Origin: Octopus sinensis
Taxonomy: Eukaryota
Direction: 5' to 3'
Assembly (NCBI RefSeq): GCF_006345805.1
Contig: NC_043002.1
Span: forward strand, 4,650,001-4,714,000
Length of the DNA: 64,000 nucleotides
The notes beneath the pieces are model-generated. The model did not search any database. It saw only the letters and a program-made list of their open reading frames with translations, and was not told the origin of the DNA. This document shows, piece by piece, positions 1 to 64,000 of this stretch; positions within the stretch are counted from its first letter, which is position 1; the number at the start of each line of letters is the position of its first letter. A program made the translations under genes and the position numbers.

Positions 1-70
1 TGGCGTGCTGACAGGAGGACAAGCTGACTGGCAGGCTGGCTGGCGCTGCTAGGGCCGTCGCTGGTGACAT
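1..70 (-). CDS. Possible first coding exon of a host gene continuing beyond the window edge (MSPATALAAPASLPVSLSSCQHA...)
   Basis: GC-rich unique sequence. ATG at 70-68 on the minus strand, an in-frame stop upstream, and open to base 1. No homology recognised. Confidence 0.2.
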   Translation of the reverse strand, partial: MSPATALAAPASLPVSLSSCQHA

Positions 71-521
71 GACCGTATTATACACGCTCAGCAGCTTCGG
101 TAGTCAGTGAGGCGAGGGTCTCTCAACGTTAATCAGAGTGATAGGCCCCCGACATGAATGCCAAGCATACGCTCCCGTTTCTCCCAGTAAGCTTTCACCT
201 AGCGCAAACACCCTGACACCCACATATCCATCCAACTAGACATACGCATACAACACACATACACATACACATACATGTATCTACCCACATCTACAAGCAC
301 AGAAACACATCAAACCTCCCACACCTTATTACTTCAGCACCCACCTATTCTTACCAGGAAGAGCGCATACGCATAGACAGAATACACATACACACACACG
401 CACTCCTACGGTTACTCTTGTGCGTGTAACCGTTGAGCCACCCTCTTCCTTCCATTTTTCCGATGCGTATCTGTGGCTGTTTATACATGCCTGTCCATTG
501 ATATGTAGAAATAAGCAAACG

Positions 522-566
<45 letters not shown>

Positions 567-839
567 TTTGTGTGTGTATGTGTAAATAGTGACGCAAGGT
601 CAACTTATAGGGCGTATGTCTTCAATAAGCACATATTTTTAATCTTGTTATAAAGAGATGTTTGTAGTTTCACAACACATCTCTCTCTGAGACCAGGAAA
701 AGGGGGTCGGCGTGGCTCGACCCCGCGTTTTTTACCCCTTCTTAGGATGACGGACCAAAATGTCACACCGGGCTAACAATTTATATACGAAAGAATTTTC
801 AATACAAAGTTTACTTGCCAACTCTCTCTCTCTCTCTCA

Positions 840-896
<57 letters not shown>

Positions 897-964
897 TCTC
901 TCTCTCCCCACTCTCTCACTCCTCTCTTCACTCTCCTCTCTCTCCCTCTCTTTCACTCCCTCTT

Positions 965-1303
965 TCGTGACTGTAGTGAGAAAGACGCTTCCCAACGAAA
1001 TGTTTCCAGGTTCAGTCCCGCTGTGTGACACCTTGTGCCAGTGCCTTCTACCGTAGTTCCAGACCGACCAAAGATTTGAGAAAACCTGGTTGTCGCAAAC
1101 TGAAAGAAGACCGTCGTTTGTGTGTGTGTGTGTGTGTACGCGTTGTGTGTGTGTACGCGTGTGTGGATGTCGTCCACCGGTTGACAACTGGTGTTGGTTT
1201 CTTTACGTCACTGTAACTTAGAGGTTTGATAAAAGAGACGACAAAATAAGTACCAAGCTTTAAAAAAGATGTACTGAGGTCGATTCTTTCGGCGAAAACC
1301 CTT
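965..1303 (+). mobile_element. Degenerate tRNA-derived SINE, family A
   Basis: Diverged match to intact copies at 36282 and 57520 (ggttcagtccc box B, gaccgaccaaag, aactgaaagaag, internal (GT)n, aataagtac). Confidence 0.6.
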
Positions 1304-1684
1304 ACTATTTTTATTGAAACTTCTTCACTGTTCTCGTTCTGTCAACGTTTTGGCGTTCAGTCGAGTGTATTGGCATGAATGTGGCAACATTTGAAATGTT
1401 GTCGAGGTATATGTTTGGCTGATGAAGAAAATCAAGTATATGTGGGCAGACATATCTTGAAAAATCTGAACCGGTACCACATTATCCCTTTCTAGTATTT
1501 CATCTTTCAGATGTTCTCCCTGGAGGTAAGACAATTTTTTCAAGTTGTTGCACACACGCATTTTTGCTAGTACATAAGCAGTGAGCTATACATAAGCGTC
1601 GTATTTATTACGTTTGCTATTTTCCAGTAAATATCGGTACTTCGTTGTGCCATTTATTTGCTTTTAGTATGTATATATATATAT

Positions 1685-1724
<40 letters not shown>

Positions 1725-1931
1725 ATATATATATATACATATGTGGGTGTGTTGTGTATGTATATGTATGTATGTGTGGTACGTATGTACGTGTGTATGT
1801 ATGTATGTATGCATGGTATGTATGTATGTATGTATGTATGTATGTATGTATGTATTATGTAGGTAGGTAGGTATGTAGGTAGGTAGGTAGGTAGATAGGT
1901 AGGTAGGTAGGTATATGTATATGTGTACACA

Positions 1932-2799
1932 TATTGGGTTCCCAAATAAATACATTCGTTTTTTAATCCACCTCTATTCATCACCAATTTTTTAAAATTC
2001 GTCAATAATCTACTCTTTTCTTTTGTTCTCAACTTCTTGCCAAACGTTTCGCTTGTTTGTCAATACCTTAACGGTAGAAATTACCGAGTCTTGATTCGAA
2101 AAAATTATGGGGCTACGTTTTCAGCCTCACGTTGTTGTTGAAAGAAACGTCGCGCAGACTTTTGGAAAACGTGATAATATCAAGACGCTATGTCAGGAAA
2201 ATATTGTGAGTGTTGTAGAAATTCCAAAACAAGTTCTTGAATAAAATTTTTGGTGAAATTAGCGACATAGATCTTACCCATCGAATGACGGTGACGGATG
2301 ATGGGATCATGAAATCGACCAACCCGCGGGACCAATTCCCGAGTGGATTGGTTCGGATCCTAATGGATGCACTCGTCCAATCTATTCTCATTGAAATGAA
2401 CTGAGAGGTCACATTTCTTCTTGAAGCGTAAAAAAATACATTTCTGTGTAGTACTTTCAGTAGTGGCAGCTTCTCCGTACAAAGTTCAAATGTCTCAAGT
2501 GGTTTGGGCAACTTGAAAACTTGATTGAAAACGAATACAAGATTGAGTCGAAATCACTAATTTTTTTTCTACTTGTCACTCCATCGTCATATACCGATTT
2601 GTCTAAAAAAGAAAAAAGAAGAAAAAAAAAGAACACAGGTAAAATTTATTCAAATTTCAAAAACGATAAATCAAGAGTTGTTGGGGGTAACAGAGCTACG
2701 AGAAAGAATTACATAAATCGCTATGATAAAAATAAATTTTTTGTTAATTCAAATAACATTGGGGAAAAAAAATGAACGAATTTATCTGAGAACTCAATA
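1932..2799 (-). mobile_element. Internally deleted, decayed mariner element
   Basis: Imperfect ~33 bp TIRs (tattgggttcccaaataaatacattcgtttttt versus revcomp of ~2767-2799, tattgagttctcagataaattcgttcatttttt). Minus-strand remnants read VHFNENRLDECIH*DPNQSTRELV..IIRHRHSMGKI (HTH region) and FYR*GIDKQAKR/WQEVENK (mariner C-terminus). Confidence 0.8.
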
Positions 2800-3204
2800 A
2801 CCTAATATATGTATACATACATATGTACGTGTGTGTGTGTGTGTGTGTGTCTACGCTCATGTTGAATAGAATCACTACTAATTAATGAAGACGTGTTGCC
2901 AACTCTTGCAGGTTTATGCGAATTAACGCCGACCAATCTATTGTATATATTATAAATAGCTATAGGTCCTATGGTGTCATAGGTGGCCGAAACTTCGAAG
3001 TCATTATCAAAACTATTATTGCTCAAGAAAAATAAATTTGTATTCTACAAAAGTATGGAGTATCCCTTGATATATATATATATATATATATATATAGACT
3101 AACTTGGAAATGGGTGCGTGGCGCTCAATTAAATAATGATATAAATATTATATATATATATGATATATATGCATATGTATGTGTGTGTGTGTGCGTGCAT
3201 ATAT

Positions 3205-3545
3205 GTAAACAACATGATGTACGAAAATAAGTTGTTAGTTGTCTCCCTACTCCTCATTTCGAGCATTCAACGACAATATGAGTCTTTAAAGGCAGTTGCT
3301 CCCATAATTTCCAAATTATATTTTGGATTTTATGGAGGGTAAAGTTGGGGACAAAAACAGGACAGTGAAGACATACAAGGAAACCGAACAAACGAAATGA
3401 CGAGTAGGGAGACAGCCGACAACTAATGAAGGGTCGTTCCTTGTGTTACTTGTCCAGTTTTCAATTCTTTTCTCCCATTGTTTGAGTATTTAACTCGCTT
3501 ATTTTCATACTTCATGTTGTTTACAGTTGGTGACGTCCTGTACAC
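3205..3545. mobile_element. Partly palindromic repeat remnant between AT-rich microsatellites, Penelope-like pLTR-type footprint
   Basis: 3207-3261 is complementary in pieces to 3393-3424 and 3496-3524. Confidence 0.35.
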
Positions 3546-3655
3546 ATATATGCTTATATATATATATATATACATATTATTATTATTATAAATTATTGTT
3601 ATTATTATTATTATAAATATTATTATTATTATTATTATTATTGTTATTGTTATTA

Positions 3656-3704
<49 letters not shown>

Positions 3705-3705
3705 A

Positions 3706-3764
<59 letters not shown>

Positions 3765-3937
3765 CACACATACAATTGTAAATGAGAGCAAAAAGATAAA
3801 ACTTTCTTTGGCAATATGCTGAAAAATTAGACGCTTAATCGTCTAACCACATCGTCATACCCTTCAGAGAGGAGGAGAGGACATCTGCTTATCTATCCGA
3901 ACGTTTTAATGCCCTCCATTGCGTTTTGTTTCATGTT

Positions 3938-4023
<86 letters not shown>

Positions 4024-4099
4024 GTATATATATTATATATATTATATATATATATAAAATATAGGGTTGTCCGGAAAGTTCGTGCATATATTTTACCAA

Positions 4100-4295
4100 A
4101 TAATGGCTTCAATTTTTGGCACATGAACCCAAGTTCGGGTAGTGGGATAAGTCGATCACATTGACCCTGGTGCTTAGCAGGTACTTATTTTATCGACACC
4201 GAAAGGATGAAAGGCGAATTTAGCCCGTAGGCAATTTGAACTCGGAACGCAAATGACGGACGAAATGCCTCCGACGTGCTAACGATTCTGCTGCG
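4100..4295 (-). mobile_element. Old tRNA-derived SINE, family C (Meta/MESC-like core)
   Basis: Reverse match to gcctttcatcctttcgg-gtcgataaaataagtacc core. Confidence 0.65.
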
Positions 4296-4593
4296 ACGAT
4301 CTTGTCGCAAGCTTTCTCTTGTGTTCCATAGACTGAGTAAAGCAAGCTTCCTTCATACAACCAAGTAGAACTACGCTGGAAACGAATGGCCATGCACAGG
4401 CTTCTACAGCTCGTTTCATTTAAACAGAAGCAGGGCCTTGCTTTGTAGATCAGACTTTATTTAATTCAGTCTTCAATACCGTATTACATTTTATTGTGTC
4501 ATTCGTTTTTAGTGTCGGAATGAGAGTGGAAGAGAATATTTGAATCAGATTTCTGCTACCATACCAATTATTTCAGATATGAGTGTGTTGTTG

Positions 4594-4654
<61 letters not shown>

Positions 4655-5427
4655 ATATATATATTATCATATATATTATATATATATATTAAATTTATAT
4701 ACATTCTTGCATACACACACAGACACTCACACACACATATACATATATACAAAAGCATTCACGAATGTACACCCACACAAGCATGCGCACACACGCACAC
4801 GCATGTACACACGCACATATATATGACTAGACCGTCCATTTAATTCTTGCATATATATATGTATATATATAAATGTGTACGAGTGTTTATGCGTGTGTAT
4901 GCGTGAGTTGTATATGTATGTACACACTAATCTCATCTTACATGCGTTTATATTATTTCTTTTATAATGTTTATGACACGGAGTAAGAAATATGAAATCT
5001 AATTAAGGCGGACGCATGCGTATCACACCAACACATTATTAGTGACGCAAATATCTCACTAATACTCATATGCGTACATCTATAGACACACTCAAACATA
5101 CGTCGATATACATTCAGATATAGATACATAGTTACATACATGCATACACACACACACACACACAAACGCACAAACATACACATACATGTATACATACATA
5201 TAGACGTACATAGATATATACGCGCATACATGCATATATGTATACATATATATGTACGTACATATGTATGTAGGTGTGTACATACACATTATAAACGATA
5301 GAATGTTATATAAAATAACACATCACGGCAAATATAACAACGAACACGCATACAAAATGGTGTGTATATTCGTGTGCATGTGTATTTGTATATGTATGTA
5401 TGCATGTATTCATGGTATGTGTGTGCG

Positions 5428-5500
<73 letters not shown>

Positions 5501-5573
5501 GTAACTATGTATGCAGTGTATGTATATATATGTGTGTGTGTGTGAGTGTATATATACATATATCTAAATGTGC

Positions 5574-5611
<38 letters not shown>

Positions 5612-5949
5612 TCTCTTTCTCTCTGTCTCTCTCGCTCTTTATATATATATACATACATATGCGTTTGTATGTGTGTGTTCATACTTATATAGGCGCGGTC
5701 ACAGCTGTACGGTATAAACTCTGATTCCTAACCACATGGTTCTGGGTTCAGTTCCACTGTATAGCCCCGGACTGACCAAAAACATCAATAGATTTGGTTG
5801 ACGAAAACTGAAACTGTTTGTGTTCATGTGTACGTGTGTGCCTGCGCGCATGCGCGTGTGTGAGTTGTATGTGTTGTGTGTGTGTGTGTGCATGTTTGTG
5901 TGTGTGTGTCTATATGCATGTGTATTTGTTCTACTACTCCATATCGACT

Positions 5950-6420
5950 ACAATTTAGCATGTTACAAATATTTTGGAACCAGTAAATATAACAATTTCA
6001 TTAATCAACAGACGCCACCCAGTACAACTGCCTGTCCCCAAATAACTATGCTCAGGGTTCTAACTATACGATGAAAAATATTGTGCACTGGTATTTGCTT
6101 GCTATTAAAGCAACAAAAATGCCTACGTCTATATAACCTCAACATCTTTTAAATCAAGATTTTATTAACACGTGCATTCCTTTCTTTAAGACCACGATAG
6201 AAGCAAACTACTTTGGCTTCAACCATTTGTTCCTTAAACGATAATTCAATGCCTTTATTAAGGCATTGAATTAAATTAACCATTCTTTCTAAAACTAAAG
6301 CTTAGCAGAAAAATTACCTCCCTACACAATATTCTTTTCGCAGAGTCCCATTTTCTCAACTGTCATTCACAAAAGAATTCAAGCTGCATTCGCAAGGAAA
6401 ATTAAACGCACAAATTTTAC
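5950..6420 (+). mobile_element. Decayed Penelope-like element, GIY-YIG endonuclease C-terminal region
   Basis: Frameshifted remnants YNCLSPNN..MKNIVH, AYVYITSTSF/KSRFY*HVHSF, TTLASTICSLNDN and TILSKTKA follow the order of the PLE motifs CxC..NIVY..YIG.T..FK.R..H..SF..T.LS. Confidence 0.55.
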
Positions 6421-7081
6421 AAACCAGCCATCTATAAAGTTTATGTTTTATCAAAATACATTCATTTCTCAAATTCTGTATTTACATATTTTCATTCACA
6501 AAATTATCAATATCTTAATTCCTCTAACCTTTAAGCATCCCATCTTCACCATCATAAATAGTTGTAAATCTATTAATAATATCTACGTTTTGGTTTAGGG
6601 ATCGAGATTGTGAATCAAAACACGCCATCTCTCAATCTGCGCTCATAGTTATAGTCCCCTTATCGTTATTGGTGAGGGTTGATCTTGGAAAATCTCCTAA
6701 CGCTAGACCATCACGATTCCTAAGTCTATTTCCCCAAGGTCCAAACTACAGGGCGTAGTGATTAGTCTTGAGGGTAAGAACTACAAACTGAATTGCTTCT
6801 CTCAGATTCCAACAAGGACAACAGTAGCGCTGCAAATTGCAAAAAATATGGTCATGTGACCAGTCTTAACCAATGAAAGCCAAATTGCTGGGATCAGACC
6901 TTCCACTATTATATCTTTAAAATTGTCTGAAGGATTCCATTTATATTCCTTCTGTTTGTGTTTATGAAATTCTGAGAAAGGAAAGAGTGGTTCTACACTG
7001 TTTTGCAACGTATATAAAATTCTACTTCATGTAATGAGTGCTGTTACTTTTGCTTGTATATACATATACATATGTGTGTAC

Positions 7082-7122
<41 letters not shown>

Positions 7123-7131
7123 CATACATAC

Positions 7132-7180
<49 letters not shown>

Positions 7181-7366
7181 GCGAGAGAGATGCACATACA
7201 CATGCACCACATACGTTTACACATATGCACGCATAAATAAATATATGTTCGTGTGTGTGTGTGTGAAGATATTGTGTGTGTGTGAGTAAGGTTTTCTGTG
7301 CTTAGGCGTTTACGTGTTTGTACGAAGAACATATATTCTATATATATATATATACACACATACATA

Positions 7367-7400
<34 letters not shown>

Positions 7401-7479
7401 CATATATACACACACACACAAACACACACACCACACACCTATATATAATTATATATATATATATATAATATTATATATA

Positions 7480-7524
<45 letters not shown>

Positions 7525-7747
7525 GTATATATATGGATGGATGGATGGAAGGCTGGATGGATATGTATGTAGTATTACTTATATCGTTTTAATACGCCTG
7601 ACTTGCCAGTTATCAAAGGCAAATTTATTTCCTTGTGTGACATCCTTCTTGACATTTCCTCACAGTTACATTTAATTCAATAACCACTACATATGCATAT
7701 GTACAGTTATATATATTATATATATACAATATTACATGCATGTGTGT

Positions 7748-7805
<58 letters not shown>

Positions 7806-7811
7806 CTATTT

Positions 7812-7847
<36 letters not shown>

Positions 7848-8424
7848 CATTATATATATATATATATTTATATAAATATATATATATATATAGAGGGAGA
7901 GAGAGAGAGAGAGAGAGAAAGAGAGATAGACGTATGCATGCATATATATATATTTATATATACATGTATATTCATACATACATATCTATGTTTGTGTGTG
8001 CGTCTGTGTGTGTATACGTGCGTACGTGCGCGCGCGTGTATATGTGTGTGTATGTATGGTGTGTATGTGTTGAAGGCTGGTTTGTTATAGAATGTTGTCA
8101 AATTTTCCCATATCGAAGTTCGATAAGATACGAAAAGTTATTTCATAGTTTACGGTTAGCAGAGTCTCGGAAGTAGTAATTATCCAAACGAGAGGCAATT
8201 TTCAATTGAATTTCCTACGAGTTAACATAGGATCCCTTGGCGACGATGCAAGCTTCATTTGATTGAGGTGTCTTTGACCTGACGAGTAGCTAGCGGATTA
8301 CCCCTAGTCTGAGTAATTACTACTTCCGAGGTTCTACTAACTACGAAACATAAGTAGTCTGGATATTATCTACTCCATTCCCTAATTTTGGATATATATA
8401 TTTTTATTTATTTATTTATTTATG

Positions 8425-8695
8425 CGCCCTTTTCAAACCTAGCCAGGCTCATGGGCCCGGTTTCCAGGTTTCTGTGGCGTATGTGTCCCTCCCCACCAGC
8501 TGGACGGGACGCCAGTCCATCGCAGCGTTACTTAAGAAACAGGAAGAAAGAGGAGCAAAAGAGTACAGCAGGGCCTGCCACCACCCCCTGCCGGAGCCTC
8601 GTGGAGCTTTAGGGGTTTTCGCTCAATAAACACACACAACGCCCGGTCTGGGAATCGAAACCACGATCCTCCGACCGCTGCCTAGCCATTGTGCC
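8425..8695 (-). mobile_element. tRNA-derived SINE, family B, with Nin/V-like central domain
   Basis: Head ggtttcgattcccagaccgggcg shared with copies at 27645, 58518 and 60866. It continues into gcgatggactggcgtcccgtccag and ends in (AAAT)n. Confidence 0.75.
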
Positions 8696-9089
8696 ATTTA
8701 ATTTTCATTCCCTTCGAGAATTTATCCCTAATTAGTGGTTTGAGTTTTTTACTGCTATTTCTAGCGCAAGGCTTTCCTATGATGGAAGCCTCTTAATGTG
8801 TTTTAATGTACACGATATTATATGTATGTATGTATGTATGATGTATGTATGTATGTATGTATGTATATATAATTTGATGTTGACTCTAAGTCTCCAACAA
8901 ATCTATGATCAAAAGTTTTCCACTCATGACCATCTCGTCTTTCTCGTACATCTGAGACTACGTGATTTGAGAGAGATTTCGCAATTAATTCTAGCCGGTC
9001 GAACGGCGATATAAATGCGCCACCACCACCACCACCAGCAGCTCGTGCGCATGTTTTAGCTTTAATATATCGTCTGCAGTGTTTGATTT

Positions 9090-9761
9090 CAATGCTAGTA
9101 TTGTTGTTGTTGTTGTTGTTTTTGTTGGTGGTGGTGGTCGTCGTCCGTCGTCGTCGTGTAGTACTGTGGTTAAAAGACGGAAAAGGTAGTGATAATAATG
9201 GTTGGTGGAAGAATTATAACAATGACGTATTTGGTAGATATGGAGGAGTTAATGGTAGTCATAATTGTGGTGGTGGTGGTGGTGGTGGTGGTGGTGGTGG
9301 TAGTGGTGGTGGTGGTAGTGGTGGCGGTGTGGTGGTGGTGGTGGTGGTGGTGATAGTCGCCATCGCAATCACGGTTCGTTGATGGTTATTGCAGTTTTGA
9401 TGGCGATAGTAATGGCGTATACTTGCGATAGTGATGATGAGAGCGATTGTGGAAGTGGCGATGGTTTTAGTGGTGGTGGTGGTGTTCATGGTGGTTGTGA
9501 TGGTATTGGTGGTATTGGTTGAGCTAAAGTTTATGGTAACGATTATAATAACGATGATGGATTTGGTGTATGTGGTTGTGGTATTTGACGAGAGAATCGA
9601 TGATGATGATGATGATGGTGGTGATGGTGGTGATGTTATTGATGATGATAATAATGATGATGATGATGATCATGATCATGCTGATCATGATGATGATGAT
9701 GGTGGTGGTGGTGATGATGATGATCATGATGATGGTGATAATGATGATGATATGATGATGG

Positions 9762-9800
<39 letters not shown>

Positions 9801-9945
9801 CGACAACGACGAAGGCGATGAAGACGATGGGGACGATGATGACGAGGATAATGATTGTGGTGGCTGTGATTGTGGTGGTAACGATGATGGTGATAGCGAA
9901 GACGACGATGAGGGCTATGATGTCGATGATGATGATGATGATGAT
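9090..9945. repeat. Compound (GTT/GGT/GAT)n trinucleotide low-complexity tract
   Basis: Directly visible; produces spurious poly-G/D/M/V ORFs. Confidence 0.9.
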
Positions 9946-10442
9946 CAATCAGAACGGCGTTTAACGCCGGTAGATTAGGTGGGTGCCACTAATTGGCTCT
10001 CGGTGGTGCCGTTTTGGCTGTGGGCAGGTAGCGACTAATTCCGTTACAGACTGCAGGGCACTATTACAGGTTTCTCCATGGTCAGTGGGGGGGAACGAGG
10101 TCAGCCGTCGGAGATCGAGAGCATCGGTCGGAGAAAGCGGGGGAGGGTTAGTTGTATCGTGATGGAAGGAGGAGGAGGACAGCGGGAAGTGTACACACGT
10201 AATAAGATAGATGATGCTGTCATTGGCGACTTGTTGTCCGCTGCTGACCACCATGCTTGTAAATTATCTGGAGTAGCCAAGGCGGAAGATGCGAATAGAT
10301 TCACAATCTTGGAGACATACATACATACAACATACATACATACACACACATACATACCTACATACATACATACATGCATACATACATAGACTTATATCTA
10401 TGCACACAAATATTCAAACCTGCATTCATACATACATATACT

Positions 10443-10444
<2 letters not shown>

Positions 10445-10526
<82 letters not shown>

Positions 10527-10588
10527 GTAATCTATCTTTCTATCTATTTTCTATCTATCCAACTCTCTCTCTCTCTCTACCTATCTAT

Positions 10589-10619
<31 letters not shown>

Positions 10620-10640
10620 ACTACCTATCTATCTATCTAT
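10445..10640. repeat. (TATC)n microsatellite hosting a LINE insertion
   Basis: Directly visible; abuts the LINE fragment at 10641. Confidence 0.95.
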
Positions 10641-11264
10641 CATCCTTGTGGCTATGGCGAAAGAATGTATCTGGTGGACGCGTCTGAAAGGATTGGAGAC
10701 AAACACTTTCCTCTCTGGTCAATCTCTCATCAACTTCTTCAAGTACCACTTGAAAAGGAAAGTGAGAGTAGAGAGGCAAGTTTGTCTAGCGAAGTTTTTT
10801 AAAAAAGATGGTGAATGTAGCAAGAATGGCACGTATGAATGACGAAGCCACCTTGAGCATAGTCCTATGAACCCAGAAATCGAAAACAGAGAGTTGCTTA
10901 TTTTGCAAAAAAAAAAAAAAAAAAAAAGAAATATAAAATGTGACTTCCATTGACCGAGGTTACCGTGGTCTTTTTCCCGTAGGCTTTCTTTCCACGGTAA
11001 ACTCACCTGTCCTCCCCTTTACACTTCATATTGACATTTCTGTGATAACGATCCTATTGATAATTTTTTAATCTCTCCCCTTTTTTTTTTTTTTTTTTTA
11101 ACCCCCCCCCCCTTTTTTTTGTCCTCTTTCTTCTCCTTTTACATCCCTTTTGATCGAAACTCCCCCTTCTTTTTTTTTTTTTTTTTTTAAAAACCTTCAA
11201 AAGAAACGCTCTACTTGTAAATTTGTTCTATCTGTGTGCAGCCCTGTGTGGCTAATAAAGAAAC
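10641..11264 (+). mobile_element. 5'-truncated copy (ORF2 end plus 3' UTR) of the Tx1-clade LINE
   Basis: MAKECIWWTRLKGLETNTFLSGQSLINFFKYHLKRKVRVERQV is near-identical to the end of ORF2 at 12181-12410. Ends aataaagaaac followed by (TATC)n. Confidence 0.92.
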
Positions 11265-11305
11265 ATATCTATCTATCTATATATTATATATATATATATA
11301 TCTAC

Positions 11306-11341
<36 letters not shown>

Positions 11342-11758
11342 ATATATATATATACGTATATATTCATGTTTTCTACTATTATCATCTATTTTATGTCTAT
11401 CCATGTATCTATCTATCCATATATATATATATATATATATAATATATATATATATTATATATATATATATATATATACATATATATATTTCATTATCCAT
11501 CATGCTGGTCATATAGGATCAATGCACAATAGTTGAACATACGTGTTTTTCCTTTTATGATTATTTTTGAATTTTCTGTAAGTAACTTAAGGGCAGAGAA
11601 TTTTTCACAGTGTACAAACTCTCAGCCCTTGATTTAGTCAAGTAGATTTACAATTAAATGACGTGCGCCTGTGTGTGTGTCTACGTGTGTATGAGATAAA
11701 GTGGGAGAAAGAGGGAAGGAGAGAGAGGGAGAGAGGAGAGACCGACAGATAGATAGAT

Positions 11759-11812
<54 letters not shown>

Positions 11813-11814
11813 CT

Positions 11815-14800
11815 GTTTCTTTATTAGCCACACAGGGCTGCACACAGACAGAACAAATTACAAGGTAGAGCTTTTCTTTTGGGGGTAAAAAAAAAGGGGG
11901 TTGGTTTTCGATCAAAAGGGATCGTAAAAGGAAAGAAAGAGGACAAAAAAAGGGGAGGATTTTAAAAAAAGGGGGGGAGAGGAAAAAAAGTTGATCAATA
12001 GGGATCGTGATCACAGAAATGTCAATATGAAGTGTAAAGGGGAGGACAGGTGAGGTTTACCCGTGGAAAGAAAAGCCTACGGAAAAGACCACGGTAACCT
12101 CGGTTAATGAAGTCACATGTTATATTTGTTTCTTTTTTTTTATTGGCAAATAAGCAACTCTCTGTATTAATTTTTACGGTTCATAGAATCATAGTCAAGG
12201 TGGCTTTGTCATTCATACGTGCCATCCTTGCTACATTCACCCATCTTTTTTTAAAACATTCACTAGACAAAACTTGCCTCTCTACTCTCACTTTCCTCCT
12301 CAAGTGATACTTGAAAAAGTTGATGAGAGATTGACCAGAGAGGAAAGTGTTTGTCTCTAATCCTTTCAGGCGCGACCACCAGATACATTCTTTCGCCATA
12401 GCCACAAGTATGATGAAAATAGCTCTTCCTTTCCGTTTGAAGGAAGGAGGCGTGACGATATTAATGATAGACTCGGCTGATAAACCGACACGTTCCACAC
12501 ATGACAGCAGTTGTTCGACATAAGCCCACAGGTGGGAAATTGCTGGACACTGCACGAGTGCGTGCAGAGCGGTATCGTCGCTCTGACCGCATCTCGGGCA
12601 GGTCGGCCCCGTGTTTCTCGAGCCATGCCTATAGAGCTTATCCCGAACGGGTAGCGCTTCTCGGTAGCACCGCCAGGGCAGGGATCTCTGGAAGTTGTCC
12701 ATAGGTCCCGGGCCGAAAGTCGTTTGAAACAGGCAGGTCAGGTATTCCTCGTCGACGCCCAGGTTTGCCCCGAGATCGTGTCGTCGTACCTCCCCTCCAC
12801 TTATCCCCTATAGAATGCTTTGGTTGTGTTGAAGTCACTCAAGGTCGACCGGGACGCAGAGTTGTTGAGAGCAACGCGGACACTCGCGGTGCCATTCGAC
12901 CTTCCTCGGCCTCTTTTTGATCCAGGACTGCAGTTCGGTCATGGAGATGAGTTGCGGGAAAGCGTGCCTCAGAAACGGCGACCAGACCTGTTCACCGTCG
13001 TCTACATAGAGCCGGAGATGTCGCAGTCTCAGCGCGCGTCTGCGCATCATCAACCACGGCGTGTTGACAGCAAATGGATCGCCTGACCATCGGGACGCAT
13101 CCTTTCCACGAGAAGCGGAAGAGAATGCGTTCTAGTTTGGTGATGGTAGGGTCGGGACAAGGTACGACAGTCAGGCGGTAGTAGATGATGGACGCGATGT
13201 ACATGTTCGCCACCTCCGCCCGACCTTTTAGGGATAGTTTCCTCTCGGCCCATTGCTGGGCGCGAGTGACGACCCTACTCGTTATCTCGTTCCAGTTCTT
13301 CTCCATTTGGAGGTCCGGACCGAACCAGACCCCGAGCAACTCGACCCAACCGTCGGTCCAGCGTCCCACTGGACGGCATGGGCTTGTTTCTCCAGGTGCC
13401 GAGGCGCAAGCCCACTGATTTTTCCCGGTTGATTTTCGCTCCTGTCACCGCTTCGTAGTCTTTCAGTGTCTCGCCGACCTGCTCGATGTGCTCGTGACCA
13501 GACACTATGACGGTGACGTCGTTCGCGTATGTAGACACGCTCTTCCCGCATCCCAATTCTCGCGGGATGCCCCTAAGAGTTGTCAGCTTCCGCAATAATG
13601 GCTCGAGAGTCAATACGTATAGAAGCGACGAGAGGGGGCATCCCTGACGGACCGAACGTGCAATGTCGAAAGGTTTCGATAGATGTTCATTTACGCGAAT
13701 TACCGAACGGATGCCTCTTTACAAAGCGGCTATCCAGCCGCGGAAGACGGGACCGAAACCAGCCTCCAAGTATCGATGATCTACCCTATCGAAAGCTTTC
13801 GATTGATCCAAATTGATCAGCGCCCCACCCATGCCAGGTTCCTTAGCTACCCTGTCTATGATGTAGCGCATCAGGTGGAGGTTGTCATGGATGCTCCGGC
13901 CCGCCACGGCGCACGTTTGCGCCTTGTCTACCAGTTTCTCGATGACAAACGTCAACCTCTTGGCTAACACCTTGGCCAACATTTTCAAGTCTGCATTAAG
14001 CAGAGTGATGGGTCTAAAGTTATCTATTACATCCCCTTGTTTGGATCTTTCCTCAGCTGTGTTACGGCTCCTCGGCTCACAAAACCAGGAATGCTCCCAT
14101 TTTGCTGCCAGTTGCAGTACACCGCCGCCAAGAGATCTCCAAACAAGTCTGGCATACAAAGTAAAGCTCGTAGGGTAGACCATCTAAATCCGGCGATTTG
14201 TCCCTCGAGCATTCTGCCATCGCGTCTTGCACTTCCGCAGCTATGATGGCATTTTAGCAGCTCCTGTCTCTCTTGTCGAGAGTCGTGGTAGGCTGTATAG
14301 GTAGGCACTGAAGTCCACCCTACGTTCTTGCCCGCCACTTGTCTCGAACAGTCGAGCAAAGTGCTGTTGAAAGGCCTCACACATTTTACTTTGCTCGAGC
14401 AATTCGCGCCCCTGTTCATCTACCGGAGACCGAATGGTGGTTTTGTTGCCCTGTTGCGCCTCTGCCACCCGGGCCTCTCTCGCGGCTCCAACACCTTCGT
14501 TCCTTAGAGCACGCATCCTAGCTCTGACAACACACTCTTCGTATTTGGCGTTGAAGTGTTGGTCGAGGGCCAACTTCGTCGCCAAAACGTCGGATGCGAT
14601 GCCGCTTCTAATTGCCTCTTCTAGCTTCTTAACTAGCTCACCTTCTACTCTGTTTCTATCTATGGCTAGTGCTTTGTTGTACCTAATCGCTTCTGCTTTT
14701 ACTGCTCTCTTGAGGGAGAACCATCATTTGTTGTTGATGATGGCTCCCGTCAAAGCCCTCTTTACTAGTGTGTTAATCCGGTCTCTGAAAACCTGTCTCG

Positions 14801-15628
14801 ATGGGAAAGACGCGTTTAGTTTCCAGTATCCGGGACCCTGCCTATGTGTCTTACCTAAGTCTAGCATACTTGTCACAAGTTTGTGATCCGTGATGCTGAC
14901 TATTTGGAATTGTGGACATCCTACGCTATCTCTATCTACTGTCATACACAGTATCCTATCTAGATACGATCTCGACGACCCGATTCGGTTGCTCCATGTC
15001 CACGTTGGCGCATTCAGGTGGTCTAGTCGGAACCTGTCAGACAGTTGAAAGCGTCTGAGCAGGTCTCTGAGGCATTTGCATCCCCGTCTATTCCTATCTC
15101 TGCCCACGTGTCCAAAGTAGCATTCCAATCCCCCACTAAGAGTAAAGGACGAGACGTTCCCAAGAATACTTCTAGACGTTGAAAGAAATCCGCCCGACCT
15201 GTTAAAGGCGGTGCGTAGACTGCTAGGAATCGAAAAGTGCACCCATTGCTGCCGTCGAAACCCAGGACGACCAGTCTACCCTCCGGGTCTACGAATATTG
15301 TCTTTACTTTGAGATCCAGAGTCTTGCGAAAAAGTACCGCGGTGCCACTACCGCCCATTCTTGGCAGACAGGGTGAAAAATAAATGTTGAACTGTCCGTC
15401 AAACATGGTCTTTAGGGCCCGCGGATTGTGGAGTCTGGTCTCACTTATGGGTATGATTTCTAACTTGTGTGACTTTATGTCATTTAAAGGTAACCTTGTT
15501 TCCAAGGGGACCCCAAGCCACGCGCATTTACACAACCAATCTTGATCATAATCCTAATGAATTAGAATACAAGTGAAAGGAACAGAGGGTTACTTACTGC
15601 TTGAAAGTTTTTGCTTTCTCACAGAGTG
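11815..15628 (-). mobile_element. L1/Tx1-clade non-LTR retrotransposon, ~3.8 kb (whole ORF2, 3' UTR, likely last codons of ORF1)
   Basis: APE, RT and zf-RVT domains in order; flanked on both sides by (GATA)n at 11747-11811 and ~15650-15727. Confidence 0.93.
12181..15549 (-). pseudogene. Frameshifted ORF2 (APE endonuclease - reverse transcriptase - zf-RVT)
   Basis: MIKIGCVNARGL..ISETRL, VYAP, GDWN, SYLDRI, ITDH, GPGYWKLN, FRPITLLNADLK, LDQSKAFDRVDH, VRQGCPLS, YAND (YADD mutated), CPRC..H..C. Many frameshifts. Confidence 0.92.
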
Positions 15629-15662
15629 ACATACATACATACAGACAGACAGATAGATAGAC

Positions 15663-15728
<66 letters not shown>

Positions 15729-16324
15729 ACAAGCTGAGATATAATGCGAATTTTAATATATTTAGCAATACCATTATATGTACGAAGTACAAATACTTTC
15801 GAAAAACTAATAACCGAATACAGAAAGAAAGAAATTTATTTATTTATTCTGAAAGCTATTTCAATTTCTTGAAAATTTTCTAAAAATTTTCTAAAATGTC
15901 GGCTGTTTATTCAAAACTGTGGCTATAAATATATAATAGAGTGAGCAGAATTACTATGCTAAGTTAATTTAGACTGCTATTACCTCCCCTGCTAAAATAA
16001 ACATTCCGGGCTGTTCGCATAAAAGATTCGATTAATTCGTTTCAGAGTTATGACACACACCAACAAAATATAAACGCACACTGATACACTTACAAACACA
16101 CACACATATACACACGAGTATGTGTGTGTATATGTGCGCTGCTCACGTGTAGTGTGTGTGTGTGTACATACAGACATACATGCATACCTATACACAAACA
16201 CATAAATGTATATTATGTATACGTATTTACAAACATGTGTATATATATGATATAATATACATTTATAAATATACATATATGTATATATATGTGTGTGTGT
16301 GTGTGTGAATGTAAGTATGTGTGT

Positions 16325-16381
<57 letters not shown>

Positions 16382-16729
16382 CATAAAAATTTGTTCACGT
16401 CAAAATACTAATATACGTATACATGCACACACAGGCTTGCGTATAATGCGCGTAAAAATTCAAGCAACTAAATATACGCGCATATGTTCAAATATATACG
16501 CAAATGTACACGCGCGTGCAAATACACTTAGACATATACATGCATTATAGTGACTTGCATTGTATGGATAATGCGTGTATGTACACACATCATTCCATGA
16601 GGTTGTATCTACACTCACAATTACGCATATAAGTGGATGTATGTGTGTGAGTGGTGTAAGTATCTATACACCTGTTTACATAAATATAGCTGCATAAAGA
16701 TGTGTGCGTCTCTGTATGTGTACGTGTAT

Positions 16730-16813
<84 letters not shown>

Positions 16814-16908
16814 AAAAACCCTGTACTCTCAGTTTTATTGCCGTTGTCGGACAGTTTTTGCTAGTAATGGTTTTGTTGAATTATATATATTATATATATA
16901 TATATATA

Positions 16909-17146
16909 CCGGAGTAGTAAGCACATAAATGTGAAACAAGGTGGAAAGAAGAGTACTCAAATACCAGGGGTAGAGTAGAGTAATATGCTTTATTTAAAAG
17001 CAGCAGAAATATAACAAAAGCTGTTACTCGGAGTTTCACGTTTCCGTTCGGGCGAAAAGCCCAGAATGTTTATTGTCCGACGAACGAACGAGACGTGAAA
17101 CTCCGAGTAACAGCTTTTGTTATATTTCTGCTGCTTTTAATAAATG
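16909..17146. mobile_element. Hairpin (inverted pLTR-type) Penelope-like footprint inside (TA)n
   Basis: Inverted arms ~16990-17050 and ~17085-17143 plus an ~80 nt unpaired extension; contains a hammerhead motif. Confidence 0.65.
17073..17113 (+). ncRNA. Minimal type I hammerhead ribozyme motif (U4C variant)
   Basis: TTGT-CCGACGA-ACG(aacgaga)CGT-GAAA-CTCCGAG-TA-ACAG: stem I, core, stem II, GAAA, near-palindromic stem III and UH cleavage site. Confidence 0.7.
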
Positions 17147-17232
17147 TGTATATATATATATATATATTTATGTTTATATATGAATGAGGTCTATCTGAGC
17201 GTGTGTATGTATGTACATATATGTATGTGTGA

Positions 17233-17271
<39 letters not shown>

Positions 17272-17717
17272 TACATACACTTCTGACAGATTGTGTTTTT
17301 AAAAATGGCGGTGCCCCAGCATGGCCACAGCTCATGAGCTGAAACTAGATAAAATAAAATAAAATAAAATATACACACACACACGCACACATGCATATAT
17401 GTACATACATACACACGCACAGACACACATCATTCATATATAAACACGTCCACATATCAGTTGATACATTTAATAAAACACACAGGTGTACGCACTAAAC
17501 CACTGCACCTACGCATAGAAGTATATAGACATGCATACACACACACATTTTTCTTATACATATGCAAACTGGTGCAGATAGATAGATATGCAACCATATA
17601 CGCAAATGTGTATCCAACAAAATGTATCTACTATGTGTATATGTGAGGGTGGTCGTACATGTGTCTGCGTCCATGTGCACGGGTATGTATAAATATGTGT
17701 GCACGTATGCGGTTATA

Positions 17718-17792
<75 letters not shown>

Positions 17793-17929
17793 GTATACGT
17801 ACATATATATATATATGTATCCTTACATATATACATTTCTCGATATATATGTATGTATATATAACGTATACAAGCATACGTACATATACAAATATATATA
17901 TATATGTATATATATATTATAATACATGA

Positions 17930-17963
<34 letters not shown>

Positions 17964-18543
17964 TATATATTAATATATTATATGTGGATATGTATGTATG
18001 TATATACATATTATATGTTATATGTATGTATGTATATATGTATAATATATATATATATATATGCTTATATGTATGTATCTATGTATATATATATTACATA
18101 TATGTATCTATATTGTATAGTATGTATTGTGTTGTAATATATAATATATACGATGTATTATGATGTATGTATGTATGTATGTATTATGTATGTATGTATG
18201 TATGTAGATTTATGTATATATATGTGTGTGTGTGCACATAAAACATTTTGTTAATATATTTACTTGAACGAATCTAAATGACAAAACTATTTGACGAGAA
18301 TATTCAACGTAAGTAGAACTGATGAAAAAGAAAAGGTTCGTGCGTATCTATGTGCGCTTGCACCTATGCACGCATATATACACACATGTGCGCACGTGTG
18401 TGTGTATGTGTGTGTTTGTGTGTGTGCTTGTGTGTGTGAGTATGTCTATGCATATACGTGTATATATGCATTCACATGCATTGATGAAAAAATGTATTTA
18501 TTATTTGAACGTGTATATATATATTTGTGCGTGTGTTTTATAT

Positions 18544-18574
<31 letters not shown>

Positions 18575-19058
18575 TTATGCTCATAAGACTTCGCTTTTGT
18601 GTATATGTACATCTGCATGTGTGTGAGTGTGCATGTGTGTGTGTTGTTGAAAGAGAGAGAGAGAGGGAGAGACATAGAGAGAAAGGGAGAATATTTGTAC
18701 ATATAGATGTATAGGTATTTTAGACATACATACACACATACATGCATAGAAACAAACACGAGCAATTACCAGATTTAACATGGTTAAGACTAACGTTTAA
18801 AAAGCCAACACACTCGTAGAGTACCCGTGATGTAAAGTATGAATGTTGTCTGGAGTTAAACGTTATGCAATTTTAAATACGGCGATAATGATGTAATAAG
18901 TTACGATATTTTCCTATACTCCATTGCTTCTGCAACAATACTCCTTGATCATAACTTTATTGAGTATAGATGCTCAGAGGATCTCCTAAAACTGGAGCAC
19001 TTTGGAACGTTGTAAGAATTTTAATAAGTCTTGCCTTAGTATACAAACGTTCGTATGC

Positions 19059-19097
<39 letters not shown>

Positions 19098-19636
19098 GCA
19101 CACACAAACACTCATTTCTATGCATTCATATTTACGTTGACATCATAAGAAATTTATGCACTTCCGAAAAACGTGAAATAATTATCCTTTCGAGCAGTGG
19201 ATCTCGAAGCACATAAAGCTGTAGATAATAGCATGTAAATACAGAGTTAGTTTTTAACTTTTTTTTCCATCCTAAAGTTTTTCAACCCAATATCCAAGAT
19301 TTATATCTATACATTTATGTATATATACAGGCATACATACATACATATAAACGTAGATAGGTCGAATATGTGTGTGTGTGTGTGTATACGTGTGTGTGCG
19401 TTTGTGTGCGTGCGCATAAATAACTATCTCTCTCACACATATATTTTATATATGTATATATATATATGTATATATGTACGTATATACATACATATATATA
19501 CATAATATATATTTATATACATATATTATATTACAGTATATATATATATATACATAGTATACATCTATATATACATATATATAGATATATATATATATTA
19601 TATATAATATATTATATATACATATATACATTATAT

Positions 19637-19697
<61 letters not shown>

Positions 19698-20659
19698 TAT
19701 ATGTATTATACATACATACATACATACTACATACACGTACATATATACTACATGAGAGGTTGCATAGCTAGAGTGAGGGAAAAGGAGATTTCGTTTATAA
19801 ACTTAAACCTTATTTGCAAAAAGTATAAAGATCTTAATTTAAAGATTTAAATTGAATTATCAGCGTGTATATTTATGTGTATGACTGCACAATGTTCATA
19901 CGTTGGTATGTGTAGCTATGTTTATATGTATGGGTATGATGTATTATGTACGTATGTCTGTATATATGTTTTCATGAATTGTGTGGATTTATATACTGCT
20001 TTGTGCGCACGCGCATCTGTGTGGTGTGTGTGTGTGTGTGTGTGTATGTGTGTGTGTGTGTGTGTATGTGTCAATGTGTGTCTACGTGTTTCTATGAGCA
20101 AGCGTATACGTGTTTTACAAATCTGAATAAATGTAATATTTCCAAATGTATTTAAAGTGAAATGCCATGGTTGATATTTCAGACGAGGGAGATATAAGAA
20201 AATGCATTTATTTATTAGATTTCCGAAAACTAAATATAACATTGTTTCATTATTGTTGATGTTATTGTCAGTGTATTGTAGTTCTATAGGTGTGTTTTTC
20301 GTTTTTTCATTGTGGTTCATTTTGTGGTTTTACTTAGATGAACCTTTTTGTCGTTCTTTTGCATTTTTGAAGTGTTGAAGCCTATACTTAAGACAGGAAA
20401 TATAACCATATTATGCTGTTTGACTCAATTTGTGTTCCAATGTTACGCTTTCAAAGGGAGATAACCCACTTTCAATCCCGATGTTTTAATTGTCGTCTTT
20501 TGCAGTGTGACGAACAGGTAGTAAAACAGCAAGACTGGATGAAAAGAAGGAGGAGAGATGGTGGAGAAGAAAGAAGACAGGAAAACGACAAAGAATTATT
20601 GTTTGATAAATATTACATACTGCTACTTATTCCATAATTATTCCAATTTCCTAATAATT

Positions 20660-20935
20660 TCGGCAAAAGCACATTCCCTGTTTAAGTAGGACTACATACA
20701 AATGGCTGCCCTTCACTTCAAATCTCTAAGACCCCCAATGGCTGCTGACTCTCGACAGGACTTGAATAAGGCCCATCAATGAGTATTGCTCACATATCTG
20801 GAATGTTGTTAATGCTACAATCATTAACACCTTGGACTGTATCTTGAGGAAGCCAACCGACTGATTGTAATTTGATCCCTAACAAACTTATTCCAGGCTT
20901 TCGATCGTAGCTGTGCCGTTTCCTTTTTCTGTGTG
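20660..20935 (+). mobile_element. CR1/Jockey-group LINE RT C-terminal fragment
   Basis: IRPINEYCSHIWNVVNATIINTLDCILRK matches the IRP.LEY.S.IW...LD.IQR motif. Confidence 0.7.
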
Positions 20936-21590
20936 GCAGTGTACGGTGTTTTACTTCAAGATGGGATGTCGTAAGGTTGTAACAATATACGCTATGTCTC
21001 ACCTGGCCTGCATTTGACTTAGGTATGATAGCAGGGAAGTGATTCGTGAAAATAGTAAAAAGAAATATTTACTGCAGGGCTGGAGTGTTTGGTGATCGGT
21101 TTCAAGTCGTGACTATATTGTAAGGGCTTAGTTGATCAACTGAACAAAGAATAAAGTGGCCACTCGCAGCAGCGGGCAGACATCGATAATGCGTACCATA
21201 GTTATGCAATTAACAGCTTCTTCAGTGACAACATCAAAGGACTATTTTAGAAAGAAAATAACCACTCGAAACTATGAACAACAACTCACGAATTAGGCAC
21301 AGCAGCAAGTTACCAGCTTATGGCAAAGAAAAACGTTGACTAGTTTCAATAGAAGTTTCCTCTCTTATTGTTATTTCGACCCTTATCAACGGAAAAAAAT
21401 CCGATGGCCGGATAACTGAAGAGATGGCGGCGTGGATTTCCACCTCGGCATCCGAAATTCGGAGTTTTATCATGGCTACCGAATAGTTGTCACATATTAC
21501 AACTACAGATAAATTCCTCTATTTACATAATATCGAGGTCTCTTTCTTTTTTTGGTTTGTCTTACCGTTTTTATCATATATAATACATAC

Positions 21591-21634
<44 letters not shown>

Positions 21635-21660
21635 TATATCAGCCATGGCATATATATACA

Positions 21661-21747
<87 letters not shown>

Positions 21748-21752
<5 letters not shown>

Positions 21753-21822
21753 TTTTTTATTTTAAAGTTTCAGCTCAGAGCTGCGGCCATGCTGATGCAC
21801 CGCCGTTTAATATATGTATATG

Positions 21823-21901
<79 letters not shown>

Positions 21902-22148
21902 ATCTTATTATAAAGGCAAATTTTATCTGCCTCCCAAGCCGTTTGTTTATTATACACCAAGAAAAGCAACAAGAATGGATTAGTAGTTGTACTAAACTAC
22001 TAATCCATTCTTGTTGCTTTTTCTTGGTTATAATCCCCTCATTATTTTATGGTTAATACCATAAACAATCTGGTGCATCTAAGTTAAGTACCGCATTCAT
22101 GTGAATTCATTGGAATTCACTTGAATCTTAATTGTTTTTTGCTGAAAG

Positions 22149-22183
<35 letters not shown>

Positions 22184-22472
22184 ATATATATATATATATA
22201 TATAATATATATATACTTTCAGCAAAAACAATTAAGATTCAAGTGAATCCAATGAATTCACATGAATGCGGTACTTAACTTAGATGCACCAGATTGTATG
22301 GTATTAACCATAAAATAATGAGGGGTGATTATAACCAAGAAAAAAGCAACAAGAATGGATAGTAGTTTAGTACAAACTACTAATCCATTCTTGTTGCTTT
22401 TTTCTGGTGTATAATAAACAAACGGCTTGGGAGGCAGATAAAATTTGCCTTTTATAATAAGATATATATCAT

Positions 22473-22528
<56 letters not shown>

Positions 22529-22582
22529 TATAAACGGCGGTGATCAGCATGGCCGCACTCTGAGCTGAACTTTAAAATAAAA

Positions 22583-22587
<5 letters not shown>
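21748..22587. repeat. ~400 bp-arm inverted repeat centred on (TA)n; possible fold-back artefact
   Basis: 21748-22149 is the reverse complement of 22215-22587, differing mainly by 1-nt indels. Confidence 0.9.
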
Positions 22588-22630
<43 letters not shown>

Positions 22631-23347
22631 ATAATATACATACATATATATTATATATGTATGGAGAGAGGAGAGAGAGAGAGAAAGAGATGGAGAGAGA
22701 TGACAAGAAAAGAGAAAGAAAGATAAAAAGACTGATAACCGACTGTTCTTTACATAGCAAAGTTAGTAAGAGACAATTACAAATAGCTGTGTCAGCGAAG
22801 CCTTCGTATGGTTGTCCTTATTAAAACAGACAGCGTGCAACAATGCAAATGCTTTCCGTTATAGCGGAAACTAAATGGATTACACCATTTGCTTGTATGC
22901 AATCTCTGGTGGAGGAGAGTTTGTCGTATCAGAAAAAAAAAGAAAAGAAAAAACGGCTTGTCCATCCACCCTCTTTCAGTCAAAGAATAGTTAACGTTGA
23001 CTCTTACCGATTTACTAGTAAGAAAAAGTGGTTTAGTAGTATATTTATTTATTTGTTTCTTTAATCTTTCTTTCATTTCAATGAGACATCAGTTGACAAT
23101 GTATTTTATTTGTCTTTAACAGAGATCATTACCTCTTTGAAATAATGGTGGGGGCAGCAGTGGCGGTGGTGGTGATGGTGGTGGTGGTGGTGGTGATGTG
23201 GTGATGGTGGTGGTGGCGGGGTGTGCTGGTGCTGGTGGCTGGTTGGCGGTGGCGGTGGTGGTGGTGGTGGTGGTGGTGGTGGTGGTGGTGGTGCCGGTGG
23301 TGGTGGTGGTGGTGGTGGTGGTGGTGGCGGTATATAATGATCCACAA

Positions 23348-23577
23348 GGCGAGCTGGCAGAAACGTTAGCACGCCGGGCGATATGCGTAGCCGTATTTCG
23401 TCTGCCGTTACGTTCTGAGTTCAAATTCCGGCGAGGTCGACTTCGCCTTTCATCCTTTCGGGGTCGATTAAATAAGTACCAGTTACGAACTGGGGTCGAT
23501 ATAATCGACTTAATCTGTTTGTCTGTCCTTGTTTGTCCTCTCTGTGTTTAGCTCCTTGTGGGTAGTAAAGAAATAGG
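23348..23577 (+). mobile_element. Young SINE, family C (Meta/MESC-like core, Tx1-like tail)
   Basis: Box A/B head; 16-bp TSD tataatgatccacaag at 23333-23348 and 23578-23593. Confidence 0.9.
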
Positions 23578-24200
23578 TATAATGATCCACAAGCTACAAT
23601 AGTAAATGGTTCTGCCGTCGGTTCCCACTCTTAGTATTCCATTTTTTGGATCAACTTAACTTCTAGCTCCTTGACGAGGCCAGTAAGAGATCCTCTTTAG
23701 AGTCACTCCACCTACATTACATGTACATCAATTTTCCAGAGCCCTTGATTCCAAAGCATTTTCGGATTCCTGTTTTTTTTTCTAACCGAGAAAGATCACC
23801 TCTAAATTAAGCAAAGATTAAATTTACTTAATTAAATGAAATACAAGTACTTGTACATTAATATATATCATACGAATTTATTAATACTGTACTGTGCAAA
23901 AATGCTGTGAAGCAAGGGCCGCACAATAAACTAGTCTTTCGACCGCGAGAGTTTGAAGTTACTGTTTGTAAATTAGTGCGAGCTTATAAGAGCTTCCGGC
24001 TGATCAGTGTCTGGAAAGTCGAAGTCGTACTTTTATATGTGAGATTGCTAGAAAGGATCACTGAGGTTTTTAACTTCCTGTCTAGCATTATTTTCTTGGT
24101 GCGAGCAACGTGCAAATAAAGGATTTTTGCTTTCAAGATTTAGCTGAAATCTATTTCAAGAAGGCGTGCTAAAAATGCTGATATCAAATATAAACATAAA

Positions 24201-24577
24201 GGCGGCGAGCTGGCAGAATCGTTAACACGCCTGGCAAAATGCTTAGCAGCATTTCGTCTCTTTACATTCTGAGTTCAAATCCCGCCGAGGGTGGCTTTGC
24301 CTCTCATCCTTTTGGGGTCAATAAAATAAGTACCAGTTGATCATTGGGGTCGATGTAATCATCTATACCCCGCCCCAGAACTTTCTGGCTTTTTGCCAAA
24401 ATGTGAAATCAATATTAGACATAAATATGAGACGGCGAGCTAGCAGAATCGTTACCAAGCCGGGTAACATGTTTAGCAGTATTTCCTCTCGGAGTCAATA
24501 AAGTAACACTGGGGTCGATGTAATCGACTTACCCCTCCCCACGAAATTGTTGGTCTTCTGTCAAAATTTGAAACCAG
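24201..24577 (+). mobile_element. Two older family C SINE copies with the alternative tail (..aaatttgaaacc)
   Basis: Heads ggcggcgagctggcagaatcg at 24201 and ~24432; the tail differs from that of 23348. Confidence 0.8.
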
Positions 24578-24589
24578 TTTTAGATTTGA

Positions 24590-24860
24590 ACATCAACAAA
24601 CTTAGATGTATACAGCTGATACTGTCTTGGTAACAGAGATCATCTACAGAGCTTTGTTATCTACGTAAATGACAAACGAATGTACTGTCGAATGAAATCA
24701 AATTGTAAAGAAAGCAAAATCAATGATAACCACAAAGAAATAACAGTGAGCAAAACAAATATTGAAATTGTGAGAAAGCCAATTGAACAGAGAGCAAAGA
24801 TAGACTATCAGGGTTATGTGCAATCAGAAAGCAAGCAAGCAACATTCATGCAGTACTTGT
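24590..24860 (+). mobile_element. Very decayed RTE-type RT fragment
   Basis: NINKLR..ADTVLV..LQSFV resembles NINNLRYADDTVL..LQ. Confidence 0.4.
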
Positions 24861-24864
24861 GCTA

Positions 24865-25165
24865 AACCTTCATTGTTAGCGCCTGGACACCGTCGTCGTG
24901 AAGAGTTCTGACGTTCCAGCACGCTACCTTCAGTTCTGTCCTACGTTTAAAGAGCGGGATTTCTCCAGGAGTAGTTTGAAGAGTCATAGCAGTTTGTGGG
25001 TTGTTGATTGGTTGCATAGGTAGATAATTCGTATTCGTATTTATTGCCATGGATTTATAGAAGGACCGTCAAGCGTGGGCTGCCCATGGTTCGTGATGCC
25101 GTTAGGACCAGAGAAGAAGCCGGCTCAACCCGCCCTGGATGAACACCGCCACACACACACACACA
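24865..25165. mobile_element. RTE LINE: inverted ORF 5' piece fused to sense 3' end
   Basis: Minus strand 25050-24865 reads ..LKVACWNVRTL (APE start). Plus strand 25062-25142 reads [26 protein letters not shown], followed by an (AC)n tail. Confidence 0.75.
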
Positions 25166-25239
25166 CGGTAATCAGCCATGCCACGTCGCCACCACATACA
25201 CATGTAGACAAACAGATAGACAAATAAATAAATAAATAA

Positions 25240-25278
<39 letters not shown>

Positions 25279-25287
25279 TAGATAGAT

Positions 25288-25373
<86 letters not shown>

Positions 25374-25599
25374 GGATAGATAGATAGATAGATAGATTGA
25401 TTGATTGATTGATAGACGGGTAGATAGATAGATAGACTGATATACATATATATATAGAGAGAGAGAAAGAGGGGGAGACAGAGAGCGAGAGAGAGAGAGA
25501 AAGATGTGTGTGTATGTGTTAATACAAGAGTGTTTGCGTATGCGTAGGTAGATCTATACTGGTATGCGTGAGTGTATGCTAATGAAGAGAAAGAAAAAT

Positions 25600-26280
25600 G
25601 CGTAGAGAACAACTTGAAGCGAAGTAAAAGTGACAGAGGGAGGAGAAAGAAAGAAAGCAAGACACAGAGAGAGAAAGAGAGAGAGAGGAGAGAGAGAGAA
25701 CGCTGCAATGGACACAACTATAGAGAAATTGTGTCGTAAGAAGAGAAAGTTACGGAAATGGAAAGGGAGGAGGAGGAGAAGATGTACAGAGAAGGAAGGA
25801 AGGAGGGAAAAGGAAGGAAGGAGGAAGGGCGGGAGGAAGGAAGGAAGGATGGAAGGAAGGATGAAGGAATGAATGGAAGGAAGGAAGGAGGAAGGAAGGA
25901 AGGAGGAGGAAGGAATGGAGGAGGAAGGAAGAAAAGAAGAAGAAGAAGAAGAAGAAAATAAGAGAAGATAAGAAAAAGGAAAGAAAAGAAAGAGAAGAAG
26001 AAGGAAAAGAAAAGAAAAAAGGAGAAGAAGAAAAGAAGAAGAAGAAGAGAAGAAGAGAAGAAGAAGAAGAAGAAGATATAAGAAGAAGAAGAAGAAGGAG
26101 AAGAAGAAGAAAACTAAGCCAAGAAGACCTTTCCCGCCGTTGATGGTGTTCAGTTTGAAGTGGTATGGCTGACTGAATAAATCGATGAAGAACAGAAAAA
26201 GGAAGAGTGAGAGAATCGTTATAGGAGAGAGAGAGGGAGGAGAGTGAGAAAGAGAAAGAGAGAGAGAGAGAGAGTCCGGA
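25600..26280. repeat. ~700 bp polypurine (GAA/GGAA/GA) tract
   Basis: Directly visible. Confidence 0.9.
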
Positions 26281-26682
26281 ACACAAAAGCTAAAGGTCAC
26301 TTAATCGTTTATGATTGCGGATAACGATTGGCGAATGAAAAATGCAAAAGGTCAGATATGAGTGTATGACTTGTTCAAGTGCCTCCCACTACCACTTTCC
26401 ACAATCCGTTCTTGATTTATGGGTTTAAATAAAGCGCATGCGTATAGTGTTTGTCTATCACAAATAACACAAATGCGTGTTTAGATTGCTTGCTAAAAGA
26501 CTCAACAAGTTTAAGGTCACATGTTCTCAATAAAAGTCACATGATTTTTTCCTTTAGTTATGTTGTTGTTCAATTATTATTGTTGCCGTCGTTATTGTTG
26601 TTGTTATTGTTTCCTTGTGGTATTTTAGCTTCAGCTCGCTTTTACATTCTGAGTTCAAATTGATGGTATTTGTTCAGGTATA

Positions 26683-27250
26683 AGGCGGCGAGCTGGCAGA
26701 AACGTTAGCACGCCGGGCGAAATGCGTAGCCGTATTTCGTCTGCCGTTACGTTCTGAGTTCAAATCCCGCCGAGGTCAACTTTGCCTTTCATCCTTTCGG
26801 GGTCGATTAAATAAATACCAGTTACGCACAGGGGTCGATATAATCGACTTAATCCGTTTGTCTGTCCTTGTTTGTCTCCTCTGTGTTTAGCCCCTTGTGG
26901 GTAATAAAGAAATAGGTATTTCGTCTGCCGTTACGTTCTGAGTTCAAATTCCGCCGAGGTAAACTTTGTCTTTCATCCTTTCGGGGTCGATTAAATAAGT
27001 ACCAGTTACGCACTGGGGTCGATATAATCGACTTAATCCGTTTGTCTGTCCTTGTTTGTCCCCTCTGTGTTTAGCCCCTTGTGGGTAATAAAGAAATAAG
27101 TATTTGTTCTGGTTCATAACGTTCTGAGTTCACATATTACTGATGTTAACTTTACTTTTTATCCTTTCAGGAGTAGATAAAATAAATAGCAGTCAAATAC
27201 TGAGATCGATTAATCGACTAGCCCACTTCCCTAAAATTGCTAGCTTGGTT
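26683..27250 (+). mobile_element. Family C SINE dimer inserted in an older family C copy
   Basis: 184-bp internal tandem unit; TSD-like gtatttgttc(a/t)ggt at 26666-26679 and 27100-27113. Confidence 0.85.
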
Positions 27251-27269
27251 CCTATGATAAAAAAGAATC

Positions 27270-27645
27270 GTTGTTGTTGAGCGAACGGTCTTCGTCCCAG
27301 AGTTCGCAAGATGGGAGAAGTCCGAAACGTGGTCCTTTGCTATTCGTAAGACCCGCAGAAGAGAAAGCAGCTCAACCCCCGACACCGAAAGCATCGACGG
27401 ATGGATGAATGCGCATCCAGGCTCAGCGGTTGCGTAGGAAGTCGAGGACAAGAAACAGGAAGAAAGAGTGAGAGAAAGTTGGGGCCGAAAGAGTACAACA
27501 GGGGTCGCCACCACCCCCTGCCGGAACCTCGTAGAGCTTTAGGTGTTTTCGCTCAATAAACACACAACGCCCGGTCTGGGAATCGAAACCGCGATCCTCC
27601 GACAGCGAGTCCGCTGCCCTAACCACTGGGCCATTGCGCCTCCAC
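27270..27645 (-). mobile_element. Family B SINE with a distinct 3' module and (CAA)n end
   Basis: Head ggcgcaatggcccagtggttagggcagcggactcgc; the 3' part is unlike that of the 8425 copy. Confidence 0.85.
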
Positions 27646-28304
27646 TGTTGTTGTTGTTGTTGTTCACCATTAACGTAGAAAAGATGAGATGATCGCAGCC
27701 AGAAAGCCTTTATCATACTTCCACCCTATCCTTTACAGACACGACGGAAACAAATTGAGGAAAACCTGAAGTCGACCTCAGGCATATTAAGTCCAGCGCC
27801 ATGGAACGGAAAGCGTGGAATACCACCATCACAAGAGTCAGTCATCAAGTGGCATACACAGCAGCCTCCTTATCCTGTCACCAGCTAGGACTTTTACTTA
27901 ATTACTTACAGACCTGCGACTAATCAACAGGATTGTTTTTTCCTGAATTATCGAAGGGTGAGAGACAGACAACTGGTGATGTAGGCAATACCGGGAAAGG
28001 CATCAGCTCTCAGAATTCAGTAAGAAAATGTGTAGCAATTATAATTTCATCTACTTTCTTAGCTCATAAATTGACAAAGTCGACAACTCCTCGGAGTATA
28101 TAAATTGGGTACCAGTAATATTATGTTACTGATGTCTATTTTACAAACTCCAACAAATATAAAGATAACAAGGATCTGGTTAACAAGACAAGAGATCTAC
28201 GTTCGCACCCTGTTACAGGCATTGCACCATACCCAATATAGCTGACATCGGTTTACCTGTTAATTAAGCATTGTTGTTATTGTTATTATTATTATTATTA
28301 TTAT

Positions 28305-28662
28305 TATTACCTAGAGTGTGTAAGCGAAAACAGGGTATTGTAGTCGCTCGTCTTTGTCTGTTTGTCTGTGTGTTTGCGAAATTACTGGAAAACAGCTGAA
28401 CGGATTTTCACCAAATTTGGCAGAAATACTCCTTGGGTGAGTGGCTCGAACTCATTATTTTGGTTTGATCATCTTCAAAACTGGCGAACGGGTGGATCGA
28501 AATGTTTCTTTGCTTTGGTTACATAGGCATAAACGATAAGAATGGGAAATAATTCATGTAATTTTGTTGAAATATGAATTTGTCTGAGAATATTATTATT
28601 AAATTAAATCTTATTTTATCCTTGCGTGCGCGCAGGGTATGCATCGCCCCTCCAATGCCTTT
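28305..28662 (+). mobile_element. Helentron-associated (HINE/DINE-1-like) non-autonomous element
   Basis: TT-tacc start, cagggta inverted motif near both ends, internal (GTCT/GTTT)n, gaacggattttcaccaaatttgg core, terminal short hairpin and T-run. Confidence 0.55.
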
Positions 28663-28867
28663 TTTTCATCATTATTATTATTATTATAATTATTATTATT
28701 ATTATTATTATTGAGTGAGAGAGCAGTGCATGACATCAAATTGACACTGGGTAAAATATACGAAGCCCAGTAAACCCATCATGATTACGCGTCTGATAAG
28801 AGTACACCAGGCACATGCTTCACAACCATATGGGCACGACATGGTGATCCCATTCCAAGATAAACAG

Positions 28868-29060
28868 CGTTAGCACGCCGGGCAGAGTTATTAGCGACAT
28901 TTCGTCCGTCTTTATGTTCTGAGTTCAAATTCCGCCGTGGTCGACTTTGCCGTTCATCCTTTCGGAGTCGATAAAATAATTACCAGTTGAACGCTGGAGT
29001 CGATGTGATCGACAAACCCTCTTCTCCCAACTTTCTGGAATTGTGCCAAAATTTGAAAAT
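28868..29060 (+). mobile_element. Family C SINE, older tail type
   Basis: Core and aaatttgaaaat tail present. Confidence 0.75.
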
Positions 29061-29362
29061 AATATACGTTCCGAATCTATGTGTTCTGAGTTCAATTTCT
29101 GCCTCCCGTCACGAGCCTCGTTGTGAGGAAACACGTCCTTTGAGGCGCGCCTAGTAGTGACTGACTTTCTATGTTAGATGGAGAGGAATTCGCTGAGCAG
29201 CATCTCAGCCGTATCAATATGATTCAATGCGGACCATGGGCTAATGTGAACAAACGCAAGGACTGAAAGAGAGAGAGGGAGAAGAAGAAGAAGAAGAAGA
29301 AGAAGAAGAAGAAGAAGAAGAAGAAGAAGAAGAAGAAGAAGAAGAAGAAGAAGAAGAAGAAG

Positions 29363-29403
<41 letters not shown>

Positions 29404-30189
29404 AATCTGTAGAAACAATACAATCAATTAAATCCCTTCTCTTCAAAATTAAATCCTGCTTAGACAAAAAGAAACGGGTTATATAGCGCTCCATTGGTAA
29501 TTTGAATTTATTTACGATACCTATTTGTGACTAGGTGGACTAATCCAGCCGTCACTAAGTGCCTTGATATACTTGGACACAACGGGCGGCATCGTGCCAC
29601 TAATTATCCACACCTTTAGATTGCAGTCCGATAACTCTGTCATTTAAGCTAGTAGCAGCCCGACCAAAGCGGGAAGGTAGATAAATTATTTTTTCTTTTT
29701 TCTTTCTTTTTTTATTACTAAAGTCAACATAGCTTACTTTACTTCAATGGCGCTGAAGAGCGCTGCTTTTAAAGACTACAGAAAAGGCTGAGAGCATTGA
29801 CTGGATGTTGCCTTGGAGACGGTTCTGCGCCAGCTAATTAAACAGAACGGCTCTTGGCAAAGGTTAGAAGGATATTAACTTAAAGAGAGAATTTCTTTGG
29901 TAACGGTTCTTGGAGAGATAATTCAATTTTCTCTAAATGTTACCTAATCGCCTTTTCACTTCTCCTTTAATGTCGATTCTATTAGATTCCTTTGCTGGCT
30001 TTTCTCCAAACGTGCATGGCATAGAATTCTTAGAGAATCAGTAACTAACGCCGATATATTTTAATACAAATATATTTTATCTTCTTCCTTTTCTTCTATA
30101 TCTATTTGCTTCGTTAACTTATTTATATCGCTTTATATATGAGTATGTCGTTCTCTGTATTGTTCAGCCTATCTTATCTAGCTAGCTAG

Positions 30190-30502
30190 CCATATACATA
30201 CATACATACATACATACATGCATACATGCATACATACATACGTACATACATACATACATGCATACATGCATACATACATACGTACATACATACATACATG
30301 CATACATACATACATACATACATACATGCATACGTACATACATACATACATACATACATACATACATACATACATACATACATACATACGTACGTACATA
30401 CATACATACATGCATACATACATACATACATACATACATACATACATACATACATACATACATACATACATACATACATACATACATACATACATACATA
30501 CA

Positions 30503-30532
<30 letters not shown>
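30190..30532. repeat. (TACA)n tetranucleotide array
   Basis: Directly visible; source of the MYVC/YIHT ORFs. Confidence 0.95.
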
Positions 30533-30534
<2 letters not shown>

Positions 30535-30960
30535 GATTAATTTCAGCCGTAATATACTGTGTCCTACTTCATGATAGTAGTGCGTTGTATTCATTGTTTT
30601 TTTTAAGTGTATCTCTACAGATTTTTGTAATAATTATGACCAGCCCTGAAAGTTACGACGTTTCGTATACGAATAATTCTATGTAAACAATGTAATCAAC
30701 GATAAAAAAAAAGTATGTAATAGGTGTATATGCATATTTCAGGGGTTATTGCACTTTCTTCAGTGCCGCCACATCCAATACATTAATTATCCACAAATAC
30801 ATTGCTCAAATAGCCTCAAATCTTAGCGGTGTAGCACAATCGGGTAGACCAATTTTACATATTAAACACATTCCTAGCATCTGATGCGTACATATTAATT
30901 TCTGTTAGTGACACCATATTTTAGTATGCAACTTTAATATACAACCTAGTATATCAGAAA

Positions 30961-31190
30961 GGCGGCTAGATGGCAGAAACGTTAGCACACCAGGTGAAAT
31001 GCTTTGCAGTATTTCGTCTGTCGCGACGTTCTGAGTTCAAATTCCGCCGAGGTCGACTTTGCCTTTCATCCTTTCGGGGTCGATAAATAAAGTACCGGTT
31101 TCGCTCTGAGGGTCGATGTAATCGACTTAATCCCCTTGTCTGTCCTTGTTTGTCCTCTTTGTGTTCAGCCACTTGTAGGCAATAAAGAAA
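30961..31190 (+). mobile_element. Family C SINE with 20-bp TSD
   Basis: atatacaacctagtatatca at 30937-30956 and 31192-31211. Confidence 0.9.
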
Positions 31191-32649
31191 TATATACAAC
31201 CTAGTATATCAAAGGTTTTTAAGTCAATACTGCATCCTACTTTGTAATAGTTAATGAGTATATATGCATATCTCAGGAGTTATTATTTCTTCAGCACCAC
31301 ATCCAATGGATTGGTATACCAATAATTATAGGTACGAATTTCAACAACATAAATCAATAAGAAAAAGTAGTAAGTTTCGTAGTATTTTTCAATAAATATT
31401 CTCTTTCTCACAAATCTTCAATGAAGCACTGGCACTCACTTGGGAGCAGAGCCTTCTGCCTCCTATAAAAGTGCATAATATTTTCTTTCTATCCAAAACA
31501 ATTCAGATATGGCATTGCTGATATACACAACAGTCTAGACCGCATGCAAAAGAAAGTCTTCTAGCAGATTGGCAGGAACAAACTCACTCATTTTAACGTG
31601 TCAACCCAAAGATTCGCTGTCTCTGCTTCAACGATTCCAATGCTACCACAGCCTGCAATTTGAATGTCACTTCCACCGAAACAAATTTGTCACAGCCATC
31701 CTTCCTCCTATCCTCATCCATTCTGTTTCCTTCCCAGGCACCGTTATTATAATTTCTTCCAGTTCCATCTCTAAATTTTCCTTCATTTTCCTAACATGGG
31801 TCAATTTGCATCTGACCCCAGCTCGACATCGACCGCATCAATCTGACGAAACTCAGAGAGTCTGCGATGGTTTGAGGTATATTTTATGTCGTGCAACCGA
31901 AATTATTATAAAGAATATAGTTTCAATCGAACATTGAAAAGCGCATTACAACCTCATCTTTTCTCTTTCTCTTCGCCGCTTGACATTAGAATCTCTCTGG
32001 TTCTCCCCTTCCTCCTCCTCCTCCTCCTCCCCATCATCATCATCATCATCATCATCGTTGTCGTCGTCGTCATCGTCGTCGTCGTCGTTTTCTGTTGATA
32101 ACGAGGATGGTAGTCCATGTGTATGGTCTCATGTCGCAATATCAAAGGTTGATCGTACTTCTTAGATCTCTGTCGAAACCTGAAACCTATAGATCAAAAT
32201 TATCTGACGCCTACATTAAAGATGCTAACACACATCATCTCCTAAGTAAGCATCATCGATTTAATTTACTATACCCCTCCCCTACACACGCAATTCAAAA
32301 CTTATAACCCTCTGTCTAAGTTAATAAATAAATCTATTATGTAATCATTTACTTGCCCCAAACGCGATGCATATTAGATACTTTGGGTTATGTCCCTTTG
32401 CATTCTGAGAGCAAACCCTGCCGGCGTGAACTTGGCCATTTTTCATTCTTAATTCCCTAGAATTAGTACCGAAGTATCAGGATTGTTATAATCAACTGAA
32501 CCTCTTGATGGTGATGCCACAGTCCAATAATTGAAACTATTTTTTAAAAATATTTTCGGAGACGCAGTCAAGTCTATATATGGTTATGACTTCTGGTTCG
32601 CAACCACGTGATTCCAGCTTCAATCTTACTATATGCCAATTGTACAACT

Positions 32650-32862
32650 GGTTTCAAATTTTTGCACAACACCAGCAAGTTCAGGAGAGGGGTATAAGTC
32701 AATTACATCGACGCCAGTGCTGAACTGGTACCCATTTTATCGACCCTAAAAGGAGTGAAAGGCAAAGTCGACGTCGGCGGAACTTGAACTCAGTACATAA
32801 AGCAGTTTGGTCGGATGCAAAGAATTTTGGTTGGCTGCTAATGATTCTGCCAGCTCGCCACC
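32650..32862 (-). mobile_element. Family C SINE, older tail type
   Basis: Reverse-complement match from head (ggtggcgagctggcagaatc) to tail. Confidence 0.75.
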
Positions 32863-32925
32863 TTACTGTAAAATACTATTGCGTCATGGACACACTGCAA
32901 GAGTAATTTAGTTAACGGAAGAATT

Positions 32926-32984
<59 letters not shown>

Positions 32985-33751
32985 CAAGTGAATGAGACTG
33001 TGATTTTATTTATTTGCTTCTTAATTATCGCTTATCGTGATATCAGCCCTGATCTAATAGACTTACAATCAAGTAATTTCTCACTTTGAACTTCGTCATT
33101 TGTTTTTAAACATTGATGTAATGCTCATCATGCACACACGACCCTCTCCCGTCTCTCTCTTTCTCTGTCTCTGTCTGCCTGTCTCTCTCTCTCTCTCTCT
33201 CATTCTCGCTTTCTATTCTACTTTCAAGGGTTTCATTCGTGTGCATGCGACAATACTGTGGTACTGTTTCCAAGAGCTTTAGTCGCTTATTGGCCTTTTA
33301 TCAAGAATTTATCTGGTACTTATGAATGACATTGTTTGTCTAAGATAGGAAATGCAAAATGAACCTTTATGTAAGAGGAGATGATTCAGCCGGGCAAGTA
33401 TAATGCAGAATATGTCTGTTCGTCATACACCGTGTTATCTATGTCCAAAGGAAATGTCCGCTATTACGTTAGCGTCCATTTAGAATCGTATGAGATCGAA
33501 TAAGTATCAAATTAAGTACTGGGGTAAACTTAATCGACTAAGAACCCCTAACGAAGGTACTCCAGTATGGTCGCAATCAAATGAATGAAATCATAATAAA
33601 GATAAAGGGAAAAGATCAGTGAGGGAAGAATACTACATGTGTTTTTTTTAATTAATTAATTATCTTCATTGCAGGTCCGGAAACCAGAAGAACACACTGG
33701 ATAATGTACTCCTCTGTGAACTATGCTTAAAAATCAGATAAACCATAGTCA

Positions 33752-33982
33752 CCGGCGAGCTGGCAGAACCGTTAGCACGCCGGACGAAATGCGCAGCCGT
33801 ATTTCGTCTTCCGTTACGTTCTGAGTTCAAATTCCGCCGAGGTCGACTTTGCCTTTCATCCTTTCGGGGTCGATAAATTAAGTACCAGTTACGCACTGGG
33901 GTCGATGTAATCGACTTAATCCGTTTGTCTGTCCTTGTTTGTCCTCTCTATGTTTAGCTCCTTGTGGGTAGTAAAGAAATAG
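33752..33982 (+). mobile_element. Family C SINE with 10-bp TSD
   Basis: atagtcaccg at 33745-33754 and 33983-33992. Confidence 0.88.
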
Positions 33983-35269
33983 ATAGTCACCGTTAGAAAT
34001 TATTTGATCATAAATGCTACATCAGAAGTGATAGGAAGATAATCGATAACAACAACATCACTACGCCTGCTGCCATCAATACCACCATCAGTGGGAGACT
34101 GTTTCCTCTACCCGCTAGAATTAGAAGCCAAATGCCCTTCAAATCTTACCCTGCCGTCTTAGAAAAAGATACATTGACTTATGTGATCGCAAATCCCTCC
34201 GTAATTGGAAAAAGATCGTGGTTACAGCTAGAATGCTTTTGATCAGAGGTCTGCTTCAGCATAACTGACTTTGGGCGAAAAAGAAACAACAAAAAAATCG
34301 AACCAAGTAGCTAGCTGTTTCAATGTGGTTGGTTGATCTGTTAGCAATAGTAGCCAAATTTCCCTAACACTACTACCCCACGTTTTGTAAAACAGACAAA
34401 GGAACGTTGAGAAATTGATGTGGTTCTGGGTTCTGGGTTATACTCTACCTGAAATAAAGGTGGGTTGACTACGCCCGGAGCGCCTTTGATCATGGGCCTG
34501 CCTACACAATGTAGAGAGTTGACTTGCGGCTAATCAACAATAAAGAAAAAAAACATCTCTCTTGTATCCACCATTTTAAAATGTAGTTCGTGTCGTATCA
34601 CGTCAGTTAAAAATAGATCGTAAAGGGCCCGGATGGGAGTCGAAAGCTGTGATCAAAGATCTCCGTTACATAAGCGCTGGCTTTAGTTCGGCTAAGCTAT
34701 AACACCAAAACTAACTCAACAACAGCAAGTGACAGCAGATGAGGAAAGAAGCGAAACTTGCAGTGGGGTAAATTTTCCTCATCTATTGTTGCTTATTTTA
34801 TTTTATTTTCTCATTATTTCTTTTTATATCTATCTATTTATTTATTTGGATGCCAAACTTACGAGGTGGGTGGACCACAACAATGCAAATCTCGGGAAAA
34901 TTCTTAGAAACGACTCTAATTGTGTCAAGCAATTAGCAACATCGTTAGCGGCTGACAGTTTAAGCATCAATAAGTTTTCTAATTAATAAACAAATTAATT
35001 TCAGTAATTGGTTATATAAATGAAGTTAGATTAAAGATCTACTGGAAAAGCCGGCAAAATGAAGAATTTACCAATCAGAAGTAATGAGATTTTAATTAGA
35101 CGCATTATGTACATCGGGACTTCTTTAAACCCATCATCTAATCTGCAAAACAAACGACTTTCGTTTCATATACATACATACATACATACATACATACATA
35201 CATACATACATACATACATAATACATACATACATGCATGCATACATACATACATACATACATACAAACA

Positions 35270-35300
<31 letters not shown>

Positions 35301-36281
35301 TCACACACACACATCTATATATACACAGATACAAATATGCATATATGTACATTTATGTGTATAAGTGAGTGTATATGTATGTACGTATATATACTGGTAT
35401 TATGTGTGTGGTGTGTGTGTGTGTGTGTCTACACACACACATATACATGCATTCAAATATATGCACATACGCGTAAACAAAAATACACATACGTGCATTT
35501 ACAAACATGTACACATGAAAATATCCATATACACATACATATAGACATGTATATGGATAATATATACATACATTTGTATTTATATGTATGTATATGTATG
35601 TATGTACGTATGTATTACGTATGCATGTATGTATATATCTATGTACGTATGCATATATATATGTATGTACGTATGTATTATGTATGTATGTATGTATGTA
35701 TGTATGTATGTATGTATGTATGTATGTATGTACGTATGTATTACGTATGCATGTATGTATATATGTATGTATGTATATATGTATGTATGTACGTATGTAT
35801 TATCTATGTATGTATGTGAATAAGTGTGTATGTATATATGCATGTACGTATGTATGTATGTACGTACGTACATATGCATGTATGTATGTATGTATGCATG
35901 CATGTATGTATGCATATGTGTATGCATATGTGTATGTAAGTAGGTAAGTACATCGATTGGTCAGAACTAAGCTGGGATTTAATGTTTGATTGATTACCTC
36001 TCATGGTAATTATGATGCGCCGCGTCCGTGAATGTGTGTGTCTGCCTGTTGTATGCTACATGGGAGTCTGTCACACACTTCTGTTCACACACTGTATACA
36101 TGTGCCGCCAAGGCATTCCATACTCGCACTTTTTGGGTGGGGATATTTATTTTCAAGGCTAAACATTAAGGAGACAGATGTTTATTTCTCTGTGTGGGTT
36201 TCTCTGTGCGAAATGGCCTGTACCTGTCATTAAAGAGCATACGGTTGTGGCCATGAATAAATACATACATACTGAATATAT

Positions 36282-36686
36282 AGGCGCAGGGGTGGCTGTG
36301 TGGTAAGGACCTTGCTTACGAACCACATGGTCCCGGGTTCAGTCCCACTTCGTGGCATCTTGGGTAAGTGTCTTCTAATATAGCCTCGGGCCGACCAAAG
36401 CCTTGTGAGTGGATTTGGTAGACGGAAACTGAAAGAAGCCCGTCGTATATATATATATATATGTATATGTGTGCGTGTTTGTGTGTCTGTTTGTCCCCCC
36501 AACATCGCTTGACAACCGATGCTGGTGTGTTTACGTCCCCGTCACTTAGCGGTTCGGCAAAAAATAGACCGATAAAATAAGTACTAGGCTTACAAAGAAT
36601 AAGTCCCGGGGTCGATTTGATCGACTAAAGGCGGTGCTCCAGCATGGCCGCAGTCAAATGACTGAAACAAGAAAAAGAGTAAAGAA
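36282..36686 (+). mobile_element. Full-length family A SINE (tRNA head, CORE-like segment, internal microsatellite, CR1-like tail)
   Basis: Box A/B, cttgggtaagtgtcttc CORE-like segment, ends cagtcaaatgactgaaacaag. Near-identical copies at 49395, 57520 and 58098. Confidence 0.88.
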
Positions 36687-36997
36687 TATATGTATATATC
36701 CAGAATAGGAGAGAGAATTGAATTAAAATAGCCCACTACGTATCATACTTCGTGTATACATACTGTTCACAGGCCAGTTACTGCAGTATTTATCCCGAGG
36801 TAACAACCGTTATAGACTTGCTCTGTTAAGAACAATAAATATGAGCGAGGGAGACGAACATTCGTCGCTAGAGCGGCCAGCGAGAGCGCCATGTGCATTT
36901 CGGCCCATTTAGGACTTACACACCAGAAACACACACGCACGCACGCGCACACACAACACAAACACACACACCCAAACACACACACACAAATGCGCGA

Positions 36998-37029
<32 letters not shown>

Positions 37030-37164
37030 TTAATGAGAGAGTCGGAAGATGGAAGATACGAGAATGTTTATTGACCACTACAATTGTTTCGAACATCTAG
37101 CATCGATCCTTCACGGGTGGGATACTGAACGGCTGGTTTAGGAGTATCCGTCGGTGAAGACGTG

Positions 37165-37675
37165 GGTGACCGGTAAATTCCGCCGCGGTAAATTCCACCA
37201 CGAAAAATTTCACCACGAAAAATTCCACCACGAAAAATTCCACCACGAAAAATTACATTACGAAAAATTCCACCAGGTAAATTTTACCAGAGGTAAATTC
37301 CTCCACGCACTATGGTAAATTTCACCATAAATTATCATCATCATTATCAAATAATTATTTAGAAGGGCACCACAGTGCTTTGCGCTCATCACTAACATCC
37401 ACACATCCAAATTTGTGGAAACTACGCACTGCTCTTAAATCTGTGGAAGGATTAAGCCAGACAAAAACTACACACGTTCGACGTGGAGACTCAACAACAG
37501 CAAAAAAGACCTATTAAATTATTGATGCACGACTGAAGAAATTAGTTCAGGAATATCAAAATGGAAACCCTCTGTAATTTTTAAGAAGTATTGCATGGGT
37601 ATATTCTATCACGGTGTTTTCCACCATGGTAAATTCCACCCGCTAATAATCACCGTGGTCAGTTTCTCTAGACCG
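37165..37675 (+). mobile_element. MULE/Mutator-like remnant with 15-bp subterminal tandem array
   Basis: (aaattccaccacgaa)n at ~37175-37330, then LEGHHSALRSSLTSTHPNLWKLRTALK..DARLKKLVQEY..FLRSIA, typical of the MULE transposase C-terminus. Confidence 0.7.
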
Positions 37676-37737
37676 TGGGTCAATACCTTTGTTATTCAAT
37701 CTTTCTATCTCTCAAGTCTTAGGAAGAGAGAGAGAGA

Positions 37738-37989
37738 GGCGCAGGAGTAGCTGTGTGGTAAGTAGCTTGTTTACCAACCACATGGTTCCGGGTTCAGTCC
37801 CACTGCGTGGCACCTTGGGCAAGTGTCTTCTACTATAGCCTCGGGCCGACCAAAGCCTTGTGAGTGGATTTGGTAGACGGAAACTAAAAGAAGCCCGTGG
37901 TATATAAGTATAAATAATATATATATAGATATATATATATATATATATATATATGCGTGTGTGTGTTTGTGTGTCTGGTTTGTTCCCCT
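37738..37989 (+). mobile_element. Family A SINE cut by the assembly gap
   Basis: Intact head; stops at the N-run. Confidence 0.85.
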
Positions 37990-38089
37990 NNNNNNNNNNN
38001 NNNNNNNNNNNNNNNNNNNNNNNNNNNNNNNNNNNNNNNNNNNNNNNNNNNNNNNNNNNNNNNNNNNNNNNNNNNNNNNNNNNNNNNNN
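37990..38089. other. Scaffold gap (100 N)
   Basis: Exactly 100 Ns; true distance unknown. Confidence 1.
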
Positions 38090-38300
38090 TGGGCTAAAAC
38101 AACACAACAAACAACGAGAACAACAAGAATGCTAACCACTGTACTTACTAACTCACAATGTGACCACCACCATAAATAGGACATCTACGTGGTCGATTAT
38201 TCGACTAGAAAAAGCAGTGAAATCTCATTCTGGTCATCCTCTATCGATTTATAAAGAGGAAGAAGAGGAGGGATGCAATGCATAATGTTACCCTACATCC

Positions 38301-38338
<38 letters not shown>

Positions 38339-38699
38339 ACAAGACGGGATGGTCATAGCTGGAATTCCTCCTGTTCATCGGTTTACACGATTAGAACTGA
38401 GTTGTCTAGTGAAAATCAACAATAACAACATGAGCATCACACGCCCACGCCACCACCACCACTATCACTACCATCGCCATTCCTACAACAATAAAAACAA
38501 AGAACAAACCCCCAAAATGCCATTAATTCTTTCTAATTTTGGCACATGACCAGTCATTTCCAGGGAGGAGACAAGTCGATTACATCGATCCCGAAAGAAT
38601 AAAAGGGAGCCTCAGCAGCATTTGAACCCAGAACAAAAATTAATGTCATTAAACAGAAGTAACAATAACCCTTTCGACATGAAATAGTGGGGAAGCGTG

Positions 38700-39041
38700 C
38701 AAGTAAATGGTGTTGACTTCAATGTTCAGCCCGGTACTTAATTTACCAACTCCGAAAGGATGAAATGCAAAGTCAACCTGCGTGGAATTTGAATTCAGAA
38801 AGTAAAGACACGAAATACCTATTTCTTTACTATCCACAAGGGGCTGAACACAGAGGGGACAAACAAGGACAGACAAACGGATTAAGTCGATTATATCGAC
38901 CCCAGTGCGTAACTGGTACTTATTTTATCGACCCCGAAAGAATGGAAGAATTGAGGGATTTTGAACTCAAAACATAAAGACGGACGAAAAGTCGCAAAAC
39001 ATTTTTGCTCGGCATGCTAACGATTCTGCCAGTTCGCTGCC
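38700..39041 (-). mobile_element. Family C SINE composite (head + Tx1-like tail + second headless unit)
   Basis: Minus-strand tail gtaaagaaata is followed directly by ggtatttcgt, as in the other multimers. Confidence 0.75.
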
Positions 39042-39066
39042 TATTAATAATAATAATAATAATAAT

Positions 39067-39098
<32 letters not shown>

Positions 39099-39632
39099 GA
39101 ACAACAACCATCACCACCAACACCACCATCACTGCCACCACAATAACAACTCTCACTAACAGCACGAGCAGAATTGGCAGACATCTTCATTTGTGATTTC
39201 ATACACAGTATTGTTGTTAGTGTTGTCACTGTCATCGTTGCTGCAGTCACTCGTGTTGTTGTTGTTGCTGTTGTTGTCCCCGTGGTTATTGCCGCCGTTG
39301 TTCTCTTTGCTGTTGTCACCATAGTTTATCTTTTATTATTAAAATTTTATTTTTTATATGAGGAAACAATTGCTATTTTGAAAGAAGTAAGCGCGGCGTT
39401 AATGTTTGTATTATGCACGCCATCTCTAAAGTCTCGAAATTGCAACAGAGAACACTAGAGAATGCTGTAACTATGAATAATATTATCTAAAGAGTCTTGG
39501 TTCTTCAAAAACGGCACTGTTGATTATTCAAAATACCGCTATCGTTCATTGTTTTATGAGCATTATATATACATATACATATACATATATATACATATAT
39601 ATATACACATATATGTATATCTATATCTATAC

Positions 39633-39663
<31 letters not shown>

Positions 39664-39768
39664 CGTACATATATATATATATATACTATATATATACATA
39701 TATTATTATATATATATATACATATACATATATATTGTATACATATATGTGTATATATATATATATGT

Positions 39769-39829
<61 letters not shown>

Positions 39830-39910
39830 ATTATATATATATATATATATATTATAGGTTTATATATATAATATATCTATATATATATATATATATATAC
39901 ATATATATAT

Positions 39911-39949
<39 letters not shown>

Positions 39950-40790
39950 GTATACATGTGTGTGTGGCTGAGATATATATATATATGTTAAGGTATAAAT
40001 GTAATATTGCTCTTTGGTGAATGTGCATGACTGTAAGTGTATATGCTTTGTTTGTGTGTGTGTATGTGTTTATGGTATTCTATGTACATTGCATGTGAAT
40101 GTCGACATGTATGCTTGCATGTTGCTTTCTGTGTGTAGGCATATTCCTGCAACTGCTACGTTCTTTTATGGATGTATACACTTACACACACACACACACA
40201 CCACACACTATTATTTTAGTTCTGCATTTAAACCAGCAACGTTTGTGGCTAGTATAACTGATTGATTTAGGATAAAAATTGATGTAAATTAATTGAATAT
40301 AAATTAATTTATGTTAATTATGTATCTTAATTACGTAATTATATAATTAATGATGTTTATTCTTAGTGAAACAGCTGTTGAAGGTAATTAAATTATGATC
40401 TTTCTGTAAAATTTATACTGTTATGTTTTTTATTCTCTATGTATTTATAAATGTATATAGGAAGGTGTGTATTTGTATTTATGTATGCATGTATATATAT
40501 GTGAGCAAGTATATATATGTATATATGAATCATATGCCATATATGTTTGTATGTATGTAGCTATGTATGAATGTATGTATGCTTTTGTTTCCAGATTTAA
40601 GTTCAAAAACTGTAAGCCAGTCACAAATAGGACGATTTTGTTTGAGTCACGAACAGTTCCAAGGATTTGTGAAGATAATGAACAGTCAGAGTCAGCGTCA
40701 GTGTGTGTGTGTATGTATATAGTAAGAAAAAGGGAGGAGGAGAATTTCGATTATACCCACGTAGTGAGTTGTAATACAATATGTATATGT

Positions 40791-40839
<49 letters not shown>

Positions 40840-41569
40840 GAAGGGAAAGGAACACAGTTTACATAGGTTTCATATATTTTATAAATGAAAGAGTTTTGTG
40901 TTTGTCGACCGGTTTCACTGTCGCTAATCATGACATTGAAATTATTGTAATTTCGTATTTTCTTTATGAAGATTTTAGTCCATGTTGTGTATGGAGATTT
41001 GTGAATAAAATGAATCAAAAGGTAGAAAAATCTAAGGGGAGGTAATTGCTCATTTTTGGGGAGGGGGTAAATAAATATACAAAATTTCAAAAAGATGAAA
41101 CATTTACGGTGATGTGTATGTGAACATGAATTAAAATATATACTGAGATCAAAGTTGGTTATGCGTTCTTATTTTGTGGTGTTCAGTATTTTACTATGAC
41201 TATTCTTTATTTATACGTTCTTGTACAGAAATTGTTTTTTTGCACTGGTAAATGAGGAAAACTGTGAAGCTTGGTTGGATATTACCAGCACATCTCTATG
41301 TGTTCACTCAAAGGAATATGTTTGTACTGTGGCAAACGGATCCGTTCCTTATGCTGAAAGGAGACGCTAAATCGTCGAACCACATTAACTATCATCATTA
41401 TTATTATTATCACACACGGGTCGAAATTCCCATTCACTTTGGGAGAGTTTAGCCACTTTAGCCAGTTTAACCAGTCTAGCCACTTACGTGCTATTCTTGA
41501 CTGGCTACACATGTGTCGAAGCTTGCCATGGAATTTGATATAGATATATTTGGGGTACTTATACACATT

Positions 41570-42309
41570 CATAACATTGCTTCTGCTTTTCCATAATGTT
41601 ATCGAATAAAGCTACCTAAATCATCTACATGTTTGAATCAAATGGTCCTGGTTCATTTTGGACATTACTTTGACCAGGGCAGCTTTCAAAGAATCTTTGG
41701 TGTTATGGGCGTGTTCACTGACCTCCCTCTCAACAACGCTCCACATGTTTTGAGATCCGGGGAATTAGGAGGCCAAATGTTAGGGGTTATGTGACCCTGA
41801 AAATTTTCAGCCATTTATTCCTGTGTTACTAGAGCCATGTTTGATAGTGCAGAGTCTTACTGAAACACATATGGCCTTCCATTACATACACTGTCTATCC
41901 AGGGCTTAACAATTGTTTCCAGGGCCTCAATGTAGGTGGCAGAGTTAACTCTAAGGCTTTGTGGAAAGAAGTAAGGAGGAATCATATTCCCTTCATTGCT
42001 GATGACCCCTAAAACCATTACAGTCTCAGGAAATTTTGTATGTATAACACTTGGAACTTCAGAAGGGTCTGCACATAACCATCTGTCATTTCTTCTGTTG
42101 ACTTTTTGATCTTGGTCGATGTTTTTCTCGTTTGAAAAAAAACTAAATCAAATCTTCTACTGGATTTTTCAGTTTGTTTAAGAACCTTTTAGATCTGATG
42201 TAGTGATTTTCTTTTGCATCTTCTGACAAATTGACCTTTCCTCATCATAAAAGATCTGATGTCTTCGTGGGCAACATTTCTGGCTGTTCCTTCATGGAGA
42301 TCTTTTGCA

Positions 42310-42312
<3 letters not shown>
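41570..42312 (-). mobile_element. Tc1/mariner superfamily, maT (DD37D)-like transposase remnant
   Basis: FSNEKNIDQDQKVNRRNDRWLC..KFPETVMVLGVISNEG..VFQ*DSA..IWPPNSPDL. Confidence 0.85.
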
Positions 42313-42349
<37 letters not shown>

Positions 42350-42599
42350 TGTAAAATGTCTCAGAGTTTTTTTTTATTGCTGATGCTGTCAATAAATCTA
42401 GTGTTGGTGTTGACTGAAGTATAGAAGACGGGACCTGTAACAATGCGCCAAATATAACTGTATTTATGATGGTTACACAACAGAAGAATAGACAACAGGA
42501 AAATGTTTAATTCGGTCAGAGAATTATGATGTCATAGTTGATAAATTTGAAAAAATGAATTCCAGAAATTTATTCTCAATATCTAAAAAGGCTGAAGAT

Positions 42600-43410
42600 T
42601 GTGAAGACGTGAGCAGAATTGTCCTGCGTAAGAAAAACCAACCACTATGACGTCATAATATAATGGCATCGAAATTTGTAAAAGATATACGGTACAATGG
42701 GAAAAAGTTACGAACTCTATCGGTTCCTTTCGATTTTCTGTGCAGGATTATGACGTCATAGGATGCACTGTTCAGCATTATTTTCGTTGTCAAAATTATT
42801 GGAGTGGTTTCAGAGTATGTTAGACATTTTCATTTTCTATAAGTTTAATTGAATGAGCAATTGGTAAAGATGTCTGAATCTTTTGGTGGAGCTGCCTATA
42901 AAATGCCACCAATTTCGAGCTCAGTATTCTGGTAGACTAAGGCGGCGAGCTGGCAGAGTCGTTAGCATGCCGAGAAAAATGCTTAGCGGCATTTCGTCAA
43001 TCTTTATGATTTGAGTTCAAATTCTGCTGCAGTCGATTGTTCCTTTCATCCTGTTGGGGTCGATAGAATAAGTACCAGTTGAGCACTGGGATCGATGCAA
43101 TCGATTTAGTCCCTTCCTCTAAATTGCTGACCTTATGCCAAAATTTGAAACAAATTTTCTGCTTGGAAAGAAAGATGAAGGATGTTATTGCAGTAGACAG
43201 GATTTTCATCTTCGTTGAAATAAGGAAAAACTGTCTCTGCTGATATTTCAGTTTCTGGTTGAAGCCAGTTCTTTCCTTTTGGTTTGGATGCTAAGGTTTG
43301 GCAAACTGCTATGACAGCCTGAGGTCTCGTATCATTTCATTAAGTTCTTTTGGGGGGAACTGCTTTGAGGTGAAAAAAAAAACAAACTTACTGCGGATTC
43401 GTTTTTACTG
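42600..43410 (+). repeat. Old duplicated segment, copy 1 (paralogous to 49250-50550); carries a family C SINE at 42940-43151
   Basis: Colinear blocks shared with copy 2, e.g. attattttcgttgtcaaaattatt, aagtttaattgaat, ctgaggtctcgtat. Confidence 0.8.
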
Positions 43411-43596
43411 CTACCTTATTTAATACACACCAAGATATGCTTTTCTTCAATATCGAACGAAGGAAAGTCAGACAGAGAGGTATACTCAGGTATGAGAATT
43501 TCTTTACAATGTGATACAGGTAGTTTTTCAGATTACAAATCAGAATATCCCCTTGGAATTTAAAAAAAAATTGAAACTTCTCACATTAACAAAAAC

Positions 43597-43631
<35 letters not shown>

Positions 43632-46600
43632 TAATAATAATAATAATAATAACAATCATTGTGGTGGTTTTGTGGCTCTCGTCACACCACAGATTATCCG
43701 AAATTAAAATTTTATCTGTCTATTTATCCATTATCGAAAGGACTCTACACAGGATTTGCATATTTTATGGGGAGATCATGACTTATCTTGATTTACTCTA
43801 AAATAAGAAAGAATAAAAAAAGATACGCATATTTTACAAAGTCAATGCTTTTCTCTTGTATATTTGCCACCGACGTAGCAGAATGCATTTGGGTTGTTCA
43901 AACAGGCTCTTCGGGAAGAACTCATTTTTACTTCTTTATTTCATAAAAAATAATAAATAAATAAATAGAAATAATTATTAAATCCTAACAGACAAGTAAT
44001 AAAAAAGTTTGCAATATGACAAAATTAAGTAATAATTTCGAAGGAAATAATATTAAAACGTTGGTAAATAAGTTATTTTTTTTATTAAACATTACTAGTT
44101 CGAGGGTTCTTTGGTACCACCTTGTATGTAGATAAAAACTGTGCTCCATCTGTTTGTAAATATGCTTGAAGAATTAAAAACTTCAACAGTGATATAAGAT
44201 ATCTTCTGGTGGGCATCCTTAACTGGTCAAGTTGCCGAATGTCAAGAGTATTGTGACTCCTGACCAAACATAGCACATACCAAATTTTTTTTTAATGATT
44301 TAGAAAAATCTCAGTGTATCATAGAGATTTGAAGGGTATTATTTATTTCATAAGCTAAAGCCAATCTGGCGAAATCGATGTCAGTTTTGGATTCGCCACG
44401 CTCAAATTACCATATATTTATTCTATTATTTTTGGCAACTAAACACGCACACACACATGTACACACATACACAAACAAACACACACACACACAAACACAC
44501 ATGTATAGACACACACATACACACACATAATTTTGTTGTTGGCCACTGATATAAAATATCTTCAAAATATTTTCTTTCATCAAAGAGCTCTCGCTTCAGG
44601 TAGCAGCCTTTCGATTTCGGAATGACAATCGACTCGCTTTCGTCAATCAACAAAGAGGAGACTGGAACTATAGCAGCTCTGAGATTGTTATAAAGGGGTA
44701 GATAACCAGGTAATGATACCGCAAGATGGAGCTAGTTTCTCGATTCGACGATACAAGCTGTTACAGTCATTTGTAAAGTATCATTACTATAAAACTCCTT
44801 AGTTTAACAAAGTTGAAAACCCAGAATTAAATCAGTATTTTAATCTGTTTTTCATTACAACTTGATGCATACATACATACATACATACATACATACATAC
44901 ATACATTATGGCTGCAAAATCGTGTTCGAGTATTGCCCTCGTCTGATCGAAAGTCCTACACATGCGAATGCTATGACCAGCCATTTTTGTGACAGGTCTT
45001 ACTTTTTTTCAAGCGATGCCTATGCATGATTTTTTTTTATAGTGGGGGAAAAAGGATTTGCACAAATCTAATTCCACCCTCTGAACATGGGCAACGTGAG
45101 CTCGGAAAGAAGAACTAGTTTACATCATCGAATATTGTCAGTGTCGCAGGTTTTCTCTCAGAGTTTCCGTCTCCTAGAGAGATGTGACAACCGCGCGCCT
45201 GGACACCAGCCCAGGTATTTCCACGTCTCCGCGCATACATACATCAATACACACACATGTACACAGATTGTTGGATAGCCGTTGATTGCTCATGAGCTCT
45301 TCCGCCCTTTCACAGATCTTATTTTACGTCCTGCAGGATGTTCAACAATCACCCGTCTCGCCAAGCAAGCTTGATGGGGTGGCCAGTTTAGTCGCCGACG
45401 ACTCGACAATTTCATTAGTTATGATACCCGTAATTGTATTCTCCATTAATTAATTTCATATTTCTGTAACAAAGTCATCATGTCTGAAACTTACAATTAC
45501 TGATATAGGTGTAAAGTGAAAAAGATGAAATCCCAAAGTTCAAAATGACGTCAGGGTTTGTTTTGGTTCTTCAGATGTCAACGTCCACCAACATACCACA
45601 GAAGGTTGTGCAGACAGTTCAAAAACACGGGAGGTTGGTCAAATAAAGAAATGGCTCCAGAAAGTTCTTCTAAGACTATGCAATTAAAAAAACAAAAGTG
45701 ATTCGGCTTTTATCGCACAAGTGAATTAAGGAGTTAAAAATTGTTTAAAAGGCGACTATTTCGTAAGATGTGCTCGCGAGGAGCAGTCGCTCCCTTTGCT
45801 TCCCTATTAGCTATGCCACTGAAGTTACTGGATATCAAGTGAGGCAAACTTGGGATATCCTCCTTATGTACTCCTGGATTATGAAACAATATTGAACTGA
45901 CTAACGTTCTTCGACTCTCACTCTTTTGCAATTCATACTCCTTCTACACTGATCCATTACTTCGGCCACCTTGCCACCTTACTTCGGCCACCTGTATCAT
46001 CTTCAGGATTCTTCAGAGCGTGAGGAATATCTCTGGGTGGTTCTTGTAAATCTTGTAAGGTATTCCACCCAGTCCGTGTGCTCAACCTGTTCGCCTCCGT
46101 TAGCCGGGTTCCTTTCTACGGAATTCTAGAGCTATTGAAAATAATTTTTTATCAAAGACTCCTAGTTACTAAGGTCTTGGTCAAGGGATCCCTCCTCCGA
46201 TGAATCTCCGAAGTAACTGCTTAGCTTTTAAAGACGTGACCTAGCTGCATTGTTTATTCCTCAGCAGCTGTTTCGTGAACCCATTTTGATATGTTAGAAA
46301 GACAGTTCGTTTCCGAGTCATCCTTGTTTTCTATGCCACCAAGTTCTCCTCAGGGCCATGAAGTCCTAGTTGAGAATGCTCCGCACCTCCATGTGAGCCC
46401 CCACTTCTCTCTTGCCTCCAGCGCTTCTGCTCTTCAGTCTCCAGCTCTTCAGCTCCGACTTTTGCTGATGAATCGTACTTGTCCTGTTTCTTATGATAGA
46501 GGCAAGTTTAGCCGTGCTTTACTCCACCTCGACCTCAGTCGGTCATTATTTAGAGGCGACCTCCCGCACCACTCCTGATTTCAGGAGAGAATCGATAACT

Positions 46601-46856
46601 TCGTCAGATCAAAACTCCTTCGCCATGTTAGCTTGGAGTCATTTTACTCGGCGTTATTCTGGGGTTAACGGGCAACTGAGATTGCGACACCTGGAAATTT
46701 GGGGAACTTTGGATTGATTCCGAGCCTGACATCTCATTTGTTTCATCAAAGTTTGCTTGTGTGTGCTGTAGAACGTCTACTGTCTGTACGCATTTGATCT
46801 TAGTTTGACGAGTTCCGAGTTTCTTTAGTAGCTTCCCGGAAATACTTTTTGAGACC

Positions 46857-47194
46857 TACGGAGATGTACTCGCATAGCAAGTGACCTGATCTGAGATCGT
46901 GTCCTGAAACGAAAACAATTGCAGCGTGGAAGGTGTTTGTAAGCCATTTAAGAAACACACAAAAGCCGTTCCATTCACTTCAACATTTAAGTTTAATTTG
47001 TCAATATATTTTCGTCGCTAAAATCCGCGACCTGTTCACTGACAAAAGAGATGCAGCACGGACTTTTGTCAGTGAACAGGTCGCGGATTTTAGCGACGAA
47101 AATATATTGACAAATTAAACTTAAATGTTGAAGTGAATGGAACGGCTTTTGTGTTTCTTAAATGGCTTACAAACACCTTCCACGCTGCAATTGT
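46857..47194 (-). mobile_element. Penelope-like hairpin insertion E1 with 12-bp TSD
   Basis: Arms 46915-47048 and 47063-47194, 58-nt extension, TSD ctttttgagacc at 46845-46856 and 47195-47206. Minus-strand ORF start MAYKHLPRCNCFRFRTRSQIRSLAMRVHLR. Confidence 0.8.
47065..47114 (+). ncRNA. Non-canonical minimal hammerhead-like motif (G3-C8 core)
   Basis: TTTGTCA-GTGAACA-G-GTCGC(ggatttta)GCGAC-GAAA-ATAT-AT-TGACAAA; mirrored in the other arm. Position 16.1 is A in this copy. Confidence 0.55.
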
Positions 47195-47270
47195 CTTTTT
47201 GAGACCGATGTATCATTAACCATTGGTGCGACAGAATGATAGACAAACAATCATTCACACATACACGCGT

Positions 47271-47348
<78 letters not shown>

Positions 47349-48193
47349 CTTTGTATAATTGAAGTGTTTCTCTAAAATATGTGTCCTTTACTTTTTATAA
47401 CCTAGCATTTGGACAAACAGACTGGAATAAAATACGTACGACACTGGAATAAATAATGGTGTGGATATGCTCGACTGAAAGTCTCCGACGGTGGTACAAT
47501 TGTTGATTTATTTGATAACACAGAAACGAGTGAAAGGACAAAATATTTTCAATTCATACGATATATCTCTCTTAAAATATTACAGCATAAATTCTTTATT
47601 TTCTTATGCCCCGCAATTTAGAAATGCCCGTTAGCTTCAGATTGGAACCTCAAGCAGGTTTTCTGCGCTGAAAGAGAGTGATTGAGAATTTACAGTTACC
47701 CGTAACGGCATAGACATCTCGCAACCATGTTGTGACTCCAACCAGCAAGCTGTCGATGGTGTTTAAAGACTCAAAGATTATGTTGTAAAAGAGGAGCGGA
47801 TCTCCGCCTGTCTGTCCGTCACAACATCAATTAGAAAGAGGGAAAAAAGGGGAGGAATCAAAATATATTTCACAATGTAGTTTTAGAACAAGAGGAGAAA
47901 GGATGAGAAAGAAACACAGTGAGAGAAATACAGTGAGAGAGGGAGAAAGAGAGAGAGAGAGGGAGAGAGTGTGGGTGTGTGTATGCGTGAAGAAAAAAAA
48001 GATACATACACATAGATACATACATAAATAGGTATTGTTGCTATAGTAACTAACAAGTTTTGATTAAAAACGCGGCAGTTTTAAGTGCGAGTCTGTGAAT
48101 ACAACGAAGTACACTTAAAAAGAACACTTTCATTATATAACAATATATATAGTCATTTTTGGGTTGTTTGTATTTCTTTGTGTGTGTGTGTGT

Positions 48194-48245
<52 letters not shown>

Positions 48246-49394
48246 GTGTGTGTGTTTATGTCTTCCAACACAGAGGCAACGCAACGCATACTAAAAAAGA
48301 CTGTCACTGTAATGACAGATTGTTGATGTCGAGAAAAAAATTCAGGGACAGATAGATTGATAGAGAAAGAGAGTGTGTGTGTGGGGGGTGGGGGTTGAAA
48401 GATAAAATTAAAAATTGCTTCAAGGAAAAACAGGCTGATGTTGTTGAGAGTACAATACAGTGTGTGAGAGAGAGAGAGAGAGAGAGAGAAAGAAAGAGCG
48501 TGTGTTTGTGTATGTGTGAAAGATAGGTAGACTGTTGCCACCATAGTAATTAACAAAGTTTTCATTACATAATAGTCTGCTATTAAAAGAAGGTACTTTT
48601 ATGACTAATAAATGTTTTTACCGGCAGCGTAGCGACGGATTAGACCTAGAGTTCATACAACCGACCCTGGAAATTTGATTGACCGTCTTGACTACGTGTA
48701 GTTACAAATGGTTATTTCTTAATTCCAATTTTTGTCTAATTTTTTATAGTATTTGTAGTCACTTGATATGAACAAATTAAAGCATATTATCACAGGAATG
48801 ATAAATATTTGATGTATCAAATTGTAAGAGAAAAGAAATAAAAATGTCGATTTATTCCCTTAGTTTCAGTTTTGCTAAAACGAGAATTATGTTTGCATCA
48901 ATGATAGCATTGTAAATAAATGGAACAGCCTGCAGCTAGTTTTCAAAATCGTTACGGACCCCTACTCGACATATACGATTTGTTCAATGACTAAATATCT
49001 GATAATGTGAGCACACACACGAACACACACAAATGCATATGTGTCTGTGTGTGTGAGGGGTTTGTATGAATGTGTTTATGTGTGTGTCTGTGCTTGTGCG
49101 CGTGTTTATGTGTGTGCGTGTGTTTGTGTGTGTATGTGTAATTTCAAATGCTTACCTATCACACATTTAAATGTTTCATTGCTATATAGCTTACAGACAA
49201 TGCTGTTTATATCCGGTTGGTGTTGACTGACGCACTGAATGTTGGGAAAACGAAAGCAGATTTTCCCGCGCAAGAGATATTGGCACATTATGACGTCATA
49301 ATGTAATGGTATCGAAATTTCTAAAAGATATATGGTACATACGGCACAATTGGAAAAAGTTACCACCTACTCGTATATTATTCTTTTTTTATTC

Positions 49395-49792
49395 TTTTAT
49401 TCTTTTACTTGTTTCAGTCATTTGACTGCGGCCATGCTGGAGCACCGCCTTTAATCGAGCAATCGACCCCGGGACTTATTCTTTTGTAAGCCCAGTACTT
49501 ATTCTATCGGTCTCTTTTGCCGAACCGCTAAGTAACGGGGACATAAACACACCAGCATCGGTTGTCAAGCAATGCTAGGGGGACAAACACAGACACACAA
49601 GCACACACACGCATATATATACATATATACGACGGGCTTCTTTCAGTTTCCGTCTACCAAATACACTCACAAGGCTTTGGTCGGCCCGAGGCTATAGTAG
49701 AAGACACTTGCCCAACGTGCCACGCAGTGGGACTGAACCCAGAACCATGTGGTTCGTAAGCACGCTACTTACCACACAGCCACTCCTGCGCC
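49395..49792 (-). mobile_element. Full-length family A SINE
   Basis: Reverse complement of the 36282 copy. Confidence 0.88.
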
Positions 49793-49923
49793 TTTTATTA
49801 GTTCCTTTCAATTTTATATGTAGGATTATAAGAGCATAACAGAATACATTGTTCAACATTATTTTCGTTGTCAAAATTATTGAAGTGGTTTCAGGATATG
49901 TTTGAGATTATCATATTCTTTAA

Positions 49924-50195
49924 TCTGTTGTGTCTGGGGAGAGTCATTTTCTTTTTGTGCCTTATAATATAACACACTCACCGGTAAAATTTCCACTTTT
50001 TTGTTCCTTATTTTTATTTTCCTAAAATCTTCGTTGCGTCTTGCAACCTTTTCAATAGTTTTACCGGAAATGTTACCGGTGAGTGTGTTGTATTATAAGG
50101 CACAAAAAGAAAATGACTCTCCCTAGACACAACAGAATATGCTTCAACACACGATCTCACATAAAGAATCTTGCTAACCAAATTCCCCGCAAAAA
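49924..50195 (+). mobile_element. Penelope-like hairpin insertion E2 with 12-bp TSD
   Basis: Arms 49924-49987 and 50073-50136, 59-nt extension, TSD catattctttaa at 49912-49923 and 50196-50207, empty paralogous site near 42831. ORF start MTLPRHNRICFNTRSHIKNLANQIPRK at 50113. Confidence 0.8.
50022..50058 (-). ncRNA. Non-canonical minimal hammerhead-like motif (U3-A8 core)
   Basis: CTA-TTGAAAA-G-GTTGC(aagac)GCAAC-GAAG-ATTT-TAG. Position 15.1 is G in this copy. Confidence 0.45.
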
Positions 50196-50962
50196 CATAT
50201 TCTTTAAGTTTAATTGAATAAGCAATTGGTGAAGATGTCTAGCGGTTTCATTGTGTAATAAAAGACATCTGAATCTTCTGGCGGAGAACCACAACAATCT
50301 TGTGCTAAGTTTTCAGGCTGACAAATTTAGAAAGAAAGATCAGAGACATTACTGCAGCAGACAAGATTTCCATATTCGTTGAAGTAGAAATGAAATCTTT
50401 GTTCTCTTTTTCGATTGGCTGTTACTTCAGTTTCTGGTCGTAAACAGTTCTTTTATTTTGACCTGGATGATTATGTTCGGTAGGCTGCTTTGATAAACTG
50501 AGGTCTCGTATTAAGTTTTTTTTTTCTTTGGTGTTAAAAACTTACTGCTTCTTCTCTTTTACTTGTTTCAGTCATTAGACTGCGGCCATGCTGGAGCACC
50601 GCCTTAAAAGGAAATGAAGATATTCACGTGTCGAGAAAAAAGCTCAATTTTCAAGTGCTCTTTCCTTGATCCGTGTGTGGCATATATCTCTTCATTTTCA
50701 CTGTTACCATCTATATACACACCAAGCTGTGTCTCGGTCTCATCAATAACATTATTGATGAGACCGAATGGGACACATTTACAAATGCACATAAACACAA
50801 GCATACTCACACAATTGTATATAAAAGCTTGTTTTTTTTTTTAAAGTTTGTCTCACTTTATATCCAGTAACTTAGTTGTTCTATAAAGTGTTATATAAAG
50901 TTGTTATAAAAGTGTTGAATAAAATAAGTACGAAGCCGAAATAAGTGTAAATAGGGAAATAT

Positions 50963-51009
<47 letters not shown>

Positions 51010-52139
51010 TATTATATAAAATATATATATAAATATATATATGTCATATGTCACACTACTTATGTATTATATATATATGAAACTGAGAATGTGTGTCTGT
51101 CTCTCTGTCCGTATATATAAGAGGAAGAAACAAGAAACTGGTTACAGTAGAGACGGAGAAAGAGAAGGTCCTAGACTCAGAGAAGAGTATAGAGGAATCT
51201 ATATACATCTATATACATACAATAGAGAGATGCTTTTGTTTCACTTTTAACACGTAATACTGAAATAGTGGAAAAGATGTGATATTGCTATGGGCTCGCC
51301 CTAGGCAAGAAGTTAAACATGACTATCAGGGAGCTGATGTTGTCCCAGCCTACCGAGTTGGTTGACAACAACAAATCGATCGCCAGTCTCAAAACAAGAG
51401 GTTGCTACTTAAAGCGAGATCTGTTTTGCTTCACTTGTCTTTATTTTCAACTCTATAGTTGCTCTATAGCTAACTTCAGGCGTAGCAACTTTTACGATCC
51501 AATTGGCTGCCGGGAATAAGAAGGAAAGCTTTCTTAACTTTACAGTTTTTACACATATTTAATCTAGGGATGTTTCCACAGAAAAAGAGAAAAACACCCA
51601 GGCAGCCTGATCTGTCGGAATTTAAATGTTACACAACATTAATATACTGGAAGGATGGCCGCGTGAATGTAATTAATTATGAAGATAATTACAGATTGCT
51701 AATATAACTACAGTTAAAACATACGAGTAATATCCATTCAATGCCTCAGTGTAGGTGTCTGATTCTGTGTGTGTGTGTGTTGTGTGTGTGTGTGTGTGTG
51801 GAATCAAAGGGTTACATATCATATACCCAACGCAGTATCACAGTGCTATATTTATTGACAAGGCTCTCTATAAATCCAGTGTTGGTGTCTACTGAAGCAT
51901 TGAAGATATGGAGACGAATGCAAAATACGCCGCATAAGAATCTGCTTATAATGATGACATAAAGGAATTCTATCGAAATTCTGAAACGAAACATAAGAGT
52001 AGAGGAAAAATATAAATTGCTAATTATAAGATTTTCTTTGTTTAATTATAGGATTGAAATGACGTCATAAAATAATATTTGAGAAGGTCTTCATGAAATC
52101 AATGAAACGATTTAAAATGGTTATTTCTTAAAAATTATT

Positions 52140-52464
52140 AGGCTTAACTGTAGATAAGAAGCTTGTTTCCCAATCACAGGATTCCGGGTCCAGTCCCTCT
52201 GCATGGCACCTCGAGCAAGTGCCTTCTACTATAGCCATGGGCCGACCAAAGTGGATTTGGTATAAGGAAACTGAAGTATGTATGTGTGTTTGTGCGTGTG
52301 ATTATGCCTGTGGTTGTCTCCCTTCAGGGGAGGATAAACACAACATCTGATGTCGGTGTGTTTAAGCTTCCGTAACTTAGCGGTTCGGCAAAAGACACCG
52401 ATGAATATGTATCAGGCTTTAAAAAAAGTACTGGGATCGATTCGTTCGACTAAAATTCTTCAGG
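52140..52464 (+). mobile_element. Degenerate family A SINE
   Basis: gggtccagtccc..ggccgaccaaag..cgtaacttagcggttcggcaaaaga. Confidence 0.65.
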
Positions 52465-52598
52465 GTATTTTCAAGTTAAAAGAAAGATGGAGACGCATTG
52501 TGCAACAAAATGGTTCATGTTTGGTTGATAAAAAATGTAATGGCATGTATTTATTGACCTTTTTCTTTCCTTTAAAAATCGGCACAAACTTTCCGGAC

Positions 52599-52606
<8 letters not shown>
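52465..52606 (+). mobile_element. Mariner 3' end with right TIR
   Basis: GIFKLKERWRRIVQQNGSCLVD, then a TIR ending ctttccggacaatccaata at (TA)n. A similar TIR stub lies at ~4061-4095. Confidence 0.75.
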
Positions 52607-52638
<32 letters not shown>

Positions 52639-53996
52639 GATAGATAGTTTCATGCGTTAGCGATGCGAATCTAGTAGGTTTTTATAGCCCGCTTATGTCT
52701 CCTAGGAATATTCAGACTCTGAGCACATGACCAATTGAATTTAAAAACGTGTTATAAAAACCTCCTAAGACTAGCGTCTCCAGTGCATGGAGCTATTAGT
52801 TGCTCGTATCTTTATACATACATACATAATACATACATACATACAGAATAGATACATACACACTCATACACACATACACACACATATATATACACGAGAC
52901 GGAATGTTACATATGATAAACATCAAAAAACTAGCGCGGAAAACAATAAAGGAGCTCCTATGCTGCCTTGAAACCTCAATGAAGGGATCGAAGGAAGCAG
53001 AAGACAACCGAGAGGTATCAAATAAGTCAGCCAATGTCCTCTCTCCACCAGGTCTGATGGAGAGAATCAGAATCCAGCTGCTTTACCAACAGGCACGTTG
53101 AGCTTGCGTATAGCAGCAATTAGTATTTTTTTTCCAAAATATACGCAAATTATATTCATTTGGACGATCGCACCGATGATCTACGGACATTTATGTAAGT
53201 AAAATTACATAATATGTTAATAGTGAAACATGTATGCGAATAATCCATATTTTTATTGCTTCTTCTTTTGTCTTCCTCGATTACGTTTTGGTTGTTTTGC
53301 TAAAGTTTTCTTGGGAACATTTCTAAGTGGTAAGACCATAACGGATCTATTTCTAGCATAAGGGTATCCACATAGTGGTTTCCCTCTAATATGTGTATAT
53401 ATATACATATATATAAAGTATACATACATATATCTATATATCTATACCTACATATACATATATGGTTACGTCTACATATATATATACATATATATTGTAT
53501 GTGTTTATATAGGTATATGAACATATATGGGCATGCACATATATGTGTGTGGTATCTACTCACACATACAGCCCTCATACACTCACGCAACGCACACACA
53601 CACAGACACACCCACACAAGCGTTCACACTTATATTGCTTTGTTCTGTTCTTTCTCCAAACTTGAGAAAAAACAAAAAACCGGCACAATACCCTACTGTG
53701 ATTAACGAACAACACCACATCCAACAGGGTATTGAAATGTTATAGCAATACAAACAAACGACTTGAAGTGATATCACAGCACACATCACCACACAGACGA
53801 ACGAATAATTGTATGTAGACATATACGCGCGCACATGTGCATACATCATACATGTGTATATATATATATATTATATATATATATATATATACATATACAC
53901 ACACGTATTCATATTATATACACACAAGACATATTTGAACATACAGACTTTAGTCACCCACACACGCACATGCACTCATTCATGTGGGTCTATAAC

Positions 53997-54031
<35 letters not shown>

Positions 54032-54072
54032 AACAACAACAACAACAATAATAATAATAATAATAATAAAAA

Positions 54073-54103
<31 letters not shown>

Positions 54104-54375
54104 AATGATGATGATGATGATGATGATAATAATAATAACGGCTAACTAAACATTTGTCGTTTTTTTTCAATTGTTTTCTTCGTCATTAATTTTCGTTTCC
54201 TGGAGTTTACGTACAGATATTTCGTTGGAATTTTATTATATATTGATTCGTATACTAGTCTTTCTTCTCACATATACAGACTGTAAGATATATATATATA
54301 TATAATATATATAGAGAGAGAGAGATAGATAGATAGATAGATATGATAGAGAGATATAGAGATAGAGAGAGAGAA

Positions 54376-54415
<40 letters not shown>

Positions 54416-54699
54416 TACACACGCACACAGAGAAAACCTAAACACACACCCAGCCATATTTTCAACTTTTATCAGCATTCGATATTTCATTGTTATTCCA
54501 TATAGAAAGACTTAAAAGCATGTACACAAAATTCTGAAAACTCGTATCAATACAGTGAGTCGTTTTAAATATATGCGCAGACACAGAAGTACACACACAT
54601 ACACAGAAACGTGTGGAAACTCACACGCACGCTCGCATTCATGGCAATATTTGAGTAGATATTTATTCGTTTGATATACACATATATCCATCCACATCC

Positions 54700-54751
<52 letters not shown>

Positions 54752-54905
54752 ATATTTATATATATTTATTACATCTTTGTTTATAATATTAACCTTAAAG
54801 GTATTTTAATATGCTGCACATTTTTTGATGGAATTTCTTCTGTAAAAAAACTTCATCCTATATTAGTAGTATTATATACATACATCATATATATATATAT
54901 ATATA

Positions 54906-54936
<31 letters not shown>

Positions 54937-55279
54937 CCTTAAATCCTTAAAAATGTTTAGTAGCCCGAAGGCCGCGGCCATGCTGGGGCACCACCGCTGA
55001 TGAGCCACACTAGTTTGTGAATCCACCTCTGATACGTGGCACTTGATCAACAAGGGAGTTCGATGCTGGCGCCCGCATCCGTGTCTCCTGTCGTGAGGTA
55101 GGTTTCATCTGGGACTCCCAACAAAGGGATCCAGTTTAGTTTTAAAAAACCCACATCCACACCATGTAAGTCTCTCAGGCATTTAGGGAGGATGTTGAAA
55201 AGCTGTGGTCCTCTGAAACCCAAGCTGTTTTCATATCTGGACCTGTATTTTGATGGTGATGTTGGAATCCTTGGCACAT
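54937..55279 (-). mobile_element. CR1-group LINE 3' end inserted in (TA)n
   Basis: NSLGFRGPQLFNILPKCLRDL..GVPDE C-terminus, short 3' UTR and (tttaagga)n tail. Confidence 0.75.
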
Positions 55280-55324
55280 ACTACATACATATATATTATA
55301 TATATATAATCATATATATATGAT

Positions 55325-55358
<34 letters not shown>

Positions 55359-55468
55359 CTATATAATATATTATATATATATATATATTGATAAACTATA
55401 TAGATACACACCCGCACACATATTTGTTAAATATGTGTATGTATTTGTATATAGATATGCATGTATGA

Positions 55469-55511
<43 letters not shown>

Positions 55512-55683
55512 CATACATATATATATATATGTATATTTATTTATAAATATATAAGCGATATTCTTATATATAGGCACACCGTATGTACATACATCATATA
55601 TATATATGTATTTGTGCATATTTATACATATATACATACACACATACATAGATACATACATACACCCCGCCCATCTCTCTCTC

Positions 55684-55733
<50 letters not shown>

Positions 55734-55736
<3 letters not shown>

Positions 55737-57024
55737 GGTCATCCCATAAGTTCCGTCCGATTTTACCTTTATTAAAATTGAATGAAATTTAATAGTATTT
55801 TTGAATGTCTAATGCAATTAAAATTATTTTTATGCATTTGCGTACATTTAAACTAATTAGATATTATTTTACAGAATAATAGAATTAAAATTTCTTTGAT
55901 TAAAACCCCTTCTAACATGGAAGTAGCCAAAGAGCATTTGAGGCACATAATGCTTTATGAGTACGAAAAAGGAAACTCTGCAGCCGAAGCGACTCGAAAC
56001 ATACACTCAGTTTATGGCAAAGAATGCTTGAATGAAAGAACTTGCAGAAGCTGGTTTGAAAAATTCAGAAGTGGAGATTTCAGCCTTGAAGATGAAGATC
56101 GAACAGGACATCCAGTTGAGTTTGATGATAAGGTCCTTGAGGCATTACTTGAAGAAAATCCTGCATTATCTGTTGAAGAATTGGCAATAAAGCTTACTTC
56201 AAACCATATAACTGTTCATTGTCATCTTCAACAACTTGGAAAGATTCCTAAACTTGGAAAATGGTTGCCTCATGAATTGTCCGAAAGCAACCGCAAATCC
56301 CGAGTTAACATCTGCTCTTCTTTCCATCCTTGCAAACTCATTTCACTCTTTTTGGATAGACTTGTAACTGGTGACGAAAAATGGATCTTCTATTGAAATG
56401 TTAAACGTCGTAAACGGGTGCTTGGTAAAAGGGAAAAAGCTCAACCACAACCGAGAAGGGAACTTCATGAGAAAAAGGATTTTCTCTCTATCTGGTAAGA
56501 TTGCAAAGGACTAATTCACTTTTATTGTTACCACCTAATGCAACTATCAATGCTCAAGTCTACTGTCAGCAATTAGAGGGTTTGAACCAAGCTTTGAAGA
56601 AAAAACGACCCGCTTTAGTGAATCAAAAAGGAGTGATGTTTCATTTGGACAATGCGCAACCCCGAACTGCAAAGATCACATCACAGAAGATCAAAGAGCT
56701 TGGTTGGGAAAAAAATTTCTTCATCCACCTTATTCTTCCGAACTTGCTCCTCCAGACTAACATTTGTTTCGTAGTTTACAGAATCATTTGGGGGATATAA
56801 CTTTCGCAAGCCAGGAAGAGGTTAAAACTGACATTTCCGAGTTCTTCGCTTTGAAATCAAAAGAGTTTTACATTGATGGGATTTAAAAGCTTGTAAAATA
56901 GATGGAAGTAAGTCATGGATAATCAGGGAAAGTACATTGATGATTAAATTTCAATTAGATAAAACATTTGATCACTTGTTTTCTTTATTGAAAACTGGGA
57001 CAAAACCTATGAGATGTCCTGATA
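55734..57024 (+). mobile_element. Full-length (~1.3 kb) decayed mariner element
   Basis: Imperfect TIRs (ggtcatcccataagttccgtcc versus revcomp ggacatctcataggttttgtcc) with TA ends enclosing a transposase. Confidence 0.92.
55917..56947 (+). pseudogene. Mariner DD34D transposase pseudogene
   Basis: HTH N-terminus, WLPHEL, TGDEKW, HLDNA, PPYSSELAPPD*HL; stops and frameshifts. Confidence 0.92.
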
Positions 57025-57123
57025 GTAGATTGTCATGTGGTACATGAATATGTGGGGTGATTTGATCACTTAAATTGTGCATTTCTGTGTGTGTGTGTGT
57101 ATATATATATAATATATATATAT

Positions 57124-57159
<36 letters not shown>

Positions 57160-57519
57160 CACACACACGAGAAATGCACAAATTGATTTTGCATTCAATC
57201 CGCAGATTTCATCCATAGATAGACTAAACTATGTTGCAGGAGATTTATATAAGTCTCAAAATACCTGGGCTATAAAAGAAAGAATAAGGCAAACAGGGTT
57301 GCATCCGCAAAATCTAGTCAATAAGTGGCACAGTGAAGATCTCCAATGTATTCTAAAAATTCACAGTTTGTTCCCTGTAATGAATATATGCACCAGTGGT
57401 GTATGCTGGTAGTTGTATCGTGTTGTCACTCACAATGATATCAAATCTGAAGTAGGGGTGTAAGGAAAGTTTTTCATTTGGATTTGCGATTAAATTAACA
57501 AGTAAAGTTAATATATATA

Positions 57520-57689
57520 GGCGCAGGAGTGGCTGTGTGGTAAGTAGCTTGCTAACCAACCACATGGTTTCCGGGTTCAGTCCCACTGCGTGGCATCTTG
57601 GGCAAGTGTCTCTGCTATAGCCCCGGGCCGACCATGCCTTGTGAGTGGATTTGGTAGACGGAAACTGAAAGAAGCCTGTCGTATATATG

Positions 57690-57723
<34 letters not shown>

Positions 57724-57945
57724 TGTTTGGTGTGTCTGTGTTTTTGTCCCCCTAGCATTGCTTGGCTTGACAACCGATGCTTGTGTGTTTACGTCCCCGT
57801 CACTTAGCGGCTCGGCAAAAGAGACCGATAGAATAAGTACTGGGCTTACAAAAATAAGTCCTGGGGGTCGAGTTGCTCGATTAAAGGCGGTGCTCCAGCA
57901 TGGCCGCAGTCAAATGAATGAAACAAGTAATAGAGTAAAAGAGTA
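57520..57945 (+). mobile_element. Full-length family A SINE
   Basis: Matches the 36282 copy end to end. Confidence 0.88.
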
Positions 57946-58097
57946 AGAGTATTCATGATCAATTGTGCCATTTCCGATGGGTGTGCAGCGAAAACTTAGC
58001 ACGGCCAGGATACACCCCCCACCTAACATGCACACAATCACATGAGTGAATATAATACGCACGCATATAAAAATAATATTCAAATACTCTCTCTCTC

Positions 58098-58499
58098 TCT
58101 TTTACTCTTTTACTTGTTTCAGTCATTTGACTGCGGCCATGCTGGAGCACCGCCTTTAGTCGAGCAAATCGACCCCAGGACTTATTCGTTGTAAGCCCAG
58201 TACTTATTCTATCGGTCTCTTTTGCCGAACCGCTAAGTGACGGGGACGTAAACACACCAGCATCGTTGTCAAGCATGCTAGGGGACAAACACAGACACAC
58301 AAACACATATACACACATATATATATATACATATATACGACAGGCTTCTTTCAGTTTCCGTTTACCAAATCCACTCACAAGGCATTGGTCGGCCCGAGGC
58401 TATAGTAGAAGACACTTGCCCAAGATGCCACGCAGTGGGACTGAACCCGGAACCATGTGGTTGGTTAGCAAGCTACTTACCACACAGCCACTCCTGCGC
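58098..58499 (-). mobile_element. Full-length family A SINE, tail-to-tail with 57520
   Basis: Reverse-complement match. Confidence 0.88.
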
Positions 58500-58517
58500 C
58501 ACACAGCCACTCCTGCG

Positions 58518-58735
58518 TGGAGGCGCAATGGCCCAGTGGTTAGGGCAGCGGACTTGCGGTCGGAGGATCGCGGTTTCGATTCCCAGACCGGGCGTTGTGT
58601 GTGTTTATTGAGCGAAAACACCTAAAAGCTCCACGAGGCTCCGGCAGGGGATGGTGGTGATCCCTGCTGTACTCTTTCACCACTCTAAAGGCGGTGCTCC
58701 AGCATGGCCGCAGTCAAGTGACTGAAACAAGTACA
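58518..58735 (+). mobile_element. Family B head joined to family A/CR1-type tail
   Basis: B head to ~58685, then aaggcggtgctccagcatggccgcagtcaagtgactgaaacaag and an A-run. Confidence 0.75.
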
Positions 58736-58964
58736 AAAAAAAAATGCACATAATCGTATACTGAAGAAAGATATACTGTTAATAAATGAGAGTAAATAAA
58801 GCCATTCGTATACACCAACACACATGCATATCTGACAGATTCATAAATGCATGGAAATGTTTTAACTAACAAAAAAAAAGCAACAAAAAAACCTCACAGG
58901 AAATCCATCGTTATTTTGTTAGTGACCGACTTGAATTCTGGGAAGAACTGAAATAATCTCAAAG

Positions 58965-60070
58965 AAATCCATCAAACCATCCATGTGTCCATCCATCCAT
59001 CCATCCATGTGTCCATCCATCTATCCATGTGTCTATCCATCCATGTGTCCATCCATCCATCCATCCATGTGTCCATCCATGTGTCCATCCATCCATCCAT
59101 GTGTCTATCCATCCATCCATGTGTCCATGCATGTGTCTATCCAACCATCCATGTGTCTATCCAACCATCCATGTGTCTATCCAACCATCCATGTGTCTAT
59201 CCAACCATCCATGTGTCTATCCAACCATCAATGTGTCCTTCCATCCAACCATGTGTCCATCCATCCATCTCCATCCATCCATGTTTCCATCCATCCATCC
59301 ATCCATCCATCCATCCATCCATGTGTCTATCCAACCATCCATGTGTCCATCCATCCATCCATCCATCCATCCATCGTGTCTATCCATCCATCCATGTGTC
59401 CATCCATCCATCTATCCATCCATGTGTCCATCCATCCATCCATGTGTCCATCCATCCATCCATGTGTCCATCCATCTATCCATGTGTCTATCCATCCATG
59501 TTTCCATCCATCCATCTATCCATCCATCCATGTGTCCATCCATCCATCCATGTGTCCATCCATCTATCCATGTGTCTATCCATCCATCCATGTGTCCATC
59601 CATCCATCCATGTGTCCATCCATCTATCCATGTGTCTATCCATCCATGTTTCTATCCATCCATCTATCCATCCATCCATGTGTCCATCCATCCATCCATG
59701 TGTCCATCCATCTATCCATGTGTCTATCCATCCATGTTTCCATCCATCCATCCATCTATCTATCCATCCATGTGTCCATCCATCCATCCATCTATCCATC
59801 CATCCATGTGTCCATCCATCCATCCATGTGTCCATCCATCCATGTGTCCATCCATCCATCCATGTGTCCATCCATCCATCCATGTGTCTATCCATCTATC
59901 CATGTGTCTATCCATCCATGTTTCCATCCATCCATCTATCCATCCATCCATGTGTCCATCCATCCATCCATCCATGTGTCCATCCATCCATCCATGTGTC
60001 CATCCATCTATCCATGTGTCTATCCATCCATGTTTCCATCCATCCATCTATCCATCCATCCATGTGTCCA
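58965..60070. repeat. ~1.1 kb (CCAT)n-based satellite with GTGT/CTAT/GTTT interruptions
   Basis: Directly visible; explains the three 380-450 aa overlapping ORFs. Confidence 0.95.
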
Positions 60071-60688
60071 ACCATCTTTTCTTCCTTCCTTCCTCCGTCC
60101 GTCCGTCTGTCCAGCTCTCCGCTTTCTATTTTTACATATTACATATTGCCTACTTAGGGATTGTATCAAGGTTATAAATTTTTATTGGTATCTACTATCC
60201 ATAAATAGACTACATACATACACACACACAAAAACATACATACATATATACATACATACATACATACATACATACATACATACATACATACATACATACA
60301 TACATACATACATACATACATAGGAAGCATGCATACTATTCACACACGCTCACACATACACACATTGCGTTACACGTCAGCCTCTAACAAAGCCAGCAAC
60401 GAGATTTTTTTCTTCCTTTCAGTTCTTCCGTATTTCCCTTCACCATCTCTTTCGAACCAAAAACACATGCGTTAGACCAGCTGTGGGATAAGATAACAGC
60501 CACTGCAGAGCTCCCCTGCCGTTCGGATGGAGAGCGACGTTTATTGTCAATATCCTAACTATTTGTTATGTTATCTACAACCAACGATTAACGAGATATT
60601 CACTTACAGAGGCCGGATACGCTTCATTCGACAGGTTGTTTGGGGTGTGCACATTATATATATATATATAAATACATATATTATATAT

Positions 60689-60788
<100 letters not shown>

Positions 60789-60865
60789 CAATATATATAC
60801 TATAATACACATATATATATTATATATATACATACACACATGTATACATACATACATACATATAT

Positions 60866-61078
60866 GTGGCGGCGCAATGGCCCAGTGGTTAGGGCAGCGG
60901 ACTCGCAGTTGTAGGATCGCGGTTTCGATTCCCAGACCGGGCGCTGTGAGTGTTTATTGAGCGAAAATACCTAAAGTTCCACGACGCTCCAGCAGGGGGT
61001 GGTGGCCATTCCTGCTGTACTCTTTCGCCACAACTTTCTCTCACTCTTTCTTCTGTTGGCCTGCTCGCTTAGCCAGTG
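60866..61078 (+). mobile_element. Family B SINE, truncated 3' module
   Basis: Head as at 27645; diverges after ctcactctttctt. Confidence 0.8.
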
Positions 61079-61099
61079 TAACCTGGCTACTGGACTTGC

Positions 61100-61815
61100 A
61101 AACTCTTTATCATTGGTCCACTGTATCCAAAAGGCAACTGACTTCCACAACAGAGCAAACATTTTCTTGTGATTCCACACAATATCTAACCGGTTATGTT
61201 TCAATTTGGTGGCTGGTTAGTTCCACCAATATTCTCTTAACCTACCACTCTCAATGTTATTAGCTTCGCTTCGTTTGTTGGTATTTTCTTCTTTTATCAT
61301 ATTGTTCTGGTCACCACATCATACCGCATGGGAAGATAATATATAGAAGAAATTCTCTTACAGTTAGCAATAATATGGTCGATATCTTCAGTCTTAGATT
61401 TGCACAGCTGATGTCTGTCAATGTTTTCTTCCCTTTATGCTGCAAGCAATTAGTGGGGATCTCTAGTTCTTGAATTGCATGGAAGTAGCCTTCATTTCTT
61501 TCCATGGTTTGTGTTTTTCGTGCGAAGTACACTTTCATTATTTTCCAAGTTAATTGCACCATTTAAAAAAGAGTTACATAAAATCAACCAATACTCCTTG
61601 GAGAAACATCTCTATCAGCTCTTATTTCAAGCTACTTCTCAAGTTCACCAGCAATCCTAATTATGTTGTCAACTTCGTGGCCGCAAACCTCAGCAAGATA
61701 GTTATTGGCTTCTTTCCTCTACTGCAGGTGTTACTTCACAGTTCCAATACGTGCTTCATATGATATCAACACAGATTTGAGACCGCGACAACCATCCTTG
61801 CGTGGGATTATTGAA
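61100..61815 (-). mobile_element. R4/Dong-like RLE non-LTR retrotransposon C-terminal fragment
   Basis: IPRKDGCRGL, EGYFHAIQE, C..EDIDHIIANC zinc knuckle, MRYDVV (RHD/N motif), KHNRLDIV..VVEVSC (PD-D/E). Confidence 0.8.
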
Positions 61816-63461
61816 CCGGGAGCTTTAGTAACATTGAGTAGCACACGAATTCGTACGTCTGTCTCGTTGAACACTTGCAGTGACCAATTTAGAAGGCTAG
61901 ATATCAGTGTGAGGATCGGCACTGTAAAAGTGTATGCGTGTTTGAGTATTTGTGCGTGTGTTTGTTTGTGTATGTTAATATATGCGTGTAACTCTGTACG
62001 TAAACGTAACGTAGTGTATGTATGTTTGTGTGTATAACTTTATATATTACTGCAGGAAAATAGTAAGGTCTACCAAATCAGGTTATGGAGACTTAAAGGT
62101 ATACGGGGGCACCGATACCGCAAAAAGAATGCGATCAAATTAAATCTTGTATTTAGTCCGAAGCTCAAGCTCTCCATATCTTATTGCTTTGGTCTTTTGT
62201 GTTTCTTCCAATGTAATTCTTTTGAAATACACATACATACGGCCAGAGTTGACATGAGAAGGAACAACAAAAACAAGAACGACGATGACGAGCACGATGA
62301 CGACAACTTCAGTAACATGGGAGCCAATATGGGAACCTCTGTGGCGTCACTCATTCTGCTAGAAATGTCAACCAAATATTCTTTAAATAACATCCGATCA
62401 TTTTTTATAAAAAGGCAAGGACACATTCGATGATGTAAACCATCGTGTCAATAAAAAGGACAAGATGATCACGATTGGAGCGCCTCTGATCATGGACCTG
62501 CTCGATCAGGATTGGTCTGGGACAAAACAGTAACAACAGCACCAGCTGTATGAAGATCAATAACGGCAACAAAGATTGTATCACCACAATGATAGCTCAT
62601 CTCTTTCAGAGCTACAAGATATTTCAGTTTCATCCATAGCGCAAAGTCAAACGAGATCCTCCTCCTCCTCCTCCTCCTCCTCACCTCCTCCTCCTCCCCT
62701 CCTCCGCTACTACTACTACTACTACTGTAGACATCCAAAATCCCTTTCCCCTAAAATGACTACCCAAATGATGTTATTCCTAACACTTCTGCACTTCTCC
62801 CCTGATCTACAGATAGGCTGTTTGCTCTTTGGTTTTTTCCTATCAATACTGCAATGATGTCTGTTCCTCAAATGGTTGCTGTTGCGTCACTTCCTCTCAA
62901 ACTCTTTCGACTCACTCATTTTCCTTCTTTCATCACTCATATTTGGCTTAGAGTCCGCGCTAAAAGCTACACTGAGTCCTAATTTTCCAGAACTCTATTC
63001 CTGTCGAATCTCTTCCATGTCCACACCTGCAGCTATTGAAAAAAACAAAAAAACAAAACAGCAACAGCAACAACAACAACAAAAAAACTACCAGTTGTGT
63101 CCATCTCGAAGGCCTTGGACAGCAGTCGAAGGTCATGGGCCCTCCAAACACACAAAAACCTCCACTACAATTCCATTGTAACGAATGTGTACAAATACAC
63201 GGAGTCAGGTATTATATTGTCATAACACATTTCGCTAATAGAAATACTGACAACTATTCGATATTAATTATTGATTTCTTTCAAACTCACATGTAAATCA
63301 GACTAACAGAGCCAGGTGTAATGGGATTAAACTATAGTCGTAGCTTTGTCAAGAACATTAGTAGCGTCAGGGAAGCAAAAGCGGTACGAGCAACTATAGA
63401 TTTCTTTCAATCTGACGAATGTGCCAATGACGTCACTGGACATACTTAGCAAAATATTAAC

Positions 63462-64000
63462 ATTACGTTCTGAGTTCAAATTCCGCCGAGGTCGACTTTG
63501 CTTTTCATCCTTTCGGGGTCGATAAATTAAGTACCAATTTCGCATCGGGGTCGATGTAATCGACTTAATCCCTTTGTCTGTCCTTGTTTGTCCCCTCTGT
63601 GTTTAGCTCCTTGTGGGTAGTAAAGAAATAGGTATTTCGTCTGCCGTTACGTTCTGAGTTCAAATTCTGCCGAGGTCGACTTTGCTTTTCCTCCTTTCGG
63701 GGTCGATAAATTAAGTACCAGTTTCGCACTGGGGTCGATGCATTCGACTTAATCCCTTTGTCTGTCCTTGTTTGTCCCCTCTGTGTTTAGCTCCTTGTGG
63801 CTAGTAAAGAAATAGGTATTTCGTCTGCCGTTACGTTCTGAGTTCAAATTCTGCCGAGGTCGACTTTGTCTTTCATCCTTTCGGGGTCGATAAATTAAGT
63901 ACCAGTTTCGCACTGGGGTCTATGCAATCGACTTACTCCCTTTGTCTGTCCTTGTTTGTCCTCTCTGTGTTTAGCCCCTTGTGGGTAGTAAAGAAATAGA
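63462..64000 (+). mobile_element. Tandem array of headless family C SINE units (184 bp)
   Basis: Units restart at ggtatttcgtctgcc at 63631 and 63815. Confidence 0.9.

What the first reader, a model, noticed from the sequence alone, without database searches (positions are those of the whole stretch)
46857..50195. Two divergent hairpin retro-insertions with identical architecture and homologous end points
Seen: E1 (46857-47194) and E2 (49924-50195) each have a long inverted repeat, a 58-59 nt unpaired extension and an exact 12-bp TSD; E2 also has an empty paralogous site at ~42831. Their DNA is mostly dissimilar, yet both encode an ORF start, MAYKHLPRCNCFRFRTRSQIRSLAMRVHLR and MTLPRHNRICFNTRSHIKNLANQIPRK (LPR.N...F.TRS.I..LA). 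In both, the inverted arm ends at the same codon boundary. Established: Penelope-like elements have pLTRs overlapping the ORF start, inverted 5' copies and hammerheads. Inference: a PLE lineage whose integration uses two precisely defined sites ~58 nt apart and a fixed 12-nt staggered cut, leaving stereotyped mini-elements.
Basis: partly seen in the sequence, partly recalled or inferred. Interest (0 to 1): 0.8.

Follow-up and report, generated by a model that had tools for sequence, protein, structure and literature searches.

The report
Twin-primed Penelope retroelement end hairpins
These two short hairpins are stubby insertions left by two sister families of Penelope-like jumping genes in what is likely an octopus genome; the layout is already known, but the copies suggest that both cut ends of the target DNA likely start copying, sometimes from two different RNA molecules, and the parent enzyme belongs to a possibly undescribed branch.

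Summary
Observation confirmed: E1 and E2 each have inverted arms, a 58/59-nt tail and an exact 12-nt target duplication; E2's empty paralogous site is real. Both are ends (pLTR plus ORF start) of high-copy Penelope-like element (PLE) families. Longer copies carry the peptides on into a ~1,080-aa ORF whose model matches telomerase RT and the I-TevI GIY-YIG domain. Inverted pLTR + tail + duplication is published PLE anatomy, and this scan noted it before in shark-type genomes. What is added: 139 of 140 two-ended insertions have one short and one long end; duplications peak at 12 nt; arms stop about 115 nt upstream of the ATG; 7 of 45 hairpins join arms of two different subfamily haplotypes, which points to two RNA templates (assembly error not excluded). 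The pLTRs hold minimal hammerhead motifs whose core 3:8 pair is G-C, U-A or C-G in three sister families. The RT has a conserved ~70-residue insertion in the fingers, absent from the C-terminal-endonuclease PLE clades shown in Craig et al. 2021; clade placement was not testable. The minis look like dead-end by-products, not a self-copying family.

The parts
46845..46856 (.). E1 target-site duplication, left copy (12 nt)
46857..46914 (-). E1 tail, nt 34-91 of the family F1 ORF (between the short and long end points)
46857..46947 (-). first 30 codons of the F1 RT-endonuclease ORF (MAYKHLPRC...)
   Evidence: (181 of 190 nt identical to full-length copy L233)
46915..47048 (-). E1 tail-bearing pLTR arm (about -100 to +33 relative to the ATG)
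46997..47047 (-). minimal type-I hammerhead motif, G3:C8 core, in the tail-bearing arm; this copy has a substitution in stem III
47049..47194 (+). E1 tail-less pLTR arm (about -114 to +33), with a second hammerhead motif at 47064-47114
47195..47206 (.). E1 target-site duplication, right copy
49912..49923 (.). E2 target-site duplication, left copy (12 nt)
49924..50063 (-). E2 tail-less pLTR arm of family F2 (+24 to about -115)
50021..50059 (-). minimal hammerhead motif, U3:A8 core; this copy reads GAAG for GAAA
50064..50136 (+). E2 tail-bearing arm (about -50 to +24)
50113..50195 (+). first 27 codons of the F2 ORF (MTLPRHNRIC...); nt 25-83 (50137-50195) are the tail
   Evidence: (100 of 109 nt identical to run-on copy L253)
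50196..50207 (.). E2 target-site duplication, right copy
42718..42941 (+). paralogous empty site for E2; single copy of the 12-mer at 42831-42842

Best explanation
E1 and E2 are head-to-head, 5'-truncated end fragments of two sister Penelope-like retrotransposon families, likely made when the element's enzyme cuts both target strands about 12 nt apart and each cut end primes its own reverse transcription. Shown: family identity, the parent RT plus C-terminal GIY-YIG ORF, the two end points (nt ~33 and ~91 in F1, ~24 and ~83 in F2), one short and one long end per insertion, the 12-nt mode, AT-rich and (TA)n targets, and junctions with 0-2 nt overlap. Inferred: (1) a staggered double-strand cut gives two 3' ends; (2) one primes at the upstream start site and the other at the downstream site 58 nt further into the ORF, which makes the tail; (3) both cDNAs copy back through the pLTR and are joined head to head by microhomology; (4) the two cDNAs often come from the same source but in a minority from two different RNAs, as a two-subunit particle would allow; (5) most minis stop near -115 because the template is the ordinary mRNA that begins there, so they are dead-end by-products of autonomous copies.
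For: Full-length F1 copy L233 starts with the E1 peptide and holds RT (YVDD) and endonuclease, with one frameshift; L232 has a 1,042-residue open frame. The F2 peptide runs on in L253, L252, L249 and L257; F2-type pLTRs lie beside RT-endonuclease sequence 48-51% identical to F1 in L243 and L171. The AF2 model (pLDDT 91.5) has telomerase RTs as its top 14 matches (Z 12.3-13.9) and the I-TevI catalytic domain at residues 930-1029 (Z 10.8, rmsd 2.1, 90 aligned). One short plus one long end: F1 89 of 90, F2 34 of 34, F3 16 of 16; the F3 loci were chosen by the protein, not the tail. Duplication exactly 12 nt in 22 of 68 and 6 of 27 copies outside microsatellites, 11 or more in 35 of 68 and 12 of 27; mismatched-flank controls 3 of 800 and 2 of 400. 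Junction signatures 75 distinct of 85, overlap 0-2 nt in 39 of 85. Arm haplotypes AA 31, BB 7, mixed 7 of 45; mixed L333 and L385 sit in exact 12-nt duplications; F3 arms differ from 0 of 1,407 sites (L162) to 27 of 298 (L149). 5' ends: 27 of 62 and 18 of 33 F1 arms at -120 to -111; in 60 further loci only 4 of 103 arms pass -120. In vitro, the anole PLE cuts and extends both strands and starts at two sites that bound the tail (PMC11167929).
Against: Most F1 and F2 loci were fetched with queries that include the tail, so at least one long end was forced there. Arms are correlated (7 mixed against 16 expected if independent, Fisher p 6.5e-4), so two independent templates are not the rule. Mixed arms could come from polishing errors in the assembly, later gene conversion, or two unlike pLTRs on one transcript; the window holds one fold-back (21914-22450) that looks like an assembly artefact. 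About half of the scorable copies show no repeat of 11 nt or more, and 87 of 182 copies lie in microsatellite or low-complexity targets and could not be scored. The anole study saw no difference in start site between the two strands. A. vaga head-to-head structures were explained by self-priming on an antisense template (PMC3846280). No transcript start was measured.
Confidence: 0.7

Rival explanations
1. Same elements, one priming event: a single cDNA folds back on itself or switches template, or self-primes on an antisense RNA, and the endonuclease resolves the intermediate so that one end keeps the tail.
For: Proposed in print (self-priming, PMC3846280; endonuclease-mediated resolution of the tail, PMC8557442). 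38 of 45 hairpins have matching arm haplotypes; E1's arms share two rare variants and differ at none of the compared sites.
Against: A fold-back copy must match its template, but 7 of 45 F1 hairpins and about 4 of 15 F3 loci have arms of different subfamilies. Either arm can be the longer one: in F3 the tail arm is longer in 5 of 16 and the tail-less arm in 11 of 16.
Confidence: 0.2
2. The minis are a self-copying non-autonomous family (retrozyme- or SINE-like) that the PLE enzyme moves as a fixed hairpin unit.
For: High copy number (1,494 and 1,769 first-look candidates); hammerhead motif present; a 141-nt tandem array of an F1 fragment exists (L111).
Against: 75 of 85 centres are distinct and no signature occurs more than 3 times. 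Arm lengths run continuously up to full length. 5' ends do not pile up at the predicted hammerhead cut (-56 in F1). The anole enzyme needs RNA well past the start sites (172 nt of ORF), which minis lack. The tandem array unit has lost the hammerhead.
Confidence: 0.07
3. MITEs or fold-back DNA transposons, microRNA precursors, or assembly fold-back artefacts.
For: Long inverted repeats with a duplication; weak Rfam microRNA matches, all far below gathering score.
Against: The inverted repeat is not terminal on the tail side; the arms are PLE ORF starts; contigs of other public runs break off at the same ends (46857 in 98, 91 and 81 contigs; 49924 in 105, 111 and 90); an empty site exists.
Confidence: 0.01

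Closest known systems
Insertion units of endonuclease-bearing Penelope-like elements: pLTR, inverted pLTR and tail (Adineta vaga Pen2a/Pen2/Pen3a, PMC3846280; Fig. 2 legend of PMC8557442)
   Same: pLTR includes the first codons of the ORF; inverted 5'-truncated copy; tail on one end only; short duplication; (TA)n preference in some clades
   Different: Tail 58-59 nt against 30-40 in print (31 in Pen2a); duplication mode 12 nt against 8-10 in the A. vaga examples; here tallied over 140 two-ended insertions
Poseidon element PAc of Anolis (PMC11167929)
   Same: Two RT start sites inside the ORF bound the tail; both target strands cut and extended; AT-rich targets; hammerhead in the pLTR; long N-terminal helices
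   Different: Start sites at about nt 24-33 and 83-91 rather than around 111-118; hammerhead lies wholly upstream of the ATG; the passages read give no one-short-one-long rule and no two-template evidence
Nematis clade PLEs (alignments in supplementary Figs S1, S2 of PMC8557442)
   Same: Single ORF, C-terminal GIY-YIG with CCHH, short CX3CxxC linker (6-10 residues to the next Cys; 23-28 in the Neptune-like set)
   Different: The Nematis rows shown have no insertion in the fingers; this lineage has about 70 extra residues, DKSG for DKG, YVDD, and ORFs of about 1,040-1,090 aa
Naiad/Chlamys PLEs and telomerase RT (insertion in fingers domain)
   Same: Extra sequence between RT motifs 3(A) and 4(B); best structural matches are telomerase RTs
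   Different: Endonuclease is C-terminal here, hammerhead present; insertion about 70 aa against about 20 (Naiad) and 20-40 (Chlamys)
Minimal PLE hammerheads (PMC4209133)
   Same: [quoted passage not shown]
   Different: F1 has G3-C8, which the two parts read do not list as a natural PLE variant (made as a partly active double mutant in PMC11167929); three sister families show all three pairs
LINE-1 twin priming (recalled, no call)
   Same: Both target ends prime; inverted 5' part joined by microhomology
   Different: Here both primings start at fixed sites and copy the same sequence, so the arms overlap fully

Membership tests
Penelope-like elements (endonuclease-bearing) | Telomerase-like reverse transcriptase | tested here: met
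   Model's top matches are TERTs; profile match to a Neptune-like PLE set, probability 100, E 3.9e-52; Atlas neighbours carry RVT_1, HTH_animal and GIY-YIG. Pfam RVT_1 itself did not hit P0001.
Penelope-like elements (endonuclease-bearing) | GIY-YIG endonuclease in the same ORF, with CCHH motif | tested here: met
   I-TevI match at residues 930-1029; conserved Y935, C939, C944, Y951, G953, R962, H982, H987, E1013, N1025
Penelope-like elements (endonuclease-bearing) | pLTRs overlapping the ORF start, direct or inverted, with optional tail | tested here: met
   L233 has 5' and 3' pLTRs; F3 pLTR matches are 222 nt without and 278 nt with tail
Penelope-like elements (endonuclease-bearing) | Hammerhead motif in the pLTR | tested here: met
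   Motif in F1, F2, F3; 6 of 12 pairs change on both sides, 93% paired against 26-51% in slid controls (9 hand-picked copies of 3 families, structure set by me). Rfam found no hammerhead. Cleavage not tested.
Penelope-like elements (endonuclease-bearing) | Frequent 5' truncation and short target duplication | tested here: met
Nematis clade | Short CX2-5CxxC linker before a C-terminal endonuclease | tested here: met
Nematis clade | No insertion in the fingers of the RT | tested here: not met
   Motif A to B' spacing 129-137 in 82 of 82 scorable proteins (of 121) against 63-66 in 50 of 50 scorable (of 120) Neptune-like proteins; Nematis rows in Fig. S1 are short
Nematis clade | Grouping with Nematis in an RT tree | not testable with these tools
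Neptune clade | Long linker after CxxC and grouping with Neptune-like RTs | tested here: not met
   Linker 6-10 against 23-28 residues; separated by a very long branch in a quick tree; the Neptune label of the comparison set is my reading of its linker
Naiad/Chlamys | N-terminal endonuclease, no canonical hammerhead | tested here: not met
   Endonuclease is C-terminal; F3 has a canonical C3-G8 core
Non-LTR retrozymes | Tandem hammerhead-bearing monomers that spread as a unit | tested here: not met
   Dispersed head-to-head copies with unique junctions; the one tandem array seen lacks the hammerhead

The most novel reading that the evidence does not exclude
E1 and E2 mark an undescribed, widespread invertebrate PLE clade: C-terminal GIY-YIG, a conserved ~70-residue insertion in the fingers, missed by the Pfam RT and GIY-YIG models. 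Its insertions record the PLE mechanism directly: an asymmetric two-subunit particle cuts with a 12-nt stagger and primes both ends, always one from each start site, at times from two different RNA molecules.
Probability: 0.35. Interest if true: 0.72.

Novelty: new variant of a known kind. Interest (0 to 1): 0.48.

Why it matters
How PLEs make their tandem and inverted structures is called unresolved in the papers read. A strict one-short-one-long rule, a 12-nt stagger and hairpins built from two subfamily haplotypes give specific predictions that the existing in vitro PLE system can test with two marked templates. A C-terminal-endonuclease lineage with a large fingers insertion would bear on whether that telomerase-like feature was gained or lost several times, and it explains why such elements escape domain-based annotation. 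The hairpins themselves are ordinary transposon debris.

Tried and rejected
Rfam scan: only sub-threshold microRNA matches, no hammerhead. Pfam GIY-YIG search of the genome found other two-frame, Neptune-like PLE families with unrelated pLTRs; it led to the partner only through loci L078 and L098. One search's peptide query was one base out of frame, so its open-frame column says nothing; it was used only as a list of copy positions. Pfam and PDB sequence searches did not recognise P0001. End counts were not de-duplicated for overlapping loci, and BLAST ends overshoot by 1-3 nt in AT-rich flanks; searches are de-duplicated by flank. One search stopped before the F3 summary line; the 16 of 16 is read from its rows. 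Run search: no RNA holder listed. Laying contigs showed no joint across E1 or E2 among the rows shown. Homodimer prediction for residues 30-330: no verdict. The tree is the quick version and lacks named PLE clades. The search of protein representatives was not available, so the size of the lineage is unmeasured. Whether the tail-less arm tends to be longer: 11 of 16 in F3, not significant (p 0.21). Folding around the start sites gave no shared structure. Literature searches for a described clade of this kind and motif searches in the supplement of PMC8557442 (file cut when stored) found none; Repbase, Dfam and Arkhipova 2006 could not be consulted, and the preprint's supplements are closed.

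Full report
Observation. E1 (46857-47194) and E2 (49924-50195) are as described. Each is flanked by an exact 12-nt direct repeat, has inverted arms and a 58- or 59-nt unpaired tail, and encodes the quoted peptide. Folding z-scores are -31.9 and -20.1. The site at 42831-42842 holds one copy of E2's 12-mer (10 of 12 identical) and aligns to both of E2's flanks. E2's stem is shorter than E1's (74 nt, 71-nt loop) because its arms are truncated unequally.

Both are large families. Searches of the own genome gave 1,494 and 1,769 first-look candidates, 40 scored each; these are not copy numbers. Contigs of other public runs break off at the same end points. The host is likely an octopus: a protein named from Octopus vulgaris is nearly identical to the sister family F3.

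The parent elements. Longer F1 copies extend upstream through a microsatellite-rich 3' UTR into endonuclease sequence. L233 is a full-length F1 copy: its ORF begins with the E1 peptide, runs 608 residues, shifts frame once, and ends after RT and endonuclease; a second pLTR follows and stops at the short end point. E1 is 181 of 190 nt identical to it. L232 has a 1,042-residue open frame (P0001). The E2 peptide runs on in L253, L252, L249 and L257 (57 of 144 residues identical to F1), and F2-type pLTRs lie beside RT-endonuclease sequence in L243 and L171; I saw no intact F2 ORF. A third sister family, F3, has the same N-terminus and open frames above 1,000 residues. Pfam and PDB sequence searches missed P0001. 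Its model (104-sequence alignment, pLDDT 91.5) matches telomerase RTs best (Foldseek ranks 1-4; VIA ranks 1-14, Z 12.3-13.9) and the I-TevI catalytic domain at residues 930-1029 (Z 10.8, rmsd 2.1). These are Penelope-like elements.

End points. Arm ends are bimodal: F1 169 of 178 at nt 30-37 or 88-94 of the ORF; F2 113 of 132 at 20-32 or 81-91; F3 71 of 85 at 23-26 or 76-85 (not de-duplicated). In 60 further F1 loci none of 104 ends fell between 42 and 85. Among insertions with both ends visible, one end is short and one long in 89 of 90 F1, 34 of 34 F2 and 16 of 16 F3. The F1 and F2 samples were mostly chosen with the tail in the query, which forces one long end; F3 was not. The tail can sit on the longer or the shorter arm.

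Duplications. Of 123 tail-bearing F1 and F2 copies, 55 lay in microsatellite or low-complexity targets and were set aside; of the other 68 (E1 and E2 included), 22 had an exact 12-nt repeat and 35 had 11 or more, against 3 of 800 mismatched-flank controls. In the later 59 copies, 32 were set aside; of 27, 6 had 12 and 12 had 11 or more (one a 20-nt triplet run), against 2 of 400 controls. So 12 is a sharp mode, not a proven constant; about half show shorter repeats, which later mutation would also give.

How the minis arise. Arms pile up near -115: 27 of 62 tail arms and 18 of 33 tail-less F1 arms at -120 to -111, 12 of 30 F2 tail arms at -121 to -111; in the later set 34 of 103 arms at -122 to -108 and only 4 beyond -120. 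This lies about 25 nt inside the nearest microsatellite and is not the predicted hammerhead cut (-56). I infer an mRNA start; it was not measured. Hairpin centres are mostly unique (75 signatures in 85; overlap 0-2 nt in 39), so each hairpin was likely formed anew.

One template or two. F1 has two haplotypes in hammerhead loop II that differ by an indel and several substitutions. Of 46 hairpins with both loops readable, one was unclassifiable; of 45, 31 were AA, 7 BB and 7 mixed (16 expected if independent, none for one template; association p 6.5e-4). Two mixed ones, L333 and L385, sit in exact 12-nt duplications. In 15 F3 loci, arm differences range from 0 of 1,407 sites to 27 of 298, and in four loci most differences fall on sites polymorphic among other copies. 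This fits two priming events that sometimes use two RNAs. Polishing errors, gene conversion and unlike pLTRs on one transcript are not excluded.

Hammerhead. Each family has a minimal type-I motif upstream of the ATG with one extra base before stem II. The core 3:8 pair is G-C in 99 of 109 F1, U-A in 26 of 27 F2 and C-G in 52 of 53 F3 matches. On nine chosen copies, 6 of 12 pairs change on both sides; these are three independent families, not nine. F2's stem I is only 3 bp, and the copies in E1 and E2 carry substitutions near the core. Activity is untested.

What is in print. Inverted pLTR, 31-nt tail, 8-10-nt duplications and ORF codons in the pLTR: PMC3846280 (passages). Tail of 30-40 nt at either end, clade definitions, fingers insertion only in N-terminal-endonuclease clades among endonuclease-bearing PLEs: PMC8557442 (passages, section 12, supplement parts 1 and 54 and term searches). 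Both strands cut and extended, two start sites bounding the tail, predicted dimer: PMC11167929 (parts 1-2 of 4 and passages). Minimal hammerheads and the U3-A8 variant: PMC4209133 (parts 1-2 of 4). Passages only: bioRxiv 10.64898/2026.07.22.740005 (eight PLE clades listed), PMC13282606 (Penelope expansions in Octopus vulgaris), PMC8969392. LINE-1 twin priming is recalled; a search joining it to PLEs listed three papers on other subjects (listing only). Two earlier notes of this scan report the same fold-back pattern in shark-type genomes; I saw them after forming my reading and did not test them.

The lineage. P0001 has 201 relatives at E 0.001 or better, mostly unnamed, one from a sea cucumber. 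The distance from RT motif A to motif B' is 129-137 residues in 82 of 82 scorable proteins (of 121) against 63-66 in 50 of 50 (of 120) Neptune-like ones. The insertion has near-invariant residues (L525, R548, P555, R568, W572) and is confidently modelled. The endonuclease linker is short, like the Nematis rows of Fig. S2, but the Nematis rows of Fig. S1 lack the insertion. Four searches found no description of such a clade; repeat databases could not be checked and a tree with named clades could not be built.

Verdict. Real, correctly read as PLE ends, and of a known anatomy. The added value lies in the copy statistics, which point to twin priming with occasional use of two RNAs, and in a parent lineage that may be an unnamed clade. 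New variant of a known kind; interest 0.48.

Noticed in passing
L111 (G000:C23:4311000-4319000), from 2605 to the end of the stretch: Tandem array of at least 38 copies of a 141-nt unit made of the F1 ORF start and tail plus about 50 nt upstream, without the hammerhead: a satellite born from a PLE end.
   Followed up: partly
L095, L096, L092, L093, L103: Other, Neptune-like PLE families in the same genome with an upstream frame overlapping a ~780-aa RT-endonuclease frame; several copies have open frames of 775-781 residues.
   Followed up: partly
L161, L162, L239: Family F3 carries a long asparagine-rich insert upstream of the RT without breaking the frame, recalling the N-rich inserts described in A. 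vaga Penelope elements.
   Followed up: no
window 21914-22450: Near-perfect inverted duplication around a (TA)n centre whose arms differ almost only by 1-2-nt indels; looks like a long-read fold-back artefact. Each arm holds a small internal hairpin.
   Followed up: partly
window 16989-17144: Another short hairpin element (83% self-complementary) beside (TA)n, not matched to F1-F3.
   Followed up: no
window 42640-43350 and 49280-50530: The sequence E2 inserted into is itself repeated in the window about 7 kb upstream, in several 70-89% identical pieces.
   Followed up: partly
window 12184-15553, minus strand: Broken reading frames of a LINE-type element with endonuclease- and RT-like pieces (family not tested).
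   Followed up: no
window 55857-56393: Reading frame resembling a mariner transposase N-terminus (resemblance recalled, not tested).
   Followed up: no
window 37990-38089: 100-base assembly gap.
   Followed up: no
P0156, P0159, P0175, P0177, P0186, P0217: Neptune-like PLE proteins filed under bacterial symbiont names, probably host DNA in metagenome bins.
   Followed up: no

What the first reader, a model, noticed from the sequence alone, without database searches (positions are those of the whole stretch)
47065..50058. Hammerhead-like cores with natural covariation of the 3-8 pair (G3-C8 and U3-A8) plus an extra G after A9
Seen: GUGAACA-G in E1 and UUGAAAA-G in E2 replace CUGANGA, each followed by a 5-bp stem II (GTCGC/GCGAC and GTTGC/GCAAC, itself covarying) and GAA, and enclosed by stem I. 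Established: C3-G8 is a Watson-Crick pair in the active hammerhead and compensatory swaps can retain activity. Searches for CUGANGA would miss these motifs. Each copy here has one further core defect (A at 16.1 in E1, G at 15.1 in E2), so these copies may be inactive.
Basis: partly seen in the sequence, partly recalled or inferred. Interest (0 to 1): 0.75.

Follow-up and report, generated by a model that had tools for sequence, protein, structure and literature searches.

The report
Penelope hammerheads with swapped core pair
Two short leftovers of jumping genes in this animal genome carry small hammerhead-shaped RNA motifs whose central base pair is swapped (G-C in one family, U-A in the other, C-G in a third sister family); the two copies here are likely dead, but the families likely keep a working self-cutting fold, and the G-C swap was not found in the papers searched.

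Summary
Observation confirmed. E1 (two inverted arms, 46860-47197) and E2 (49921-50186) are independent, 5'-truncated ends (pLTR plus ORF stub) of two sister Penelope-like retroelement families with RT, Cys linker and GIY-YIG nuclease. Each has over 1,000 first-look candidates in the genome. The core changes are family-wide: G3-C8 in 136 of 148 E1 copies, U3-A8 in 77 of 82 E2 copies. The extra defects (A16.1, G15.1) are private to these copies; the family majority has A15.1-U16.1, U17 and a palindromic helix III. A third sister family has C3-G8. Across 19 related elements the 3-8 pair changes 7 times on a protein tree, 6 times to another Watson-Crick pair. U3-A8 and the extra base after A9 are published features of Penelope minimal hammerheads. 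A natural G3-C8 was not found in four targeted literature searches, but two key papers were unavailable. This scan noted G3-C8 behind Penelope RTs in two other genomes (unchecked). Cleavage is untested, and no sampled copy starts at the cut site. Verdict: new variant of a known kind; window copies likely inactive.

The parts
47049..47197 (+). E1 right arm: 5'-truncated pLTR end of a Penelope-like element (family E1), starting at the family's common 5' end 22 nt before G3
   Evidence: 95% identical to ORF-linked copy L132; 5' end analysis
47065..47114 (+). Minimal type I hammerhead, G3-C8, extra G, private A16.1 (47106); predicted cut site after 47107
47162..47194 (+). Start of the element's presumed ORF (MAYKHLPRCNC), cut off
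   Evidence: assignment as ORF start inferred from similar stubs in E2 and E3
46860..47046 (-). E1 left (inverted) arm with the roughly 55-nt longer 3' 'tail' and ORF stub from 46947
   Evidence: 96% to L132; 95% inverted match
46997..47046 (-). Second copy of the G3-C8 hammerhead (G3 at 47039), same A16.1 defect
49921..50062 (-). E2 arm: 5'-truncated pLTR end of sister family E2, ORF stub from 49947
   Evidence: 89% to ORF-linked copy L094
50022..50058 (-). Minimal type I hammerhead, U3-A8, extra G, private G15.1 (50029); predicted cut site between 50025 and 50024
50066..50186 (+). E2 inverted arm truncated 3' of the hammerhead, with tail and ORF stub from 50113 (MTLPRHNRICFNTR)

Best explanation
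E1 and E2 are truncated, inverted-repeat ends of two sister Penelope-like retrotransposon families whose flanking repeats carry minimal type I hammerheads with a swapped 3-8 pair; in intact family members the motif likely still folds into the active core and likely cleaves only slowly, as a dimer or with the element's protein, whereas the window copies are likely inactive. Shown: the link to RT + GIY-YIG ORFs, the family-wide core letters, the palindromic helix III, and compensatory change at 3-8, stem I, II and III. Inferred: two copies pair through the palindrome (AAUAUU in E1, AAUU in E2); N3-N8 positions the 2'-OH of nucleotide 8 whatever the base identity; the cut falls after U17. Inferred from copy ends: new insertions are made mostly from uncut RNA, so cutting is probably a side or regulatory step, not what defines the template's 5' end.
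For: ORF linkage: E1 motifs lie about 1 kb downstream of RT-EN frames (L061, L128 with 1,042 aa, L132, L133). E2 motifs lie 0.7 kb downstream (L083, L090/L094, L096). GIY-YIG passes the Pfam cut-off for E1; E1 and E2 proteins are 52% identical. De-duplicated copies: E1 G3-C8 136/148, U16.1 145/148, U17 147/148; E2 U3-A8 77/82, A15.1 78/82; sister E3 C3-G8 24/24. In a 13-row alignment of the three families 6 of 11 pairs change on both sides, including 3-8, and 99.3% of cells pair (27-53% when partners are slid). Among 145 E1 copies, 0 of 42 stem/core positions vary at >=10%, against 4 of 8 in loop II and 12 of 49 downstream columns (columns not independent). On a protein tree of 19 scored elements the 3-8 state changes 7 times; 6 land on a Watson-Crick pair, and 1 is a single C-A copy. 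In a Penelope hammerhead, engineered C3G or G8C alone abolishes cleavage, the double mutant partly rescues it, and activity needs the element protein (PMC11167929 passages). Window E1 misfolds into an extended helix through the core and sits in a roughly 150-bp hairpin.
Against: No cleavage data of any kind. 0 of 30 E1 and 0 of 30 E2 copies retrieved with downstream-only queries begin at the predicted cut site; 25/30 and at least 20/30 span it. The modelled double-hammerhead fold is only about equal to two monomers for E1 (-28.8 vs 2 x -14.1) and worse for E2 (-8.6 vs 2 x -7.3 kcal/mol). E2 has only a 3-bp stem I. All families have a UUU triplet and G as the extra base; the published consensus has H there. 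E3 has C9 in 22 of 24 copies, a change at a normally fixed core position. Published min-HHRs cleave weakly even as dimers. Copy samples are the best-scoring 30-40 hits per query out of more than 1,000 candidates. Deep nodes of the tree are poorly supported (29-55), and most outside elements are single copies.
Confidence: 0.66

Rival explanations
1. The fold is conserved but is no longer a functional ribozyme: it serves as a protein-binding, translational or promoter-proximal RNA element in which the 3-8 pair is structural.
For: Inserted copies span the cut site. In PAc, HHR mutants do not affect insertion in vitro and no RNA-seq reads ended at the cut site. C9 in E3 and in L185.
Against: G5, A6, G12, A13, A14, A15.1-U16.1 and non-G 17 are kept in E1, E2 and E3 and in most relatives. 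The lone 3-8 pair forms in the active conformation (PMC3884650 passage).
Confidence: 0.24
2. The motifs are neutral decay products of a canonical hammerhead: the G3/C8 and U3/A8 letters drifted in a source element, were amplified by hitchhiking, and the complementarity is chance.
For: A single source lineage can fix anything. G3-C8 arose once in the tree, and one double change is complementary about 1 time in 3 by chance.
Against: 6 of 7 changes keep the pair. Older and younger E1 subfamilies differ in loop II and downstream but not in core or stems. Stems covary between families.
Confidence: 0.08
3. Chance look-alike hairpins unrelated to hammerheads.
For: Rfam scores nothing.
Against: Position in pLTRs, canonical C3-G8 in the sister family and relatives at the same place, shuffle control.
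Confidence: 0.02

Closest known systems
Minimal type I hammerheads (min-HHRs) of metazoan Penelope-like elements (Cervera & de la Pena 2014, PMC4209133; main text parts 1-2 of 4 and supplement parts 1-2 of 3 read)
   Same: In pLTRs; short palindromic helix III; unpaired nucleotide between 9 and 10.1; G10.1-C11.1; mostly single truncated copies, some close on opposite strands; U3-A8 variant (about 1,300 in S. mansoni).
   Different: G3-C8 is in none of the representative cores read in the text of Fig. S3. The extra base is G (consensus H; G in one listed wasp example). Sister family E3 has C9.
Natural core-variant hammerheads (Perreault et al. 2011, PMC3088659; passages read, supplements searched by term)
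   Same: Natural covariation of the 3-8 pair.
   Different: Reports only U3-A8 for this pair in the passages seen; mostly non-PLE contexts.
PAc Poseidon element of Anolis (Frangieh et al. 2024, PMC11167929; part 1 of 4 and passages read)
   Same: pLTR hammerhead near the ORF start, two 3' end positions (tail), AT-rich targets, uncut RNA used as template; engineered C3G/G8C partly active.
   Different: PAc has natural C3-G8 and its hammerhead overlaps the ORF start; here the motif lies about 90-105 nt upstream of the presumed ATG and the elements have a Cys linker.
Neptune/Nematis-type EN+ PLEs (Craig et al. 2021, PMC8557442; passages read)
   Same: RT, CX2-5CxxC linker, C-terminal GIY-YIG, inverted 5'-truncated copies, one-sided tail, microsatellite targets.
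   Different: Tails here are about 55-65 nt rather than 30-40; clade not placed against reference sequences.

Membership tests
Penelope-like element (EN+) | ORF with RT and C-terminal GIY-YIG endonuclease linked to the repeat | tested here: met
   GIY-YIG above the Pfam cut-off in E1, below it in E2; YVDD RT motif invariant in alignment A2; RVT_1 only below cut-off; linkage
Penelope-like element (EN+) | Inverted 5'-truncated copies and one-sided tail extending into the ORF start | tested here: met
Penelope-like element (EN+) | Full pLTR-ORF-pLTR tandem unit | tested here: inconclusive
   Fetched long copies are 5'-truncated or inverted; no intact upstream pLTR joined to the ORF was seen
Neptune/Nematis clades | CX2-5CxxC linker between RT and EN | tested here: met
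   CX3CxxC in E1, CX4CxxC in E2 and E3 (translations; motif definition)
Neptune clade proper | RT phylogeny with reference Neptune, Nematis and Poseidon elements | not tested
   No reference sequences held; the tree has unnamed relatives only
Minimal type I hammerhead | Stems I and II around the core, supported by covariation | tested here: met
Minimal type I hammerhead | U4 G5 A6 A9 G12 A13 A14 A15.1-U16.1 H17 in the family majority | tested here: met
   E1 and E2 majorities meet all; 117/148 E1 and 61/82 E2 copies match their family majority at every scored core position. The window copies each fail one.
Canonical hammerhead consensus | C3 and G8 identity | tested here: not met
   G3-C8 and U3-A8; Watson-Crick pairing is kept
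Minimal type I hammerhead | Palindromic helix III allowing a dimer | tested here: met
   AAUAUU (E1), AAUU (E2); predicted dimer stability marginal
Hammerhead ribozyme | Self-cleavage 3' of position 17 | not testable with these tools
   No raw RNA reads offered

The most novel reading that the evidence does not exclude
E1 is an active natural G3-C8 hammerhead, not previously described, fixed in a recently amplified retrotransposon family. It belongs to a Penelope sub-clade (extra G after position 9, sometimes C9) whose hammerheads have repeatedly flipped the 3-8 pair and are invisible to CUGANGA descriptors and Rfam, which would mean a sizeable hidden class of protein-assisted ribozymes in animal genomes.
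Probability: 0.35. Interest if true: 0.62.

Novelty: new variant of a known kind. Interest (0 to 1): 0.45.

Why it matters
The C3-G8 pair was established by crystal structure and engineered swaps; nature was known to use U3-A8. Three sister families in one genome with G-C, U-A and C-G give a natural compensatory series, including the double-transversion swap so far seen (in the papers I could read) only as a lab mutant. It argues that the active hammerhead fold is under selection in Penelope elements even though uncut RNA appears to be what gets inserted, which bears on the open question of what these ribozymes do. In practice, descriptors fixed on CUGANGA miss such families, so reports of Penelope families 'lacking' hammerheads deserve a re-scan with a free 3-8 pair.

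Tried and rejected
Rfam at the gathering score (window) and at E<=10 (5 loci): no hammerhead hit, only microsatellite-driven miRNA noise. PDB sequence search of the E1 protein: no match at E<=1. RNA evidence: no holder on record as RNA and only contigs were offered, so nothing can be said on expression or cut ends. Contigs of four runs (organism labels A, B, D, E) showed no >=10% variant in the E1 core or stems except one insertion in loop II, but cover of the core was thin in one run. The same check was not obtained for E2. A genome-wide covariance-model scan for further families was not available, so other 3-8 states in this genome remain unsampled. One search's counts were not de-duplicated and are replaced. 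The idea of a cap-derived extra G at the common 5' end: 12 of 22 E1 rows (12 of 20 after dropping 2 that are really long copies; p about 0.05) but 4 of 12 E2 rows (4 of 9 after dropping 3); the E3 line of that script is invalid because all rows are long copies; left as a weak lead. The branch-point/AG-like sequence upstream of E1 suggested an intron, but truncated copies keep the AG and no splice joint appeared; not supported. An 'avoid pairing of N3 with N17' rule fits E1 (U17 in 147/148; PMC3884650 says G3-C8 is less active with C17, data not shown there), but two U3 relatives have A17 (L189, L190), so it is not general. E1 and E2 as one unit: rejected; they are separate families with microsatellites and an unrelated repeat between them. 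Five loci in the tree had no scorable motif and were left out of the change count (L191, L194, L196, L211, L216). Papers not held: Lunse 2017, Przybilski & Hammann 2007, Hammann 2012, Martick & Scott 2006. PMC2632901, PMC11014351, PMC10085705 and PMC6155905 passages had nothing on a natural G3-C8.

Full report
Observation. The window is microsatellite-rich animal DNA from a 2.7-Gb assembly. The best named protein relative of the elements is from an octopus, so the host is probably a cephalopod; this is an inference. A scan for N3-UGA-N-N8-A with a Watson-Crick 3-8 pair, 0-1 extra base, a stem of at least 5 bp and GAA finds three sites: 47072 (+), its inverted twin 47039 (-), and 50055 (-). One hundred local dinucleotide shuffles give 0.26 on average, at most 2. 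Rfam reports none of them.

What the two pieces are. DNA searches of the own genome gave 1,533 (E1) and 1,361 (E2) first-look candidates, of which 40 each were scored, at up to 98% identity. These are not copy numbers. Most copies are about 150-220 nt long, often as head-to-head inverted pairs, with two preferred 3' ends about 55-65 nt apart and frequent (TA)n neighbours. Longer copies lead upstream, through a microsatellite-laden spacer, to the stop codon of an ORF with an RT (YVDD, DKSG), a CX3-4CxxC linker and a GIY-YIG domain. GIY-YIG passes the Pfam cut-off for E1 and is below it for E2; RVT_1 is below cut-off. The two proteins are 52% identical. An E1 copy retains a 1,042-codon open frame. 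The 3' ends of the short copies encode similar peptide starts in E1, E2 and a third family, as expected when reverse transcription starts inside the ORF (PMC11167929). This anatomy matches EN+ Penelope-like elements of the Neptune/Nematis type (PMC8557442 passages); I did not place them against reference clades. In the window, E1 is a pair of arms (46860-47046 minus, 47049-47197 plus) and E2 another (49921-50062 minus, 50066-50186 plus); no RT is attached.

Family-level core. After removing duplicate loci, 136 of 148 E1 copies have G3-C8, 145 have U16.1, 147 U17 and 144 the extra G. For E2, 77 of 82 have U3-A8, 78 have A15.1 (one G, the window's; three gaps) and 80 the extra G. So the window's A16.1 and G15.1 are private defects, and helix III is a palindrome in both families. 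These samples are the top-scoring hits only and lean towards well-preserved copies. The protein search also exposed a third sister family, E3 (about 51-59% identical to E1/E2), with C3-G8 in 24 of 24 copies, the same extra G, a covarying stem II, and C at position 9 in 22 of 24. On a 13-row alignment of the three families, 6 of 11 pairs change on both sides (two in stem I, 3-8, two in stem II, one in helix III). 99.3% of cells pair, against 27-53% for slid partners; with three lineages this is descriptive, not a probability. Within E1, none of 42 stem/core positions varies at 10% or more among 145 copies, against 4 of 8 loop II positions and 12 of 49 downstream columns, several of which belong to the same indels. 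E2 shows the same trend weakly (1 of 32, 1 of 5, 7 of 70). Contigs from four public runs under four organism labels agree for E1.

Relatives elsewhere. An alignment of 38 proteins retrieved 80 metagenome loci, of which I scanned the best 54 with the descriptor and read the 3' flanks of 19. Thirteen carried a scorable motif just 3' of the ORF or inverted near it: 8 C3-G8, 4 U3-A8, 1 C3-A8. None had G3-C8; 11 of the 13 had G as the extra base, and one had C9. On a maximum-likelihood tree E1 is sister to E2+E3 (support 94 and 100). Fitch parsimony over the 19 scored tips needs 7 changes, 6 of them to another Watson-Crick pair; five unscorable tips were pruned. Deep nodes are weak and outside tips are single copies, but U-A and C-G sit next to each other in well-supported pairs, so the toggling is repeated. 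G3-C8 arose once in this sample.

How it likely works. Established: C3-G8 forms in the active hammerhead (PMC3884650 passage); the 2'-OH of G8 is essential, and G8C is partly rescued by C3G (PMC8495972 passage). In a Penelope hammerhead the single mutants are dead, the double is partly active, and cleavage needs the element's protein. Minimal PLE hammerheads cleave weakly and as dimers. Inferred: intact E1/E2 RNAs fold stems I and II (predicted MFE), complete helix III between two copies or with protein help, and cut after U17 at a low rate. Against a simple picture: the modelled double hammerhead is no more stable than two monomers for E1 and less stable for E2. With queries lying wholly downstream of the motif, none of 30 E1 and none of 30 E2 copies starts at the cut site; 9 E1 copies start exactly 22 nt before G3 and 5 E2 copies 13 nt before U3. 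New copies therefore appear to come from uncut RNA with a preferred 5' end just upstream of the motif, in line with PAc. The window's copies are likely dead: A16.1 lets the core zip into an extended helix, and read-through of the E1 locus would form a roughly 150-bp hairpin; the E2 motif lies in the loop of an inverted repeat and lacks A15.1.

Comparison with print. PMC4209133 already describes the unpaired base after position 9 as conserved in min-HHRs and U3-A8 in about 1,300 S. mansoni motifs; the Fig. S3 alignment text shows no G3-C8 and a consensus of H at the extra position. PMC3088659 reports natural U3-A8 (supplements searched without hits). Four searches aimed at a natural G3-C8 and two broader ones (59, 99) returned only engineered examples or nothing relevant in the listings and passages I saw. 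The library lacks Lunse et al. 2017, the largest survey of PLE hammerhead variants, as well as Przybilski & Hammann 2007 and Hammann 2012; figure images and bioRxiv supplements could not be seen. 'Not in print' is therefore unproven. Two earlier notes of this scan mention G3-C8 motifs behind Penelope RTs in other genomes; they are unchecked and I reached my reading before seeing them.

Verdict. A real feature and a new variant of a known kind. Identity as Penelope pLTR hammerhead descendants: about 0.97. Selection on the 3-8 pair: about 0.9. Cleavage by intact family members under some condition: about 0.66. Interest 0.45: ordinary transposon debris at this locus, with one modest but testable novelty.

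Noticed in passing
L129:6365-6410 (+) and L130-L131, L134-L148; L185:2497: Sister family E3 has a canonical C3-G8 pair but C at position 9 (22 of 24 copies) together with the extra G; an unrelated metagenome element has U3-A8 with C9. The extra G may relax the need for A9.
   Followed up: partly
L264-L323; window 47049: Copies share a preferred 5' end 22 nt (E1) or 13 nt (E2) upstream of position 3, both starting AGA; possibly a transcription start just ahead of the hammerhead. Extra G before it in 12 of 20 E1 copies, no signal in E2.
   Followed up: partly
L006:1160-1810: Four tandem units of about 167 nt, each with an E1 hammerhead, plus one inverted: a retrozyme-like array that could allow dimer cleavage.
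   Followed up: no
L013:1279 (-), L029:2467 (+), L131:5896 (-): Other, canonical C3-G8 minimal hammerheads with extra A, from different repeat families in the same genome.
   Followed up: no
window 12184-15553 (-): Broken LINE-like ORF pieces (endonuclease- and RT-like by eye; not scanned).
   Followed up: no
window 55857-56393 (+): Fragment resembling a mariner-type transposase (by eye; not scanned).
   Followed up: no
window 26732-27193 and 63463-63999; 49400-49790: 184-bp tandem arrays and dispersed copies of abundant short repeats, unrelated to E1/E2.
   Followed up: no
L094:2114 and 7158 (-): Two E2 copies 5 kb apart, each followed directly by an inverted E1 end; several other loci also hold E1 and E2 or E3 side by side, suggesting shared AT-rich target preference.
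   Followed up: no
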